From contig OZ244207.1 in NCBI GenBank assembly GCA_965216875.1, positions 7,808,001 through 7,872,000 on the forward strand: DNA of 64,000 bases, given 5' to 3'. Under the pieces are notes generated by a model that was not told the origin of the DNA, ran no database searches, and saw only the letters and a list, made by a program, of their open reading frames with translations. Position 1 is the first letter of the stretch, and each line of letters starts with the position of its first letter. Origin of the DNA: Rubripirellula sp. GTDB lineage: Bacteria; Planctomycetota; Planctomycetia; Pirellulales; Pirellulaceae. The translations under genes and the position numbers were made by a program. Below are positions 1 to 64,000 of the stretch, one piece after another.

Positions 1-246
1 GATGACGCTCAGGTGGCGATCTATCGCGAGGCGTCTGCGGCGCGATCAGAATTCCTGAGCGGTTATCGCCGGTTGCTTAAGGATGTTCCCGATCAATCGC
101 GAGTGGACGTCGTCGCCGGCTTCCGAGCTGCACTGCAAGATTGGAACAAACTCGGGGAATTGCATTTCACCGGTCCCTACGCGGCCAGCCCGTCTTTCGA
201 GCGATATGGTGGCGTCTGGTTGTATCGTCGCCAAACCGTCGAGTGA
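1..246 (+). CDS. 3' end of a hypothetical protein (5'-truncated by the window)
   Basis: Frame is open from base 1 to TGA at 244-246, directly upstream of a co-oriented gene; no recognisable motif. Confidence 0.55.
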   Translation, partial: DDAQVAIYREASAARSEFLSGYRRLLKDVPDQSRVDVVAGFRAALQDWNKLGELHFTGPYAASPSFERYGGVWLYRRQTVE

Positions 247-312
247 TGCCGCGGTTTCAACTTGAATGCGTCGACTTGGATAGGGACGGTTTCGTCTACG
301 AGAGATTTCAAC

Positions 313-2001
313 ATGACTTTCCTGACGCGGTCGGCGAACTGGGCCGTCGCTATGTTGTTTGTGATTTCGGTCGCACCCTCGGCCGCATCCCCGCCGGTTA
401 CTGACGCGCCGGTTACTGACGCGCCCGTTACTGACGCGCCCGTTACTGACGCGATCGTTACTGACGCGATCGTGCCCGAAGATCGGCGGCTTCCCAACGT
501 CGTGTTGTTTTTGCTGGATGATCTCGGTTGGCGTGACCTGGGTTGTTATGGCAGTCGCTTCTACGAAACGCCGAACATCGATCGATTTGCGGCTGCGAGC
601 GTTCGTTTCACACAAGCATACGCTGCCTGTCACGTTTGTTCGCCGACACGGGCGAGCATCATGACCGGCAAGTATCCAGCGCGTTTGGGGATGACCGATT
701 GGTTGACTGGACGGCGAGAGTTCCCCTTTCAGCGATTGAAAAACGCAGAGATTCGCCAGCACTTACCGCTCGAAGAGGTCACGATCGCCGAGTCGCTCAA
801 GGCGAACGGGTACGCGACAGCTCACATCGGCAAGTGGCATTTGGGCGAAGAGCCATTCGGTCCGATCGCTCAGGGATTTGATGTTCAGATTCCGCGTTGG
901 AACAAGGGTTGGCCCAAAGCGGGTTACCACGCGCCATTCCAAATGGACGGTCTGCGCGACGAACCGAACGACTATCTCACCGATCGATTGACGGACGAAG
1001 CGATTGAGTTCATTCAGGAGCATTCGGACCAGCCCTTCTTCCTGTACCTATCGCATTTCGCAGTCCATGATCCAATTCAAGGCCGCGCTGATCTCGTCAA
1101 AAAGTACCAGCGCAAACTTGAGTCGTTGCAGTTGGACGACGAGCCTGAGTTCCTACTTGAGGGCAACCCGGACGACGCGTCACCCCCATCGAAAAAGGAG
1201 CTTGCACACCGCATCGAGCGTCCAGGCTGGGCAGCCTACAAGGTGCTGCCGCAGCGCACGGTCAAGATCAAACAACGCCAGGACAACGTCCAGTTCGCTG
1301 CCATGGTTGAGTCGGTTGACGAGAGTTTTGGCCGCATCCGTCAAACACTCGCGGCGCTCGACTTGGCAGACAACACGATCGTCATTCTCTTTTCAGACAA
1401 CGGCGGCATGTCGGCGGCGAATTTCGGAAACCCCAAACGCGTGGTTCACCCCAAGCAACTCGATCGTGCCTTTTCGACCTCGAACCTGCCGCTGCGTGGT
1501 GCCAAGGGGTGGCTTTATGAAGGAGGCATCCGCGAGCCATTGATCATTCATTGGCCACAGGCTGGTGCCCGTGGCGCTGAATGCGACACACCTGTGATCA
1601 GCACGGATCTCTATCCAACGATCTTGGAAATGGTCGGATTGTCGGCGCAGCCAAACCAGCACTGCGACGGTGTCAGTCTTGCACCCTTGGTCAACGCGAG
1701 TGGTGACGGTGCGTTGGATCGCGATGCCATCTTTTGGCACTTTCCCCATTACAGCAACCATGGGATGCAGAGTCCTGGAGGTGCGGTGCGTGCTGGAGAT
1801 TACAAACTGCTCGAGTATTTCGAAAACGGTACCGTGCAATTGTTTAACCTGCGGCAGGACATTGGCGAACAGAATGACCTCGCTCGGCAAGAACCGGATA
1901 TCACTCGCCGCCTTCTCGAACAGCTGCGGGTTTGGCGACGCGAGGTGGGGGCCAACATGATGCCAGAGAATCCGGACTTTGATCCTTTATCGCAATTCTG
2001 A
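313..2001 (+). CDS. Sulfatase (arylsulfatase family), secreted
   Basis: Signal peptide, PNVVLFLLDDLG, formylglycine motif CSPTRASIMTG, GKWHLG, FSDNG, KGWLYEGGIREP. ATG at 313 preferred over TTG at 262. Confidence 0.95.
   Translation: MTFLTRSANWAVAMLFVISVAPSAASPPVTDAPVTDAPVTDAPVTDAIVTDAIVPEDRRLPNVVLFLLDDLGWRDLGCYGSRFYETPNIDRFAAASVRFTQAYAACHVCSPTRASIMTGKYPARLGMTDWLTGRREFPFQRLKNAEIRQHLPLEEVTIAESLKANGYATAHIGKWHLGEEPFGPIAQGFDVQIPRWNKGWPKAGYHAPFQMDGLRDEPNDYLTDRLTDEAIEFIQEHSDQPFFLYLSHFAVHDPIQGRADLVKKYQRKLESLQLDDEPEFLLEGNPDDASPPSKKELAHRIERPGWAAYKVLPQRTVKIKQRQDNVQFAAMVESVDESFGRIRQTLAALDLADNTIVILFSDNGGMSAANFGNPKRVVHPKQLDRAFSTSNLPLRGAKGWLYEGGIREPLIIHWPQAGARGAECDTPVISTDLYPTILEMVGLSAQPNQHCDGVSLAPLVNASGDGALDRDAIFWHFPHYSNHGMQSPGGAVRAGDYKLLEYFENGTVQLFNLRQDIGEQNDLARQEPDITRRLLEQLRVWRREVGANMMPENPDFDPLSQF
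394..468 (+). repeat. In-frame 15-bp tandem repeat x5 (ccggttactgacgcg) encoding (P/I)VTDA
   Basis: Units start at 394, 409, 424, 439 and 454 and differ only in their first codon. Confidence 0.95.
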
Positions 2002-2089
2002 AGTTGCCGTGGATTGACGAGCGGCAGCTGGCGGCAGAACCTGTACGCGATTTTGTTCTGCCCGTTGCCGCCTCCGTTTGGCGAAGAAT

Positions 2090-3757
2090 ATGAGTTCAGG
2101 CTCCGCATCGTCCGCCGAGAATGTTCCTGCTTACCGTTTGTTGATGGATCAGCTAGAGACCGCATTTCCAAAGCCGGTTTCGGATCGAATGCATGATGCC
2201 TACTTTGCATTTTCTTTTCTACGGACGCTTGACCAAGTCGATGCCCTCAAGTCAGCACGACCCTTGTTGGGAGAACCAGCGACGGTCGATATCGAGGCGG
2301 CGAGCACGAGTCGGATCGCCGAACAACCGATGTTGTTGGAATCGGTGACTGGGCAATTGGTGGATGCGATGCGGGGCATGTTCGTGATCGGACACCCGCA
2401 AACGCAAATCAACGTCGGACCATCGCCGACGATCCCGAGCATCATCGGAGGCTTGTTGCCGTCGATCTACAACCCGAACCTGGTCAGCGAAGAATCGTCG
2501 CGACGCGTTGCGATGGCCGAGGTCGAGGCGGTTTCAATGACGGCTGACTTGCTTGGCTATGACCTCGAATCCTCGGGAGGTGTGTTCACCTTTGGCGGTA
2601 CGGGAACTTTGATGTACGCGGCCAAGATCGGACTCGAAAAGGCTTGCCCGGGAACACGCGAAACAGGGATTTCGCAGCCAGCGGTGATCGTCTGTTCGGA
2701 TCGAGCACACTATGCCTGTTTGACTGTTGCCAATTGGCTGGGGCTCGGGCAACAAAGCGTCGTCAAAGTGCCGACCCTGGAAGACAACGAAGTTTGCACC
2801 GAGCAGTATGAGCAAACGGTGCGTCGTCTGATCGGCGAAGGAAAACGGATTGCATGTCTGGTCGCAACCACGGGAACCACCGATGCATTCGGTTTGGATG
2901 ACTTGGAGTCGATTCGCAAAATTCGCGATCGAGTGGTCGTTGAATGTGGTCTCGACTACACCCCGCACCTACACGCTGACGCCGTGATCGGATGGGCGTG
3001 GAGTGTGTTTCGTGATTACGACTTTGAAACCAATCCTCTGGGCTTTCGGCATCGCACGGTGAGGGCACTTGCGGGCACCGACCGACGTATTCGTCATCTC
3101 GCTTTGGCCGATTCCGTCGGCGTCGATTATCACAAGACAGGATTCGCTCCCTATGTTTCCAGTGCGATCATCTTGAAAGATCGGGCAGCCATGGCGTACA
3201 TCGCGCGTGATGAAGAATCGATGCCCTACTTGTTTCAATCGGGAAGTTACCATCCAGGCAAGTTCACTTTGGAAACTTCACGCAGTGGAACTGGCCCGAT
3301 GGCGGCGCTGGCGAACCTGAGGCTGTTCGGCAAGGACGGATTGCGAAGTCTACTCGGGCATTTGGTGTCGATGGCCGAGACGCTTCGTGAACACTTAGAA
3401 GGACACGCGTCGACCACCGTATTGAATGGCAAGAATTTTGGGCCGGTCACGCTGTTTCGCGTTTATCCCGATGGTGTCGATACCTTCACCATGCCCGAGT
3501 ACGAGCGGACTCGGGAAGAGTATCGCGAGCAACTTGTCGCGCACAACGAATACAACCGCAAGGTCTTTGAACTTGTCCAACGCGACGCGCTCGCCGGCGA
3601 AGGCGTCCTGTTGTCGCTGACCGACTGCTACCGAGAAACCGAATACGGCGAACCAATCGTGGCACTCAAGTCGTACATCATGAGCCCGTTTTCGCGTGAG
3701 GAGCACTCCCAGTGGGTCCTGAGGTCGATCTGGAAGGCACGTGCCGAGTTGCAGTAA
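2090..3757 (+). CDS. Group II PLP-dependent amino acid decarboxylase
   Basis: GVFTFGGTG, SDRAHY, ATTGTTDAFGLD, HLHADA and DSVGVDYHK (PLP lysine) motifs. Confidence 0.9.
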   Translation: MSSGSASSAENVPAYRLLMDQLETAFPKPVSDRMHDAYFAFSFLRTLDQVDALKSARPLLGEPATVDIEAASTSRIAEQPMLLESVTGQLVDAMRGMFVIGHPQTQINVGPSPTIPSIIGGLLPSIYNPNLVSEESSRRVAMAEVEAVSMTADLLGYDLESSGGVFTFGGTGTLMYAAKIGLEKACPGTRETGISQPAVIVCSDRAHYACLTVANWLGLGQQSVVKVPTLEDNEVCTEQYEQTVRRLIGEGKRIACLVATTGTTDAFGLDDLESIRKIRDRVVVECGLDYTPHLHADAVIGWAWSVFRDYDFETNPLGFRHRTVRALAGTDRRIRHLALADSVGVDYHKTGFAPYVSSAIILKDRAAMAYIARDEESMPYLFQSGSYHPGKFTLETSRSGTGPMAALANLRLFGKDGLRSLLGHLVSMAETLREHLEGHASTTVLNGKNFGPVTLFRVYPDGVDTFTMPEYERTREEYREQLVAHNEYNRKVFELVQRDALAGEGVLLSLTDCYRETEYGEPIVALKSYIMSPFSREEHSQWVLRSIWKARAELQ

Positions 3758-3836
3758 CGATTGGCTGCCCGGTCGGCCAAGATTGACTACGATGGGGCGG
3801 GTGCCGCGCATCCAAGATAACCTGCGTACCAGCAAT

Positions 3837-3907
3837 CACCCTCCCGCTTGCGGGAGGGTCGGACGCAAAGTCCGGGGAGGGCAAACCCTCTCCGGGCCTT
3901 AGAGCGC
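3837..3907. repeat. REP-like palindromic element, family A (caccctcccgcttgcgggagggtcgg...) plus a partial inverted half
   Basis: The first 26 bp are the exact reverse complement of 51188-51213; internal palindrome ccctcccgc-tt-gcgggaggg. Confidence 0.85.
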
Positions 3908-3962
3908 AATTGCAATCTGTAGCACGATCTTCAACAACCCTGCCTCATCATCCCGCCCCAAT

Positions 3963-5810
3963 ATGCTCTCTCGATATTCAACCCATCGCGCCCGTCAGAT
4001 CTTTGGTTTCGGTCTGCTCGTCCTGTTTGTGACGCCCTGCCTTGGCGATGAAAAAGCCAAGCCGGTTTTCAAGGATGGCGAGGCGCAGGTTGTGCCTGAA
4101 TTCGCCGATTCGGACTACTGGATTTGGGAAGACCTTTGGGTTGAGACAGAATTCGATTCCGATGGCGACTCGAAACTTGATCGAATGCACGTCAGCGTGA
4201 CGCGGCCACGACAGACCGAATCCGAAGGTCTGAAGCTTCCGGTCATCTATCTTTCAAGTCCTTACTATGCCGGTGTTGGCGCACAGGGACGTGAGTACTT
4301 TTGGGATCCGAAACAAGAATTAGGTGACGAGCCGCCGAAACGTAAACCCTTTCCGCCCGTCGAGCGTCGCGGCAAGCGGCCGATCATTTCGAAGTCGCAC
4401 ACAAAGACCTGGGTGCCGCGAGGCTTTGTCGTCGTCCACTCCAGTTCGCCGGGAACGGGATTGTCACAGGGGTGCGTGACGATCGGTGGTGACAACGAAT
4501 CACTCGCACCGAAAGCTGTCGTCGATTGGTTGTGCGGCAGAGCAAAGGGCTTCACCGAGGTCGATGGAAACGAAGAGGTCAAAGCGAGCTGGTCGACTGG
4601 GAAAGTAGGCATGATCGGCACGTCATTTAACGGCACACTCGCGCTTGCTGCGGCAACGACGGGTGTCGACGGGCTCGAAGCGATCATTCCCGTCGCACCC
4701 AACACGTCGTACTACCACTACTATCGATCCAACGGTCTGGTGCGACATCCGGGCGGGTATTTGGGGGAAGACATCGACTACTTGTACGACTATGTCCACA
4801 GTGGTGCCGAAGCGATGCGCGAACACTGCGATTGCGAAGTTCGCGATAAAGAGATGCTCGAGAAATTCGATCGAGCCAATGGCGACTACAACGATTTTTG
4901 GGCTGGCCGCGATTACATCCACGACCTCAAGCCGCTCAAGGCTGCCGTGTTGATGGCTCACGCATTCAACGATTGGAACGTCGTTCCCGAGCACAGCGTA
5001 CGCATCGTCCAAGAGTTGAAGAAGAAGGACATTCCGTTGCAGGTCTACTTCCATCAAGGTGGTCACGGTGGTGAACCGCCGATGAAGATGACCAACCGCT
5101 GGTTCACTCGCTACTTACACGGTGTCGAGAATGGCGTTGAAGAGGACGCTCGAGCCTGGATCGTTCGCGAGAAAGCTGATCGCCAAAAGCCGACCGCCTA
5201 TGACGCTTGGCCAAACCCGAAGTCCGAAGCCGTCCAGTTCTTCCCTCAGGGCAACGCGCCTGGTCGCGGCACGTTGTCTTTCGCTCCGCAAACCGACGGC
5301 AAAAAACGCGAGACGATCATCGACAACTTCTCGTTTGACGGGGCATCACTGGCCCAGGCGGATTCGACAGACCATCGCTTGCTGTTCGTCACTCACGAGT
5401 TGTCAAAGCCGGTTCACATTTCCGGAACGCCCAAAGTCACGATTCGCCTCGCGTGTGATCGTCCGGCAGCAAACCTGTCCGTTTGGCTCGTTTCACTACC
5501 GTGGAACAAAGATCGCAACGCAAAGATCACCGACAACATCATCACTCGAGGTTGGGCGGATCCGCAGAATCACAAGTCGATCCGAAAAGGCGAACCCCTT
5601 GAGCCGGGTAAGTTCTATGATGTTTCGTTTGATCTTCAGCCCGATGACCAGGTGATCGAAAAGGGCCAACAGATCGGCTTGATGATCTTTTCAAGTGACC
5701 GCGACTTTACCCTGCACCCCGAACCGGGAACCAAGTTGACGATCGATCTGCCCGGCACATCGCTGGAATTGCCAGTGGTCGGCGGCAAGCAAGCCTTTGA
5801 GCACGAGTAG
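3963..5810 (+). CDS. pepX: Xaa-Pro dipeptidyl-peptidase (peptidase S15, PepX/CocE family)
   Basis: Signal peptide, WVETEFDSDGD, SSPYY, nucleophile elbow GTSFNGT, DWNV, HQGGH, C-terminal ITRGWADP domain. Confidence 0.88.
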   Translation: MLSRYSTHRARQIFGFGLLVLFVTPCLGDEKAKPVFKDGEAQVVPEFADSDYWIWEDLWVETEFDSDGDSKLDRMHVSVTRPRQTESEGLKLPVIYLSSPYYAGVGAQGREYFWDPKQELGDEPPKRKPFPPVERRGKRPIISKSHTKTWVPRGFVVVHSSSPGTGLSQGCVTIGGDNESLAPKAVVDWLCGRAKGFTEVDGNEEVKASWSTGKVGMIGTSFNGTLALAAATTGVDGLEAIIPVAPNTSYYHYYRSNGLVRHPGGYLGEDIDYLYDYVHSGAEAMREHCDCEVRDKEMLEKFDRANGDYNDFWAGRDYIHDLKPLKAAVLMAHAFNDWNVVPEHSVRIVQELKKKDIPLQVYFHQGGHGGEPPMKMTNRWFTRYLHGVENGVEEDARAWIVREKADRQKPTAYDAWPNPKSEAVQFFPQGNAPGRGTLSFAPQTDGKKRETIIDNFSFDGASLAQADSTDHRLLFVTHELSKPVHISGTPKVTIRLACDRPAANLSVWLVSLPWNKDRNAKITDNIITRGWADPQNHKSIRKGEPLEPGKFYDVSFDLQPDDQVIEKGQQIGLMIFSSDRDFTLHPEPGTKLTIDLPGTSLELPVVGGKQAFEHE

Positions 5811-5846
5811 GCCGGATCAAGGAGCGCCAGCGACGCAGATCCGGCA
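5807..5846 (+). repeat. GTAG-type REP element, family B (gtaggccggatcaaggagcg...cgcagatccggc)
   Basis: Near-identical reverse-complement copy at 35854-35893 and a degenerate copy at 50856-50894; gccggatc/gatccggc stem. Confidence 0.85.
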
Positions 5847-5872
5847 CAGACGGAGAGCTTGGGAGTGTAGCG

Positions 5873-5896
5873 CCCGACGCCAGCGCGTTCGGCTCA
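5873..5896. repeat. REP-like element, family C
   Basis: Reverse complement tgagccgaacgcgctggcgtcggg matches 16400-16423 at 23/24 positions. Confidence 0.75.
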
Positions 5897-6052
5897 TTCG
5901 ATTCGCTTCTGTTCGTTGTCCCACTCTTTTGATGGAACAGACAAGCGATTTCGGCGAAAGCCCGGTCCGACAAACTGTCTGTTTCACCGGCTCGAGCCTT
6001 TGCGACTAGAATTGATTAACCCGCCTTAGCTACCCCGCCCAAAACTCAACGA

Positions 6053-8476
6053 ATGAGCCTCATCATCTCGATTCGCCCCCTCGCGGCTTGTTCCTTCGCG
6101 TTGACCCTCTTGGTCTCATTGCTTCATGCAGATACGCCGAAAGGTTTTTCCGATAAGGCTGGGCATGAACTGCAGTTCGTCTCCGGAGGACGTTACGTCC
6201 AGGGGACGACCGGAGGTGAGACTCGCTTGAGTCGAGCGTTTCCGTTGTCGACTACAGGGCAATTCTTCGGCAACGCCGAATCTCCTGCCCATCTCGTTTG
6301 GATCACCAAGCCGTTCTACATCGCAAAGCACGAAGTGACCGTTGGCCAATTCCAACGTTTCGTTGCCGCGACCGGATACAAGACGTCGGCAGAATCGGGA
6401 AAGACGGAAATGGTGGGTTGGGACCCGACGCCCGAAGACAAACCTCTCTATCAGTCACACGATTTCCGGCGTGATTCGAAGTTCGATTGGAAGCAACCGG
6501 GGTTCAAGCAAGAACCGAATCACCCGGTTGTCGGTGTCAGTTGGGCGGACGCCAAAGCGTATTGTGATTGGCTTAGTCAACAAGAAGGCGTTACCTATCG
6601 CTTGCCGACCGAGGCCGAATGGGAACTTGCTTGTCGTGCAGGCACGTCGACTTGGTTTTCCTTTGGGGATGTGGCACAGGGGGTTGCGCACAAACACGGG
6701 AATCTCGGCAACGTCGAACTTGAAAAGCACCGGAAGCATTCGGCAGAACGCCAGTGGTTGATGGATTGGGACAACGCGCCTCACGACGGCTATGTCTTTA
6801 CTGCACCGGTTGGTCACTACCACGCCAACCCTTGGGGGCTCCATGACATGCACGGGAACGTCTGGGAATGGTGCGAGGACCTTTGGTTGGACACCTTTTT
6901 CAACCAGTACAAGAAGCCGCGCTACGATCAGCCTTGTGAAACGGGCGTGGATCCATTCAACGGAGATCAACCTCAGACCACGACCAACGACTTCCATGCT
7001 ATCCGCGGTGGCAGTTGGTACAACGGCGACATCGTTTGTCGAAGTGCCAATCGCACTTACTGGGACCGCGACGACGCAGCTTGTTATGTCGGCTTCCGCG
7101 TGGTTCGCGAAGCATCACCTGAAGCACCGCGTCCTTTCCAACAATCGCTTGAACGCGAACGTGAAGTCTACGCGAAAATCGAAGCTGCGGGTGGTCGGGT
7201 TTATTCGTCCGATGGCCTCGACGTCGATGTCCGATTTTCCGGCGACCACTTTGATGAATCGATCTTTGAATCGCTCAAGCACCTGCCAGAGCTTCGTCGT
7301 TTGACGATCGGTTGGCAGACACGTGATGCCTACTTGAGCGAGGATGCGATTTCGTCCATTTCGAAGCTGTCGTCACTTGAAGAGCTCGAGTTTCATCGTT
7401 GCCTGGACCCCACACAACTCAACCTCGCGCCCTTGACTCGATTGAAGCGATTGAAGTCCCTTTCGTTTCCACGAGTTGCGCCGATTCAAGATCGGCATTT
7501 GAAGTCGTTGGCCGGCTTCGAATCGTTGACGGAGTTCTCTTGCTACGGGACGAACGGGTTACTGACCGACGCGGGTATCGAGCAGCTAAGTGGAAACGCG
7601 GGACTGTCCGCATTGCGGGTTTGGGAGTGCGACGCAACGGGGGCGTTTCTTGAAGCTTTTTCAGAGTGCCCTCTTCGTGAGCTTGCCGTCACTCGTCGTT
7701 ACAACGGAAAGGGGACGCTTCAGCAAGAACCTCTCAATGCGATTGGTCAGTTTGGTGAACTCACGACATTGGAACTAACCGGACAATCGCAACTCGATTC
7801 GCTTGAGTTCTTGGTCGAGCTACCGATGCTCGAACGACTCGTGCTGGATGGTTGCTCGGGACTGACCGATGCCGAGCTCTCGCGCGTGGGACATTTGACG
7901 CGTTTGCGCGAGTTGAGGTTGCGCGACACGCAAGCGGGCGAGTTGACTGGTGCGGCGATCGGCGAAATACCTCGGATACGCTCGCTCGAGATTCGATCCG
8001 ACAACCTCAGCAATGACGCCATCAAGTCGATTGCCCAAGCGTTTTCGCTGCAATACTTGAATATTGCTTCCATCCAAATGGACGACGACGCGCTGCGTCA
8101 CTTGGGCCGGATCAATCGACTGGATCGGTTGGTGGTTCAGTCGCCACGGATCACGGGGCAAGGACTTGGGCCAGTGGCCGAGTTGCCTGATCTCAAAGAC
8201 GTCTCACTGCTCACGCCTGGTTTGACTGACTTGGTCTTTGAGCATTTTTCACAATCGAAATCGATCTTGAAGTTGCGACTGGCGCACCGCGGCTCGAAAC
8301 CACCGGCGGCACTCACTGACGATGGCATGGTCAAAATGCAGAAAGCCAAACAGCTCAAGGAATTGTGGCTGCCGCGAAATGGGACGGCCATGACTGAAGC
8401 GAAAATGAACGAACTCAACCAACAGATGCCGCAAACAGGCGTCATCCCCTACACGGTTGCGTGGGAGGAAGAGTGA
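6053..8476 (+). CDS. FGE-sulfatase (SUMF1/EgtB/PvdO-type) domain fused to leucine-rich repeats, secreted
   Basis: HEVTVGQF, HPVVGVSWADA, YRLPTEAEWE, NPWGLHDMHGNVWEW, RGGSW...GFRVV, then many LxxLxxLxxLxL repeats. Confidence 0.9.
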   Translation: MSLIISIRPLAACSFALTLLVSLLHADTPKGFSDKAGHELQFVSGGRYVQGTTGGETRLSRAFPLSTTGQFFGNAESPAHLVWITKPFYIAKHEVTVGQFQRFVAATGYKTSAESGKTEMVGWDPTPEDKPLYQSHDFRRDSKFDWKQPGFKQEPNHPVVGVSWADAKAYCDWLSQQEGVTYRLPTEAEWELACRAGTSTWFSFGDVAQGVAHKHGNLGNVELEKHRKHSAERQWLMDWDNAPHDGYVFTAPVGHYHANPWGLHDMHGNVWEWCEDLWLDTFFNQYKKPRYDQPCETGVDPFNGDQPQTTTNDFHAIRGGSWYNGDIVCRSANRTYWDRDDAACYVGFRVVREASPEAPRPFQQSLEREREVYAKIEAAGGRVYSSDGLDVDVRFSGDHFDESIFESLKHLPELRRLTIGWQTRDAYLSEDAISSISKLSSLEELEFHRCLDPTQLNLAPLTRLKRLKSLSFPRVAPIQDRHLKSLAGFESLTEFSCYGTNGLLTDAGIEQLSGNAGLSALRVWECDATGAFLEAFSECPLRELAVTRRYNGKGTLQQEPLNAIGQFGELTTLELTGQSQLDSLEFLVELPMLERLVLDGCSGLTDAELSRVGHLTRLRELRLRDTQAGELTGAAIGEIPRIRSLEIRSDNLSNDAIKSIAQAFSLQYLNIASIQMDDDALRHLGRINRLDRLVVQSPRITGQGLGPVAELPDLKDVSLLTPGLTDLVFEHFSQSKSILKLRLAHRGSKPPAALTDDGMVKMQKAKQLKELWLPRNGTAMTEAKMNELNQQMPQTGVIPYTVAWEEE

Positions 8477-11055
8477 CCGTGCAGATGGACAATCGTTTCT
8501 TAGCGAAACATCGGGCGGGGATTCGCGGTTCGATCGTTTTCGGGATTACCGTGGTTCTGGGGGTGATCTCTTCGAAGGGCATTGGCGCCGAGCCGCTCGA
8601 CGCCGAAGGCTTTCGGTCGTCTGTGAGGCCGTTCGTTCAACGCTACTGTGTTCAATGCCATGGGCCCGAGTCACAGGAGGCGGACCTGCGGCTGGACGAT
8701 CTCGCCGCCGACTTTTCAGATTCATCGGTGGCGGGCAAGTGGATCGAAGTGATGGACAATCTCAACCTCGGGGAAATGCCACCCGAGGATGAGCCGCAAC
8801 CGCCCGACGAGCTTCGAGCTCGAGTGACGAATTGGATATCAGTGGAACTGAAGCACGCCCAGTTACTCGCCAATGGCACCGGCGGAAGGGTTCTGATGCG
8901 GCGACTTTCCCGCACCGAGTACGCCAATGCGGTGCGAGATCTGCTTGACGTCGAATTCTTGCCAGGGGAAGGGCCCCAGGATTTGTTGCCTCCCGATGGA
9001 ACCCTCAACGGATTCGACAAGGTTGGTAAAGCGTTGTTGCTCGACCCGTCGTTGATGGAAAACTACTTTGCCGTTGCGCAGCGCGTTGCTGAGAAGGCGA
9101 TTGTCACTGGCGCGCCGCCCGTACCCACTCGAATCAATCGGATGGAATACGAAGAAATCAGCGGTGGCATTGAATACATCAAGAAGTCGCGGTCAACCAT
9201 TGTCACGCCCGACGGGATCCTTTCGATGGCCCAGGGGATGCGTTCGGACGAAATGTTGCGTCACCCTTGGAACGACCAACTCATTCCCATTCGGGGCAAC
9301 TACAAACTACGTCTGCGAGTGGGGGCCGATCCCAAAGACCGCGAGGGACTTTACATTCGGGTGAGCCGCGGGGGTGATGGCGATCTGTATGTTGGCAAGG
9401 TGACCGGGACACTTGCTGAACCTGAATTGATTGAAGTTGAGCGCGCGTTCGATGTTCCCGGCAGCAGCGAGATTGGGATTCAATTTGAAAACTCGCCAGA
9501 CTTCGGACGAGTGAACTACCTTTACTCGAAGCTGCGTGAGCAATCCGAAAAAGCGATCGCCAGCAAAGACGCACGACTTGCCGGGCGTCTCCGAGCCCAA
9601 ATGGGCGCTCAAGGTTTTCCCAATCAGGGGCGTCTCAATCCGGAGACGCGAACAACCGATCATCTGCCGCGGATCTTTTTTGATTGGATTGAGCTGGAGG
9701 GCCCGATTTACGATCAATGGCCACCCCGTAGCACGCAGCGCATCTTTTTTCGAGGTTTGCCGGACGCGGATGCAAGTCGCGAGGACCAACTGCTCTACGC
9801 GCATGAAATCTTCGCAAGGCTCCTGCCGCGAGCGTTCCGGCGTCCCGTGCGTCCTGAGGAGATCGCTTCGATTGTTGGCGTCGTGGGAAGCGAATTGGAA
9901 CATGGTGAAACGATGGCATCGGCGACGCAATCTGGTTTGATTGCGATGTTGTGTAGTCCTAGTTTTCTCTTGACCTACGAACCGAATTCACAAAGCGATG
10001 GGGCACCGCGGGGGATCAATGACTTTGAACTCGCAACACGGTTAAGTCTGTTTCTTTGGAGTTCGATACCTGATGATCCGTTGTATCGTCAGGCCATGGC
10101 AAAAGAGTTAAGGGACCAAGAGAATTTGCTGACGCAAGTTCGACGAATGCTCGACGATCCTCGCTCTGACGCTTTGGTTGACGGGTTTGCACGCCAATGG
10201 TTCAAGGCGGACGAGTTTGATCGTTTCGCCATTGATCGAAATCTCTATCGGGACTTTTATCGAACTGAGAACGTTGGCCTTAACGAAGCCATCAACGCCG
10301 AGCCTTTGGAGTTCTTTCGACACATCCTCAATGAAGAGGGGAGCGTGCTCGATTTTCTCGATGCCGATTGGACGATGGCCAACGGAGTGCTGGCGAACTA
10401 CTACGGCATTCCGGACGTCCAGGGCGAACGATTCGTACGCGTTTCCCTTCCGCCCCAGCTTCATCGAGGCGGATTGACAACGATGGCCGCGATTCACAAA
10501 TGGGGCAGTGATGGAAACCGGACGAAACCAGTGGAACGCGGCAAGTACATTTTGGATGTCCTGTTTAACGATCCGCCCAAGCCACCGCCGCCGAACGTCG
10601 GTGAAGTCGAACCCAACGTCAAAGGCGAAGATCTGACAGTGCGACAGCGGTTGGATCAACATCGTACAATCGCCGCGTGTGCGAATTGCCACCGCACGAT
10701 TGATCCGTACGGGCTGGCGCTGGAAAACTTTAATGTGGTAGGAAAGTGGCGGACGAAGCAAGATGGAGAACGCGGGTGGTGGCCAGACGAGGCGGTCATT
10801 GACTCCTCGGGAACGTTACCCAACGGCGTTCATTTTGAAAACGTTGAAGAGTTTCGAGCGGCGTTGCGTCAGCAAGACGATCGCTTTTTGCGTGGATTGT
10901 GCGAGAAGATGTTCACCTACGCCTTGGGGCGGACGGTGGAACCTACCGATCGTGCGACGATTGACCATCTGGTCGACCACGTCAAAAAGAACGGTCACAC
11001 GCTACGAAGTTTGATAGAAGGTATTGTGCTAACGCAGTCGTTTCTGAGCAAATAG
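8473..11055 (+). CDS. DUF1587/1595/1592/1588/1585 protein with planctomycete cytochrome c (CxxCH) motifs
   Basis: CVQCHG near the N-terminus, RRLSRTEYANAVRDLL, LATRLSLFLWSSIPD, PPPPNV, CANCHRTIDPYG, TYALGR. GTGA overlap with the upstream stop. Confidence 0.9.
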   Translation: MTVQMDNRFLAKHRAGIRGSIVFGITVVLGVISSKGIGAEPLDAEGFRSSVRPFVQRYCVQCHGPESQEADLRLDDLAADFSDSSVAGKWIEVMDNLNLGEMPPEDEPQPPDELRARVTNWISVELKHAQLLANGTGGRVLMRRLSRTEYANAVRDLLDVEFLPGEGPQDLLPPDGTLNGFDKVGKALLLDPSLMENYFAVAQRVAEKAIVTGAPPVPTRINRMEYEEISGGIEYIKKSRSTIVTPDGILSMAQGMRSDEMLRHPWNDQLIPIRGNYKLRLRVGADPKDREGLYIRVSRGGDGDLYVGKVTGTLAEPELIEVERAFDVPGSSEIGIQFENSPDFGRVNYLYSKLREQSEKAIASKDARLAGRLRAQMGAQGFPNQGRLNPETRTTDHLPRIFFDWIELEGPIYDQWPPRSTQRIFFRGLPDADASREDQLLYAHEIFARLLPRAFRRPVRPEEIASIVGVVGSELEHGETMASATQSGLIAMLCSPSFLLTYEPNSQSDGAPRGINDFELATRLSLFLWSSIPDDPLYRQAMAKELRDQENLLTQVRRMLDDPRSDALVDGFARQWFKADEFDRFAIDRNLYRDFYRTENVGLNEAINAEPLEFFRHILNEEGSVLDFLDADWTMANGVLANYYGIPDVQGERFVRVSLPPQLHRGGLTTMAAIHKWGSDGNRTKPVERGKYILDVLFNDPPKPPPPNVGEVEPNVKGEDLTVRQRLDQHRTIAACANCHRTIDPYGLALENFNVVGKWRTKQDGERGWWPDEAVIDSSGTLPNGVHFENVEEFRAALRQQDDRFLRGLCEKMFTYALGRTVEPTDRATIDHLVDHVKKNGHTLRSLIEGIVLTQSFLSK

Positions 11056-11097
11056 AGACGAAACAACCAGCAGTTCCCTCAATGGGGTCGACGATCA

Positions 11098-12435
11098 ATG
11101 AGTAAACCAAGTTCCCTGTCTCTGTCGCGACGCACCGTTCTCCGAGGTGCTGGGGCAACGATGGCGCTGCCCATGTTGGAAATCATGATGCCATCGTCGC
11201 GGGCCCTTGCGCAATCGGACGAAGCCATTCCAAAGCGGATTGGGCTTTTCTATTTTGGCACGGGCATGAACATGCGCGAGCTCGAGCCGCACGACGAGGG
11301 CAAGGCCTACACGCTCTCGCCAACGCTCAAGGTGCTTGCGGACCACAAAGACGACTTCACCGTTTTTTCAGGCACTTACCTTGAACATGGTGGTGGCCAC
11401 AACGGCGACTACACGTTTTCGACGGGAGTCAAAGCTCGAGATGGCGGCACGATTAAGAATTCCATTTCGATGGATCAAGTCGCCGCGGAACAGATTGGCC
11501 GGCAAACGCGATTCCCTTCGCTGCAAATGTGCATCGAGCGAGGGACGGGGTTTGGAGCCAATTTGAGAACCCTTTCGTGGAACCGAAACGGTGTGCCGCT
11601 CGCCTCGGAAAACGACCCGCATGTTCTTTTCAATCGGCTCTTCAAAGTGGATGGCCCTGAAGAACAACAACTACGCAAACGAGGTTTTCGACAACGCCGC
11701 AGTATTCTCGATGTGGTCAAGGACGACGCGAAGCGGTTGGAACGCCGAGTTGGCAAGCAGGATCAAGCCAAGTTGAACGAATACTATTCCAGCGTTCGAG
11801 AAGTTGAAAAACAGTTGGAGCGGGATGTTGACTGGAGTATCAAACCGAAGCCTGAAATCGACACGACAGGCATGAGTGACTTCTCGCGAAGTTATCACAA
11901 CCACATGCCGGCTGGACAATTTGTTTACGAAAACTATGCCAAGATGATGTACGACCTCATCGCCCTGGCTTTCGAAACGGATTCCACTCGAGTTGCCAGC
12001 TATGTGGTTCGCCAAGAGAGTTCAGGCGGGACGTTTCCTGAGTTTGGCGTTTCAAAAGGTTTTCATGAGTTGACTCACCACGGCAACGACCCCAAGAACT
12101 TGGCCGAACTCGCCAAGGTCGACCGCATCTATTTTTCGCACTGGGACTATTTCATTCGACGGCTCAAGTCGATGAAGCAAGCGGATGGGAACTCGCTGCT
12201 CGATCATTGCCTGCTTGGGTTTTCCAGCGGGATGGGGATTGGGCATTCCAAAGATCGCCTGCCAACGTGCCTGTTCGGTGGCTCGGCGGCTGGCGTTCAT
12301 CATCAGGGGCATCTGCGTCTACCAGAAAAGACGCCGCTTTCCCGAGTGTGGCACACGATGCTCGATCGGGCGGGTGTGAGTGTTCCCGAAACCTTCCAAG
12401 ATTCCAGCGGCGTGATCTCGGAACTGGTTGGCTAA
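11098..12435 (+). CDS. DUF1552 (HXXSHH-type) protein, Tat substrate
   Basis: SRRTVLRGAG Tat motif, SISMDQVAA, FHELTHH; usual partner of DUF1592 genes. Confidence 0.9.
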   Translation: MSKPSSLSLSRRTVLRGAGATMALPMLEIMMPSSRALAQSDEAIPKRIGLFYFGTGMNMRELEPHDEGKAYTLSPTLKVLADHKDDFTVFSGTYLEHGGGHNGDYTFSTGVKARDGGTIKNSISMDQVAAEQIGRQTRFPSLQMCIERGTGFGANLRTLSWNRNGVPLASENDPHVLFNRLFKVDGPEEQQLRKRGFRQRRSILDVVKDDAKRLERRVGKQDQAKLNEYYSSVREVEKQLERDVDWSIKPKPEIDTTGMSDFSRSYHNHMPAGQFVYENYAKMMYDLIALAFETDSTRVASYVVRQESSGGTFPEFGVSKGFHELTHHGNDPKNLAELAKVDRIYFSHWDYFIRRLKSMKQADGNSLLDHCLLGFSSGMGIGHSKDRLPTCLFGGSAAGVHHQGHLRLPEKTPLSRVWHTMLDRAGVSVPETFQDSSGVISELVG

Positions 12436-12565
12436 GAGTGGTTAGAGGCAACGCACCACTAATCGACTCTTACCGAACACTGATCAAGGTGGCTTGGGCG
12501 ATCGAAATGGCGATATCCAATTGCTTCACGCAGGTCACGTTGACAGGGCAGGCCTGAGTCGAGCT

Positions 12566-13051
12566 CTATTCGATCGCATCTTGACTGCTCGGCCGTGGGA
12601 CGGGCCGGAGGCCGATCGCGGATCGATGGTCGAGAATTTTATGCATTAGGCATTCGCGAGAATCAAAGGGGCATGTGAATTCCTTGGACAGACGTCCTTC
12701 AACGAAACAGCGGCGGGCATCGACGTGCCGTGAACAACCGATGTGGAACGTTCGCAATTGCGTGTCGTACACGATCATCAGTTCTGGATGGTCGAGGAGA
12801 TGTTGGAAATAGTCTTCGCCCCAATCGTCGATTCCAAATGCATTGTCATGAGGAATGAACTTTCCACCGGTGACCTTGGGGCTATCGTCGCCTGAGAACG
12901 TTTCGAAAAGAAACGCTTCACGCCGCGAGTCGCACAGGGACGCCACTTCGCTGCGGTTCGACTCGTCGAGTGATTCCCACCACTGCACTGCATCGTCGAG
13001 CAGGTCTTCCGGCAGACTGTCGATCAGGATGGTCGGTAGTGTCGAAGTCAT
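12566..13051 (-). CDS. Hypothetical protein with a Cys/His-rich C-terminus
   Basis: 161-aa ATG ORF filling an intergenic gap; protein-like composition; HIGCSRH...RC...TCPF...EC. Confidence 0.7.
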   Translation of the reverse strand: MTSTLPTILIDSLPEDLLDDAVQWWESLDESNRSEVASLCDSRREAFLFETFSGDDSPKVTGGKFIPHDNAFGIDDWGEDYFQHLLDHPELMIVYDTQLRTFHIGCSRHVDARRCFVEGRLSKEFTCPFDSRECLMHKILDHRSAIGLRPVPRPSSQDAIE

Positions 13052-13225
13052 GAATGTGGTGCCCCGTTAGATTTTGTGCTCGCCATCCCAGTTGATTCTC
13101 TGCGGGAGAGCTTGGCAGAAACTTTTTCATACCAAAGATCGAACGTATCGTGAATCATCTTCCGCATATCTTCGCGTCGATCTGCGGTGGAATCTCAACC
13201 TCGGAAAATACGGATCCCTCACGTT

Positions 13226-14629
13226 TTAGAGCTGAGGTAATTCGAATCCCACACGCCGTGGCCGCGACAGGAATTGATTGTCCGCGGGGTCTTTGAACGA
13301 TTCCGCTGCGGGGTCCCAATGCAGTGGGTGCTCAATTTGCCTTGCGATGTTGGCCAGGTGGCATGCCGTGATGCTGCGATGGCCAACTTCGGGCGGCGCA
13401 TTGGGAGTGCTGCGCGCCCGCATTGCTTGTTCCCAGTTTTCGATATGGGGACGCGCGACGTGGCCATCGCCGGCCCACCGTTCTTTTTCGTCTTTCGGGG
13501 GCGCGGGCAACAACGAACCGGGTGACGTCTTGTAGTCGTTGCGGGACATTTCCATGGTCCCCTTTTCGCCATGAAAGATCGTTCTGCGAATGCCCGGTTT
13601 GAAATGAATGACTGTGCCGTCGCCGTAAGTCATTTTGATCGGACAAAAACGCGCACGGTCGATTGCCTTGTCTTTGAGTGTCCCGAGAGGCGGTGTTTTC
13701 TCGTGCCATTGATCGTCGACATAGCCGCCAAGGTCGTCAACCAATCGTTCGACACGAGTTGGTCCCGTATCGTCCTTGCCAAGTGCGTATTGCACCATGT
13801 CAACGCTGTGCGCTCCCCAATTGGTCATCAAATGGCCCGAGTAGTCGCGAAATAAATCCCAGCCGCGCCAAACGAGGTAGCCGAAGCGATAAGCATCCTT
13901 GACCCACAAATCCTTGTTGTAGGGGCGAAGAGGCGTGGGCCCGCAGAACATGTCCCAGTTCATCGTGCTGGGGAGTGACTGTTGCGGAAACTCCTTCGCA
14001 ATGACCGGCATCGGTCCAGGCAAGTTGCGTTCTTCCACGAGGTGGATTTTGCCGAGTCCACCGTCGCGAATGAACTCACATGCGCGTTGGTTGATCGACA
14101 TCGTGCGCTGTTGGCTTCCAACCTGAACCACGCGTTTGAGTCGCTGAGCTGCATCGGCGATCGCGCGGCTTTCTTCGATCGTGACGGCCAGCGGTTTTTC
14201 GACGTAGACGTCGGCGCCCGACCGCATGGCGAGTATGGCGGCACCGGCATGATGATGGTCGGGGGCAGCGATGATGATCGCATCAAACTTCTGAGTGCCA
14301 AGCATCTTGCGATAGTCTTGATAGACCTTGCACGTCTTGGCGTCACCCTTGGCGAAACGTTCGAGGATCTTTGTGAATCGCCCCGTAGGATGGGTTGCGG
14401 TCTTGATTTGATCGAGAGAACAATCGCAAAGTGCCGTCACACGAAACGATTCGGGGAGGTTCGCGAGCAGGAACTTCCCCCGCATGCCAATACCGATGAC
14501 TCCAATTTCGATCTTGTCGGAGACAAGAGACGCGGCGGCTCGTGGCATGGTCGACGACATGACCCACGGGACAGCGAGAGCGCCGACGCTCTTGATCGCA
14601 TTACGGCGTGAAGGCTTGGCGGTGGGCAT
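13226..14629 (-). CDS. Gfo/Idh/MocA family oxidoreductase, Tat substrate
   Basis: SRRNAIK Tat motif, IGVIGIGMRG, APDHHH, YVEKPL, QVGSQQR, WGAHSVD. Start trimmed to MPTAKPSRR. Confidence 0.93.
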   Translation of the reverse strand: MPTAKPSRRNAIKSVGALAVPWVMSSTMPRAAASLVSDKIEIGVIGIGMRGKFLLANLPESFRVTALCDCSLDQIKTATHPTGRFTKILERFAKGDAKTCKVYQDYRKMLGTQKFDAIIIAAPDHHHAGAAILAMRSGADVYVEKPLAVTIEESRAIADAAQRLKRVVQVGSQQRTMSINQRACEFIRDGGLGKIHLVEERNLPGPMPVIAKEFPQQSLPSTMNWDMFCGPTPLRPYNKDLWVKDAYRFGYLVWRGWDLFRDYSGHLMTNWGAHSVDMVQYALGKDDTGPTRVERLVDDLGGYVDDQWHEKTPPLGTLKDKAIDRARFCPIKMTYGDGTVIHFKPGIRRTIFHGEKGTMEMSRNDYKTSPGSLLPAPPKDEKERWAGDGHVARPHIENWEQAMRARSTPNAPPEVGHRSITACHLANIARQIEHPLHWDPAAESFKDPADNQFLSRPRRVGFELPQL

Positions 14630-14681
14630 TGGCAGGTCGGCGGTTGTGGTGGTGGGAACTGTGGGTTGCGCAGTCGGTTGG

Positions 14682-15746
14682 TCAAAGTCCCAATGCCGCG
14701 ATCGCATAATCGAGACTCTGTCGAACGTTGGATTGTTCGAGTTCGACTTGCTGTTGTGGATCCATTTTCGATGGGTATTGCAACGATTCGGCTTGGTTGT
14801 CGCGAACGGTTCGCAGCGTGCGCGCGAGGTCCTCGGCCGGTAGGTCTGGAAAAGTGCGCCAGTACTTTTCTTCGAGACACGGCACGTGCAACGGATCGCG
14901 GGTGAGAAGTTCGAGCGTGAAGTGGATCTTTGGCTTGGCATTTCGGAGGATCGTGACGATCTGTTTCAGGTCGATAAAACCTTGTCCGAGCGGGATGTCG
15001 CCAAACAGAAAACCATCTTTGGTCAGCTGCAATGCTTGGTCCTTGATGTGGACTGCGTGCGCCCAGGGAGCAAGTTCGCGGGCTGTCATCACCGGATCTT
15101 CGAGCAACGCAAAGTTGTTACCCGTGTCGACGCAGGCTCCGACATACGGGCTATCGATCCGCTCGAGTGCAGCGACGCGTTCGGCGATGCGATGGTCTTT
15201 GTGGTTTTCGGGTGCGAAGGCGACTTTGTGCTTTTCGGCGACCGGCGCGACAAGCTCGAGAGTCCGGCGAGCCTGTTTGTCGTGTTCGCGATATTGTTCA
15301 AGCGACTCGAAGTACTCGTACCTGCGACCCGTAAAGATCGTCGAACGTACCGCAGGGGCGCCGACAGCTGCAGCCGTTTTCATCTGGGCGTCAAAGTGTT
15401 CGACATCGGATGGTTTTTTCGGGCGTCCTACGATCCCTTCGATATACAGACCCAGCGTGTCCGCTTTTTGCCTGAGTGCCTCGGCGCGGGCTTGGTCCAT
15501 CACGCCAAGCGACAATTGAATGCCCCCGGCGCCGACGGCGGCAGCATGGTCAAGGAACTTCTCGGCAGTGAAATGGTCTTTTCCCGTCTGCTTCTTTTTC
15601 AGTCGTTGTTCGATGCGAACGCAATATTGGCACAGACCCATGAGCGATTGCTTGGCTGCAAAACGGGCAGCAGCAGGTTTGGCTAGCGCCGCAGTGGCTG
15701 TGGTCGCAAGGAGAGATTGAAGGGCGGCGCGACGAGTGACTTGCAT
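14682..15746 (-). CDS. Sugar phosphate isomerase/epimerase-like TIM barrel (AP endonuclease 2 family), Tat substrate
   Basis: TRRAALQ Tat motif; metal-ligand motifs PENHKD, CVDTGN, VHIKD, TLELL. Confidence 0.88.
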   Translation of the reverse strand: MQVTRRAALQSLLATTATAALAKPAAARFAAKQSLMGLCQYCVRIEQRLKKKQTGKDHFTAEKFLDHAAAVGAGGIQLSLGVMDQARAEALRQKADTLGLYIEGIVGRPKKPSDVEHFDAQMKTAAAVGAPAVRSTIFTGRRYEYFESLEQYREHDKQARRTLELVAPVAEKHKVAFAPENHKDHRIAERVAALERIDSPYVGACVDTGNNFALLEDPVMTARELAPWAHAVHIKDQALQLTKDGFLFGDIPLGQGFIDLKQIVTILRNAKPKIHFTLELLTRDPLHVPCLEEKYWRTFPDLPAEDLARTLRTVRDNQAESLQYPSKMDPQQQVELEQSNVRQSLDYAIAALGL

Positions 15747-15897
15747 GGCGAGGGAGAGGTTGGAGACTCGCTTGATTCGGGCGTCGTTCTTGACGAAGTG
15801 GCCCGGGAATAGACAACATCTTAACTAAACACCGACGGTCATATCGGGGCTCGCCACGTGGACGCCCAGCGGCCGGAAACCGAGTGGGAGCAACGAT

Positions 15898-16416
15898 TTG
15901 GCTCGAAACATTGAAATCAAGGCGCGATTGTCCGCCCCGGAGCGACAACTTCAGTTGGCCGAAGCGATCGCTGACCAGCCTCCCCGAGTGATCGTGCAGG
16001 AAGACACGTTTTTCAATTGCACCACCGGGCGATTGAAGCTGCGAGTCTTTGAAGATGGCACGGGAGAGCTGATTCAATACCAACGCGACGATCAGGCGGG
16101 ACCGAAGACGTCGAGCTATGTGTTGTCGCCGACGTCAGATCCCAATTCCCTCAAGACGGCCCTCGATCGAGCGTATGGGGTGCGCGCCGTGGTGCGTAAA
16201 ACCCGCAAGCTATTGATGGTGGGCAGGACACGCATTCACCTTGACAGCGTCGAAGGGCTCGGTGATTTCTTAGAGCTCGAAGTCGTCCTCGAACATGGCG
16301 AGAACGAAGCCGAGGGTCGCCGTGAAGCGGATCAGTTGATGGAGCGACTTGAGGTCACGTCTTCGATGCTGATTGAGTCGGCTTATGTTAATTTGTTAGT
16401 GAGCCGAACGCGCTAG
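15898..16416 (+). CDS. CYTH-family / class IV adenylate cyclase-like protein
   Basis: NIEIKAR (ExExK), QEDTFF, RLKLR, VRKTR, RIHLDSVEGLGDFLELEV. Confidence 0.9.
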   Translation: MARNIEIKARLSAPERQLQLAEAIADQPPRVIVQEDTFFNCTTGRLKLRVFEDGTGELIQYQRDDQAGPKTSSYVLSPTSDPNSLKTALDRAYGVRAVVRKTRKLLMVGRTRIHLDSVEGLGDFLELEVVLEHGENEAEGRREADQLMERLEVTSSMLIESAYVNLLVSRTR

Positions 16417-16423
16417 CGTCGGG
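16400..16423. repeat. REP-like element, family C; overlaps the CYTH stop codon
   Basis: tgagccgaacgcgctagcgtcggg; second copy inverted at 5873-5896. Confidence 0.75.
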
Positions 16424-16506
16424 TCTTTCAGGTGTGTGTTGAAATACTGGCGGCGAGCGCCTTACCGCTCACCAGCGAGACGAACGTAGCCTGTGATTCT
16501 TTGATT

Positions 16507-16568
16507 GTCGCCTTTTGCTCCGCAAAAGTTGCGTTTGTTGACGCTACTTTCGCGGAGCGAAAGGCGAC
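16507..16568. repeat. Inverted REP-like pair, family D (gtcgcctt...gctccgc.aaagt / actttcgcggagcgaaaggcgac); possible bidirectional terminator
   Basis: 28-bp imperfect arms at 16507-16534 and 16541-16568 between convergent genes. Confidence 0.8.
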
Positions 16569-16601
16569 GATTGCACTGTGCCGAAGCCAAAGACGTCTGA
16601 T

Positions 16602-17483
16602 TTAGTCGTCGAGCCATCGTTTGCTTAAGCCTTGGTAATCGTCGATTCGACGATCTCGCAGGAATGGCCAATGCGTGCGAACGAGGTCGATGTCATCGAG
16701 CTGGCAATCGGTGGTGAGGATGCCTGGTGTTGTGTGATCGGCTTCGGCGACGACTTCACCTCGTGGGTTGACGATCAAAGAGGCCCCCCAAAATTCAAGG
16801 CGTTGTTCCACACCTACGCGGTTCGGGGCGCCGAGCCAAAGGCCGTTGCTGATTGCGTGGGCCCGGAGCGCTGTACGCCAAGCATCGTGTTGGCCGGCAC
16901 CGTACTCATCCTTTTCTTCGTCGATCCAACCGATTGCCGTCGGGTAAAGAAGGATCTCGGCGCCAGCCAATGCGAACAAGCGCGCTGCTTCGGGGAACCA
17001 TTGGTCCCAGCAAATCCCGATGCCCAGTTTGGCGTACTTGGTTTCGATGGGTGTGAAGCCCAGATCGCCCGGAGCGAAGTAGAACTTCTCGTAGAAGAGT
17101 GGGTCATCAGGAATGTGCATCTTTCGATACGTTCCGGCGACCGAGCCGTCGGCGTCGAGGACAACGGCCGTGTTGTGGTACAGTCCCGGTCCTCGCTTTT
17201 CAAAAATGGGTACGACGATGACAACGCCGTGTTTGGCCGCAAGCTGTGACATTGCCGAAACGGCGGGTCCATCAATCGGCTGAGCAAAATCAAACTGGCA
17301 ATGATCCTCGGCCTGACAGGGATAGTGACAGTGGAAAAGCTCTTGCAGGCAGATCACTTGCGCTCCATCGGCCGCGGCCTGTTCAATCCAATCGGTCGCG
17401 GTCGCGAGGATCTTCGTACCATCACCGGGATCGCCGTCGACGGCTCGCATTTGAACGAGGCTTAAGCGTACATTGCGTGTCAC
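16602..17483 (-). CDS. aguB: Carbon-nitrogen hydrolase, N-carbamoylputrescine amidase-like
   Basis: Nitrilase triad in CLQELF, YRKMHIPDDP and ICWDQWFPEAAR; C-terminal WPFLRDRR. Confidence 0.8.
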   Translation of the reverse strand: MTRNVRLSLVQMRAVDGDPGDGTKILATATDWIEQAAADGAQVICLQELFHCHYPCQAEDHCQFDFAQPIDGPAVSAMSQLAAKHGVVIVVPIFEKRGPGLYHNTAVVLDADGSVAGTYRKMHIPDDPLFYEKFYFAPGDLGFTPIETKYAKLGIGICWDQWFPEAARLFALAGAEILLYPTAIGWIDEEKDEYGAGQHDAWRTALRAHAISNGLWLGAPNRVGVEQRLEFWGASLIVNPRGEVVAEADHTTPGILTTDCQLDDIDLVRTHWPFLRDRRIDDYQGLSKRWLDD

Positions 17484-17529
17484 GGATTCGATCCAGTTGG
17501 TTGATGGTGCTCAGTTCGGAGAATAGCTA

Positions 17530-18213
17530 GTGACACATGGTAAGCGGCGAACCTTGTTTTTTGCAGGGACCGACACCGACGTTGGCAAAACCTATGTCGC
17601 AGCCACGGTGGCTCGCACTTTGGTGGCAGCTGGCCGTCGTGTAGGCGTTTACAAGCCGGTTGCGAGTGGTTGTCGTGTCGAAGATGACTTTCGCGTTGCC
17701 GATGATGCGTTGGCACTTTGGAATGCCGCGGGGCACCCACAAACTCTTGATGAAGTTTGCCCACAGCGTTTTCTCGCGCCGCTCGCGCCGCCGGTGGCCG
17801 CTGCCGCCGAAGGAAGTGTGGTTGATACCGATCGACTCGTCGATGACGCCGGTGCGTGGGATTCCGACTACGATCCCTTGATCGTCGAAGGGGCTGGTGG
17901 CCTGATGAGTCCAATTGCCGAGGGAATGTTGAACATCGACCTCGTGGCAAAGTTTGAGCCTTGTCGGTTGGTCATCGTCGCAGCGGATCGATTGGGCGTG
18001 ATTCATCAAACGATTGCTACGTGCGAAGCGGCAAAGCACCGAGGCGTCACGCCTCATGGGATCGTGCTGAGCCAGCCTGCTCAGGAGTCGGATGAGTCGA
18101 CCAACAGCAACCTCGAACAATTACGCCGCTACTGTGATGTACCGGTCATCGGCCATGTCGCGTTCGGTCAAACCCGAGTCGACGAGTCGATGATTCAGAA
18201 GTTGCTGAACTGA
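17530..18213 (+). CDS. bioD: Dethiobiotin synthase
   Basis: GTDTDVGKT P-loop, YKPVASG, IVEGAGG, LGVIHQT. Confidence 0.95.
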   Translation: MTHGKRRTLFFAGTDTDVGKTYVAATVARTLVAAGRRVGVYKPVASGCRVEDDFRVADDALALWNAAGHPQTLDEVCPQRFLAPLAPPVAAAAEGSVVDTDRLVDDAGAWDSDYDPLIVEGAGGLMSPIAEGMLNIDLVAKFEPCRLVIVAADRLGVIHQTIATCEAAKHRGVTPHGIVLSQPAQESDESTNSNLEQLRRYCDVPVIGHVAFGQTRVDESMIQKLLN

Positions 18214-20378
18214 CGCAACAAACTGTGTCCCGCGAGACGATCCTGGACCCATGCGGTGCCAGAATCGAGCAGTGTTTGTCCCACTGTTTTTTGATTGTCA
18301 TCGGCTGATACACGAACAGATTGTTGATCGTGTAGGTGCGCGGACAATGTCGTCTTCGGTGCGAGGCGAACTTCGTACCGTGGTCGGAGCAATCGCATGG
18401 TATCGCTCTGTTTGCCAGCGCCGGTGGGGTCGACGGTGCGGACGGCGAGTGGGCCCCCGTACTGGGCGCTCAGTGAGTCGGCTGGCAGTCGGTCAGTTGG
18501 CGTGGGAGCAACCTCGGTCACTTCGCCAGTGTGTTGCAGACTTGTGCGGTCGAGCGTTGTTAGCCGCACAGAGTCTCCGATGCGGTCTTGCCATTGGTTT
18601 CGGTCCGTCTGGTCAACCGTGAACACCACCTCGATTTCATCGGGACGAACGATGCGCATCAGCGTTGTGCCTTCGCGGACGTATTGGTCCAGCCAATCCG
18701 AGAGATCATGCTCAGAGGCGATGACACCGTCGCTGGTTGCGACAATGTCCATTTTGTCGAGTTGGTTACGACGAATCTGGATCTGTTGTTTCAAACTATT
18801 GATTTGTGAGCGTTGTGCATCGATGCTGGCCGTCGCCGACTGAGCGACGAGGCGTCGGAAATTCAGGTTGGCCTTCGCAAGTTGGACGACCAAGTCGTTG
18901 TAGTCTTGCTCGAGTTCTCGGTTCTCGATCATTGCAAGTCTTTGGCCCGCTTCGACGTGCTCGCCTGTGCTGACGAAGACTTCGCGAACGAAACCATCGC
19001 TCGCGCATCGCACCGTTTCAGGCTCGTGAAATTGAATGACCCCAGTCTCAACCCCCGAGCCAGGCATTGGAATCGACGCGATCACAAACAAGATCGCTGC
19101 CGTTGTCAACAGTCCCAAAGTTGCACGGATCGGACGAAGTGTTCGAATCGTTTTTGGCAGCCCCACAATGGCTTTCGTCATCAAGGTAACGATGGCTGCA
19201 ACGGCAAGAAGTGAGCCTGCACCTTGGAACAAGTACTCTGCGGCCAGCAGGAGTCCAACAAGCACGACGACGCGCCATGCCAGGATGGCGACTCCGTAGA
19301 TTCGAAAGAATACCCCGCGTAGACCCCGCGGCGGATGACAGCCTTCGCTCGAGGTGCCGAGCACGATGCGCGAGGCCAGGCGACTCCAGTACGACGACGC
19401 GTCGGAATAGAGGTTGGGCAATCTGACCAAGTCAACAAGGATGTGATAGCCATCAAAACGCATTAAAACGTTTGCGTTGAAGATCAACGTGACCGCTGAC
19501 GCCGTGACTGCGATGGTCGCTGCGATGTGCCTGATTTCAGGTGAATGAGACAACCCAAAGACCACAACCGCCATTGCTGCGACGGCAAGTTCGGCCAGCA
19601 TTCCGGCTGCGGCGATCGCGATTCGGTCTCGGCGGCGGTTGAGTTGCCACGATCGGCTAACGTCAACAAACGGAAGCGGAAGCAATAGGATCCAGAGTAT
19701 GCCGAATTCATCGATATCGACGCCCATGCGTCGTGCGACGACCGCGTGAGCAGCTTCATGGATCACCCTGAGCACGATTGCCGCGAGACCAATTTGCCAC
19801 CACAGACCATTGTGAACGATTGGAGCAAACGCAGCATTCCACCCCGAAAGGTCACCAATCACTTGCGTGATTGCGTAGACGATCAAGGTGAGGGTCGCGA
19901 CCAGTGCGTATCGATTCGTCCAGGGCGCCGTGTAGCGGGTGAGTGTGTCGATTAGACGCGTGGGCGTTTTGAGCGAAGTCTTGACGCAAAGCGGCGAGAT
20001 GCGGACTCGTCCTTTCGTTCCTGCGTGTTTTCCGATTCGACGCACGTCGCGACTGACGTCCGCCTGCGTGGCCAGACCAGTCTTTTCAAGCCAGGCGGCG
20101 ACCGCTTCGGCTTCGCTTTGATCGAGCGCGATCTCGGGTCGCCCCGTGCGCTTAGCCAGTGCTTGCGTTGCTTCCGACGCGGTTTGGAGGTCCGTGTTTC
20201 CGTCCAGCATGGAGGCGAACGCGTATTCGGCGAACCCGATTTCGTAGTGCATGCCCGTTGCGGGATTGGTGACCGAATAGCTCGGTCCGCCAGCGAATTG
20301 GTGTGGAGTCCAAACCAAATCGGGACGCATTTGAAGGCAGGTTTCAGCTGCTGTGTCGTGCTTGGCCAATTGCGACAT
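18195..20378 (-). CDS. M50-like membrane metallopeptidase fused to a HlyD-type membrane-fusion domain, with a small N-terminal PqqD-like domain
   Basis: Multi-TM core with IHEAAH and FNANVLMRFDGYHIL; C-terminal lipoyl-like VRCASDGFVREVFVSTGEHVEAGQRLA, coiled coil and second lipoyl half. Confidence 0.85.
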   Translation of the reverse strand: MSQLAKHDTAAETCLQMRPDLVWTPHQFAGGPSYSVTNPATGMHYEIGFAEYAFASMLDGNTDLQTASEATQALAKRTGRPEIALDQSEAEAVAAWLEKTGLATQADVSRDVRRIGKHAGTKGRVRISPLCVKTSLKTPTRLIDTLTRYTAPWTNRYALVATLTLIVYAITQVIGDLSGWNAAFAPIVHNGLWWQIGLAAIVLRVIHEAAHAVVARRMGVDIDEFGILWILLLPLPFVDVSRSWQLNRRRDRIAIAAAGMLAELAVAAMAVVVFGLSHSPEIRHIAATIAVTASAVTLIFNANVLMRFDGYHILVDLVRLPNLYSDASSYWSRLASRIVLGTSSEGCHPPRGLRGVFFRIYGVAILAWRVVVLVGLLLAAEYLFQGAGSLLAVAAIVTLMTKAIVGLPKTIRTLRPIRATLGLLTTAAILFVIASIPMPGSGVETGVIQFHEPETVRCASDGFVREVFVSTGEHVEAGQRLAMIENRELEQDYNDLVVQLAKANLNFRRLVAQSATASIDAQRSQINSLKQQIQIRRNQLDKMDIVATSDGVIASEHDLSDWLDQYVREGTTLMRIVRPDEIEVVFTVDQTDRNQWQDRIGDSVRLTTLDRTSLQHTGEVTEVAPTPTDRLPADSLSAQYGGPLAVRTVDPTGAGKQSDTMRLLRPRYEVRLAPKTTLSAHLHDQQSVRVSADDNQKTVGQTLLDSGTAWVQDRLAGHSLLRQFSNF

Positions 20379-20380
20379 CC

Positions 20381-22195
20381 CTACATCCAAAACTTTGAAG
20401 CTTGCTGCAGGCAACGTTTGAGGACGACATTCCAAAGTGGACGTTTTTCGCCAATCACTTTGGCGACACCACTAGCGCCTGGGCGGAGGATTCCGCCTTC
20501 GTTGTCGATCGAAGCGCGAGCGATGAACACGTTTTGCCCACCACGGATCTTGGCGCTCGATTGAATCGAATCGATGGTTGCGGTCATTGATTCGCTACCG
20601 AAGGCGTCAAAGGCAACTTGCACGGTCATGCCTTCGGCGATTTCAGCGAGTTCGTCTTCCGGAATCGCTATTTCGAGCCAGAGCTTGTCGAGGTTGGCAA
20701 CTTCGGCGATCAATTGGCCCGTTGTGACCGGTGCGCCTTGAACCCCATCGAGTTCGCCGGCAATGATCACACCCTCGATGGGCGAAGTGACGGCAAGGTT
20801 GTTTTGGCGATGTTGCACCAACTCGATTTCCTGGTCGATGCGAGCCAGTTCCAATTCAGCTAGTTGTTGATCGGCGACTTGGTCACGGGCGCGATGGACA
20901 TCACGCTGTTTGAGAGCCCGGTCTTGGTCGGCTCGAAGCGCAGCCAGCTGGATTTGCAACTCCCGATCGTCCATCGTCGCGATCAAACTGTCGTAACGAA
21001 CCAGGTCGCCGATGCGGGCATGCGTGTTGCTGAGCGTGCCAGCGTGAGGTGCAACGATGAAACCGCGGTTTTGGGGAATGAGTGTCGCTGACGCAGGGAC
21101 CCGATAGTGGACCGGAAGGAATCCGATCGCAATCAGAACGGCGGAGGCGAGCGCAAAGGTTCGGTGAGCGTTGAGAAGTGATCCAAGGTTGCCCCAGAAC
21201 TTGCTAAATCCGGATTGGTGGTTTGCACGCCAAAGCGAAAGGCTCTTGCCGACAAGATCGCCAATCTGTGAGAGCTGTTCGCGCTGGAACATCTCGCGAT
21301 CCGAACCGACGCAAGAGATCACCGCCTGCAATACGCCATGGTCGTCAAACACAGGAATGCTGCCGACGACGCAATCGGATTGACGCGGCCGATCACTGAT
21401 CTGCTCGGCAAGTCCGCGGTGGGCAAGGGTAGCGGCCTTGTTTTCGTCCAGGTCGGGCCAACGGGTGACTTCGCGGCGCAGGAGCGTTTCGGCGAAAACG
21501 TTTTGCCACTTGGATTCGGCGATAGGATCGCCCGAACCGCCGATTGCCGCTACCGAGATTCGCTGGTCGGTCTCGGAACGCACAAAGCCAATTGCGGTTT
21601 GGTAGGCACCGGTATGAATGGCAATCAGATCGACGACGTGTTCGGCAAGTTGTCGTTGGTTGTCACTCGCAAAGATCAAATGTTGTAGTTCGGCGAGCCA
21701 CAAATGATCAGCTGCCCTGTTTGTTCGGGAGCCTGATTCGCGTTGAGTTTGCCACAGCCTTCCGTACGAAGCCGCAAGTTGCAGTGAAAGTACAAACGGT
21801 TCGACCGCGGCTTGACCGAGTTGCAACGCAATGGTCACGACCGCCGTCTCCCCTTCGATCACGCCGATCGGTGTCGCGATCAACGTGGGCAATTCAAGAC
21901 GCGATAGCTCGGTACGTTGGTTCGCCAAAGCCGCAAGGGCAAGCTGAGTGACACGCGCCGCACCAGCCGCGTCAAAGTGCTCCTTTGACCCATTGACCAA
22001 CGTCGCTGTGACCTGGTTGTGGTCGCTAAATCGTTGCACAACGCAACAATCGGCGTTGGTCATTTGCGCGGCGAGTTGTCCCAGTTGCCCCAGAAAGTCG
22101 TTTGCATCGAGGGTCGGATCGTTGTTCGATGCAAGTGATTCAAGATGCTTGGGAAGGGACGCCAAGTCGAGGGTCACTGCGGAAGGTTCCTTCAT
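20381..22195 (-). CDS. GAF-like domain(s) fused to a HlyD-type membrane-fusion protein
   Basis: About 330-aa cytoplasmic region with GAF-like patterns (LIATPIG, VVGSIPV), one TM, then IVAPHAGTL, coiled coil, VTSPIEGVI, LRPGASG. Confidence 0.8.
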   Translation of the reverse strand: MKEPSAVTLDLASLPKHLESLASNNDPTLDANDFLGQLGQLAAQMTNADCCVVQRFSDHNQVTATLVNGSKEHFDAAGAARVTQLALAALANQRTELSRLELPTLIATPIGVIEGETAVVTIALQLGQAAVEPFVLSLQLAASYGRLWQTQRESGSRTNRAADHLWLAELQHLIFASDNQRQLAEHVVDLIAIHTGAYQTAIGFVRSETDQRISVAAIGGSGDPIAESKWQNVFAETLLRREVTRWPDLDENKAATLAHRGLAEQISDRPRQSDCVVGSIPVFDDHGVLQAVISCVGSDREMFQREQLSQIGDLVGKSLSLWRANHQSGFSKFWGNLGSLLNAHRTFALASAVLIAIGFLPVHYRVPASATLIPQNRGFIVAPHAGTLSNTHARIGDLVRYDSLIATMDDRELQIQLAALRADQDRALKQRDVHRARDQVADQQLAELELARIDQEIELVQHRQNNLAVTSPIEGVIIAGELDGVQGAPVTTGQLIAEVANLDKLWLEIAIPEDELAEIAEGMTVQVAFDAFGSESMTATIDSIQSSAKIRGGQNVFIARASIDNEGGILRPGASGVAKVIGEKRPLWNVVLKRCLQQASKFWM

Positions 22196-22503
22196 ACCGA
22201 GCTGCCCTCGCTAGTGCTGGTTGCATCGAACGCGAGTGGGGGCAAACTCGCACGCCCTTGATTGGGTTCGGCTGGCCGTGACCGCAGAAGTTGTCCGAGC
22301 AGGCTGTGCAACCGTTCGGCTGCTGACCAAGGCAGAGCAAGTCGCGTGTGAATAGGCAATTGGTCCGCCGAACCCTCTGATCCAGCGGCCACCACGGCGG
22401 CTCCGCAATCGAGGATCACTTCCTCTTCGCCCGCTGCAGCGATGAACTGGGACGTGTAGAGCAGGTTATGGTTGCTGTAGACGAATTCAACGGGTTGATT
22501 CAT
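22192..22503 (-). CDS. Small cytoplasmic protein, DUF3467-like
   Basis: 103 aa; YTSQF...EEVILDCG...RLALPWSAAERLHSLL resembles the DUF3467 pattern; ATGA overlap with the next gene. Confidence 0.65.
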   Translation of the reverse strand: MNQPVEFVYSNHNLLYTSQFIAAAGEEEVILDCGAAVVAAGSEGSADQLPIHTRLALPWSAAERLHSLLGQLLRSRPAEPNQGRASLPPLAFDATSTSEGSSV

Positions 22504-22558
22504 GGCTCGGTCAGTCGTTAGTGCGGATTGCTTCAAAGTCTGGTGTGTTGGAAACGGG

Positions 22559-23464
22559 CTAGCGTGACGGGTTGATTTCGGGCCAATTCCAAGTCGCGAG
22601 CAGTCCGCTACGGAGTTTGGACTCGTGATTATTGATTCGAATGTCGACACGAACGGTTCCCGATTCGCTGTCCGTGATGGGCGAAACGAAATCGATTTTG
22701 CCGTCGACGACACGTTCAAGTTCGCTGAGTTGCAACCTGACTTGTTGCTCTGGTTGCAACTGGAATGCGAGTTTGGTCGGAACGTTCAATCGCAATCGCA
22801 GTTGTTTGAGAATCGCGATCTTTGCAATCACCGGATCCGAAGCCGCCGCGTATTCCCCTTTGCGACGTTTCATTTCGATCACCACACCATCAATCGGTGA
22901 GCGAACGACGTGACTCTCGATTTGGGCTTCGATCCGAGCAACCTCGGCGGCCGCAATATCGATTTTCTCTTGAGCCGCGAGCAATGCGGACTCCGCTTCT
23001 CGCACGACAAGTTCCGCTTGGTCGACCTCGGTTTGGCTGGCGTGCGACTCATCGAACAAAGCGGTCAGGTCCTCATGCCGTTTGGCGGCATGGTTCAGGC
23101 GTGCACGAGCCGATTCGGCTTCACCCATTGCACTTGCACGCTGCTTGGCCACTTCAAGGCTGGCTCGCAGAACAGCATCGTCAAGTCGCGCGATGGCGTC
23201 GCCCGCGGACACTGTCGCACCATCCTTTGCGATGACGTCTGCAAGCCGCCCCGGTTGGGCGACGGCCACTTCGATCGATTCCCACGGTTGCAAGAACCCA
23301 ACCGACGCTCTCGGGGACACCGAATAGGTCGCGGATCTTGCCGCGGTCAGTCTCGGCGTCTTCGCGTCAACGGTTGCGGATCCTGCGATCGCGACCACGG
23401 CGATGAAGGCGTGTCGAACGCAAGAATGCTTGAAGCTCGGTGTGTGTTTGCCCATCCTATTCAT
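22559..23464 (-). CDS. RND/HlyD family periplasmic adaptor (membrane-fusion protein)
   Basis: Signal/TM, VAVAQPGRLADV, coiled coil, VRSPIDGVV, FVSPITDSESGTVRV, LRSGL. Confidence 0.92.
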   Translation of the reverse strand: MNRMGKHTPSFKHSCVRHAFIAVVAIAGSATVDAKTPRLTAARSATYSVSPRASVGFLQPWESIEVAVAQPGRLADVIAKDGATVSAGDAIARLDDAVLRASLEVAKQRASAMGEAESARARLNHAAKRHEDLTALFDESHASQTEVDQAELVVREAESALLAAQEKIDIAAAEVARIEAQIESHVVRSPIDGVVIEMKRRKGEYAAASDPVIAKIAILKQLRLRLNVPTKLAFQLQPEQQVRLQLSELERVVDGKIDFVSPITDSESGTVRVDIRINNHESKLRSGLLATWNWPEINPSR

Positions 23465-25452
23465 CTCGCTTGACCTGCTGATAAGTCGGGGCGTGTTGAA
23501 ACGTTGGGGCGTGAGAATGCTTTGTGGGGCAAGTCTTCGGCAACATGAACGTCTTCGATCATGCCTTGGAAGTTGGATTGTCCAAAGTAGCCTTGGCCAA
23601 CTTGAGGCGTGCTACTGACGCCCGTGGGTCTGCGTTGGTCTGATGGGCTTGCTGGGCCACTCGATTGGACGGGAGCGGGTACGGGAAGCTGTTCCACTTC
23701 AACCGGATCAAAGTATTGGATCGAGGTCGGCGTCGTGTCCGTTTTGTCCAGAATGGTTGTTGGCAAACAGTTTTCGCATCCGCGACCCACTTCGACGTGT
23801 TCGGCTTCGAGCAGCGTTCCGTCAGCACGTTTCAGGTTGATGAGGGACAAGCCGTAGGTGGTTTCCGCTTCGAGGAATGCAAACTCGGTCGCGGCCAAAC
23901 GTTCTTGAGCGCGAAGGAGGTCTTCCAAGTAGAGATTGACCGAGCGTTCTTCACCGCCCAAACGACGCCAGCGGCCTTCGATGTAATCAACTTCTTCACC
24001 TGCTGCACGCATCGATTGATACTTGGCGAGCATGTCTTGGTAACCGGTCTCGACTTCACGGATCGCGACCTTAACTTCAAGCATCAACGTTTCGACCGTC
24101 GCCTTGAACTGGTTTTGAAGCTGTCGCAGTTCGAGTTGACGACGGCGCAAACGGGCTTTGGCGGCCCGACGGCCGATCGGAACCTCGTAAGTCAATGCGG
24201 CGCTATAGCTTGGTTCACCCACGCTGAATTGATCGACCCAAGCACCACCAATGTCGCTGTTGCCACGAAGGCCTGAGACGTACGCATCGAGCACGACATC
24301 CAGTTGCGGCAACAACTCATTGCGGCTCATGCCAAGTCGGACCGAAGCGGCACGAATCTGACGCAGGGATTGGTTCAATTCTGGACGACGGTCGAGTGCG
24401 GTCGAAAGCGTCGTGACCGGGTCGGTGGCAATGTGGTCGCGCGTTGGCCGATCAACGGGGACGATTTCCAAACCTTCGGTCAACGCGAGTTCCGGATCGT
24501 TGATCAGTGCATTCAAACGATCTTGTGAGTTGCGGATCGCCATTTGTGCTCGCACCAACTCACTGCGACGTTGGAAAACCGCTGCTTCGGTACGAATCAA
24601 CTGACTTTGAACAGTGTCGATCGACGCACGCGCTCGAAGTTCTGATTCGATCTTTTCAGCACGCTCGAGAAGTCGTTGCTTCTGCAAGAGTGAACCGCGT
24701 TCGAGGTAGAGCGCCCAATAAGCGCGAGCGATCTCGAGAAGGTGACTTTGCAGCTGGCGACTGAATTCGTCGTTCGACACAGACGCATCGATATCAGCGA
24801 GGACAATCAGGCTCTTGTTGTAGACTTCGCCAGCGCCACGCAGCAAGGGTTGTGTGTAGTTGACGTTCCAGCGCGAAGTGCCCTGGTTGTTGGGTTGGAA
24901 GAAATTGCTGTTGTTGTTTTGGTGCGCAATCCGCTGGCTCGTTTCGAACGTTCCACCTTTTGTGTTGCGCCGCGAAACACCTGCCGAGCTGCTCCAAAGG
25001 TGGTCGCGATAGCGCGGAGACCCACCGGTGGTCAAAATGTTGCCGACCGGATCGCTGATGTCGTCCCAGCGAGTGTCGAGGAACAGTTTCCAGTCGAAGG
25101 CCGCTTGGGCTTCATCAACCGCTGTCTCACGGATCAGTGGCAAGTCGCCAAACACCTTGACCTGCGCCGAGTGCTGGAGCGCTCGGTAAAGTAGTTCGTC
25201 AAGGGTTGCTTGTATGACCGGTCCACGTTCGACAATCGAGCCTTGCATGTCGTCTTGCCACCATGGTAAGTACGATGCAGGCAGTTTTTGTTGGTGTGGA
25301 GCGGTTGAGTGTTCGAGGTTGTGTGCGGCCAGCGGTATGCGTTGACGGTACTGGTCACGCAACCCGCCTTGGTATTGTTGGGCGTTCGCCTTTCCCAACA
25401 ATAGCAGTGGCCAGATGACCAAGGTCATCAAGGTTGTGGCGCGAATAAACAA
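23461..25452 (-). CDS. TolC family outer-membrane efflux protein
   Basis: Signal peptide, YTQPLLRGAG, IARAYWALY, RRPEL, NELLPQLD, YEVPIG; TTG start after an AGGAAGGA ribosome-binding site. Confidence 0.9.
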   Translation of the reverse strand: MFIRATTLMTLVIWPLLLLGKANAQQYQGGLRDQYRQRIPLAAHNLEHSTAPHQQKLPASYLPWWQDDMQGSIVERGPVIQATLDELLYRALQHSAQVKVFGDLPLIRETAVDEAQAAFDWKLFLDTRWDDISDPVGNILTTGGSPRYRDHLWSSSAGVSRRNTKGGTFETSQRIAHQNNNSNFFQPNNQGTSRWNVNYTQPLLRGAGEVYNKSLIVLADIDASVSNDEFSRQLQSHLLEIARAYWALYLERGSLLQKQRLLERAEKIESELRARASIDTVQSQLIRTEAAVFQRRSELVRAQMAIRNSQDRLNALINDPELALTEGLEIVPVDRPTRDHIATDPVTTLSTALDRRPELNQSLRQIRAASVRLGMSRNELLPQLDVVLDAYVSGLRGNSDIGGAWVDQFSVGEPSYSAALTYEVPIGRRAAKARLRRRQLELRQLQNQFKATVETLMLEVKVAIREVETGYQDMLAKYQSMRAAGEEVDYIEGRWRRLGGEERSVNLYLEDLLRAQERLAATEFAFLEAETTYGLSLINLKRADGTLLEAEHVEVGRGCENCLPTTILDKTDTTPTSIQYFDPVEVEQLPVPAPVQSSGPASPSDQRRPTGVSSTPQVGQGYFGQSNFQGMIEDVHVAEDLPHKAFSRPNVSTRPDLSAGQAR

Positions 25453-25458
25453 GGGACA

Positions 25459-25661
25459 GTATCCTTCCTAATACCCTTTGCCAAGCACATCGAATCTGCT
25501 CAACGTTTCCGTTTGTGTGGGGATGCGCCAACATCCATCGGCGCTGTTGCACAGAAATCTGCGCAACCCCAATCGATCGGTATCGTTAAGCCTGCATGTG
25601 AAACGGGATTCGAGTCCCCATGCCGGCAAATGTGGGTACAGACCATCCTCCTTGATGGTCT
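25459..25661 (-). promoter_or_regulatory. Structured 5' leader with three GGA-loop hairpins (putative CsrA/RsmA-type sites)
   Basis: Minus-strand hairpins agaccatc-AAGGAG-gatggtct (25640-25661), gcgccga-TGGATG-ttggcgc (25525-25544) and gtatt-AGGAAG-gatac (25459-25474, containing the Shine-Dalgarno). Confidence 0.55.
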
Positions 25662-26043
25662 CAAGGTTCGACCCGTCAATGAAGACGTGTGGGGAAGCCG
25701 ATCCTCATCAAAGTTTATCGACACCCCCGAAATTCGATTTTGCGAAGACAACCGCCGTTTGGCAAATGTGCCAGCGGTGGGGTGCGAGGAACGGTAGAAC
25801 TGGAACATCCCAAACCCCCAACTGCTAAAGTTGAGCATGTGGAGTGGTTCGGTCGTGGTGACTGTTCCGGTTAGCGCTCGGCCTATCGCAGTTTTGACGA
25901 GACCAACGAATGTGTCGCCAACTGCCCCGCACCGATCTTCACACCGACCAGGGGGGGCGATTATCGGGTGTTATGGGCAACTTGGTCGTGCCCGCCGACC
26001 CAACCTGGGGCCGAGAAAACCCTGATGAAATTCGGTTGACTTG

Positions 26044-26188
26044 GTAGTGGACGAGGCCACGAGTCCCGTCAGTCTCGTAGTGGACGAGGCCACGAGTCCC
26101 TTTCGTTCCGTCCTCACTCCGATGAGAAGCTTTAACGATTAGAGGACGCGTGGCTTGCACGAATGAAAAGGGACTCGATGTCCACAAC
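26044..26188. repeat. REP-like cluster, family E (gtagtggacgaggccacgagtccc x2 direct, plus a degenerate inverted copy)
   Basis: Exact 24-bp copies at 26044-26067 and 26077-26100; gggactcgatgtccacaac at 26170-26188. Confidence 0.85.
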
Positions 26189-26200
26189 CGCTATGCCGTT

Positions 26201-27001
26201 CTAGTCGGCCATTTCCCAAATGTAAGCGGCGTGCACGATATCGGAGATTTCGAGCGAGTAATGCGTCCGACGTTCGACGAACTTCGATTCTTTCTTCGTT
26301 TCGGTGTAGCTGCGTTTGCCGCGGACCAGACCGAGCACGAGCGGTAAGCCGTCGGCCGAACGCTCGGTGGCATGGATCACTGGGCCACCACTGTCGCCAC
26401 CCCAGGCAGTGATATCGGCCATGAAGAAGGTGTGCGAATCAATGGGGGCAAGCGGAAAGCTCGCGATGCTGCCACTGCGCACGATCGGAAATCCAGCGTT
26501 GTTTGATTCGAGTCGCTCGGGATAGACCGCGGCGCGAATGCTGTCGCCCACGAAGACTCGTTCGAGATCTTTTTCCCTTGCAAAGCAGGTCACCGGAATC
26601 GGCGAGACATTGATGTCCTTTGGCAGCGGGAAGATCGCGATGTCATGCTTGGGGTGTTTCTTCCAGAGGCGGCGACCGTCGTCATCGCGAATTCGAAGCG
26701 GAACATCGACCCGTTGGTATTGTTTGTCCTCACGCAATTTACGCGTGACAAGGATCATCTTGGTGCCCTTCATATGATCAAGCACGTGATGGGCGGTCAC
26801 GATTGCGATCTTGTCACTTCCGTCTTCGTGTTTGCCGAAGGAGACAGCCAAGCCACCGGCAGTCGATGCATCGTTAAAAAGTTTGTGCGTTGCCAAGACA
26901 AGTCGTTGGGTCGCTTCATCGGCCCGAAGGATTTTAGGCGTCGCGAAGCTGAAACCGAACACAGTGACGATCGCGAGGACGACAGAGTGGACTTTCATCA
27001 T
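26201..27001 (-). CDS. Secreted trypsin-like serine protease
   Basis: Signal peptide; triad motifs IVTAHHV, HDIA, GGDSGGPV. Confidence 0.88.
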   Translation of the reverse strand: MMKVHSVVLAIVTVFGFSFATPKILRADEATQRLVLATHKLFNDASTAGGLAVSFGKHEDGSDKIAIVTAHHVLDHMKGTKMILVTRKLREDKQYQRVDVPLRIRDDDGRRLWKKHPKHDIAIFPLPKDINVSPIPVTCFAREKDLERVFVGDSIRAAVYPERLESNNAGFPIVRSGSIASFPLAPIDSHTFFMADITAWGGDSGGPVIHATERSADGLPLVLGLVRGKRSYTETKKESKFVERRTHYSLEISDIVHAAYIWEMAD

Positions 27002-27040
27002 GCTGAAGAAACTCTTGGGAAGTGAATCGTAGCGGGCTTG

Positions 27041-27397
27041 CTAGGAAGGGTTTGGAATGTACCGGTTCATCAGTTCGGCGTAGTCTTCTCGTACCGGACT
27101 GAAGACATCAAGCACCAACGCGGGACCGCCAATCGCCGTCGCTTTGTGCGGGACGTTTGGCGGAATGATAAACATCGAACGTGGTTGGACGGTCCGAGTT
27201 TCGTCACCGATTGTCAGCTCTAGGCATCCTTCAAGCAACATGCCAGCCTGCTCATGCGGATGATCGTGAAGGGGGATGGTGGCGCCTTCGTCCATCTCGA
27301 GGTAGGAGAGCATGAGGTTTTCGCCATAAGGTGTTCGCAACCGGCACCCTGGAACGACTTCTTGGGGGGCAATGTCTTTGGCGTCGATGAAAGGCAT
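27041..27397 (-). CDS. Cupin domain protein
   Basis: PLHDHPHEQ and IPPNVPH cupin motifs; DVFSPVREDY. Confidence 0.92.
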   Translation of the reverse strand: MPFIDAKDIAPQEVVPGCRLRTPYGENLMLSYLEMDEGATIPLHDHPHEQAGMLLEGCLELTIGDETRTVQPRSMFIIPPNVPHKATAIGGPALVLDVFSPVREDYAELMNRYIPNPS

Positions 27398-27527
27398 TTC
27401 GATCACATCCCTTGCTGATTCGCGAGCGGTCGTCGCTGTTTTTGGCCCTGTTGGTTTTGGAGCACTTCAAAAACTATCATAGGGACTCGGTTACTCAGGT
27501 CCATGTCTTTGTCGGAATCGCTTTCGA

Positions 27528-27989
27528 ATGGTTGGTCGAATAGGCATCCGTTTGTTGATCGTCGTGCCGACGCTGTTTCTCGGCGGATGTTCGGATGGTC
27601 CCGAAACGTATCCGGTGCGCGGTTTGGTGCAGTTCACCGATGGCAAATTGCTACAGCAAGGCGTTGTCGAATTCTCGACGGGATCCGACTTCGATTCGGT
27701 GACGGCGCGCGGACGTATTGCGCCCGATGGATCCTTTACGCTGGGGACCTACGACGTTGATGATGGCGCCGTTCCAGGCTCGCATCGCGTCGTGGTGATA
27801 TCGGACCATGTGATCGGCAATGGAACGGAACGACCTGGATTGATTGAACAGTCGCGTGTACATCCCAAACACAGGCTGTACCGGACTTCGGAACTCGAGT
27901 TCACCGTCGAGGCGAAGGAGAACGAGTTCATCGTCCAAGTCGAATATGCGCCCCTCGAAGAGGAAGACGAACCAGGAGAGGATGGGTGA
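27528..27989 (+). CDS. Planctomycete lipoprotein, carboxypeptidase-regulatory-like domain
   Basis: Lipobox LGGC, YPVRGLV, DGSFTLGTY...DGAVPG, HPKH. Confidence 0.8.
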   Translation: MVGRIGIRLLIVVPTLFLGGCSDGPETYPVRGLVQFTDGKLLQQGVVEFSTGSDFDSVTARGRIAPDGSFTLGTYDVDDGAVPGSHRVVVISDHVIGNGTERPGLIEQSRVHPKHRLYRTSELEFTVEAKENEFIVQVEYAPLEEEDEPGEDG

Positions 27990-28003
27990 CGAGGGTAGCC
28001 ACC

Positions 28004-28037
28004 CGTTCGTAGTACCGAGCTTTAGCCGGAATCTTCT
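28004..28037. repeat. REP-like element, family F (cgttcgtagtaccgagctttagccggaatcttct)
   Basis: Exact 34-bp copy at 35753-35786. Confidence 0.85.
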
Positions 28038-28095
28038 CGCGTTTCGTCCAAAGACGGGACACCTGCAAACTGTCATGCGGAGCATGACCTACGGT

Positions 28096-30324
28096 CTAGC
28101 CTCGTCGCGAGAGCACGATGATGGGGCAATTGGTGCGGCGGACGAGTTCACGGGTGAACGACCCGAATAACTTTTCTTTGGGTCCGAGTCGTTGAATTCC
28201 AAGGATCAGCAGGCCTGACTCTTGGGCTTGTTCGACGACGGCGTCGACGGCATCGTCGCTTCTCAATAGCAGCCGTTCGCATTGTCCCTTGATGTTGTCG
28301 CGTGCGAGTTTGGCAAGGTCGCGTTTGGCGCGATTGAATTCTTTGCTCGATGTGTTTTCTGGAACCGCACGCATGAAGGTGACGCGCCGCTTTTCTTCCC
28401 GCGAGAGGCTTCCGAGGAGTCGCGTCAAAAGTCGGTCGTGGCCGCCGCGTCCGGCGACCGGGACAAGGATCTTTTTGGCGTCAGAGAGTTTCCATTGTTC
28501 GGGCGCTCGCAGCACAACCACATCGGTGTCGAGCTCGCTCAATAGGCTTTCAAGGGGACTGCTCTGGTTCTCTTCGTCAATCGAACTCATGCCCAGAAGG
28601 ACCGACTCACATCGATGCAATTGGGCGACCCGTGCGATCTCTTGCATCGGTTCGGGGCCAACGGTGGTGAGCGTCTCGACACGCGTGCCCACGCTTGCCG
28701 ATGCATTAAGCAGTTCTCGCAAGACTTCATGTGAGCGTTCGATCGGTTTGGCATCCTCGGCAGGGCTCCAGCCGCTGGGCGCAACGACAACGCTTTGAAT
28801 AAGGACTCGGCCATAGGAGGCCGGAACGAGAACGTCGGCCAAAGCGATCATCGCTTGCGCGTTGTGAGGGTTTGCGATTGGAACCAGCACGAGGGGCGCG
28901 CGGCCTCGCAGAGCCAAGAGTTCAGGATCTGCGGCGACGTCGCGTACGTCGACGAGTCTCGCTTGGCGGGCAAAGAGGGAAAGGAAGAGCAAACCGCCAA
29001 CGCTCAACCAGATCACGGCAATCGTTCCAGCGGTCGGAACGGCAAAGCCTTGAAAGACGGCCAACGCGATGCAACTGAAGCCACCGACGATTGGTACCAA
29101 AGGAAACAGTGGCACGCGAAAGGGAGGCGGTACGCGCGTGCTGCGCAATCGCACAAGGACCGACAACCAATGGGCGATCGCGAACGTCATGAGAAAGATC
29201 AGACTCGACGCGGCACCTGCGGCGGCCACGTCGGGCAAAAGCAACGACAGCACAATCACCAGGATGCCTGTGACGGCGATCGCGCAAGTGGGCGATCGTC
29301 GATTGGCACTTAGTTTGGCAAGGATCGGCGGTAACGTGTTGTCTTCGGCCATCGCGCGTGCGATGTGGGAAGCAGCGAAGAGGTTGGCTTGAAGGGCTGT
29401 GAACATCGAAAGCACAGCGGCAACGATCACGAGCCAGTAGCCCGAAGTGCCCAGAAAGTTTTTGGCCGCGATCGCAACAATCTCTTCTGGATGACGCTGC
29501 GCCGCCGCGAGTACCGATTCTCCTGGAGGAACGCCGACGGTCGTGATCACAAACAGGAGTGGCAAGTAGATTCCGAGTGCGATGGCGAGCGAAAAGATCA
29601 TCGCTCGCGGGATTGTGCGTTTCGCATCTCGAACTTCACCGCCCACCGCGGCGATCAAGTCGAATCCCTGCAACGCAATGAAGCTGTAACCCATCGCCTG
29701 AATCAGCCCCAACGCTCCGCCGGAAAAGAAGGGTCGCAAAGCGACATGAGTCTCGGCGACCGGTTGGCGACTGACGGCCCAAAATCCGCCAATGATCAGG
29801 ATTCCAAAGACGGCAACCTTGGCAACGTTGGCCCACTGACCGCCGCCAGCCGAGGTGAGCATCATCATCAGGGACAAGCCGATGGTCGCGCCCACGGCGA
29901 CGACGGGGATCGCCCAACCTGTTCCCATCCACTCGGGAACCTGCCGGCCAAATGCGAGACAAATCTCGCTCGCCATGACCAATAGGAAGTGTGCGAATCC
30001 GAGCGCATACAAAACGGCGGCGACGACCGAGGCGAACCAGACGACCCAGCCCACGGTGAAAGCAGCCTCGACCGAGAGGACTTTACGGCTGAAGGTATAG
30101 GTCCCGCCCGACTCGGGAAACCGCGACGCCATTTCGGCAAAACTCAAAGCGGTCAGCAGCGCGATAACGCCGTTTAGGGCAAAGGCGAGCATTGCTGACG
30201 GACCGGTCGTCGAGAAGGCAACGCCGGCGAGAGCGAGGATGCCTCCGCCAACGATCGCTCCAACGCCAACTCCGGTCGCGCCGAATAGCCCCAATTTCTT
30301 CGCTGATTGATCACTCGCATCCAT
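28096..30324 (-). CDS. APC-family amino acid permease with two C-terminal USP-like domains
   Basis: About 12 TM, GAIVGGGI, FPESGGTY, FIALQGFD; C-terminal VLVPIANP and ILVPVAG...LFGSF...CPIIVL. Confidence 0.88.
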   Translation of the reverse strand: MDASDQSAKKLGLFGATGVGVGAIVGGGILALAGVAFSTTGPSAMLAFALNGVIALLTALSFAEMASRFPESGGTYTFSRKVLSVEAAFTVGWVVWFASVVAAVLYALGFAHFLLVMASEICLAFGRQVPEWMGTGWAIPVVAVGATIGLSLMMMLTSAGGGQWANVAKVAVFGILIIGGFWAVSRQPVAETHVALRPFFSGGALGLIQAMGYSFIALQGFDLIAAVGGEVRDAKRTIPRAMIFSLAIALGIYLPLLFVITTVGVPPGESVLAAAQRHPEEIVAIAAKNFLGTSGYWLVIVAAVLSMFTALQANLFAASHIARAMAEDNTLPPILAKLSANRRSPTCAIAVTGILVIVLSLLLPDVAAAGAASSLIFLMTFAIAHWLSVLVRLRSTRVPPPFRVPLFPLVPIVGGFSCIALAVFQGFAVPTAGTIAVIWLSVGGLLFLSLFARQARLVDVRDVAADPELLALRGRAPLVLVPIANPHNAQAMIALADVLVPASYGRVLIQSVVVAPSGWSPAEDAKPIERSHEVLRELLNASASVGTRVETLTTVGPEPMQEIARVAQLHRCESVLLGMSSIDEENQSSPLESLLSELDTDVVVLRAPEQWKLSDAKKILVPVAGRGGHDRLLTRLLGSLSREEKRRVTFMRAVPENTSSKEFNRAKRDLAKLARDNIKGQCERLLLRSDDAVDAVVEQAQESGLLILGIQRLGPKEKLFGSFTRELVRRTNCPIIVLSRRG

Positions 30325-30367
30325 GACCCACTTTTTTCCATGAATGGGCCCAATCCGTCAATCGCGG

Positions 30368-31669
30368 TTAAACCTCTGGTTGCCAACCGTCCGCATATTC
30401 ACGGGACCAAAATCTTTCCGCTTCGTCGTTTCCGATGACGTGTCCGTCGTCCGGATTGGTCTTCAACACGCTGTTGGTTCGATAAGCGATGTTGCCCAGG
30501 TGACACATCAGCGTGCTTCGATGAGCCTTTTCGATATCGGCGTTGGGCCGGCGTCCTGTGCGAAGTGCGTCGAGAAAGTCGGCGAAGTGGTCTGCATCAC
30601 CGCCGGGGCCTGACTCGACCGCCTTTTCTTTGTTGCGAATGTCGTACAGCGCGTAGCCGCTGCCGTTGATCACGACCGAGCCTTCGGTCCCATGAACGCT
30701 GATGCCGAACCCGGAGTCATGCGGGCCGAGCGGCGACCAACTGAGTCCTTCCCAAGTGATCGTTTTGTTACCAGGAAAGTCGTAGGTGACCATCATGGTG
30801 TCGGGCGTTTCCTGGTCGTCGTCGTGGCGATACTTGCCGCCACCCGCGGTGATACGCGTGGGATAAGTGACGTCCATCGCCCAACGTGCGACATCGAGTC
30901 CGTGGACGCCATTATTGCCAAGTTCGCCGTTGCCCCAGTGCCAATGCCAATGCCAGTTGTAGTGCACGACATTGTCTTTGAACGGAGTCCTCGGTGCCGG
31001 GCCCTGCCAGAGTTCCCAATCGAGCCAGCCGGGGATTTCCGTGTTCTTGCCCTTGCCAATCGACCCACGGCGGTTGTTGTACCAAGTCCTTGCGTAGAGC
31101 GTCTGACCGATTTCGCCGGCATGAATCCGCTCGACCGCTTCGACGATCTTTGGCCAGGTGCGACGTTGCGTTCCCATCTGTACGACGCGGTTGTTTTTGC
31201 GGGCCGCCTGGACAGCCCATTCGCCTTCGGCTGGCGTGTGACTACAAGGTTTCTCGACGTACACATGTTTTCCCGCGGTGCAGGCCAGGATCGTTGCCGG
31301 CGCATGCCAGTGGTTGGGGGCTGCAACGATCAAGGCGTCGACATCCTTGTCATCGAGAATCCGACGGAAATCGACAACGCTCTTGGGACGCTTGCCTTGA
31401 TCTTTTTCCACCGCATCAGTTACTCGACCGAGAGCACGCGAGTCGACGTCACAGACGTAGCCGATCTCGGTTTGTGATGCTCGCGTCATGCCTCGTGCGA
31501 TCGCGGCCCCGCGTCCGTTGACGCCCATCACACCGAGCACCACTTTTTCATTCGGCGATGTAGATGCGTTGGGAGTTTCCTGCGAAGAAACGTGAGGTTG
31601 AAACGCTGCCGTTGCCGCCAATGCGGCACTCCCTTGAAGGAACAATCGTCGGTCGCTGCGAAGATTCAT
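30368..31669 (-). CDS. Gfo/Idh/MocA family oxidoreductase, Tat substrate
   Basis: DRRLFLQ Tat motif, APNHWH, YVEKPC, QMGTQRR, GNNGVHGLD. Confidence 0.93.
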   Translation of the reverse strand: MNLRSDRRLFLQGSAALAATAAFQPHVSSQETPNASTSPNEKVVLGVMGVNGRGAAIARGMTRASQTEIGYVCDVDSRALGRVTDAVEKDQGKRPKSVVDFRRILDDKDVDALIVAAPNHWHAPATILACTAGKHVYVEKPCSHTPAEGEWAVQAARKNNRVVQMGTQRRTWPKIVEAVERIHAGEIGQTLYARTWYNNRRGSIGKGKNTEIPGWLDWELWQGPAPRTPFKDNVVHYNWHWHWHWGNGELGNNGVHGLDVARWAMDVTYPTRITAGGGKYRHDDDQETPDTMMVTYDFPGNKTITWEGLSWSPLGPHDSGFGISVHGTEGSVVINGSGYALYDIRNKEKAVESGPGGDADHFADFLDALRTGRRPNADIEKAHRSTLMCHLGNIAYRTNSVLKTNPDDGHVIGNDEAERFWSREYADGWQPEV

Positions 31670-31731
31670 GGTGACGTGCTCGTGCGGAAGGTTGGATGCG
31701 AAAAACAAATCGTCGGAGGAAGGTTCGCGAA

Positions 31732-32664
31732 CTACGTTCGCCGGATGGCAGCATGGATGTGCGGTTTGCTGCTGCCAACGACTTCCAACGGCTGTCTGTC
31801 GCGAAAGTCGTCGGCGGTGTTTTTGGCTCGAGCGTGGTCGTATCCACCTCGGTGAGCGTGCAAAAGGAACCGCCATGTCGTTGGTTCGTCACGCGTCAGC
31901 ATCACCGGCGCATCCCTAGAGACCGAGGCGTTCATCCACCCGTCGTCGCGCACGTGCCACTTGTTGGGAAAAGTGAGATTGCTTGGGTGGTCAAAGTAGG
32001 TGATGCCTTCGGTCACACCCGGTGCGATGGAACCGCTGTAGTCGATCCAGGGTGAACGCTGGCCAAAGAGTGCTTTCTCGCCCTGTTTGCCGTTGGCATC
32101 GGTGAGGATTCCGTCGCCAAAGTACGCCGAAATCGATTTGGCAACTCGGACCGCAAGGAGGCCGAAGTTCGTCTGACCCAATTCAAGTGATTCGGCGACT
32201 GACGTGAGTGACGTTTGGATTTCGAGCAAGACGCCCTGATTATCCGACGCACCAGAATTGCCGTCTGGGGAGATCACACAGATCATTTGTTGGTTCAAGA
32301 GTGGTTGCGGGTCGTGTCCGTCGTACCACTTCAAGTTGACTGCCATCCTGGCTTCTTCTTCGCCATCCTCGTAGGCAAGCCACGCATCTTGACGAATGAA
32401 TGATGTGGCGCTGTTTGACCAGAAGTCGACGCCAAGCACCTTGTGGTGTGCGAACCAGATCGAGCGATGGTGATCGTGATTGGGTGCACCGGGATGACCC
32501 ATCCGAGTCAGGGGCAAGCCCGACGGACCGATCAGCGGAAAGAAAAACGGACGCGGGGCGCCGCTGCCGGCATGCCAACGAAGTCGCTCGACACCATCGA
32601 TTGAAAAAGCGACTTGATCATTGGGAAGAGGAAGGATCTGACACCGCGGAGAGTTGGTGAACAT
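31732..32664 (-). CDS. DUF6807 / 'PmoA' (PF14100-like) family protein
   Basis: PRPFFFPL, HDHHRSIWFAH, WIDYSG, DHPSN, WHVRDDGW; commonly found beside sugar oxidoreductases. Confidence 0.75.
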   Translation of the reverse strand: MFTNSPRCQILPLPNDQVAFSIDGVERLRWHAGSGAPRPFFFPLIGPSGLPLTRMGHPGAPNHDHHRSIWFAHHKVLGVDFWSNSATSFIRQDAWLAYEDGEEEARMAVNLKWYDGHDPQPLLNQQMICVISPDGNSGASDNQGVLLEIQTSLTSVAESLELGQTNFGLLAVRVAKSISAYFGDGILTDANGKQGEKALFGQRSPWIDYSGSIAPGVTEGITYFDHPSNLTFPNKWHVRDDGWMNASVSRDAPVMLTRDEPTTWRFLLHAHRGGYDHARAKNTADDFRDRQPLEVVGSSKPHIHAAIRRT

Positions 32665-32752
32665 CGCGAGCCGATAGATTGGGGAGGGAAGGTCTTAGGA
32701 GGGACCTTCGATTGTAACAGCAGCCAAACGTGCGTGTGGTCAGCGCCGAAAA

Positions 32753-33262
32753 CTACGGTTTGGTGAGCTGATCAACTCGAGAGAGCGCTTGGGGGAAGCG
32801 ATGGTTGCCCGCCATGGTCCGCACAGAGTCTGCGGCCGATTGGGCGTCGATGCCGACGGAGGTCACAAACAGCGGCTTCACCGAATCACCGCGGAGGACT
32901 TCGATAGCGTGTGTCGCGCCATGAAATGCCGTTTTGGCGACGCCGACAACCGCGATCGACGGTTGGTCGGTGCGCAGATGGTCGTAGAGATGCATGCCCA
33001 AACCCGCGCGGCCATCACCATTGAGGGTGACAAAACCATCGATGACAATCACCTCTGGCGTTATCGAAAGCGATTCGAGCATCGCCAGCAGGCACGGCAT
33101 CTCACGCCGGTAGAACTCGCCCGGAACGTATGCGGCGACTTGATCGATCTCGAGAGTCGATTCGGTGGTCACCGTTTCCGATGCCCAGTCGTCGATCACG
33201 ACGGCGGCGACCTTCGCCGATCCATCGTCGCGATAGCCAACATCCATGCAAATGATCATCAC
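32753..33262 (-). CDS. nfi: Endonuclease V (short form)
   Basis: DVGY, YVPGEFYRRE, IVIDG, GLGMHL, VGVAKT, PLFVTS. Confidence 0.88.
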   Translation of the reverse strand: MMIICMDVGYRDDGSAKVAAVVIDDWASETVTTESTLEIDQVAAYVPGEFYRREMPCLLAMLESLSITPEVIVIDGFVTLNGDGRAGLGMHLYDHLRTDQPSIAVVGVAKTAFHGATHAIEVLRGDSVKPLFVTSVGIDAQSAADSVRTMAGNHRFPQALSRVDQLTKP

Positions 33263-33374
33263 GTTCTCGAGCCGGTTGGGAAGAATATCCGTCTCGAGAT
33301 TCTAGCGAAGCGAACGAGTTCCCGTGCAGAGCGAGAACCTCCGCGCGCAAATGGGCAAGCCGTTGTCGTCGGTG

Positions 33375-33548
33375 TTAGTCGACAAACGGATTGGCTTGCT
33401 CATCACCCATGAAGGTCGCGTTGGGAGCCTCGGCAGTGTCCGGAAGGCCCGAGGACGAGCCAACAATGCCGAACAGGGCGCCACCACCGGTGACCCAAAA
33501 AATGATTCCGCCGATAACCAGAAATGCAATGAGATTGATTGGTTTCAT
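33375..33548 (-). CDS. 57-aa small membrane protein (absent from the ORF track)
   Basis: My translation: MKPINLIAFLVIGGIIFWVTGGGALFGIVGSSSGLPDTAEAPNATFMGDEQANPFVD*; N-terminal hydrophobic helix and acidic tail. Confidence 0.65.
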   Translation of the reverse strand: MKPINLIAFLVIGGIIFWVTGGGALFGIVGSSSGLPDTAEAPNATFMGDEQANPFVD

Positions 33549-33714
33549 GGAGGTGTTCCCGTGACCTGGCGTGCGCGTAAAAAGCAGCGTGATTTGGGTG
33601 TAGATGTCTAGCCAACTCTACGTCTTGGATCCAAATTGGGGTGGTCGGTCGAGAGAACGGAATTCGGATTCCAGAATCGCAGCGCGGCTGAATCGATTGG
33701 TCACGTCACAACGG

Positions 33715-34857
33715 TTAGTCCGACCGACCGGTGTCTTCCAAGAGTCGCTTTAAACGAAACAGCGACAGATCAAACTTAGGAACATTGCCAGAAGCCAACG
33801 TGGCTGCGAGCTCGCCGAGCACGCTTGTGAATTTGAACCCGTGTCCGGAAAGTCCGCCAACGACAGTGATGTTCTTGTGTTCAGGGTGGTGGTCAATGAT
33901 GAAATGTTCATCGGGCGTTGACGTGTAGTAGCAGCCAGCCGAGGAGATGATTTTGTTGGTGACGCCGCGCAGGTACCGGTCGGCAAAACTCCGCGTCAAC
34001 CGATCGTCTTCTTGATCGACTTCGTGATGCTCGGTAGGGCCCGGAATCAATTGCCCGCCACTGTGGCGAGCGATCTTGACGCCCGCACCGTGATCCGGAA
34101 ACCCGTAGAAATAGCCCTCGGGCGTATCAAAGAAAAAGCAGGGTGTTCCGGATGATTGTGACCATTGGTCAGGTTGAGCCTCGAACCAGTATTGATGTTT
34201 GCGGATGACGTTCAAATGATTGGCAAGTTCCGGCACCGCTTTGCCAAGCCATGGACCCGCAGCAATGATCAAGTGGTCCGCGGTCTCGACCACTGAACCG
34301 GTCGTCACCGAAACCTTGGACTCGGTCGCATGGAGTTTGGTGACATGTTGTTGAAATCGCAGTTCGCAAACGTCGCTGGCGTTTTGTTCGAGGTGCGCCG
34401 CAACACAGTCTTCGACCTTCAGGTAACCGGCGTTCAGTTCGATGACTGCAGCCCAGTTCGATTCGCCTTGAAACACTGGCCACCGCGCCGCAACCTCGCG
34501 TGCCGAAAGTGCTTCGATTGGTAGATCATGCTGCATCGCACTCTCTTTGACACCACGGATCACCACTCCATCGGCGGGGCCAATTTCGACCAGTCCCGTT
34601 TTGCAAAAAAGTTCGCTTCCCGATTGTTGCTCGAGAGATTCCCATAGCTCATAGGCGCGGCGCAACAGCGGCACATAGGCCGGGTCTTCAAAATAGGCTT
34701 GTCGAATCACACGTGAGCGGCCATGCGAGCTCCCTCGATCGTGTGGTGGCGAAAACTGGTCGATTCCCAACGTACGAAGCCCCTGTGACGCTAGGTGATA
34801 CGCTGCGGCGCTACCGACTCCTCCCAATCCCAAAACGATGACGTCCCAGTGCGACAT
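33715..34857 (-). CDS. solA: N-methyl-L-tryptophan oxidase / monomeric sarcosine oxidase family
   Basis: GLGGVGS FAD motif, GSSHGRSRVIR, CYYTSTPDEHF, SGHGFKF. Confidence 0.88.
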   Translation of the reverse strand: MSHWDVIVLGLGGVGSAAAYHLASQGLRTLGIDQFSPPHDRGSSHGRSRVIRQAYFEDPAYVPLLRRAYELWESLEQQSGSELFCKTGLVEIGPADGVVIRGVKESAMQHDLPIEALSAREVAARWPVFQGESNWAAVIELNAGYLKVEDCVAAHLEQNASDVCELRFQQHVTKLHATESKVSVTTGSVVETADHLIIAAGPWLGKAVPELANHLNVIRKHQYWFEAQPDQWSQSSGTPCFFFDTPEGYFYGFPDHGAGVKIARHSGGQLIPGPTEHHEVDQEDDRLTRSFADRYLRGVTNKIISSAGCYYTSTPDEHFIIDHHPEHKNITVVGGLSGHGFKFTSVLGELAATLASGNVPKFDLSLFRLKRLLEDTGRSD

Positions 34858-34965
34858 GGCCAAGCTTTACAATTACTCTGTGAAGGGGAAACCGGAGGCT
34901 CGATTCATCGGGCTCGGCCTATCAACATAACATCGGCACCAGATGTAGCCGGAAGGAGACTGTAA

Positions 34966-35718
34966 GTGATGACGACTCGACTTGATCGCCGCCAATTGAT
35001 GCGTGGCTCGATGGCGTTTGCCGCCGCTGGTGCTGTGGCTGGTTCGACGGAGACTTTGACCGCAGCGAATGCGGCGAGCGAACTGCCCAAAGGATCGGTG
35101 TTGTTGTTCCAAGGCGATTCGATTACCGATTGTCGTCGAGATCGTAAGCAGAAGTCGGCCAACAACCCGCGAGGTTTTGGATCGGGATATCCGATGTTGA
35201 TCGCAAGTGGGCTGCTTCGCGATCATGCCTCTTCGGACCTGAAGATTTACAACCGTGGCATCAGCGGCAATAAGGTCCCTGACCTCGACGCCCGTTGGAA
35301 AGAAGACTGCATCGATTTGAAACCGGCCGTGCTGAGCATCTTGATTGGCGTCAACGACATCTGGCACAAACTCAATGGACGCTATGAGGGGACGGTGAAA
35401 ACCTATGAAGAGGGTTTGCGGGCGCTGCTCGACCGGACCTCCGACGCGCTGCCCGACACAAGGATCGTGATTTGTGAACCGTTTGTGCTTCGCTGCGGCG
35501 CGGTCAACGATTCATGGTTCCCCGAATTCGAGCATCGAAGGGCTGCGTGTGAGGCAGTTGCCAAGTCGCTATCGCTCGACTTTGTTCCCTTCCAAAAGAT
35601 GTTTGACGAAGCAACGGCTTCAAGTCCGCCAGCCTACTGGGCGGCTGATGGCGTTCATCCAACGATGGCGGGTCACGCATTGATGGCCAAGACCTGGCGT
35701 GAGGTCGTCGGGGTCTAG
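34966..35718 (+). CDS. SGNH/GDSL hydrolase, Tat substrate
   Basis: DRRQLM Tat motif, GDSITD, NRGISG, GVND, DGVHP. Confidence 0.93.
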   Translation: MMTTRLDRRQLMRGSMAFAAAGAVAGSTETLTAANAASELPKGSVLLFQGDSITDCRRDRKQKSANNPRGFGSGYPMLIASGLLRDHASSDLKIYNRGISGNKVPDLDARWKEDCIDLKPAVLSILIGVNDIWHKLNGRYEGTVKTYEEGLRALLDRTSDALPDTRIVICEPFVLRCGAVNDSWFPEFEHRRAACEAVAKSLSLDFVPFQKMFDEATASSPPAYWAADGVHPTMAGHALMAKTWREVVGV

Positions 35719-35752
35719 TGCGAGCCACGATCGCGTAGGCGGCAACGAGGCA

Positions 35753-35786
35753 CGTTCGTAGTACCGAGCTTTAGCCGGAATCTTCT
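35753..35786. repeat. REP-like element, family F
   Basis: Identical to 28004-28037. Confidence 0.85.
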
Positions 35787-35853
35787 GGCCCATTCGACAA
35801 TCTGCGATCGCCAATTCAGCTGGGTCGGCCGGGTCGGTTTGGGCCAATGATCA

Positions 35854-35893
35854 TGCCGGATCTGCGTTGCTGTTGCTCCTTGATCCGGCCTAC
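35854..35893 (-). repeat. GTAG-type REP element, family B
   Basis: Reverse complement gtaggccggatcaaggagcaacagcaacgcagatccggca begins immediately after the DUF1501 stop codon. Confidence 0.85.
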
Positions 35894-37396
35894 TCAAGCC
35901 AAGATGTCGCGGACGACATGACCGTGAACGTTCGTGAGTCGGCGTTCGAGCCCGTTGTGGTAGAACGTCAACCGTTCATGGTCGAGTCCCATCAAGTGCA
36001 AGAGCGTCGCATTGAAGTCGTACACGGTCAACTTGTTTCGTGCCGCTTTGAATCCAAACTCGTCGCTTTCGCCATAGCTGGTCGCGCGTTTGACACCGGC
36101 GCCCGTCATGAAGCAGGTAAAGGCGCTCGGGTTGTGATCGCGTCCCGTTCCGTTGGATTGAAGGAATGGCATGCGACCGAATTCGGTGGCCCAAACGACA
36201 AGCGTGTGCTCCAGAAGCCCGCGTTGCTTCATGTCGGCAATCAAAGCAGCGGTTGGCTGGTCCATGATCTCGGCTTGCATTGCATGCGTTTTGAGGATGT
36301 TGGAGTGTGAGTCCCAGTTGGTCACTCCATTGCCGCCGGACGGGTCGCTGCCGTTAAACAACTGAACGACACGCACTCCTTTTTCAAGCAGTCGACGCGC
36401 CAGGATGCAGTTGCGTGCGTAGTGCCCTCGCAGTTCGCTGCCACCTTCAACGCCATACGCCTTGAGGGTCGATTCCGTTTCACCTGAAAGATCCATCACG
36501 TCTGGTACGGACGTTTGCATCTTTCCGGCAAGCTCATAGCTGGCAATTCGGCCGGCAAGGTTGGCATCGCCTGGGAATTGTTCCAGGTGTCGCGCGTTGA
36601 GTCGTTTCAATAGGTCGACCGTTTTGCGATCATCGCCGACAGAGAACGATTCGGGACGGTTTAAATTGTTCGGTGGGTTCTTGGCATTGAAGTCCGTTCC
36701 TTGGAATGCAGCAGGTAAGAATCCATTGCCGAAGTTGTTTTTTCCACTTCGAGCCAATCCCCGTGGATCGTTGATGGCGACGAAGGCCGGGAGTTCCTGG
36801 CTTTCGGTTCCCAAGGCGTAAGTGACCCAGGCTCCAAACGACGGAAAGCCTTCCATCGTGAAGCCGGTGTTCATAAAGTTCTCGCCCTGTGGATGAGCAC
36901 TCGTGTCGGTGGTCAACGAGTGCAGAAAACAGAAGTCATCGACCTGCTCGGCTAAGTTTGGCAGCAGGTCGGAAACCATCTTGCCTGTTTCACCGCGTGG
37001 CTTGAAGTCCCAAAAAGGTTTGGCGATGTTTCCACTTGGGCCTTCGAAGGTGACGGCCGGTAACCCAGGTGGCTTTTGTCCATGGAGCTTTGTCAGCGCC
37101 GGTTTGTAATCGAAGGTGTCGACATGGCTGACGGCACCTGGGCAATAGATCACGAGTACCTGCTTCGCCGGCATCTCGAAATGTGGCTGCCGCGACGAGT
37201 ACGGGTTGTTGGGATCTATCGTTGGACGCAGCGGCGTCTTGCCGCTGACCGTTCGTGAGTCAGCAGCCAAAAGACCATCGGTATCGAGCATGCTGGTGAG
37301 GGCAAGGCCCGCGGTCGAGAGACCCGCCGTGCTCAAAAAGCCTCGGCGATCGAGTAGCCGACGGCCATGCGGGGAGAGTTTTTCGGGATTGGTCAT
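35894..37396 (-). CDS. DUF1501 protein, Tat substrate
   Basis: DRRGFL, SHVDTFDYKP, ARRLLEKGVR, WDSH, EFGRMP, GRDH, RLTNVHG. Confidence 0.93.
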   Translation of the reverse strand: MTNPEKLSPHGRRLLDRRGFLSTAGLSTAGLALTSMLDTDGLLAADSRTVSGKTPLRPTIDPNNPYSSRQPHFEMPAKQVLVIYCPGAVSHVDTFDYKPALTKLHGQKPPGLPAVTFEGPSGNIAKPFWDFKPRGETGKMVSDLLPNLAEQVDDFCFLHSLTTDTSAHPQGENFMNTGFTMEGFPSFGAWVTYALGTESQELPAFVAINDPRGLARSGKNNFGNGFLPAAFQGTDFNAKNPPNNLNRPESFSVGDDRKTVDLLKRLNARHLEQFPGDANLAGRIASYELAGKMQTSVPDVMDLSGETESTLKAYGVEGGSELRGHYARNCILARRLLEKGVRVVQLFNGSDPSGGNGVTNWDSHSNILKTHAMQAEIMDQPTAALIADMKQRGLLEHTLVVWATEFGRMPFLQSNGTGRDHNPSAFTCFMTGAGVKRATSYGESDEFGFKAARNKLTVYDFNATLLHLMGLDHERLTFYHNGLERRLTNVHGHVVRDILA

Positions 37397-37459
37397 TCTC
37401 TTTCTCCGTCACGTCCATGATTCAATGGGCGCGATTGAATGCAACCGTTTTGAAATAGG

Positions 37460-40258
<2,799 letters not shown>

Positions 40259-40354
40259 TGGATTGGGAAGTGGTGGCATGGCGCCGTAACGGCAGCGGCT
40301 ATCCGAGGAAGCCGACATCAAACGGTAGGGGCAACGAGATGGAACGGAAGCGAT

Positions 40355-41968
40355 CTACAAGGCTGCTTTCCAACCCGCATCAAGTTGTTTGCGAAGCTTG
40401 GCGACAACATCAGGATGCTGGTCGGCAATGTTCTTCGTCTCGGTGGGATCGGTTTGGTGATCAAACAATTCAGTGTAAACCGGCTCGGCCGTTGCATCAC
40501 GCCAATCTCGCCAAAGCACGAGGCGGTACCGATCCGTTCGCATGGTGTATCCCATCAGGTGCTGTTCAAAAAACTCGCGGTTCCACTTTGTACCTTGTTG
40601 GTCGATGATTCGCGTTTCGACCTGTTTGATCAGCGGTCCAAACCAGGTTTCTCGCATGCCTTGTGAAAGCGGGTTGGCTGCCCATTCACGAAGTGCGGGG
40701 TTGGGGTATTGGCTGAACGCCGCCTTTTTCCACGGTTTGTTCGGATCATCCAGCAAGGGCACAAAACTGTGGCCCTCGATATGCTCGGGGACGGGAACGC
40801 CAGCCAGTTCACAGAGCGTCGGGTACATGTCAACGAGTTCCACCAGTGCGTCCGTCTTGTGTCCACGCGTCTTCATGTCGGGCGTCCAGATCATCAAGGG
40901 CACGCGGGTGGCAATTTCGTAGTTCGTGGCTTTGCCCCAAACGCCCATGTCGCCAAGGTGCCAGCCGTGATCACCCCAAACGATAATGATCGTGTTGTCG
41001 CGAACGCCGGCTTCTTCAAGAGCCTCGACCATCATGCCGATTTGAGCATCGACGTAGCTGACGCAAGCAAGGTAGGCGTGCATCAAGGTGGTCGATAGTT
41101 CATCGCCCAGCGGTCCGATCTTCGGTATGCCCGCCCGTGTTCGCAGTTCGAACGAGGCGTGCAAACCCATCGCCGCACCGCCGTCGGGGGCGTCGGTTTG
41201 CGTGGCGAGTGGAATATCGTTTCGATCGTAAAGATCCCAATATTTCTTTGGCGCGACCCAATTGAGGTGTGGCTTTTTGAATCCGAGTGCAAGGAAAAAT
41301 GGCTTGTCTTTGTCATCCACCATCTGCTTCATGGTTTCGATGGCAAGTAGCGTGTTGTAACCATCGATGTAGGCGTGGTCGGGGACATCAGCCATTTCGT
41401 AGGCTGGGCCGGCCGCCAGACCTCGGCGTGCCGCCTCGCCATATTTCGCCAACATCTTTTTCATGTTGTCGGCTTTCATTTTGTTGTTCTCGGGAAGTGC
41501 ATAAGCGCCAACCGGCTTTTTGACTCCGCGAATCCACTTGACGGGCCTTCGGCTCCACGAGTTTTCTTCGTCTGTATCGCCTTGATGAAACACCTTGCCA
41601 CAGTAGACCGTTTCGTAACCGTGGCCGATCAAATGTTGTGGCAACGTGACGATGTTCGGTCGTAGCTCGCGCAGGGCAACATAATTGTGAGTCAGGCCTG
41701 TGGTGTCGGGGCGCGCTCCGGTCATCAAGCTGGCACGCGATGGACGGCAAATCGCCTGTTGGCAGTAGGCCCGATTGAACAACAAACCGTCTTTGGCCAA
41801 CGCATCGAGGTTGGGTGAAATCGCGACTTGAGAACCGTAGCAACCGAGTTCCGGGCGCAGGTCGTCGATGGCGATAAACAAGATGTTGGGTTTGTCTGCC
41901 CTGGCTGAAGGTGCCAGCGCCAACGCGGCAACCATTGCCACAAGAATGAACGACAACCTCTGCGACAA
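40355..41968 (-). CDS. Sulfatase (iduronate-2-sulfatase-like)
   Basis: PNILFIAIDDLRP, CRPSRASLMTG, GFKKPHL, WGDHGWHLGD. Start approximate. Confidence 0.93.
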   Translation of the reverse strand: MSQRLSFILVAMVAALALAPSARADKPNILFIAIDDLRPELGCYGSQVAISPNLDALAKDGLLFNRAYCQQAICRPSRASLMTGARPDTTGLTHNYVALRELRPNIVTLPQHLIGHGYETVYCGKVFHQGDTDEENSWSRRPVKWIRGVKKPVGAYALPENNKMKADNMKKMLAKYGEAARRGLAAGPAYEMADVPDHAYIDGYNTLLAIETMKQMVDDKDKPFFLALGFKKPHLNWVAPKKYWDLYDRNDIPLATQTDAPDGGAAMGLHASFELRTRAGIPKIGPLGDELSTTLMHAYLACVSYVDAQIGMMVEALEEAGVRDNTIIIVWGDHGWHLGDMGVWGKATNYEIATRVPLMIWTPDMKTRGHKTDALVELVDMYPTLCELAGVPVPEHIEGHSFVPLLDDPNKPWKKAAFSQYPNPALREWAANPLSQGMRETWFGPLIKQVETRIIDQQGTKWNREFFEQHLMGYTMRTDRYRLVLWRDWRDATAEPVYTELFDHQTDPTETKNIADQHPDVVAKLRKQLDAGWKAAL

Positions 41969-42074
41969 GTTTTCAAGCGGTAGGACGCGTTTGTACGACC
42001 GATTGATCTTGCCCCTCACGCGGTTGCATCCGATTCGGGGTTGGACAAACCAGCCGCAGAAGTTGCGTGATTCT

Positions 42075-43754
42075 CTAATAACCAAGGGGTTTACCTTTCT
42101 CGTAAAGCGAGTCGATTTCTTCGGGCGAAAGGACGGCGTTGAAGATGGCGAGTTCGTCGATCGTGCCATTCAAATTCCGAACCGCAAACCATGGTGTCTT
42201 TCGGAACGGCTGCCCCCAGTTGCCGATCTCGGCCGGGCCAATGTGAAGCTTGTCGGTGTAGTAGGTGTCAGTGATCTTGTGTTGACATACTTGGACGCCG
42301 TTGACGTATTGAGTAACGCGGCGGCCAGCGGGATCGTACACGGCGGCGATATGGAACCACTGGCCACTCTTTGAAATGTCCCAGATCGGTTCACTGAAAT
42401 AGACGCGGTGCAAACCTGCCGTCGTCACGATCGTTTGATCGTATTGATTGAAGTGTTGGATGTGGTGGGTGTCGTCCACCATGACCGAGAACATCAAGCA
42501 TCCGTCATCGCGGATCTGCCAGTGCGGCTCGCCGTTTTCGTAACCGTCCCCCATAAAGAGCGCGTTGTAGCGGTTTTCGAGACTGTCGATTTTGACCCAG
42601 CATGCGAAGGTGAACGATTGGAACTCGCCATCAATGCGTGTTCGCACGCGAGCACCCGGGCGATCAAATTCAAGGCCAGCCGATGAACTGCCGAATCGTC
42701 CAGACGTGCGGTTGACTGGTCCGATTATCAAACCGTCCTTGTCCGCTCCTGTATTGGCCGAATTCGAAACCACACGTTGCTTCTCGAGCTCCGCGATCGG
42801 ATAGTAGGCAATCAAGCGATCATCGTCGCGTAGTTGTTGCGAATAGGCTTTCCAACGATCAAAGCGATTTGCCTCGGCGTTTTCGTGCAGTCGGTTCAGT
42901 TCGTTCTGTGAGCTTGGGCGTTGAAGCTTGGCCGGACTCGTGCCTTCTCCTTCGAGCCACTTGCGATCTCCGGTCAAGAGGTGATCGCCGTCGTGTCGAC
43001 CGCCGCGAAGCATGATCTCGCCATCGATGACTTCGACTTGCGAAGTTTGATCGCCAACCTCGAGGGCGAACTCAGTGCCAAGATCGACGATTTCGGATTC
43101 GCCCGCCTTCACGACAAAGCCTCGCGCCGCCGGTGGGACGTTTGCGCGTAGACGACCTTCGAGAACGCGAACAGACCAATCCGATTCAACATCAAGCGTT
43201 GCAGGACCTTCAATGATCAACGTCGCGCCGCAGAAGAAGTCGATCTCGGCCAAGCCTTGTTTGAATTCGAGCCGTCCATCGGGAATGACATCCCCCTGTC
43301 GCCAGTGGTTGGCGCCCTGGGCCCACTGTAAATCGACGACACGTCGAAGCGTTGCGTGGCCAGCGATCGCGGTTTCGGACTCGTCGCGCGCCTCAGCCGA
43401 GGGTTGCTGAGGTGATGCTGTGGCGATTTGGTTTTCGTTAGAGGCCTGGCTGCGCCCAATCAGAAAGGCCGCGCCGCCAACGATCAGCAAAACGGTTGCT
43501 GCAATTGCCAGGACGGAAAGCGAGAAGAAATTCCATACCGAGTTGTTGGGGCTCGACTGCAACGGGTCCATCGTTGCGATGTCGTCTTCATTGTCGGCGA
43601 TTTCGCCTAATGACTCACAAAGACGAACCGCGCGCAGGTATTCACTACGAACTTCTTCGTCCTGTTCAATCTTGTCTTGTAACCGTTCAAAGTCTTCGGC
43701 GCTGATCGTTTGGTCGATCGCTTGAAAGATCAGTTTGCGAATGTTGCTATCCAT
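42075..43754 (-). CDS. FecR-domain anti-sigma factor with a C-terminal LamG-like domain
   Basis: N-terminal helical domain, one TM, IIEGPA...VDLGTEF (FecR-like), C-terminal FACWVK...WFHIAAVYD...GTIDELAIF. Confidence 0.88.
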   Translation of the reverse strand: MDSNIRKLIFQAIDQTISAEDFERLQDKIEQDEEVRSEYLRAVRLCESLGEIADNEDDIATMDPLQSSPNNSVWNFFSLSVLAIAATVLLIVGGAAFLIGRSQASNENQIATASPQQPSAEARDESETAIAGHATLRRVVDLQWAQGANHWRQGDVIPDGRLEFKQGLAEIDFFCGATLIIEGPATLDVESDWSVRVLEGRLRANVPPAARGFVVKAGESEIVDLGTEFALEVGDQTSQVEVIDGEIMLRGGRHDGDHLLTGDRKWLEGEGTSPAKLQRPSSQNELNRLHENAEANRFDRWKAYSQQLRDDDRLIAYYPIAELEKQRVVSNSANTGADKDGLIIGPVNRTSGRFGSSSAGLEFDRPGARVRTRIDGEFQSFTFACWVKIDSLENRYNALFMGDGYENGEPHWQIRDDGCLMFSVMVDDTHHIQHFNQYDQTIVTTAGLHRVYFSEPIWDISKSGQWFHIAAVYDPAGRRVTQYVNGVQVCQHKITDTYYTDKLHIGPAEIGNWGQPFRKTPWFAVRNLNGTIDELAIFNAVLSPEEIDSLYEKGKPLGY

Positions 43755-44361
43755 GCCCCACCTCCCCAATGAGTCGTTGCTGAACACATTCGAGCAAGTG
43801 CTTGCGAAGCACATTCACCCGGTTGTACAGCCGTCGTGCCTTTTGTCCTGTTTCGGCGGCGATCAAGGCAACCGATTCGCCAGGTGAATGGACGCTCAAC
43901 ACGAGGCGTCGGTGATCGTCTTGCATTTTGCCAAGGCACTGCTCGATGGCGGCCCGCTCGGCGTCCTGACGATCGAGGTTGGTCATCGCGGTCTGCGCCA
44001 ATTGGTCGATGACACCTTCACGGAACACGAGCCGGTCGCGTCCTTTATCACGCTGCCAACTGAGTGCCTTGTACCGTGCAATCACACACGCCCAGCGGAT
44101 GAATTCGTCGACTGCCGATTGGGGATCGGAGGGAGAGAAGTCGTCGAACTTTTTCCAGCACTCGAGCGCGGTTTCCTGCATCACGTCGTCGACCCCGTCA
44201 CGCGTTGGCAGAAGCGATCTGACAAATCGACGTATCGATTGATCGTGCCGAGCCAATAACGCGACGTAGTCGTTGTAGCGGGCTTCCCGATCGATCGCCC
44301 CCGAGGAGGCATGGGCGAGATCGTCTTGCGGGGCGGAAGGCGTGTTTTGCGGGGTGTCCAT
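43747..44361 (-). CDS. ECF sigma-70 factor (Rhodopirellula/Verrucomicrobium type)
   Basis: RRFVRSLLP, DDVMQET, FIRWACVIARY, region 4 helix-turn-helix; overlaps the anti-sigma start. Confidence 0.92.
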   Translation of the reverse strand: MDTPQNTPSAPQDDLAHASSGAIDREARYNDYVALLARHDQSIRRFVRSLLPTRDGVDDVMQETALECWKKFDDFSPSDPQSAVDEFIRWACVIARYKALSWQRDKGRDRLVFREGVIDQLAQTAMTNLDRQDAERAAIEQCLGKMQDDHRRLVLSVHSPGESVALIAAETGQKARRLYNRVNVLRKHLLECVQQRLIGEVGHG

Positions 44362-44509
44362 CGTATCGCTGCGGTGAGGTGACACTGGGATATTCCAGTT
44401 ATCCCACAAATTACCAGCGAGACGAAAAAGATTTTTTCGCGGGCCGAACCGCGGTCCGTCTGTCTGCCAACGTTCCGTGACACTCCCACTTGGTCACCGT
44501 TTGTGTCCC

Positions 44510-45964
44510 TTATTCGAAGGCCTCGTCATAGTCGGGCATTTGGGCCTTGTTCCATTGGTCTCGAGCCCGCAGGTCGTGGAACCAGCGGGGGGCCTGGTGA
44601 TTCTGGCTCCACTGTTTGGCTGCAGCGACGAGCTGACGCACTAAGTCAGGATGCTGCTTGCTGAGATCACGGCGTTCGCCGATGTCGTCATCGAGGTTGA
44701 ACAGTTTCCAAGGGCCTTTGCTATCTCGGCAGGCTTTCCAAGGACCTTGCCGCACCCCCACTTCACTGAAGCCGTCACGGTAGCGAAGCGCAAAGATCTT
44801 GGAATCGCCTCGCGGGTCTTTGCCGGCGATAAAGTCCGACCAGATGTTGCGTCCGTCAAGTTGTTTGTCGGCTGCGATTTCGCCGCCAGCCAGTCCGGTC
44901 AGTGTTGGATAAAGGTCGAGTGCCGAGATGGGGTGATCAAACTTGACGGCTGCAGGAACATGACCTGGCCAGTGGAAAAACATCGGAACGCGACATCCGC
45001 CTTCGTACACACTTCCCTTTCCGCGAGCCAACGGAACGTTGCTGGCACCGGCTGACGTTTTGCCACCGTTGTCGCTAAAGAAAATGATCAATGTGTTTTC
45101 ATATTGCCCCGTTTCTTTGAGTGCAGCGACGACTCTTCCCACGCCGCGATCGACCGCGTGAACCATGGCGGCGTAGGTTCGGCGTTTCGTGTCTTTGATG
45201 TTGCTGTAATGTTTGAGGTCTTCCTCTTTTGCTTCCAGCGGCGTGTGCGGTGCGTTGTAGGCTAGGTAAAGAAAAAACGGTTTTTCTTGCTTTGCCGCTT
45301 TTCGAACGAAGCGATCGGCTTCGCGCGACAGACCGTCGGTCATGTATTCGGTTTCTTCAACTTGTTTGCCATTGAGTTCCAATGGCGTGACATATTCGTT
45401 GATATGAGTCTTGGCGGCTCGGCTTTGGCGTTCGTAAATCGGACCGTATCGCTCGGGAAAGTACATGTGGCCTCCGCCAAGGAAGCCGTAGTGTTCGTCG
45501 AATCCGCGCACATTGGGATGGTAGGGTTTGCCAAAACCGAGATGCCATTTGCCGACCGCGATGGTGTAGTAGCCCGCTTGCTGAAGGACTTCGCTGATCA
45601 GTTTCTCGTTCGACGGGATGCCCCGTTTGTTGTACGCGTCGATGCCAAGCCCATAGGGTGGAAGATTAAAGGCACCACCAAACGCATGAGCGTAGCGACC
45701 GGTCATTAACCCCATTCGGCTCGGGCCACAAAAGGGGTGCGACACGTAGGCTGAGGTGCAGATGGTTCCGCCGCGGGCCAGTGCGTCCAATTCCGGTGTC
45801 TGAATGTCTCGGCATCCATTGAAGCCGACATCGCCATAACCAAGGTCATCGCACAAGACCAACAGCACGTTTGGTCGTGTGGCGGGCGTCTCCGCTCGGC
45901 AGGAATTGGCTGCAACGACGGCGACCACCAGGCAGGCAACAGCGGAGGTTCGAAAAAACGGCAT
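44510..45964 (-). CDS. Sulfatase (arylsulfatase family)
   Basis: PNVLLVLCDDLGY, CGPSRMGLMTG, GKWHLG, YNAPHTP, SDNGG. Confidence 0.95.
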   Translation of the reverse strand: MPFFRTSAVACLVVAVVAANSCRAETPATRPNVLLVLCDDLGYGDVGFNGCRDIQTPELDALARGGTICTSAYVSHPFCGPSRMGLMTGRYAHAFGGAFNLPPYGLGIDAYNKRGIPSNEKLISEVLQQAGYYTIAVGKWHLGFGKPYHPNVRGFDEHYGFLGGGHMYFPERYGPIYERQSRAAKTHINEYVTPLELNGKQVEETEYMTDGLSREADRFVRKAAKQEKPFFLYLAYNAPHTPLEAKEEDLKHYSNIKDTKRRTYAAMVHAVDRGVGRVVAALKETGQYENTLIIFFSDNGGKTSAGASNVPLARGKGSVYEGGCRVPMFFHWPGHVPAAVKFDHPISALDLYPTLTGLAGGEIAADKQLDGRNIWSDFIAGKDPRGDSKIFALRYRDGFSEVGVRQGPWKACRDSKGPWKLFNLDDDIGERRDLSKQHPDLVRQLVAAAKQWSQNHQAPRWFHDLRARDQWNKAQMPDYDEAFE

Positions 45965-46100
45965 AGGGCGGAGACTCGTTGGAATGGGCGTGTGGTGGTG
46001 GTTACCTGACTATTCCGCGAGAGCCGAGATTTACCACCGGATTCTGACTGCAGTCGACGCGACTCCACGAGACAGGCCCTCGCATTCTCCGGCGCATGCC

Positions 46101-47378
46101 CTAAAGCACCGGCAGCAGGTCGCCGTCACCATCAAAACGGAGTGGTGCTGGCTCGGTGAGGGGCTGGAGGTCGTCCCGCTCGCGGGCCTCGTTCCAAAAC
46201 GCTTCGCTGCAGTTCAATTCTGAAATGTGAAGCGTGTCGAGAATCCACATCCATTTCACTTCATGAATCGGCGTGCGACCAACTTGCGACATGATCGCAT
46301 GAAGGACCTCGCGATCACTGTCGAAATGGATCGGGACAGCACCGGCGGTTGCATGGCCACTTGTGACGCAGTTGATGCGAGTCGTTTCGTGGTCCATGGC
46401 GTCAACGACTCGGCGATGACAGTATTCCGATGCTCCGATCCCACAGGCGTTGCCTGCCGATTTCTTGGTTAGCGACCGAACGTAGATCTCGCGAATTTTC
46501 GGAAACTCGTCAGGCCCCGCACAACGGTCGCTCGCTTTTCGACCGACGACGTTCGTGTCCATCCCCATTCCCGAGATCTCTTTTCCAATCTGGTCGACGA
46601 CAAGCAAGTCCGCTCGTTCGAAGGGCAATCGTGGCATGCGTTGACGAGCCAAAGCGAGAAGCTGCGGTTCATCGCTCAGAAAACGCTCTGGCTCAATCGC
46701 CCGGATCAATGACGTTTGGTCGAAGGCATCTTCGACAATGGCGATGCCCAGCGAGATTGGCATCTTGTCGACGATCTGGGGGATGACTTTCGGCAGCAAG
46801 TTGTCGAGGCTATAGGCGTAGTCAGCAAACGTTTGGTGGTAGAGCTTTGCCCCGAGATGTTTGCCTAGCCCGATCATCAACATTTTTGACAGACCGCTTT
46901 CAATGGAACCAATCAATCGAGTGTGCGGCTTGACTCGATTGACGACGATCACATGGTCGGCTCGGCTTGATGCTTCGTCGAAATGGATCTTGAGTCCATC
47001 CTCGGTCCGTCCAACTTCGACGGTTTCCATTGAGGAGACGATCGGGCATCCCATCGATTCTGCATCGATCCCGAACGAAGCCAGCATTGCCGCTTGACCA
47101 GGCCCCGTTGCACCGCCATGACTCCCCATCGCCGGAACGATAAAGGGCTCGCCACCCATCTGCCGAACGGTCGAAACAATCGACCTGATGATTTCGGCAA
47201 TGTTGGAGATGCCACGACTGCCGGCGGTAATGGCAACGGATTGGCCAGCAGTCAGCTTTTGCGGAAGCGATGAACTGGCGATCGACTCTCGAACGGATGT
47301 TTCGATGTCATCAATCGCGTGCGCAGCGAAGTTCTGACGCACTCGGAAAAACTTTGGAAGCTCACCTGCAGTCGTCAC
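46101..47378 (-). CDS. Lactate-racemase (LarA)-like N-terminal domain protein (DUF2088/DUF362-type)
   Basis: TAGSRGI, IVPAMGSHGGAT, NRVKPHT, KMLMIGLGK, IGKEISGMGMDTNVVGR. Confidence 0.75.
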   Translation of the reverse strand: MTTAGELPKFFRVRQNFAAHAIDDIETSVRESIASSSLPQKLTAGQSVAITAGSRGISNIAEIIRSIVSTVRQMGGEPFIVPAMGSHGGATGPGQAAMLASFGIDAESMGCPIVSSMETVEVGRTEDGLKIHFDEASSRADHVIVVNRVKPHTRLIGSIESGLSKMLMIGLGKHLGAKLYHQTFADYAYSLDNLLPKVIPQIVDKMPISLGIAIVEDAFDQTSLIRAIEPERFLSDEPQLLALARQRMPRLPFERADLLVVDQIGKEISGMGMDTNVVGRKASDRCAGPDEFPKIREIYVRSLTKKSAGNACGIGASEYCHRRVVDAMDHETTRINCVTSGHATAGAVPIHFDSDREVLHAIMSQVGRTPIHEVKWMWILDTLHISELNCSEAFWNEARERDDLQPLTEPAPLRFDGDGDLLPVL

Positions 47379-47379
47379 G

Positions 47380-49179
47380 CTAACGCAGCTCCAGCGGGTT
47401 GATTTGAAGTTGTGGACGCAGTTGCTTCAATCTCGCGACTCCGTTGTTGGAGACCTGAGTGCGTTGGAGATCAACGGCACTCAGTTTTCGCATGCGAGCG
47501 ATTGTGTCGATCGATTCGTCGGTCACTTGGCTTCCGGTCATCCAAAGCACTTCCACATTAGGATGTTTGGCAATCGCTGCGATGGCCGAGTCGCCAACTC
47601 GGGTGAAGCTCAAGTCAATCTCTTGCAAGTTGCTTGCCTTGGAAAGCCACGCGTCTAAGCCGGCATCGATTCCCGTTTGCTCGAGTGACAATTGCGTGAC
47701 GCTGGCGGGGTTAGGTGCGAGCCGCGCGACCGTTTGGTTCCCGGCGGCGCCGATGCGTGAGAGGTCAAGCCAATCCAGCGATGCCGAGGGTGTGATGTTT
47801 GAAAGCCCTTTGCCGGTGATCAGGCAATCGACCAAACAAAGGCGTTTGAGTTCAGCGCGATTGGGGTTGGTCGACACGTGGGGGTCGGTGATCTTGAGGA
47901 AGTCAACAAGTTCTCGTTCCGGCGATTGTGGGAGCCGACCCGAGGGCAGGTCCGTTTTGATGCGATAGGTGTCGGCGAGTTGTTTGTAGATCCATTGCCT
48001 TGCGCGGTGGTCACCACCATCGAGCAGGTGATGCGTTTGGGCGATCGCATGCGCATAAAAACGCGCGATGTCTTGGCGTCTTTGAACGGCTTGTCGGCCG
48101 TCGTTGGTGAGCTCTGGCATCGGCATCATGTCGCGTCCCGCGAGGACTCGATAGCGTGCATACTGCAACCTTGATGAATCCCAGCCACCGACGGTAGCCA
48201 TGGTGGGACCGATGTCGAGCGATTCGAAGTAGCCCGCAATCCCTTCGACCAGCCAGAAGCCGCTTTGTTCGGCTGGCATACCGTTACCGAGTTGGCTGCG
48301 CGTTGCTTCGCGAAAAAGTTGATGGACCACTTCGTGTCGCCGAGTGGCTGCATCGTCGTTTTCACTCGCGTAAAGAAAGATCGTCTGATTGTCGTCGCTG
48401 TAAAAACCGGTTGATCGTTCGACACCAGGGACGACGGGTGAAAGCTTGTTTTTGTATTCGGCCGCGTTGCGGAACAAGACGACACGCATTTTTCGGCGAA
48501 TCGAAATGCGCGCCGTCTTCTTGGTTTGCAGAAACGCGTCAAGACTTTGTGTGGGCGGCACGGACGAAAGCGTCCCGGAGACCTGAGCACTTCCTTCCCA
48601 AAGCGGAAAGAACATTTGCGTCCAAATCCAATAGCAGCGTTCGAGGTCTTCGGTAACACGCCTGCTCTCTGCCGCCGGTGCTCGCGTGTAGATCGAAAAA
48701 TGCGGGCTGTCGATTTGTTGGTACGTTCCCGCTCGCCAGCCAAGCCAAGAGGGGGCCGACCTGCCACGGCGAGTGTTCAATCGCGCGGTCGTGCTTTGTG
48801 GTAGCCCCAGGTAGCGCCGGATGGCGACACTGTCGGGGTTGGCGGAAAACTCGCGCCACAATCGAATGTAGGATTTCCAACCGGCCGAGGCCTCGTCACC
48901 GAATCGAACGTCCGCGAACTCGCGTTGAGCCTTCGCAACTTTGGTTTCACCGTCGTCGTTTGCCTTGGTTTTCGGATCGGCGGTAGATGGGGGCACCACA
49001 AAACTGGTTCGGTCGACCCTGGCAACTCCGTCAACGCGTGCAGATTGAGCTTGGCAGTCGGCCGAATCGCCCAGCGAGCCTCCGACCAGTGAAGCTCCAA
49101 CCATCGAGACAAAGCTGACGAGCAAAAGCCAAGCGGCTCTGCCCGGTCGTCGATCGGCACGAAAAAATGTTTGCGTCAT
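47380..49179 (-). CDS. DUF1570-like zincin (HExxH) domain plus C-terminal LRR, exported
   Basis: N-terminal hydrophobic segment, TGFYS, RHEVVHQL, WLVEGIAGYFE, then LRR units. Confidence 0.7.
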   Translation of the reverse strand: MTQTFFRADRRPGRAAWLLLVSFVSMVGASLVGGSLGDSADCQAQSARVDGVARVDRTSFVVPPSTADPKTKANDDGETKVAKAQREFADVRFGDEASAGWKSYIRLWREFSANPDSVAIRRYLGLPQSTTARLNTRRGRSAPSWLGWRAGTYQQIDSPHFSIYTRAPAAESRRVTEDLERCYWIWTQMFFPLWEGSAQVSGTLSSVPPTQSLDAFLQTKKTARISIRRKMRVVLFRNAAEYKNKLSPVVPGVERSTGFYSDDNQTIFLYASENDDAATRRHEVVHQLFREATRSQLGNGMPAEQSGFWLVEGIAGYFESLDIGPTMATVGGWDSSRLQYARYRVLAGRDMMPMPELTNDGRQAVQRRQDIARFYAHAIAQTHHLLDGGDHRARQWIYKQLADTYRIKTDLPSGRLPQSPERELVDFLKITDPHVSTNPNRAELKRLCLVDCLITGKGLSNITPSASLDWLDLSRIGAAGNQTVARLAPNPASVTQLSLEQTGIDAGLDAWLSKASNLQEIDLSFTRVGDSAIAAIAKHPNVEVLWMTGSQVTDESIDTIARMRKLSAVDLQRTQVSNNGVARLKQLRPQLQINPLELR

Positions 49180-49284
49180 GCAGGCACAGCCCGAAGTGAT
49201 TCCCATGATGGCGTGGAGGCGACTATCCTATTGCAACAGAAAAGCCATCCACCACAGCGTACCCTAATGTTCCACGGATAATCG

Positions 49285-50859
49285 ATGAGAACCAGTATTC
49301 CCAAACTCAAACGTACTTCACAGGTGATTGGTCGGTTGTCGGTGCTAGCGCTCGGCCTCTTCATTTTGACAGGAATTGTCGAAATTGAACCGGTCAATGG
49401 TGCAGAACGGAACGTTTTGTTCATCATCACCGACGACGAAAGCCCCACATTGGGGTGCTATGGTGACCCGATCGCTTCGACACCTGCGATCGATGCGATT
49501 GCGAAGGACGGCATGGTCTTCCGCAATGCCTTTGCGACGACCGCGTCCTGCAGTGCCAGTCGCAGTGTGGTGATGAGTGGATTGCACAATCACCGCAATG
49601 GCCAATTTGGGCACCAGCACCACTATCACAAGTTTGCGTCCTTCCATGATGTGGTTTCACTAGCGCTACCGCGCGTGATGCAGCGTGCCGGATACCGAAC
49701 GGGCCATATCGGCAAGTACCACGTTGCCCCCGAGACGGTTTATCACTACGAAACGTACATGCGAGGCAACGCTCGCAATGCCGTTGCGATGGCCGAAACG
49801 GTCAAAGGATTTCTGACTGACAAGTCGGACGATCGCCCTTTCTTTTTGTACTTCGCGACTTCCGACCCGCATCGCGGCGGTGGCAAAGACAAGACATCCA
49901 AGTTGGAACTCAAGGCGGACCTTTTTGGGAACAAACCAAACAAGGGTTCGCACGATGGCGTCAAAGAGGTCTTCTACGATCCGGCCGATGTCGTAGTGCC
50001 ACCGTTTCTGCCCGACACGCCCGAGACGCGCGAGGAGCTTGCTCAGTACTACCAATCTTGTTCGCGAATCGATGCCGGCGTGGCTCGCCTGGTCGAGATC
50101 TTGAAGGAGGCCGATCTTTACGACAAGACGATGATTGTCTTTACCAGCGATCACGGCATGGCTTTCGCCGGCGGCAAGACGACGGTTTACGAAGGCGGCT
50201 TGCGAGTTCCAATGGTGGTGCGTGACCCCTATCAAAAGGATCGTGGTGTTCAAAGTGAAGCGATGGTCAGTCACATCGATATCACGCCCACCCTGCTCGA
50301 TTTTGCCGGTGGTCTCGATTCCAAGACGAACGCGCCCAAGAACATGCTTAACCCCAACAAGTTTTGGAAGGAACGTGGTGAGGCGCTCAAGGAAAACCGA
50401 GACGGGAACATGAAGTTCACCTCGTACCATGGAAAGTCGTGGATGCATTGCTTAGCCAATCCCAGCGACGATCATCATGAAACGATCTTTGCTTCACACA
50501 CGTTCCACGAAATCCAGATGTATTATCCGATGCGCGTCGTCCGCGACTCGAAATACAAGTTGATCTGGAATATTGCTCATCCCCTTCCCTACCCCTTTGC
50601 GTCGGACCTCTGGGCGGCAAGTAGTTGGCAAGCGCAATGGGCGAAAGGTAACGACGCACCGTACGGCAACATGACGGTTGGGCAATACGTGCAACGCCCT
50701 CAGTTTGAACTGTTCGATATTGCCGCGGATCCCTACGAAACGACCAACCTTGCCGACAGTGATGGCCACAAAGACGTGCTTGAAAAGTACAAGGCCAAAC
50801 TCAAAGCGATGCAGAAATCGATGGACGATCCGTGGATCATGAAATGGGATTATGAGTAA
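49285..50859 (+). CDS. Sulfatase, N-sulfoglucosamine sulfohydrolase (sulfamidase)-like
   Basis: NVLFIITDD, CSASRSVVMSG, GKYHV, DPHR, TSDHG, SHTFHEIQMYYPMR. Confidence 0.92.
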   Translation: MRTSIPKLKRTSQVIGRLSVLALGLFILTGIVEIEPVNGAERNVLFIITDDESPTLGCYGDPIASTPAIDAIAKDGMVFRNAFATTASCSASRSVVMSGLHNHRNGQFGHQHHYHKFASFHDVVSLALPRVMQRAGYRTGHIGKYHVAPETVYHYETYMRGNARNAVAMAETVKGFLTDKSDDRPFFLYFATSDPHRGGGKDKTSKLELKADLFGNKPNKGSHDGVKEVFYDPADVVVPPFLPDTPETREELAQYYQSCSRIDAGVARLVEILKEADLYDKTMIVFTSDHGMAFAGGKTTVYEGGLRVPMVVRDPYQKDRGVQSEAMVSHIDITPTLLDFAGGLDSKTNAPKNMLNPNKFWKERGEALKENRDGNMKFTSYHGKSWMHCLANPSDDHHETIFASHTFHEIQMYYPMRVVRDSKYKLIWNIAHPLPYPFASDLWAASSWQAQWAKGNDAPYGNMTVGQYVQRPQFELFDIAADPYETTNLADSDGHKDVLEKYKAKLKAMQKSMDDPWIMKWDYE

Positions 50860-50894
50860 GCCGGATCGAAAAGCGACGGCGACACAGATCCGAC
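50856..50894 (+). repeat. Degenerate family B REP overlapping the stop codon
   Basis: gtaagccggatcgaaaagcgacggcgacacagatccgac aligns with 5807-5845. Confidence 0.7.
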
Positions 50895-51021
50895 TTGATC
50901 TTTGGGATGCTACGCGGCAAGGTTGATTTAACGAACCCGGCCGCGTGAAGAAAGAAGGGGAACACTAATCGCCTCTGATCGACACTAATCAAAGCCGAGT
51001 GCAGTAAATGAGGCCACAGGT

Positions 51022-51129
51022 CCGGTGGCTAACGCCACCGGCAAGTATCTATCGCCCTCTGGGCTACAGTTTCAAAACACTTCTTAGCCCGGAGGGCTGC
51101 AAATCACAGCCGGCGGCGTTAGCCGACGG
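51022..51129. repeat. Inverted pair of ~45-bp REP-like units, family G
   Basis: ccggtggctaacgccaccggc...tcgccctctgggcta (51022-51066) versus tagcccggagggctg...gccggcggcgttagccgacgg (51085-51129). Confidence 0.75.
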
Positions 51130-51164
51130 TATGCTACTCAGTGTCGTCTGTGGCTTTGCAAATC

Positions 51165-51213
51165 TTGCCCTCTCCGGGCTTTAGCGCCCGACCCTCCCGC
51201 AAGCGGGAGGGTG
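51165..51213. repeat. REP-like element, family A
   Basis: Reverse-complement match to 3837-3884. Confidence 0.85.
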
Positions 51214-51240
51214 CAGATCGCGGAGTTTTGCGTTTGCTGA

Positions 51241-51720
51241 TCACTGACGGCGCACTAAGAGCGTTCCCACTCCGGAAAACAAAACGCCGATCGCAATCAT
51301 GATCAGCGTGGATAGCCAGCGAAACTCGAGGTCGATGTAGGCCTTGGGAGGATCGCCCGCGTTGACATAGCACAGTACCGTCGATCGGCTCGACTTTGTT
51401 TGACGTAATCGAGCAGCCAGTTTTTTCTTGTGGCTGGCGAAGCACTCGATCGCGTCAAACGGCGAAACTTGACTCCCGGTGACGGTTTCGCCTTCCCAAT
51501 CGTATTGGTAGACCACATTGAGAGTGGTTGAGGTTGATCGACCGCGGGCGCCCGTCCCGGCTGTCGTGACCACTTCGGCCGAGATCACACTTGCGTCGGT
51601 CGTTGACCAGGAGCGGGCACGGTTCCAATTCCAAACCGCCAGTGCGGCCATGCCGATCGGCACAAGTCCGGCAACGACGAACAGCCATCCGAAGGCCGCG
51701 TTCTTTGGTCTTTGAGCCAT
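51241..51720 (-). CDS. DUF3592-like two-TM membrane protein
   Basis: TM, SWSTTDASVI, VVYQY, VLCYVNAGDPPKA, C-terminal TM. Confidence 0.75.
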   Translation of the reverse strand: MAQRPKNAAFGWLFVVAGLVPIGMAALAVWNWNRARSWSTTDASVISAEVVTTAGTGARGRSTSTTLNVVYQYDWEGETVTGSQVSPFDAIECFASHKKKLAARLRQTKSSRSTVLCYVNAGDPPKAYIDLEFRWLSTLIMIAIGVLFSGVGTLLVRRQ

Positions 51721-51725
51721 CGCAA

Positions 51726-52199
51726 TTACGAATCCGATTCTTCAGACAGCATCAGTTGAAGTTCGGTCCGGTACTTCTTTGGATTCCCTTTGAAAATCAT
51801 CCCGGGGCCCTTCAGGTAGACTTCACGAGTCGGACGCTGGAAAGCGATTCCGTTTTCCTCGGCGTACGAGAGGATTTTTGCGTAACTTTCGCTGAGCGTT
51901 TCGTAGGGGCCGTGGTGAATCAGCGCAAGGCATGAGCCACCTGGTAGCTCGCGTACTGAGATTTCATCGGACGATTCGCCTCGACGCACCGGCATGCACA
52001 CTTCGAAATCGGCGTCGTCAGCCCGGTATTCATCGTCGTAGCAGAGCATCATGGCTTTGCCGCAGATGTGCCGCCCCACCTTGCGGCCAAGCTTTTTGAA
52101 TCCATCACCGCAATCGGTGTATTTACCTCGCATCCGAATGCCCGCAATCAAGACAGGGGCGACAAGCTTGCGCTGAATGGTCGGGGATTCGTTGCTCAT
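51726..52199 (-). CDS. Stand-alone GyrI-like small-molecule-binding protein
   Basis: FEVCMPV, LPGG, HHGPYETL, REVYLKGPG...YRTEL. Confidence 0.88.
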   Translation of the reverse strand: MSNESPTIQRKLVAPVLIAGIRMRGKYTDCGDGFKKLGRKVGRHICGKAMMLCYDDEYRADDADFEVCMPVRRGESSDEISVRELPGGSCLALIHHGPYETLSESYAKILSYAEENGIAFQRPTREVYLKGPGMIFKGNPKKYRTELQLMLSEESDS

Positions 52200-52221
52200 G
52201 TGTGGCGTGTGAGGTTTGGGG

Positions 52222-53550
52222 TCATGTTCGGGTGTCGATAAGTTCGCTCGTGACCCAGCGATGTTTGCCGGCAAGGTTCCCAGCGATTCGATCGGACGTG
52301 GTGACCTCGACAGGGTAGCCATCAAGCATCGTGGTTAGCTTTTGACCAATCGATTCTAGCGGCAAGACGCTCGAGCTTGGCCCTTCACTGGCGGGTGATT
52401 CTACCTCAAGCGTCACCCTCAGCCTTCCCGTTGCATCTTGATTGGCACAAAATCTCCGAATGGGATTATGGTGTTCCAGGACATGTTTGACTGCGAGAGA
52501 ATGGACCAGTCGGCCGTCTCGGGCAACCAGAAAGTCGTTGCAACGCCCACCGATTTCGGCCAGCGTCGAAAAACCGTCATCGCCCTTGGCGAGCGGGGCT
52601 GAGGTGACATCGCCAATTCGATAGCGAAGTAGCGGGAAACTCGGGTTGTTGAGCACGGTGATCACAAGTTCGTATCGACCGTCATCTTGTTTGATCGTTT
52701 CGACAAAGACGTTGTCTTCACGAACTCGTAAATGGCCTTCGAGGTCCGAGGTTGCGATGACCCCACATTCGACCGAGCCGTATTCGATGGCAACCTTGCA
52801 GCCGAAAGCCTCTTTGACCGCCTGCTGACTTGCATGGTCGGCTGGTTCGGCAGTTAGGATCGCCAGTTTCAGTGAAGGTAGCGTCACCGCTTGCTCCGTC
52901 GCACGCGCCGCAAGCAAGGCGACTGCGCTGCTGTAGCCATAGAGGCTGTGCGGGCAAAAACGCGATAGCCGTTTCAGGTGTTCATCCAAGTCGTTTGTGC
53001 CCAATCGATAGGCACTCAAACGAAGGCGGTTTCGCAAACGGTCTTCGATCGGACGCCGCACTCTTTGTTTGATACCCGCGAGTCCAGGTGCGACCGATCC
53101 CGAATGTCCCCACAGAAAGGCTGAGCGATCGAAGATATCGATGTCCCACTGTTGAAGCATCCGGTACTTGGTGCGGAGCGTTTCGCGGTGGGCGGACGAT
53201 TCCCAAAAGACTCGCATCGGTGTGCCCGTCGATCCGCCGGTGCGGTGCCAGCAACCATCGTCGGTGCGTTTGGCCAGGATGGATTCACATTGCTGGCGAA
53301 CAACCGATTTTTCAAGCAGTGGCATGGTGCTGCAGTACTGCTCGAGCGATTCGAATTGTTCGGGTACTTCGTGTCGGGATGCCGTCTGTTCGTAATAGCT
53401 GGAATGGGATCGAGCGTGTTGCCAGACTTCGTTCAGTCGCCGAAGTTGCCAAGCATCGATTTCGGCTCGCGACCAGTTCTCGCGTTCACGTAGTTGGCTG
53501 AGCGCAGCGCGTGCTTGCCGAAACCGGGGTAAGTGTTTCAAGACCGACAT
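52222..53550 (-). CDS. Phenylacetate-CoA ligase family / CapK-like adenylate-forming enzyme
   Basis: TGGSTGTP P-loop, GYSS, EYGSVE, PLLRYRIGD, GGR, GKHR. Confidence 0.85.
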   Translation of the reverse strand: MSVLKHLPRFRQARAALSQLRERENWSRAEIDAWQLRRLNEVWQHARSHSSYYEQTASRHEVPEQFESLEQYCSTMPLLEKSVVRQQCESILAKRTDDGCWHRTGGSTGTPMRVFWESSAHRETLRTKYRMLQQWDIDIFDRSAFLWGHSGSVAPGLAGIKQRVRRPIEDRLRNRLRLSAYRLGTNDLDEHLKRLSRFCPHSLYGYSSAVALLAARATEQAVTLPSLKLAILTAEPADHASQQAVKEAFGCKVAIEYGSVECGVIATSDLEGHLRVREDNVFVETIKQDDGRYELVITVLNNPSFPLLRYRIGDVTSAPLAKGDDGFSTLAEIGGRCNDFLVARDGRLVHSLAVKHVLEHHNPIRRFCANQDATGRLRVTLEVESPASEGPSSSVLPLESIGQKLTTMLDGYPVEVTTSDRIAGNLAGKHRWVTSELIDTRT

Positions 53551-54779
53551 CAGGCAGCTCCGTCGGCACGATGGCTTTGCAAAACGTCGTTCGAATCGTC
53601 AACTCCACGCCGCTGCATCGCGAACTCGTAGATCTCGATCAGGCGTTGGTAGTTGTGGTCGATCGTGTACTTTGATTTGTAAGACGTGCGTGCGGCGTTG
53701 CGCATGTCGCTGTAACGTTTTTCGGACGCATTGCAAACGCGCTGGATGGCATGGGCGAGTTGTTCCGAATCACCGGGTTCGAACAACACACCATTGACGC
53801 CGTCTTGAACCAGTTCCGACATCGCTCCGAGTCGGCTTGCAATCACAGGAGTGCCGCGTGAGAACGATTCGGCAATCGTTCGTCCAAAGGTTTCAAACCA
53901 CTGTGACGGCATGATCAGACATCTCGCGTCGCCAAGGTGTTCGAGCACTTCGTCGTGTGGCAGTTCGCCCAAGTAGGTCACAGCAGAGTGCTGTTGAGCA
54001 AACTGTTTGACGGCCTGTTGTAGCGGTCCACCACCGATGATTTTTAGCGGCGCCTTGAGGCCATGTTGACGCCAAGCGTCACAGAGTGTGTCGATCCCTT
54101 TTTCTTTCGAAAGACGCCCCACGTAGATCATCGAACCCGAGCCACCCATGCCGATGCCCGGGTCGGGGTCGATGAAATTGCGTTTTACAAATAGGGACTC
54201 GGGATCGTAACCACCGCGCGTATAGATCTCGCGTGCAAATTCGCTGGGTGTGAAATAGGCATCGACAAGCGGCTTGACCCGGTTGAGTGTCCGGTTGACC
54301 AATTGCATCGATGTGACAACCGCACTCGCCGCGCTGCTGTCGCGATAGCAGCCATGGCGAACCGAAGCAAAGGCGGCTGGCTTGCCCAAGCATTGGGTGC
54401 AGACTTGATCGTCACGATAAAAAAATGAGTTGGCGCAAAACGGGCGGTAGTTTCTCAGTGCCTGGACGATCGGAATGCCGCGTTTTGCAGCAGCGGAATA
54501 GACCGAATGCGAAATCTGAGGAAACAAGTTGTTGCAATGCAAAATGTCGATTTGGTGATCGTCCATTAGCTTTGCGACATCTTGTTTTGCCGATCTGCTA
54601 TAGAACGTACGCCCAACAGCGTGAATGCGACCGTTCAGTCCGTCCTTGATGTCGTTGTTGCTGCGAACATAGGTCACGACTTTGTGGCCGCGTTGTCGCA
54701 GCATCGCAACTTCCGACTCAAACGATTGATCCTCACCACCGCGGTAGCGGTAGTAATTGTGGCACAGCAGGATTCTCAT
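53550..54779 (-). CDS. Glycosyltransferase family 4
   Basis: HNYYRYRGGE, YVGRLSKEKG, ETFGRTIAES, GTPVIAS. Confidence 0.93.
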   Translation of the reverse strand: MRILLCHNYYRYRGGEDQSFESEVAMLRQRGHKVVTYVRSNNDIKDGLNGRIHAVGRTFYSRSAKQDVAKLMDDHQIDILHCNNLFPQISHSVYSAAAKRGIPIVQALRNYRPFCANSFFYRDDQVCTQCLGKPAAFASVRHGCYRDSSAASAVVTSMQLVNRTLNRVKPLVDAYFTPSEFAREIYTRGGYDPESLFVKRNFIDPDPGIGMGGSGSMIYVGRLSKEKGIDTLCDAWRQHGLKAPLKIIGGGPLQQAVKQFAQQHSAVTYLGELPHDEVLEHLGDARCLIMPSQWFETFGRTIAESFSRGTPVIASRLGAMSELVQDGVNGVLFEPGDSEQLAHAIQRVCNASEKRYSDMRNAARTSYKSKYTIDHNYQRLIEIYEFAMQRRGVDDSNDVLQSHRADGAA

Positions 54780-56149
54780 GATGCCGTGCCTGGAAGCAGG
54801 GCCTGCTGGCGGCGGAGCGATTGTCCAATGCCGAGGCCGATAAAGGTGAAGAAGAACACCGACTCGGTTCGGACTGGTCCCATGAAAGACGCACAGGTCA
54901 TCGACCAGCCGAAATACCAGATGGCGACAAAGACCAGCATCCAACCGATTGATCTGGCGATTCCCCCAACACCTTCGAGCGAGCGGAATTGAAAGAACAG
55001 GCTCATTCCGGTTGCTGCGAACAAGAGCAAGCCGATCAAACCCGTCGATGCCATCACTTGAAGATAGACGTTGTGCGCGGTGTGGTTCGTGACAATGTTC
55101 CAGACTTCGACTTCGCCACCTTCACTGGTGACAAAGTAGCCATGACCGATGATGGGAGATTTCAGGAACTCGTTCCAGATCGCGGACCACATCTCCGCCC
55201 GTCCTGACACCTCGCGAATCTGTTCGAGCGATTGTCCACGCGCAAAATATTCCGTCCCGGCGCCCAATCCATCGGAAACCGATCGGAAACCAGGGTCGAT
55301 CAACAAGATCATTCCCAGTCCGACAGCACCTGCGATCAAGGACGCGGCTCGCACTCGGTTGTCGGCGAACCAAAAGACGATCATTCCTGCCGTGCCAATC
55401 GCAAGCAGGCTCGAGCCACGACTGTTCGAATAATAAAGAACGGCGGCATGTACCAGCAACGAACTGATGGTGAAGGTCTTGGACCAACCAAGTCGTCCAA
55501 TCACCGTGCACATCACCGTCAGCAGGATCCCCAACGAAGCTGTCGAGCCCGATGCGGTCGGATGCACAACGCCATCGGCACCCGAATCGACAAGCGTACG
55601 ATCGAGCCCCGACGACATGGGGAAAAGTAGATGTATGACCAACACAAAACCACTGAGTCCAAGCAAGACGCCAGCCAGTGATTTGAGAATCCGCGGCACC
55701 ATTGCGGGATCGAAACTGATCACGCTTATGGCAACCGCGTAGATGATCAGTGCAGTGAGTCCACCGGCTTGCCCAACCGTGACGGCCTTCAATGGAGACC
55801 AAGCGACGCTTAGGATTGCCCAGGCGAGAAACGCGAACGCTGGCAGCATCGGTGACACGACGCGTTGAAAAAGTGGCCTTTGGAATTGGCCAACCAGTAG
55901 GCGGCCCCCATAAAGGCAGACGTACATCAAGATGGCCAGCTTGGCAAAGGCGAGTCCGTCCAAGAATCGCAGTGCCGACGGTGACGGACGTCCCGGAACG
56001 GTGAACGTCATGATCGGAAGCAACGCCATTGCCCAAAAGGCGAATCGTGTTAGACGCTGTTGCTTGAGGTCGACCTGAGGGTGCGCACCGGCATTGTCTG
56101 CGTTAGACACAGGGCGATCAATCGCTGGACTGGATGCCGATGTTGCCAT
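54776..56149 (-). CDS. O-antigen ligase / Wzy-like polymerase
   Basis: About 12 TM, SNSRG, SGRAEMW, PIIGHG, HTAHNVYLQ. Confidence 0.88.
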   Translation of the reverse strand: MATSASSPAIDRPVSNADNAGAHPQVDLKQQRLTRFAFWAMALLPIMTFTVPGRPSPSALRFLDGLAFAKLAILMYVCLYGGRLLVGQFQRPLFQRVVSPMLPAFAFLAWAILSVAWSPLKAVTVGQAGGLTALIIYAVAISVISFDPAMVPRILKSLAGVLLGLSGFVLVIHLLFPMSSGLDRTLVDSGADGVVHPTASGSTASLGILLTVMCTVIGRLGWSKTFTISSLLVHAAVLYYSNSRGSSLLAIGTAGMIVFWFADNRVRAASLIAGAVGLGMILLIDPGFRSVSDGLGAGTEYFARGQSLEQIREVSGRAEMWSAIWNEFLKSPIIGHGYFVTSEGGEVEVWNIVTNHTAHNVYLQVMASTGLIGLLLFAATGMSLFFQFRSLEGVGGIARSIGWMLVFVAIWYFGWSMTCASFMGPVRTESVFFFTFIGLGIGQSLRRQQALLPGTAS

Positions 56150-56191
56150 GAGAGAGACGTGGTCGCCACGATTGGGCCGGTGTGCAATCGA

Positions 56192-57778
56192 TCATCGTGG
56201 CTTGGTTGCTGCATCGCCGACGGCCACGGGAGCCGGTGACGAGTTCGTCGTAGGGGCCCCGTTCGTTGTGTCGCTTGTTTCTGTCGCGGTCTGGTCCGAG
56301 CCAACGGGTGTTTGGATTGTGGCGGCGAGCAGTGTGTGGTGCAGCTGCCATGAGTACTTCAGCAGCGGAAAGCCCACGGCGGCGAGAACGGCGGCGAAGA
56401 CACCAAAGATCGCACAGAACTTTTTGTCGGGTGTCACCGGGCGTCGTTCGAGACTCGCGGGTTGGACAACATTCACACTGGTGATCCGTTGTTGTTCCAG
56501 CACATCATCAAGTCGCGCTTGTTCCAGCTTGTCGGCATGGGCCGCGTAGCGATTCTCGAGAATCGTCACTTCGTTGGCCAACGCCTGGATTGCCTTTTCG
56601 TTTTCATTTAACGCTGCAACTTCGACTTGTAACTCGAGTTGCTTTTTCAGAAGGGTCGACTTCTTGTTTTCGAGGGCGCGAGCCGAGGCCTTTTGCAACA
56701 GCTGCTCTTCGAGCAGTTTTTGGTAGGCCGGGTTTGCCGTTCGCGTGACTTCGTCACGTTCGGTGCTTTGTTCAGCAAAGATTGCTCTCAGGTCTTCCAG
56801 CTGACGCGTGACGGCCGACAGTTTTGGGTGACCAGGTTTGAGTTTGCTGCGGAGGTCTTGTTCGAGCGTTTCCATCTCGAAGAGTTGGGCACGCATTTCG
56901 TCGATCGCTTCGTTCGCTTTCGCAGTGACCTCTTCGATGTTGGGAGAAACTTCATTGGTCAGGAGCTTTTGGATTTCTTGCACTCGTGACTCGGTTCCGG
57001 CGAGTTCGCCTTCGGTTTCAAGCAGAGCGGTTCGCAATGCTGCTAGTTGCGATTCGAGGAGTTTTTGTTGCCCCTCGATCGTGACCAAGTTGGCGTCGCT
57101 CTTGAGTTTGCGAAGTTCTTCGCGCGTCGCGTCGAGCTGCTGTTTGAGCGTTGCGTCTTGCTGTTCAAAGAAGGCGTGGGTTCCTTGGGTGCGATTCACT
57201 TTGACGTGCAAGCTGATGTATTGGTCAAGCCACGCTTCGACCACTTTCTGGGCCGCCTCGGGAGACTTGGCTCGATACTCAATCGAAACGACACTCGATT
57301 CGCTTGGGGCCGAGATCGAGATTTCTTTTCGCAACGATCGGATCGCCCGTTCGCGATCGGGAATGGGGTCGATCGAGGCGAGTTGCGCTTTCGCTGGACC
57401 GACGAGCGAAGACAGAATGCTTTCGTCGGAAACGTCTGCATCACCACCGGGAAGGTGACCGCTTAGGACCACCTCTTCACCGACTTGATCGACGATACGT
57501 TCGATCAGCGTGTCGCTTTGCATGACGCCAAGCGCCGTCTGCATTTCGTGTTCGCGCGTCTGCATGATGTTCAACTTGTCACCATCGGTCGATGCCGTCG
57601 GATCGAGTTTGACACTTTCGCGGCCGACGCGAAGCAAGAGCTTGGCTTGAGATCGATAGGCACGGGGGTAGTACAAGATCACCAGCACAGTCAACGTGAT
57701 GACGGCTGCGAACATCAGGGCTGAAAGCAGCCAATGCTTGCGAAGGGCGTCAATCCACTGGGAAAACGACGTTTGCAT
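56192..57778 (-). CDS. GumC/Wzc-like polysaccharide co-polymerase lacking a kinase domain
   Basis: N-terminal TM, YRSQAKLL, long periplasmic coiled coil, VVQPA...PVTP plus C-terminal TM; no Walker A motif. Confidence 0.88.
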   Translation of the reverse strand: MQTSFSQWIDALRKHWLLSALMFAAVITLTVLVILYYPRAYRSQAKLLLRVGRESVKLDPTASTDGDKLNIMQTREHEMQTALGVMQSDTLIERIVDQVGEEVVLSGHLPGGDADVSDESILSSLVGPAKAQLASIDPIPDRERAIRSLRKEISISAPSESSVVSIEYRAKSPEAAQKVVEAWLDQYISLHVKVNRTQGTHAFFEQQDATLKQQLDATREELRKLKSDANLVTIEGQQKLLESQLAALRTALLETEGELAGTESRVQEIQKLLTNEVSPNIEEVTAKANEAIDEMRAQLFEMETLEQDLRSKLKPGHPKLSAVTRQLEDLRAIFAEQSTERDEVTRTANPAYQKLLEEQLLQKASARALENKKSTLLKKQLELQVEVAALNENEKAIQALANEVTILENRYAAHADKLEQARLDDVLEQQRITSVNVVQPASLERRPVTPDKKFCAIFGVFAAVLAAVGFPLLKYSWQLHHTLLAATIQTPVGSDQTATETSDTTNGAPTTNSSPAPVAVGDAATKPR

Positions 57779-58132
57779 GGGTGTCACGCGGGAGACGAGA
57801 AGATGGGGAGTGGTGCTGCCCAAACGGGGACAGGGCTGCCAAAATTGACACTCAGGGAATGAGCCGTGTCCGCCGGAGGACTGGCCAATGAGTACTCGAC
57901 GATCGGTCTTCAGCACAGTCTCATGCTAACCAGCCGGGCCCGAAAGAGAACGTCTTGGCGATCCCGCGGCGGGCGGGATCCTATGCCCCGCCCAAATAAC
58001 CGTTACCCTTGGCACGAGCCGACCGCGTAGGTGATCGATCTCACTCACCACCAGCGCCCCACGCCACGCCCCGGCAAAATGCGGCCTACGTTTGTCGCTG
58101 GAAATTGTGCATCCCGAAAAGACCGTCCCGCA

Positions 58133-59482
58133 ATGACGACGCCCTCTCCCGTCCCATCTGATTCGTCCGACGAGGTTTTGCCGTCGAACACCGACAAATC
58201 GGAGGGAGGAGCCAAACGCATGCTGCAGACCAACCGGGGACGCGGCAGTTTGGCGGTGACCGATCAAATTGTCGTAAGTGGTACGAACTTCTTAACAACC
58301 GTGCTGGTCGGACGCGTTTGTGGTGCCGATGAATTGGGGCTGTTTGCGATCGGCTTTTCGGTCATCGTGATTGTTGCCACCGCGTTGCGTTCGCTCTTGG
58401 TGACGCCGTTTTCGGTTTTTGTGCATCGAGTTGATGCCCAGCGACAGCGGCAAATGCGAGGGGCGACGTTGGTCCTGGCCCTGATGCTCCTTGCCGGGAT
58501 CGTCACTGTCTTGGTCGTGGGCAACGTGAGCTGGGCCATGCGAGGCTTGGGATCGCCGCAGCAGTTCGGTTTCTCACTTGCTGTTTGTGTCGCGACGGCC
58601 TGTTGGACACTTCGCGAATTCTCGCGCCAGCTTTCGTTTGCCGACTTGCGGTTTGCAAGGTCTTTGGCAATCGACTCGGTTGCGGCACTCATCCAGCTTT
58701 GCGTGGTCGTCGCGCTGATCGCATCAGGGAAACTCTCTGCAACCACGGCCATGTACGCATGCGGCTTCGCAACCGCGATCATGGCGACGGGATGGTTTTG
58801 GGCGAATTCCCGAGAGTTTGATTTTTCTGCTCCGTGGCGAGCTGACTGGAAACAAACCTGGGACTTTGGCCGTTGGGGGGCTCTGTCGCAAACAAGTCAC
58901 GTGGTTCAGAGCTACGTGGTTTCTTGGATTGTCGCGTTGGCCGGTGGGCTGACGGCAGCCGGGGTTTATGCGGCCGCTTGGTCCATCGTGCAACTTGCGA
59001 GTCCCTTCGTCCAAGGTGCTGGGAATGCGATGGGGCCGGTGTTGGCAAAAAAGCTGGCGGATGATGGGCTAAGTCAACTGAAGCGACTGGTGATTCGTGT
59101 CGCGATTACATCTGCTGTGCTTGCCGCGATGTATGTGAGCGTGATTTGGTTATCCGGCGGCGAGTTGATCCAACTTTTCTACGGCCAACGCTATGAGATG
59201 CCCGCGCTCTTGCTGACGCTCTTGGCTGGTTCGGTTGCCGTCTCGGCAATCGCGCTTGTGGCAACCAAGGCGATCTCGGTACTCGAATTCCCGCAGGTGA
59301 ACTTCGCGCTCAACGTCACGGGGCTCGCACTGACAACTCTCTTTGGGATCGTGCTTGGAACCCGCTGGGGCATCGAGGGGGCGGCCGGAGGTCTACTGTT
59401 GGCAGCCGCGATCGGCTTTGTGTTCAAGTGGGTCTGCTACCGACAGGTGTGCCGTCGATCCCTTTCCCGGCCATCAGCTTGA
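58133..59482 (+). CDS. Wzx-type polysaccharide flippase
   Basis: DQIVVSGTNF, about 12 TM, AAGVYAAA, WGIEGAA; divergent from the polysaccharide operon. Confidence 0.85.
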   Translation: MTTPSPVPSDSSDEVLPSNTDKSEGGAKRMLQTNRGRGSLAVTDQIVVSGTNFLTTVLVGRVCGADELGLFAIGFSVIVIVATALRSLLVTPFSVFVHRVDAQRQRQMRGATLVLALMLLAGIVTVLVVGNVSWAMRGLGSPQQFGFSLAVCVATACWTLREFSRQLSFADLRFARSLAIDSVAALIQLCVVVALIASGKLSATTAMYACGFATAIMATGWFWANSREFDFSAPWRADWKQTWDFGRWGALSQTSHVVQSYVVSWIVALAGGLTAAGVYAAAWSIVQLASPFVQGAGNAMGPVLAKKLADDGLSQLKRLVIRVAITSAVLAAMYVSVIWLSGGELIQLFYGQRYEMPALLLTLLAGSVAVSAIALVATKAISVLEFPQVNFALNVTGLALTTLFGIVLGTRWGIEGAAGGLLLAAAIGFVFKWVCYRQVCRRSLSRPSA

Positions 59483-59508
59483 CCGCAGGCATCAAGCATG
59501 CGAAGTGC

Positions 59509-59546
59509 AAAAAGAAACAGGGCGTGTCGAAGACACGCCCTGTTTC
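59509..59546 (-). terminator. Rho-independent terminator between convergent genes
   Basis: Perfect 15-bp stem gaaacagggcgtgtc/gacacgccctgtttc with a 3-nt loop, followed by a U-tract on the minus strand. Confidence 0.85.
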
Positions 59547-59555
59547 AAGATTCGG

Positions 59556-59759
59556 TTAGACGTACGGATTGTAGTCCGACGGAGTTACCATCACGGTCGG
59601 ATTGGCTTCCGACGTGCGGTAGTAATCGGGTCCCCAGCGTCCGAGCTCGATGAACATCGCAATGACTGCGATCAACATGAAGATCATGCTTAGGAACAGC
59701 ATGACGGTGTAAATGCTCGGGGGCTGTTTACGGTTTTCAGTCGAGGGTAGTGTCGACAC
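59556..59759 (-). CDS. Small single-TM protein (67 aa)
   Basis: IYTVMLFLSMIFMLIAVIAMFIEL hydrophobic helix; GGAG upstream of GTG; ends just before the terminator. Confidence 0.75.
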   Translation of the reverse strand: MSTLPSTENRKQPPSIYTVMLFLSMIFMLIAVIAMFIELGRWGPDYYRTSEANPTVMVTPSDYNPYV

Positions 59760-60585
59760 GGTCGCCCTCCAAGATCAGGCCTTCGCTGTAATCGGGAAGG
59801 ATTTCAGCGACAGCGCGGTTCGGTTCAGTCTTACGGACTCGAAGCTTTCCGACGTAACGTCCTTTTCGAGTCACTTCCAGGAAGTGTCCATTTCGCAGGC
59901 CATCATCGAATCCAATCGAGACTTCGACGAGGTGTTTAGGACGGTTGATGACCAAGACGTTGCCATTGCGTTCTGGCGGAGCACCATCAAGGGGTTCATC
60001 AACGTCAATGCCGTGGTAGGTCACGACTTCTTCAAAGCGAGTGACTTGTTCGGCAAGTTGACGATTTCGTTCCTCAAGCATTTGCTTGAAGCCACGCAAA
60101 CGGTTTGCCTCGTCGGTCAGGACCAAGGTTTCGGCAAAGAGTTTGTCGCGGTCTTGTTGTTCGGTTCGAATTGCGATCCGCAGTTCGGCTGTCTCTTTGG
60201 TGAGGCGAGCGAGCTGCTCCGTTGCCGATTGGACCGACTGGGTTAGTTCGGTGTTTTTCTGTTGCTCTGCCGTCAAATCAATGTTGAGCTTTGTGTTTGC
60301 AGCGTCGAGCACATCGACCTGTGTTTGCAAAGCACCCAATGCGGTTCGACGGGCAGCTTGTTCACGGGTCAGGTCTGCCCGGATTCCGGCTTCCGACTCT
60401 TGCAAACGCTGATTGTCGCGTTCTTTATCCTCGATTTGTTGTTTCAATCCAGGTTGGCTCCCAACACCAACCAGCACCACATCTTTCCAGTTACGGTGCG
60501 AGGCGTTGACCGCCAATGCGAGCACCATAAAGGTGAGACTGAGGATGAGGATGACGACGGAGAAGGACTTCCCAAGTAGGGTCAT
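59737..60585 (-). CDS. Membrane-anchored coiled-coil protein with a C-terminal beta domain
   Basis: N-terminal TM, about 150-aa heptad region, C-terminal VEVSIGFDDGL...YVGKLRV...AVAEI. Confidence 0.85.
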   Translation of the reverse strand: MTLLGKSFSVVILILSLTFMVLALAVNASHRNWKDVVLVGVGSQPGLKQQIEDKERDNQRLQESEAGIRADLTREQAARRTALGALQTQVDVLDAANTKLNIDLTAEQQKNTELTQSVQSATEQLARLTKETAELRIAIRTEQQDRDKLFAETLVLTDEANRLRGFKQMLEERNRQLAEQVTRFEEVVTYHGIDVDEPLDGAPPERNGNVLVINRPKHLVEVSIGFDDGLRNGHFLEVTRKGRYVGKLRVRKTEPNRAVAEILPDYSEGLILEGDRVDTTLD

Positions 60586-60727
60586 TTCGGCGTTTCCCTA
60601 TACGATCAGACCGACGAGACGGACGTGGTTTTGGATGTGGATCATCCACGATTTGGCTGTGGCGGCGGCTGCGACACCCGTCGCGACAAGAACCTGCCTG
60701 ACACACCTAATACGCCACGTCCATCGA

Positions 60728-60757
60728 AGTATAGTTAGGCAAAAAAAGGAGTGTCAA
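60728..60757 (-). promoter_or_regulatory. Near-consensus sigma-70 promoter TTGACA-N18-TATACT
   Basis: -35 at 60752-60757 and -10 at 60728-60733 on the minus strand, about 140 nt upstream of the 60585 start. Confidence 0.75.
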
Positions 60758-60964
60758 CGAAATCGCCCTGAAAACCCTCAATCCCCTGGCTTCACATATT
60801 CGGGGTCGGTTTGTGCCGGTTCGATCGGTCAAATAATGACGGATGTCTCGACGCTGGCCGAAAAAACGCCCCCCAGGTGGAGGTTGGCAAATGGTGATTC
60901 CGTCGATTCAAGCCGCGGGAAGTCATGCTGCTTGAAGTCGCGGTGCGTAACATGCTGCACCATT

Positions 60965-61852
60965 CTAGGCGACAAATGCCGTTTTTACCGAACGGATCGC
61001 GTGCAGAAATTGGTCCACGGATTCCGTTCTTTCTTCGACCTTGGGTTGGATCATGTTCATGATCGCTCGGGCCAGTCTCGGATCGATATTGGGACAACGC
61101 TCGATCAAATCGGTCGGCGGCGAAGTGTCGTGGTGGAGTGCGGCTCGGCCGTTGAGGATTTCACCCTGCCAGGGATGCTCGAAGGCACAGAGACAGTAGA
61201 ACGTGACGCCGAGTGAAAAGATGTCGACCCGTTTGTCGGTCGCCCGCCGACGCACGATTTCGGGCGACATGTACAGCGGCGTGCCCGTTCGGTTCCCAGG
61301 TGCCATGAATGGGGAGGTGGCCGGAACGGTTAGCCCAAAGTCGATCAGTTTGACGCCCGTGGTCTCGGGCAAGCAAATGAAGTTTCGCGGGCAAATATCG
61401 CGATGGATGAAGTCTTTGGTGTGGACGTACTTGAGCGCCTCGGCCATATCGCGGATCAGCATCATGCGTTTGCCCTGAACGTGGTGTTCCTGCTTTTTCA
61501 CCACGATGTTCTGCATGCTTGGCCCTGCGATGTACTCCATCACAATGACCGGCTGGCCTTTGGTCGATACGCCAACTTCGTAGGTTTCGACGATTTTCGG
61601 ATGATCCATCATCATCGCGATTTCGCCCTCGGTCGGCTTTCCGAGCCCTTTGAACCGACCTTCAAACGCTTCGACCTTTTCGATGTCGAGCACTTTGACA
61701 CCGACGAGTTTGTCGTTGTTTTCACGGTCTTTGGCGACAAAAAAGTGCGCCATCGTGCCCGTCACGCCCGTCCTTTGGCGAGTAAAACGCGTCTCCACCT
61801 CGATCTTGGCGCTCGAGCGGAGTTTCGATTTAAGAGAATCGAGAAAGCCCAT
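60965..61852 (-). CDS. Hanks-type Ser/Thr protein kinase (soluble, atypical catalytic loop)
   Basis: VGVKVL, HRDICPRN, DFG, GTPLYMSPE, DIFSLG. Confidence 0.9.
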   Translation of the reverse strand: MGFLDSLKSKLRSSAKIEVETRFTRQRTGVTGTMAHFFVAKDRENNDKLVGVKVLDIEKVEAFEGRFKGLGKPTEGEIAMMMDHPKIVETYEVGVSTKGQPVIVMEYIAGPSMQNIVVKKQEHHVQGKRMMLIRDMAEALKYVHTKDFIHRDICPRNFICLPETTGVKLIDFGLTVPATSPFMAPGNRTGTPLYMSPEIVRRRATDKRVDIFSLGVTFYCLCAFEHPWQGEILNGRAALHHDTSPPTDLIERCPNIDPRLARAIMNMIQPKVEERTESVDQFLHAIRSVKTAFVA

Positions 61853-61905
61853 TCGTATGGTATTCGTCGTGAGAAGGGTGCAGAGTTTGGGCGATAACCC
61901 CGCGT

Positions 61906-62760
61906 CTACTTTCCACAATAGTCGATGGCTCGAGCGATCTCGGTTTTTAAGTTCTTGCGAGGGACGATTCGATCGATGTAGCCATGTTCGAGCAGGAATT
62001 CACTCGTCTGGAAACCTTCGGGAAGCTCGATGCCGATCGTCGCTTTGATTGTTCTCGGGCCGGCAAAGCCAATCAATGCCTTGGGTTCGGCAAAGACGAG
62101 GTCGCCAAGCGACGCAAAGCTTGCCGCCACACCGCCCATCGTTGGGTTGGTCAGGACGCTGATGAATAATCCGCCAGCTTGGTCATAGCGGGCAAGTGCT
62201 GCGGACACCTTGGCCATTTGCATCAGCGAGAGAATGCCCTCGTGCATTCGGGCACCACCGCCGCTGGCACTGATGATGATCAGCGGCAGATTGTGATCGG
62301 TTGCGTGTTCGATCAGCCGTGCGAGGCGTTCGCCTACCACCGAACCCATGCTACCCATGATGAACGCGCTGTCGGTGACGGCAAAGGCAACGCGGCGAGC
62401 CCGAATCATGCCCGTTCCGGTGACAGCCGCGTCGGTCAGTCCGGTACGCCCTTGTTCGCTCGACAAGCGGTCAACGTACTTTCGGCGATCAGCAAACTCG
62501 AGCGGGTCGGTCGAGCGGAGCTGCTCGTTCATCGGTTCGAACGTTCCCTCGTCCAAAACCTGGGCGATGCGTTCGCTGGCCGAAACGTAGAAATGGTGGT
62601 CGCACTTGGGACAGACGTTCTGTCGCTGGGTCACCTCTTTCTTGTAAATCGACTCGCCACAGCCAGCACATTTCAGCCACAAACCCTCCGGTACGCCCCG
62701 TTTTTTCGGGGGTGCGGGTGCTTCGCTCGCGTCGGTAGATTGAGAATCGACTGTGGACAT
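61906..62760 (-). CDS. accD: Acetyl-CoA carboxylase carboxyltransferase beta subunit
   Basis: GLWLKCAGC...CPKC zinc finger, [41 protein letters not shown]. Confidence 0.97.
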
Positions 62761-63000
62761 TCGACGAAAAGGGGCGGGGACGAACAGGTGAAGGGGCCGG
62801 CGAAGGGGCTGGGACCCGAAAAATCGTTTCTGCGAACTGTCTACCTTAGCTGAATCGTCGATTTTTCGCTGCCTCAAACCGTCACAAAGCGGTCAAGGTG
62901 GCTTCTGGTCCCAAATCGCGACACTAGCGGACGGTTTTTGCACAAATCGCCCCGAAACTGGAACAGATCCAGGCGTCTGTGTCGATCCGGTCGAGACATT

Positions 63001-64000
63001 TCACCGGGTCACGACAAAGGTCTCGCTGGTTGGCGGGATGTCCAGCGAGTCGATTTGCCCTGGCCACAGCTCGAGATCGATCGTTTCTTGATCCGAGCCA
63101 TTCCGGGTGATTCGGACGATGGCACGGTCGCCGCTCCGCATTGCGGACCAAATCACTTCGCCGCTGCGAGCGTCGGGGACATCAAGATTGATCGGCACTG
63201 CAGCAGAAAAGTCGTCGCCAAACACGACGTGCATCTCATCGAAAACCACAACGGCGTCGGCGACTTCTCTGATCGATGAATTGGTATCACCCGTGGTACG
63301 GGCGTTGAACAGCTGCATCGAGTCGACGCCGCGAAGCCAAAGGTGACGCAACCCCTCACGGTACGCCTCGCGGCTCATCGTCGGCGTTTGGCCAGGTTCG
63401 GTTTGCAGTCTGCAAACACGAGCCACCCAAGGGATCGACATGTGTTTGCCCGCGTGATTGGCATGGTCCGTCGAGACTTGTTGTAAGAGCTCATGGAAAT
63501 AGAACCGGTCGACGGCGACTTGGTCATCCTTGTCGATGCTGGTCGCCCGGTTGATCCAAACCGAATCCGTTCCATAGGCGATCGGGTTGGTCGCATTGAA
63601 GAAATCAAACTTCAATTCAGGGAGCAGGGTGTCGCGAACAAAGTAACGGACCGGCCGAGCGTTCGTGCTGCGGACCACGTGCCAGTTGGTGACAAAACAC
63701 TCGGGAAAAACGTCTCGCACGGCCTTTGCGAAGTGTTGATCGTAAAGACGGACATACTGTTGCCAGCTGTAGTCGCGAAAACGATCGCGATCTTTCAGGA
63801 CGCCGGCGGGCAGCTCTGCTTGGCACCGTTTGCAAACGCGAGCTTGATCATAGAGGTGGGACCAAGGATAGGGATCGCCTTCAAAGTCGACCCATACACC
63901 AACGACGTTCACGCCCGCTGAACGAAATGCGGTGAGTGTCTTGTGGGTCTGTTCATAAAGCGTCTTCCAACCGCTGGTTTGGTTGGGGCAGGCCCCATGC
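63001..64000 (-). CDS. Hypothetical protein, 5'-truncated by the window edge
   Basis: Frame stays open from 63999 through the 303-aa ORF to TGA at 63001; no confident family. Confidence 0.75.
   Translation of the reverse strand, partial: HGACPNQTSGWKTLYEQTHKTLTAFRSAGVNVVGVWVDFEGDPYPWSHLYDQARVCKRCQAELPAGVLKDRDRFRDYSWQQYVRLYDQHFAKAVRDVFPECFVTNWHVVRSTNARPVRYFVRDTLLPELKFDFFNATNPIAYGTDSVWINRATSIDKDDQVAVDRFYFHELLQQVSTDHANHAGKHMSIPWVARVCRLQTEPGQTPTMSREAYREGLRHLWLRGVDSMQLFNARTTGDTNSSIREVADAVVVFDEMHVVFGDDFSAAVPINLDVPDARSGEVIWSAMRSGDRAIVRITRNGSDQETIDLELWPGQIDSLDIPPTSETFVVTR

What the first reader, a model, noticed from the sequence alone, without database searches (positions are those of the whole stretch)
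18195..25452. ATPase-less type-I-like export machine: TolC, three different MFPs, an M50 protease as membrane component, and a DUF3467-like protein
Seen: five co-oriented, tightly spaced genes (ATGA overlaps at 23461-23464 and 22192-22195, a 2-nt gap at 20379-20380, one 55-nt gap). The block is bounded by a ~590-bp non-coding leader and by convergent bioD, so the operon is complete in the window. It holds one TolC and three MFP domains (plain, GAF-like-fused, M50-fused) but no ABC ATPase, RND/MFS pump or giant cargo gene. Established: classical type I secretion and tripartite efflux need an inner-membrane energiser. From memory (verify), similar TolC/MFP/M50 loci were noted in PVC bacteria and Proteobacteria next to secondary SecA_DEAD proteins and very large surface proteins, without mechanistic characterisation; this copy lacks both. 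Inference: the multi-TM M50-like domain is the inner-membrane channel or processing unit of a hetero-MFP conduit, with energiser and cargo supplied in trans or not needed.
Basis: partly seen in the sequence, partly recalled or inferred. Interest (0 to 1): 0.85.

Follow-up and report, generated by a model that had tools for sequence, protein, structure and literature searches.

The report
Split leader-guided giant-protein exporter
Five intact genes (an outer-membrane channel, three periplasmic adaptors, one fused to a membrane protease, and a small protein) are a copy of an untested export gene set noted by computer in 2015; this copy lacks the SecA-like motor gene, likely borrows one encoded elsewhere, and likely exports a 6,500-residue surface protein encoded far away, whose N-terminal tag is predicted to thread into the protease.

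Summary
The five genes and their spacing are as described, and none holds an ABC, RND or MFS domain. The block is not a new ATPase-free machine. It is an accessory copy of the SecA_DEAD / M50-HlyD / GAF-HlyD / HlyD / TolC module of Kamneva et al. 2015, which this scan has already noted on many other genomes and at another locus of this one. The genome has six such M50-adaptor loci and two intact short SecA genes elsewhere. The closest operons with the same gene order read giant gene–TolC–SecA–MFP–small–GAF-MFP–M50-MFP (5 of 5 that span the TolC–MFP junction carry SecA there), so this copy likely lost SecA and was separated from its cargo. The counterpart of their neighbouring giant is a ~6,500-aa LEPR-XLL/DUF4347 protein about 1.35 Mb away. 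The M50-adaptor has an N-terminal RRE (PqqD-like) domain and an intact zinc site. A complex model lays that giant's leader along the RRE and into the zinc site (score 0.67, best control 0.01; binding not shown). Most likely a leader-gated exporter powered in trans. Export, cleavage and expression are untested.

The parts
23461..25452 (-). TolC-family outer-membrane channel (663 aa from TTG) with a Sec-type signal peptide (read by eye)
   Evidence: PF02321, two repeats; 51-58% identical to TolCs of the closest operons, tree support 0.996
22559..23464 (-). Stand-alone periplasmic adaptor (MFP, 301 aa); no transmembrane segment in a hydropathy scan
   Evidence: TIGR01730 129 bits, above cut-off; hydropathy
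22192..22503 (-). Small DUF3467-like protein (103 aa), predicted three strands and one helix
   Evidence: hhalign 96.5% to DUF3467 proteins; 10 of 16 members hit PF11950 weakly; AF2 model, mean pLDDT 68
20381..22195 (-). Tandem GAF-like region, one transmembrane helix (about 346-364), then an MFP domain (604 aa)
   Evidence: HlyD_D23 and HlyD_3; hhalign 96.6% to GAF-bearing paralogues; hydropathy
18195..20378 (-). RRE (PqqD-like, about 12-105), M50 intramembrane zinc protease (H207, E208, H211, D309; about 8 hydrophobic segments), then an MFP domain (727 aa)
   Evidence: PF02163; NF041824 daptide protease E 2e-36, below cut-off; AF2 pLDDT 90; structural matches to RREs 5v1u and 6jx3 (Z 10), SpoIVFB and RseP (Z 10), EmrA and MexA (Z 15)
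17530..18213 (+). bioD, a convergent boundary gene, not part of the system
   Evidence: TIGR00347 above cut-off
26044..26109 (.). Two tandem copies of a genome-wide interspersed repeat upstream of the operon; boundary marker, not part of the system
   Evidence: (45 exact copies of a 24-mer in the genome)

Best explanation
The five intact genes encode the envelope-spanning part of a SecA-type, ABC-free export module that likely exports a giant LEPR-XLL/DUF4347 surface protein encoded elsewhere (G000:C1:918447-938066) and is likely powered by one of two short SecA proteins also encoded elsewhere. Shown: domain content, intact zinc-site residues, absence of SecA from this operon, its presence in the closest operons, two short SecA genes and the matching giant in the genome. 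Predicted: the cytoplasmic RRE binds the first half of the cargo leader as an added strand and the second half enters the M50 zinc site. Inferred: the leader is cut there; the short SecA pushes the unfolded chain N-terminus first; the three MFP domains form a mixed ring that docks on TolC; the transmembrane helices of the two fusion proteins form or gate the inner-membrane passage; the DUF3467-like protein is a cytoplasmic accessory. Inferred history: an ancestral giant-TolC-SecA-MFP-small-GAF-M50 locus lost SecA and was split from its cargo gene.
For: (1) Of 8 other loci holding the same small gene with operon context, 6 have SecA in the locus (L043-L046, L056, L074). In the 5 that span the TolC-MFP junction in this gene order, SecA lies exactly there. 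(2) For L043-L046, TolC, MFP, small protein and GAF-MFP each have their best G000 hit in this window. (3) Their upstream giant has its best G000 hit at 918447-938066, 38-41% identical over up to 1,541 aa. Its last 150 aa match only that gene in G000 (E 1e-75 to 1e-79), and the N-terminal 500 aa of the G000 giant hit the operon-linked giant best in the 3 genomes where the contig allows the check. That tail occurs in 10 of 401 class genomes, including all 4 with the small gene; 3 of those 4 built the profile. (4) Two short SecA genes with nucleotide-binding motifs and no wing/scaffold domain hit. 41 of 41 same-order genomes have an M50-MFP and a short SecA. The genome's core operon is itself unlinked from its SecA. 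(5) Complex model of residues 1-437 with the 50-aa leader: score 0.67, best of 3 controls 0.01; the mark was reached by 116 of 157 solved complexes and 2 of 215 mismatched pairs (roughly, own alignments); runs share at least 76% of contacts, partner pLDDT at least 50; leader residues 12-26 touch RRE strand 43-49 and residues 207, 208, 211, 309. (6) Accessory-type loci go with DUF4347 in 41 genomes: both 13, locus only 4, DUF4347 only 2, neither 22 (kin not independent). (7) Not decaying: all invariant M50-MFP columns kept, relatives at 45-48% identity and no long tip branch, ordinary codon use.
Against: No expression, export or cleavage data. The M50-MFP, the predicted leader reader, is the one gene whose L043-L046 counterparts hit another paralogue (locus A) better, 4 of 4, and it does not group with them in the tree, so the cargo pairing rests on the other four genes. 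The neighbourhoods of its closest relatives (P0010-P0013) could not be seen. The complex resembles solved RRE-leader and site-2-protease-substrate structures, so the pass may be from likeness, and the controls were unrelated proteins, not other leaders, so it says nothing on cargo specificity. The genome has 66 leader-bearing ORFs of 400 aa or more and six M50-MFP loci, so another paralogue could serve this giant. Of 10 tail-bearing genomes, 5 (besides G000) showed no TolC, MFP, M50-MFP or SecA gene in the stretches fetched. The nearest G000 short SecA is only 39-45% identical to the lost type. L043 and L044 are close kin (about 80%).
Confidence: 0.6

Rival explanations
1. Orphaned leftover: after losing SecA and its cargo neighbour the operon is redundant or non-functional, and other paralogues export the giant.
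For: SecA is missing relative to the closest operons. M50-MFP and GAF-MFP are less like outgroups than their L043-L046 counterparts (26 of 26 and 24 of 27). This operon type was not found in the two other genomes of the genus. Five paralogous loci exist.
Against: All five frames are open and tightly packed, the junction is a clean ATGA overlap with no SecA remnant, catalytic residues are intact, and the M50-MFP divergence is shared by a clade with similar tip lengths (0.64 against 0.55-0.70). SecA-less loci are common: 11 of the 20 top-scoring loci in relatives.
Confidence: 0.15
2. Two-step or partner-in-trans route: the RRE-M50 only removes or senses the leader, the cargo crosses the inner membrane by SecYEG or by an unlinked ABC exporter, and the MFPs and TolC handle only the outer step.
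For: M50 domains are known as proteases, not pores (established knowledge), and nothing here shows a pore. The genome has 4 ABC_membrane genes.
Against: The short SecAs show no wing/scaffold domain, which PMC4452313 links to SecYEG contact. The leader is basic and lacks a hydrophobic core (read). No SecA-less or SecA-bearing locus among those fetched showed a conserved ABC neighbour (judged by BLAST to module genes and by eye). The only C39 hits are short stand-alone frames.
Confidence: 0.15
3. One reading: an ATPase-independent conduit, driven for example by folding or ion binding of the cargo outside, or by proton motive force.
For: 11 of 20 related accessory loci lack SecA. Four genomes with such loci have only two SecA matches (G010, G020, G022, G024). 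None of the contig lengths of P0010-P0013 appears among the best 120 of 336 SecA hits, while four other M50 hits do have such a match (weak).
Against: Every genome examined keeps a short SecA (41 of 41), so a shared motor explains the SecA-less loci. No energising domain of another kind was found.
Confidence: 0.07

Closest known systems
Secondary SecA_DEAD / Peptidase_M50-HlyD / GAF-HlyD / HlyD (+/- OEP) module, Kamneva, Poudel and Ward 2015 (PMC4452313; parts 1-5 of 7 read, supplements not opened)
   Same: Same three HlyD-domain proteins and TolC, no ABC transporter. The paper already proposes SecA as motor and the M50 protein as pore, and notes that SecA and partners are sometimes encoded apart.
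   Different: This copy has no SecA in the operon and has a DUF3467-like gene. The parts read name no cargo, no RRE domain and no leader; a term search of the whole text was not run for these.
Type I secretion systems (HlyB-HlyD-TolC; peptidase-containing ABC exporters; giant-adhesin exporters) (established knowledge; review PMC8277102 seen as passages only)
   Same: TolC plus MFP conduit. A leader-removing protease fused to the inner-membrane component parallels C39-ABC exporters.
   Different: No ABC transporter, three different MFP domains, an M50 rather than a C39 protease, an N-terminal tag, and no RTX nonamer in the candidate cargo.
RRE-fused site-2 proteases of RiPP pathways: daptide MpaP/DapP (bioRxiv 10.1101/2023.03.08.531785, passages), EpeP (PMC10885120, passages)
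   Same: N-terminal RRE fused to an intramembrane M50 protease described as removing a leader; NF041824 matches residues 53-433 (E 2e-36).
   Different: Score 126 against cut-off 300. Here the protease is fused to an MFP and the likely substrate is a giant protein, not a short peptide. No modifying enzymes nearby.
Planctomycete export motif Planc_extracel (PF07595; Studholme 2004, seen only as cited in PMC8567305) and LEPR-XLL domain (NF012209)
   Same: The candidate cargo carries this type of N-terminal motif. PMC8567305 (passages) calls it a presumed novel export signal on the longest proteins.
   Different: The passages seen name no machine that reads it. The G000 giant's own leader was matched by pattern and alignment, not by NF012209 or PF07595 directly.

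Membership tests
Kamneva 2015 SecA_DEAD/M50/HlyD module | Peptidase_M50-HlyD fusion with transmembrane helices | tested here: met
Kamneva 2015 SecA_DEAD/M50/HlyD module | GAF-HlyD fusion | tested here: met
   HlyD direct; GAF by profile to paralogues with Pfam GAF hits, no direct GAF hit
Kamneva 2015 SecA_DEAD/M50/HlyD module | Stand-alone HlyD/biotin-lipoyl protein, optional OEP | tested here: met
Kamneva 2015 SecA_DEAD/M50/HlyD module | Secondary SecA_DEAD protein without wing/scaffold, in the locus or elsewhere in the genome | tested here: met
   Not in the locus; two elsewhere. The paper allows unlinked copies.
Type I secretion system | Dedicated ABC transporter | tested here: not met
   No ABC hit or motif in the five proteins
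Type I secretion system | MFP plus TolC-family channel | tested here: met
Type I secretion system | One-step export without a periplasmic intermediate | not testable with these tools
   Needs cell experiments
Tripartite RND/MFS efflux pump | RND or MFS inner-membrane pump | tested here: not met
M50 site-2 protease | HExxH and downstream Asp ligand in a multi-helix membrane domain | tested here: met
   H207, E208, H211, D309; fold matches 8vjl Z 10.6, rmsd 4.1, 133 aligned, and 7w6z Z 10.1, rmsd 3.0, 130 aligned
M50 site-2 protease | Proteolytic activity | not testable with these tools
   Needs an assay
RRE / PqqD-like domain | Three strands plus three helices matching solved RREs | tested here: met
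   5v1u Z 10.4, rmsd 3.4, 81 aligned, and 6jx3 Z 10.2, rmsd 3.4, 83 aligned; 8 of 27 family members hit PF05402, the window's own does not
DUF3467 (PF11950) | Score above the Pfam cut-off | tested here: not met
   No hit for this protein; related by profile only
Daptide intramembrane protease (NF041824) | Score above cut-off and a RiPP gene cluster | tested here: not met
   126 against 300 bits; no such cluster among the neighbouring ORFs examined

The most novel reading that the evidence does not exclude
These planctomycetes run a distinct, modular secretion system in which an RRE-M50-MFP protein is leader receptor, signal peptidase and inner-membrane gate at once. Paralogous conduits each serve their own class of giant LEPR-XLL/Planc_extracel cargo and share SecA-like motors in trans. 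This operon is the dedicated conduit of one unlinked 6,500-aa adhesin-like protein.
Probability: 0.45. Interest if true: 0.85.

Novelty: new variant of a known kind. Interest (0 to 1): 0.6.

Why it matters
The N-terminal motif on the largest planctomycete proteins has been presumed to be an export signal since 2004 (as cited in PMC8567305), with no machine assigned in the passages and searches seen. In this genome 14 of the 17 ORFs of 3,000 aa or more carry it. The split locus gives a specific test pair: one operon, one candidate cargo, two candidate motors, and named residues for leader binding and cleavage. If confirmed, it would define a secretion route that joins a RiPP-type leader reader, a site-2 protease, a SecA-type motor and a TolC conduit. 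The gene set itself is in print since 2015 and this copy is one of many.

Tried and rejected
Hidden ABC/RND domain or SecA remnant: none. Decay of this copy: the first relative-rate test suggested it, but adding four closer M50-MFP relatives showed a clade-wide trait; GAF-MFP was not retested. Expression: no RNA holder listed, and three guessed-RNA runs laid nothing on the 18-kb stretch, neighbours included, which is uninformative. Neighbourhoods of the closest M50-MFPs P0010-P0013: not found in 400 family and 400 order genomes, no accessions, contig-length comparison inconclusive. The FixL/FixJ-like pair downstream of the giant as a second synteny marker: best hit in only 1 of 3 queries, not used. 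Misassembly joining the giant to this operon: repeats at both flanks are not bridged by public contigs, but the two flanks share no similarity (best E 0.27), so a swap is unlikely. Fold of the small protein: Foldseek nothing at E 0.001 or below; COMM-domain and PUR/PC4-like matches at Z 4-6 are within the range of common arrangements, so no function is drawn. Promoter/terminator scan at chance level. Dropped rows: L047 (small gene and a partial TolC match only), L057-L059 (ordinary DUF3467 genes with no operon), L075 and L077 (too short), L076 (same scores as L044). L062-L067 were chosen because SecA lay next to the core operon, so they are not a frequency. Literature: seven full-text searches found no paper linking this module to the leader motif or testing it; most subscription journals are not covered. 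PMC3482391, 10.1101/2023.11.21.568195, 10.64898/2026.06.07.730766 and 10.64898/2026.03.19.712371 were seen as passages and do not describe this link there. No supplements were opened; those of PMC4452313 may list SecA-less loci.

Full report
Observation. Pfam and NCBIfam give TolC, a stand-alone MFP, an MFP with a long N-terminal region, and an M50-MFP fusion, with no ABC, RND, MFS or SecA domain. The small protein has no direct hit but aligns with DUF3467 proteins by profile (96.5%), and 10 of 16 family members hit PF11950 weakly. The N-terminal 340 aa of the fourth protein align with tandem-GAF paralogues (96.6%). A public-read contig spans 16542-26064 without differences. The genome is a Pirellulaceae-type planctomycete by inference from the names on related records.

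What is known. Kamneva et al. 2015 (PMC4452313, parts 1-5 of 7 read) describe this module: a truncated SecA_DEAD protein with M50-HlyD, GAF-HlyD and HlyD proteins and sometimes TolC, no ABC transporter, SecA proposed as motor and M50 as pore, partners sometimes unlinked, no experiment. Earlier notes of this scan report the same system with LEPR-XLL cargo and an RRE in other genomes and at a second locus of this genome. I had reached that reading before the look-up and tested its parts here.

Genome context. G000 has six M50-MFP loci and three SecA_DEAD genes: the canonical one, a 673-aa one inside a TolC-SecA-MFP-GAF-M50 operon at 7.47 Mb, and an unlinked 761-aa one. Both short ones keep nucleotide-binding motifs and show no wing/scaffold domain. 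A leader pattern occurs in the first 160 aa of 66 of 2,436 ORFs of 400 aa or more and in 14 of 17 of 3,000 aa or more (background 4 of 3,221 at positions 160-320; the ORF set includes some shadow frames). Pfam Planc_extracel gives 38 matches and DUF4347 gives 7. All 41 same-order genomes searched have an M50-MFP and a short SecA. The loci fall into a core type (SecA, GAF-MFP, MFP, M50-MFP, DUF3467) and an accessory, often TolC-linked type to which this operon belongs. Of the 20 top-scoring loci fetched, 9 hold SecA and 11 do not within the 8-20 kb seen. Accessory loci and DUF4347 co-occur (13 both, 4, 2, 22 neither; Fisher p 1e-5; groups set by a score cut and by neighbourhood, kin not independent).

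History of this copy. The small gene marks a rare subtype: not found in 40 relatives, and in 3 of 400 other class genomes once ordinary DUF3467 hits are removed. Of 8 other loci with this gene and operon context, 6 have SecA in the locus. The 5 with this gene order have it between TolC and MFP, where the window has an ATGA overlap and no remnant. L054 and L055 lack SecA in the stretch but sit beside a giant. TolC groups with L043-L046 at support 0.996 and GAF-MFP at 0.92. In those four loci a giant SdrD-B/DUF11-repeat gene lies upstream. Its G000 counterpart is the single gene at 918447-938066 (about 6,450-6,540 aa, leader motif, DUF4347, no RTX nonamer), matched over up to 1,541 aa, at a unique C-terminal 150 aa and at the N-terminus. 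The simplest reading is loss of SecA and separation from the cargo gene, about 1.35 Mb the short way if the chromosome is circular. Against a neat story, the M50-MFP of those four loci is closer to the 7.47 Mb paralogue than to the window's. The window's M50-MFP forms its own clade with four unplaced proteins at 45-48% identity.

Is it decaying? The frames are open, all invariant M50-MFP positions are kept (56 of 65 columns conserved at 85% or more) and codon use is ordinary. The lower identity to outgroups (26 of 26) is shared by the clade, and the window's tip is no longer than its sisters'. Expression could not be assessed.

Mechanism. AlphaFold2 (pLDDT 90) and structure search resolve the last protein into an RRE, a site-2 protease and an MFP. 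The RRE matches leader-bound lasso-peptide RREs at Z 10; 8 of 27 family members hit PqqD, the window's own does not. RRE-fused intramembrane proteases are described as removing leaders in daptide pathways (bioRxiv 10.1101/2023.03.08.531785, passages). A complex model of residues 1-437 with the giant's first 50 aa scored 0.67 against 0.01 for the best of three controls. The mark was reached by 116 of 157 solved complexes and 2 of 215 mismatched pairs; runs share at least 76% of contacts and partner pLDDT is at least 50. Leader residues 12-17 pair with RRE strand 43-49, and leader residues up to 26 are in an interface that includes H207, E208, H211 and D309. This supports binding and positions the motif for cleavage, but may reflect likeness to solved complexes and does not test specificity. 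SecA-driven threading, a mixed MFP ring on TolC and a membrane passage built from the fusion proteins' helices are inferences.

Verdict. This is a real, intact accessory copy of a computationally known, experimentally untested module. It likely works with motor and cargo in trans (0.6). Rivals are a leftover (0.15), a protease plus outer conduit fed by Sec or an ABC exporter (0.15), and an ATPase-free machine (0.07). Seven paper searches found no account linking the module to the leader motif, so the mechanism appears unpublished within that library, though this scan has noted it before. What this locus adds is a specific unlinked operon-cargo pair and a residue-level model to test.

Noticed in passing
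G000:C1 giants at 3567946-3577065, 3418348-3421236 and 7924795-7938984: These three DUF4347 giants share a different C-terminal domain with a hydrophobic stretch, unlike the tail of the 918447 giant. Tail type may track exporter subtype or act as an anchor.
   Followed up: no
G000:C1:918450-918900 (L070:18451-18900, minus strand): A conserved 150-aa C-terminal domain (weakly Ig-like, then an unnamed tail) with no Pfam hit above cut-off, found in 10 of 401 class genomes.
   Followed up: partly
G000:C1:7640010-7642295 and 6043716-6049819: The core-type short SecA is unlinked from the core operon here, whereas several relatives keep them adjacent.
   Followed up: partly
G000:C1:128873-136264 and 2822136-2826475: Two further divergent M50-MFP loci. 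The first has a divergent TolC and a nearby 1,850-aa leader protein; the second has only GAF-MFP and M50-MFP.
   Followed up: no
L013:1-1293, L045:4264-4893, L046:2586-4906, G000:C1:909208-914834: Histidine kinases or FixJ-like regulators recur beside these operons or their giants.
   Followed up: partly
window 22192-22503: The small protein's model resembles COMM domains (best Z 6.2), including a bacterial COMMD-like protein (9q6a, Z 5.3); within the range of chance arrangements.
   Followed up: partly
G000:C1:2459994-2460707: A tandem DUF3467 protein, also seen beside single DUF3467 genes in L059 and L132, away from export operons.
   Followed up: no
window 26044-26109, also near 16400-16570 and 28000-28100: Short interspersed repeat families with many genomic copies.
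   Followed up: no
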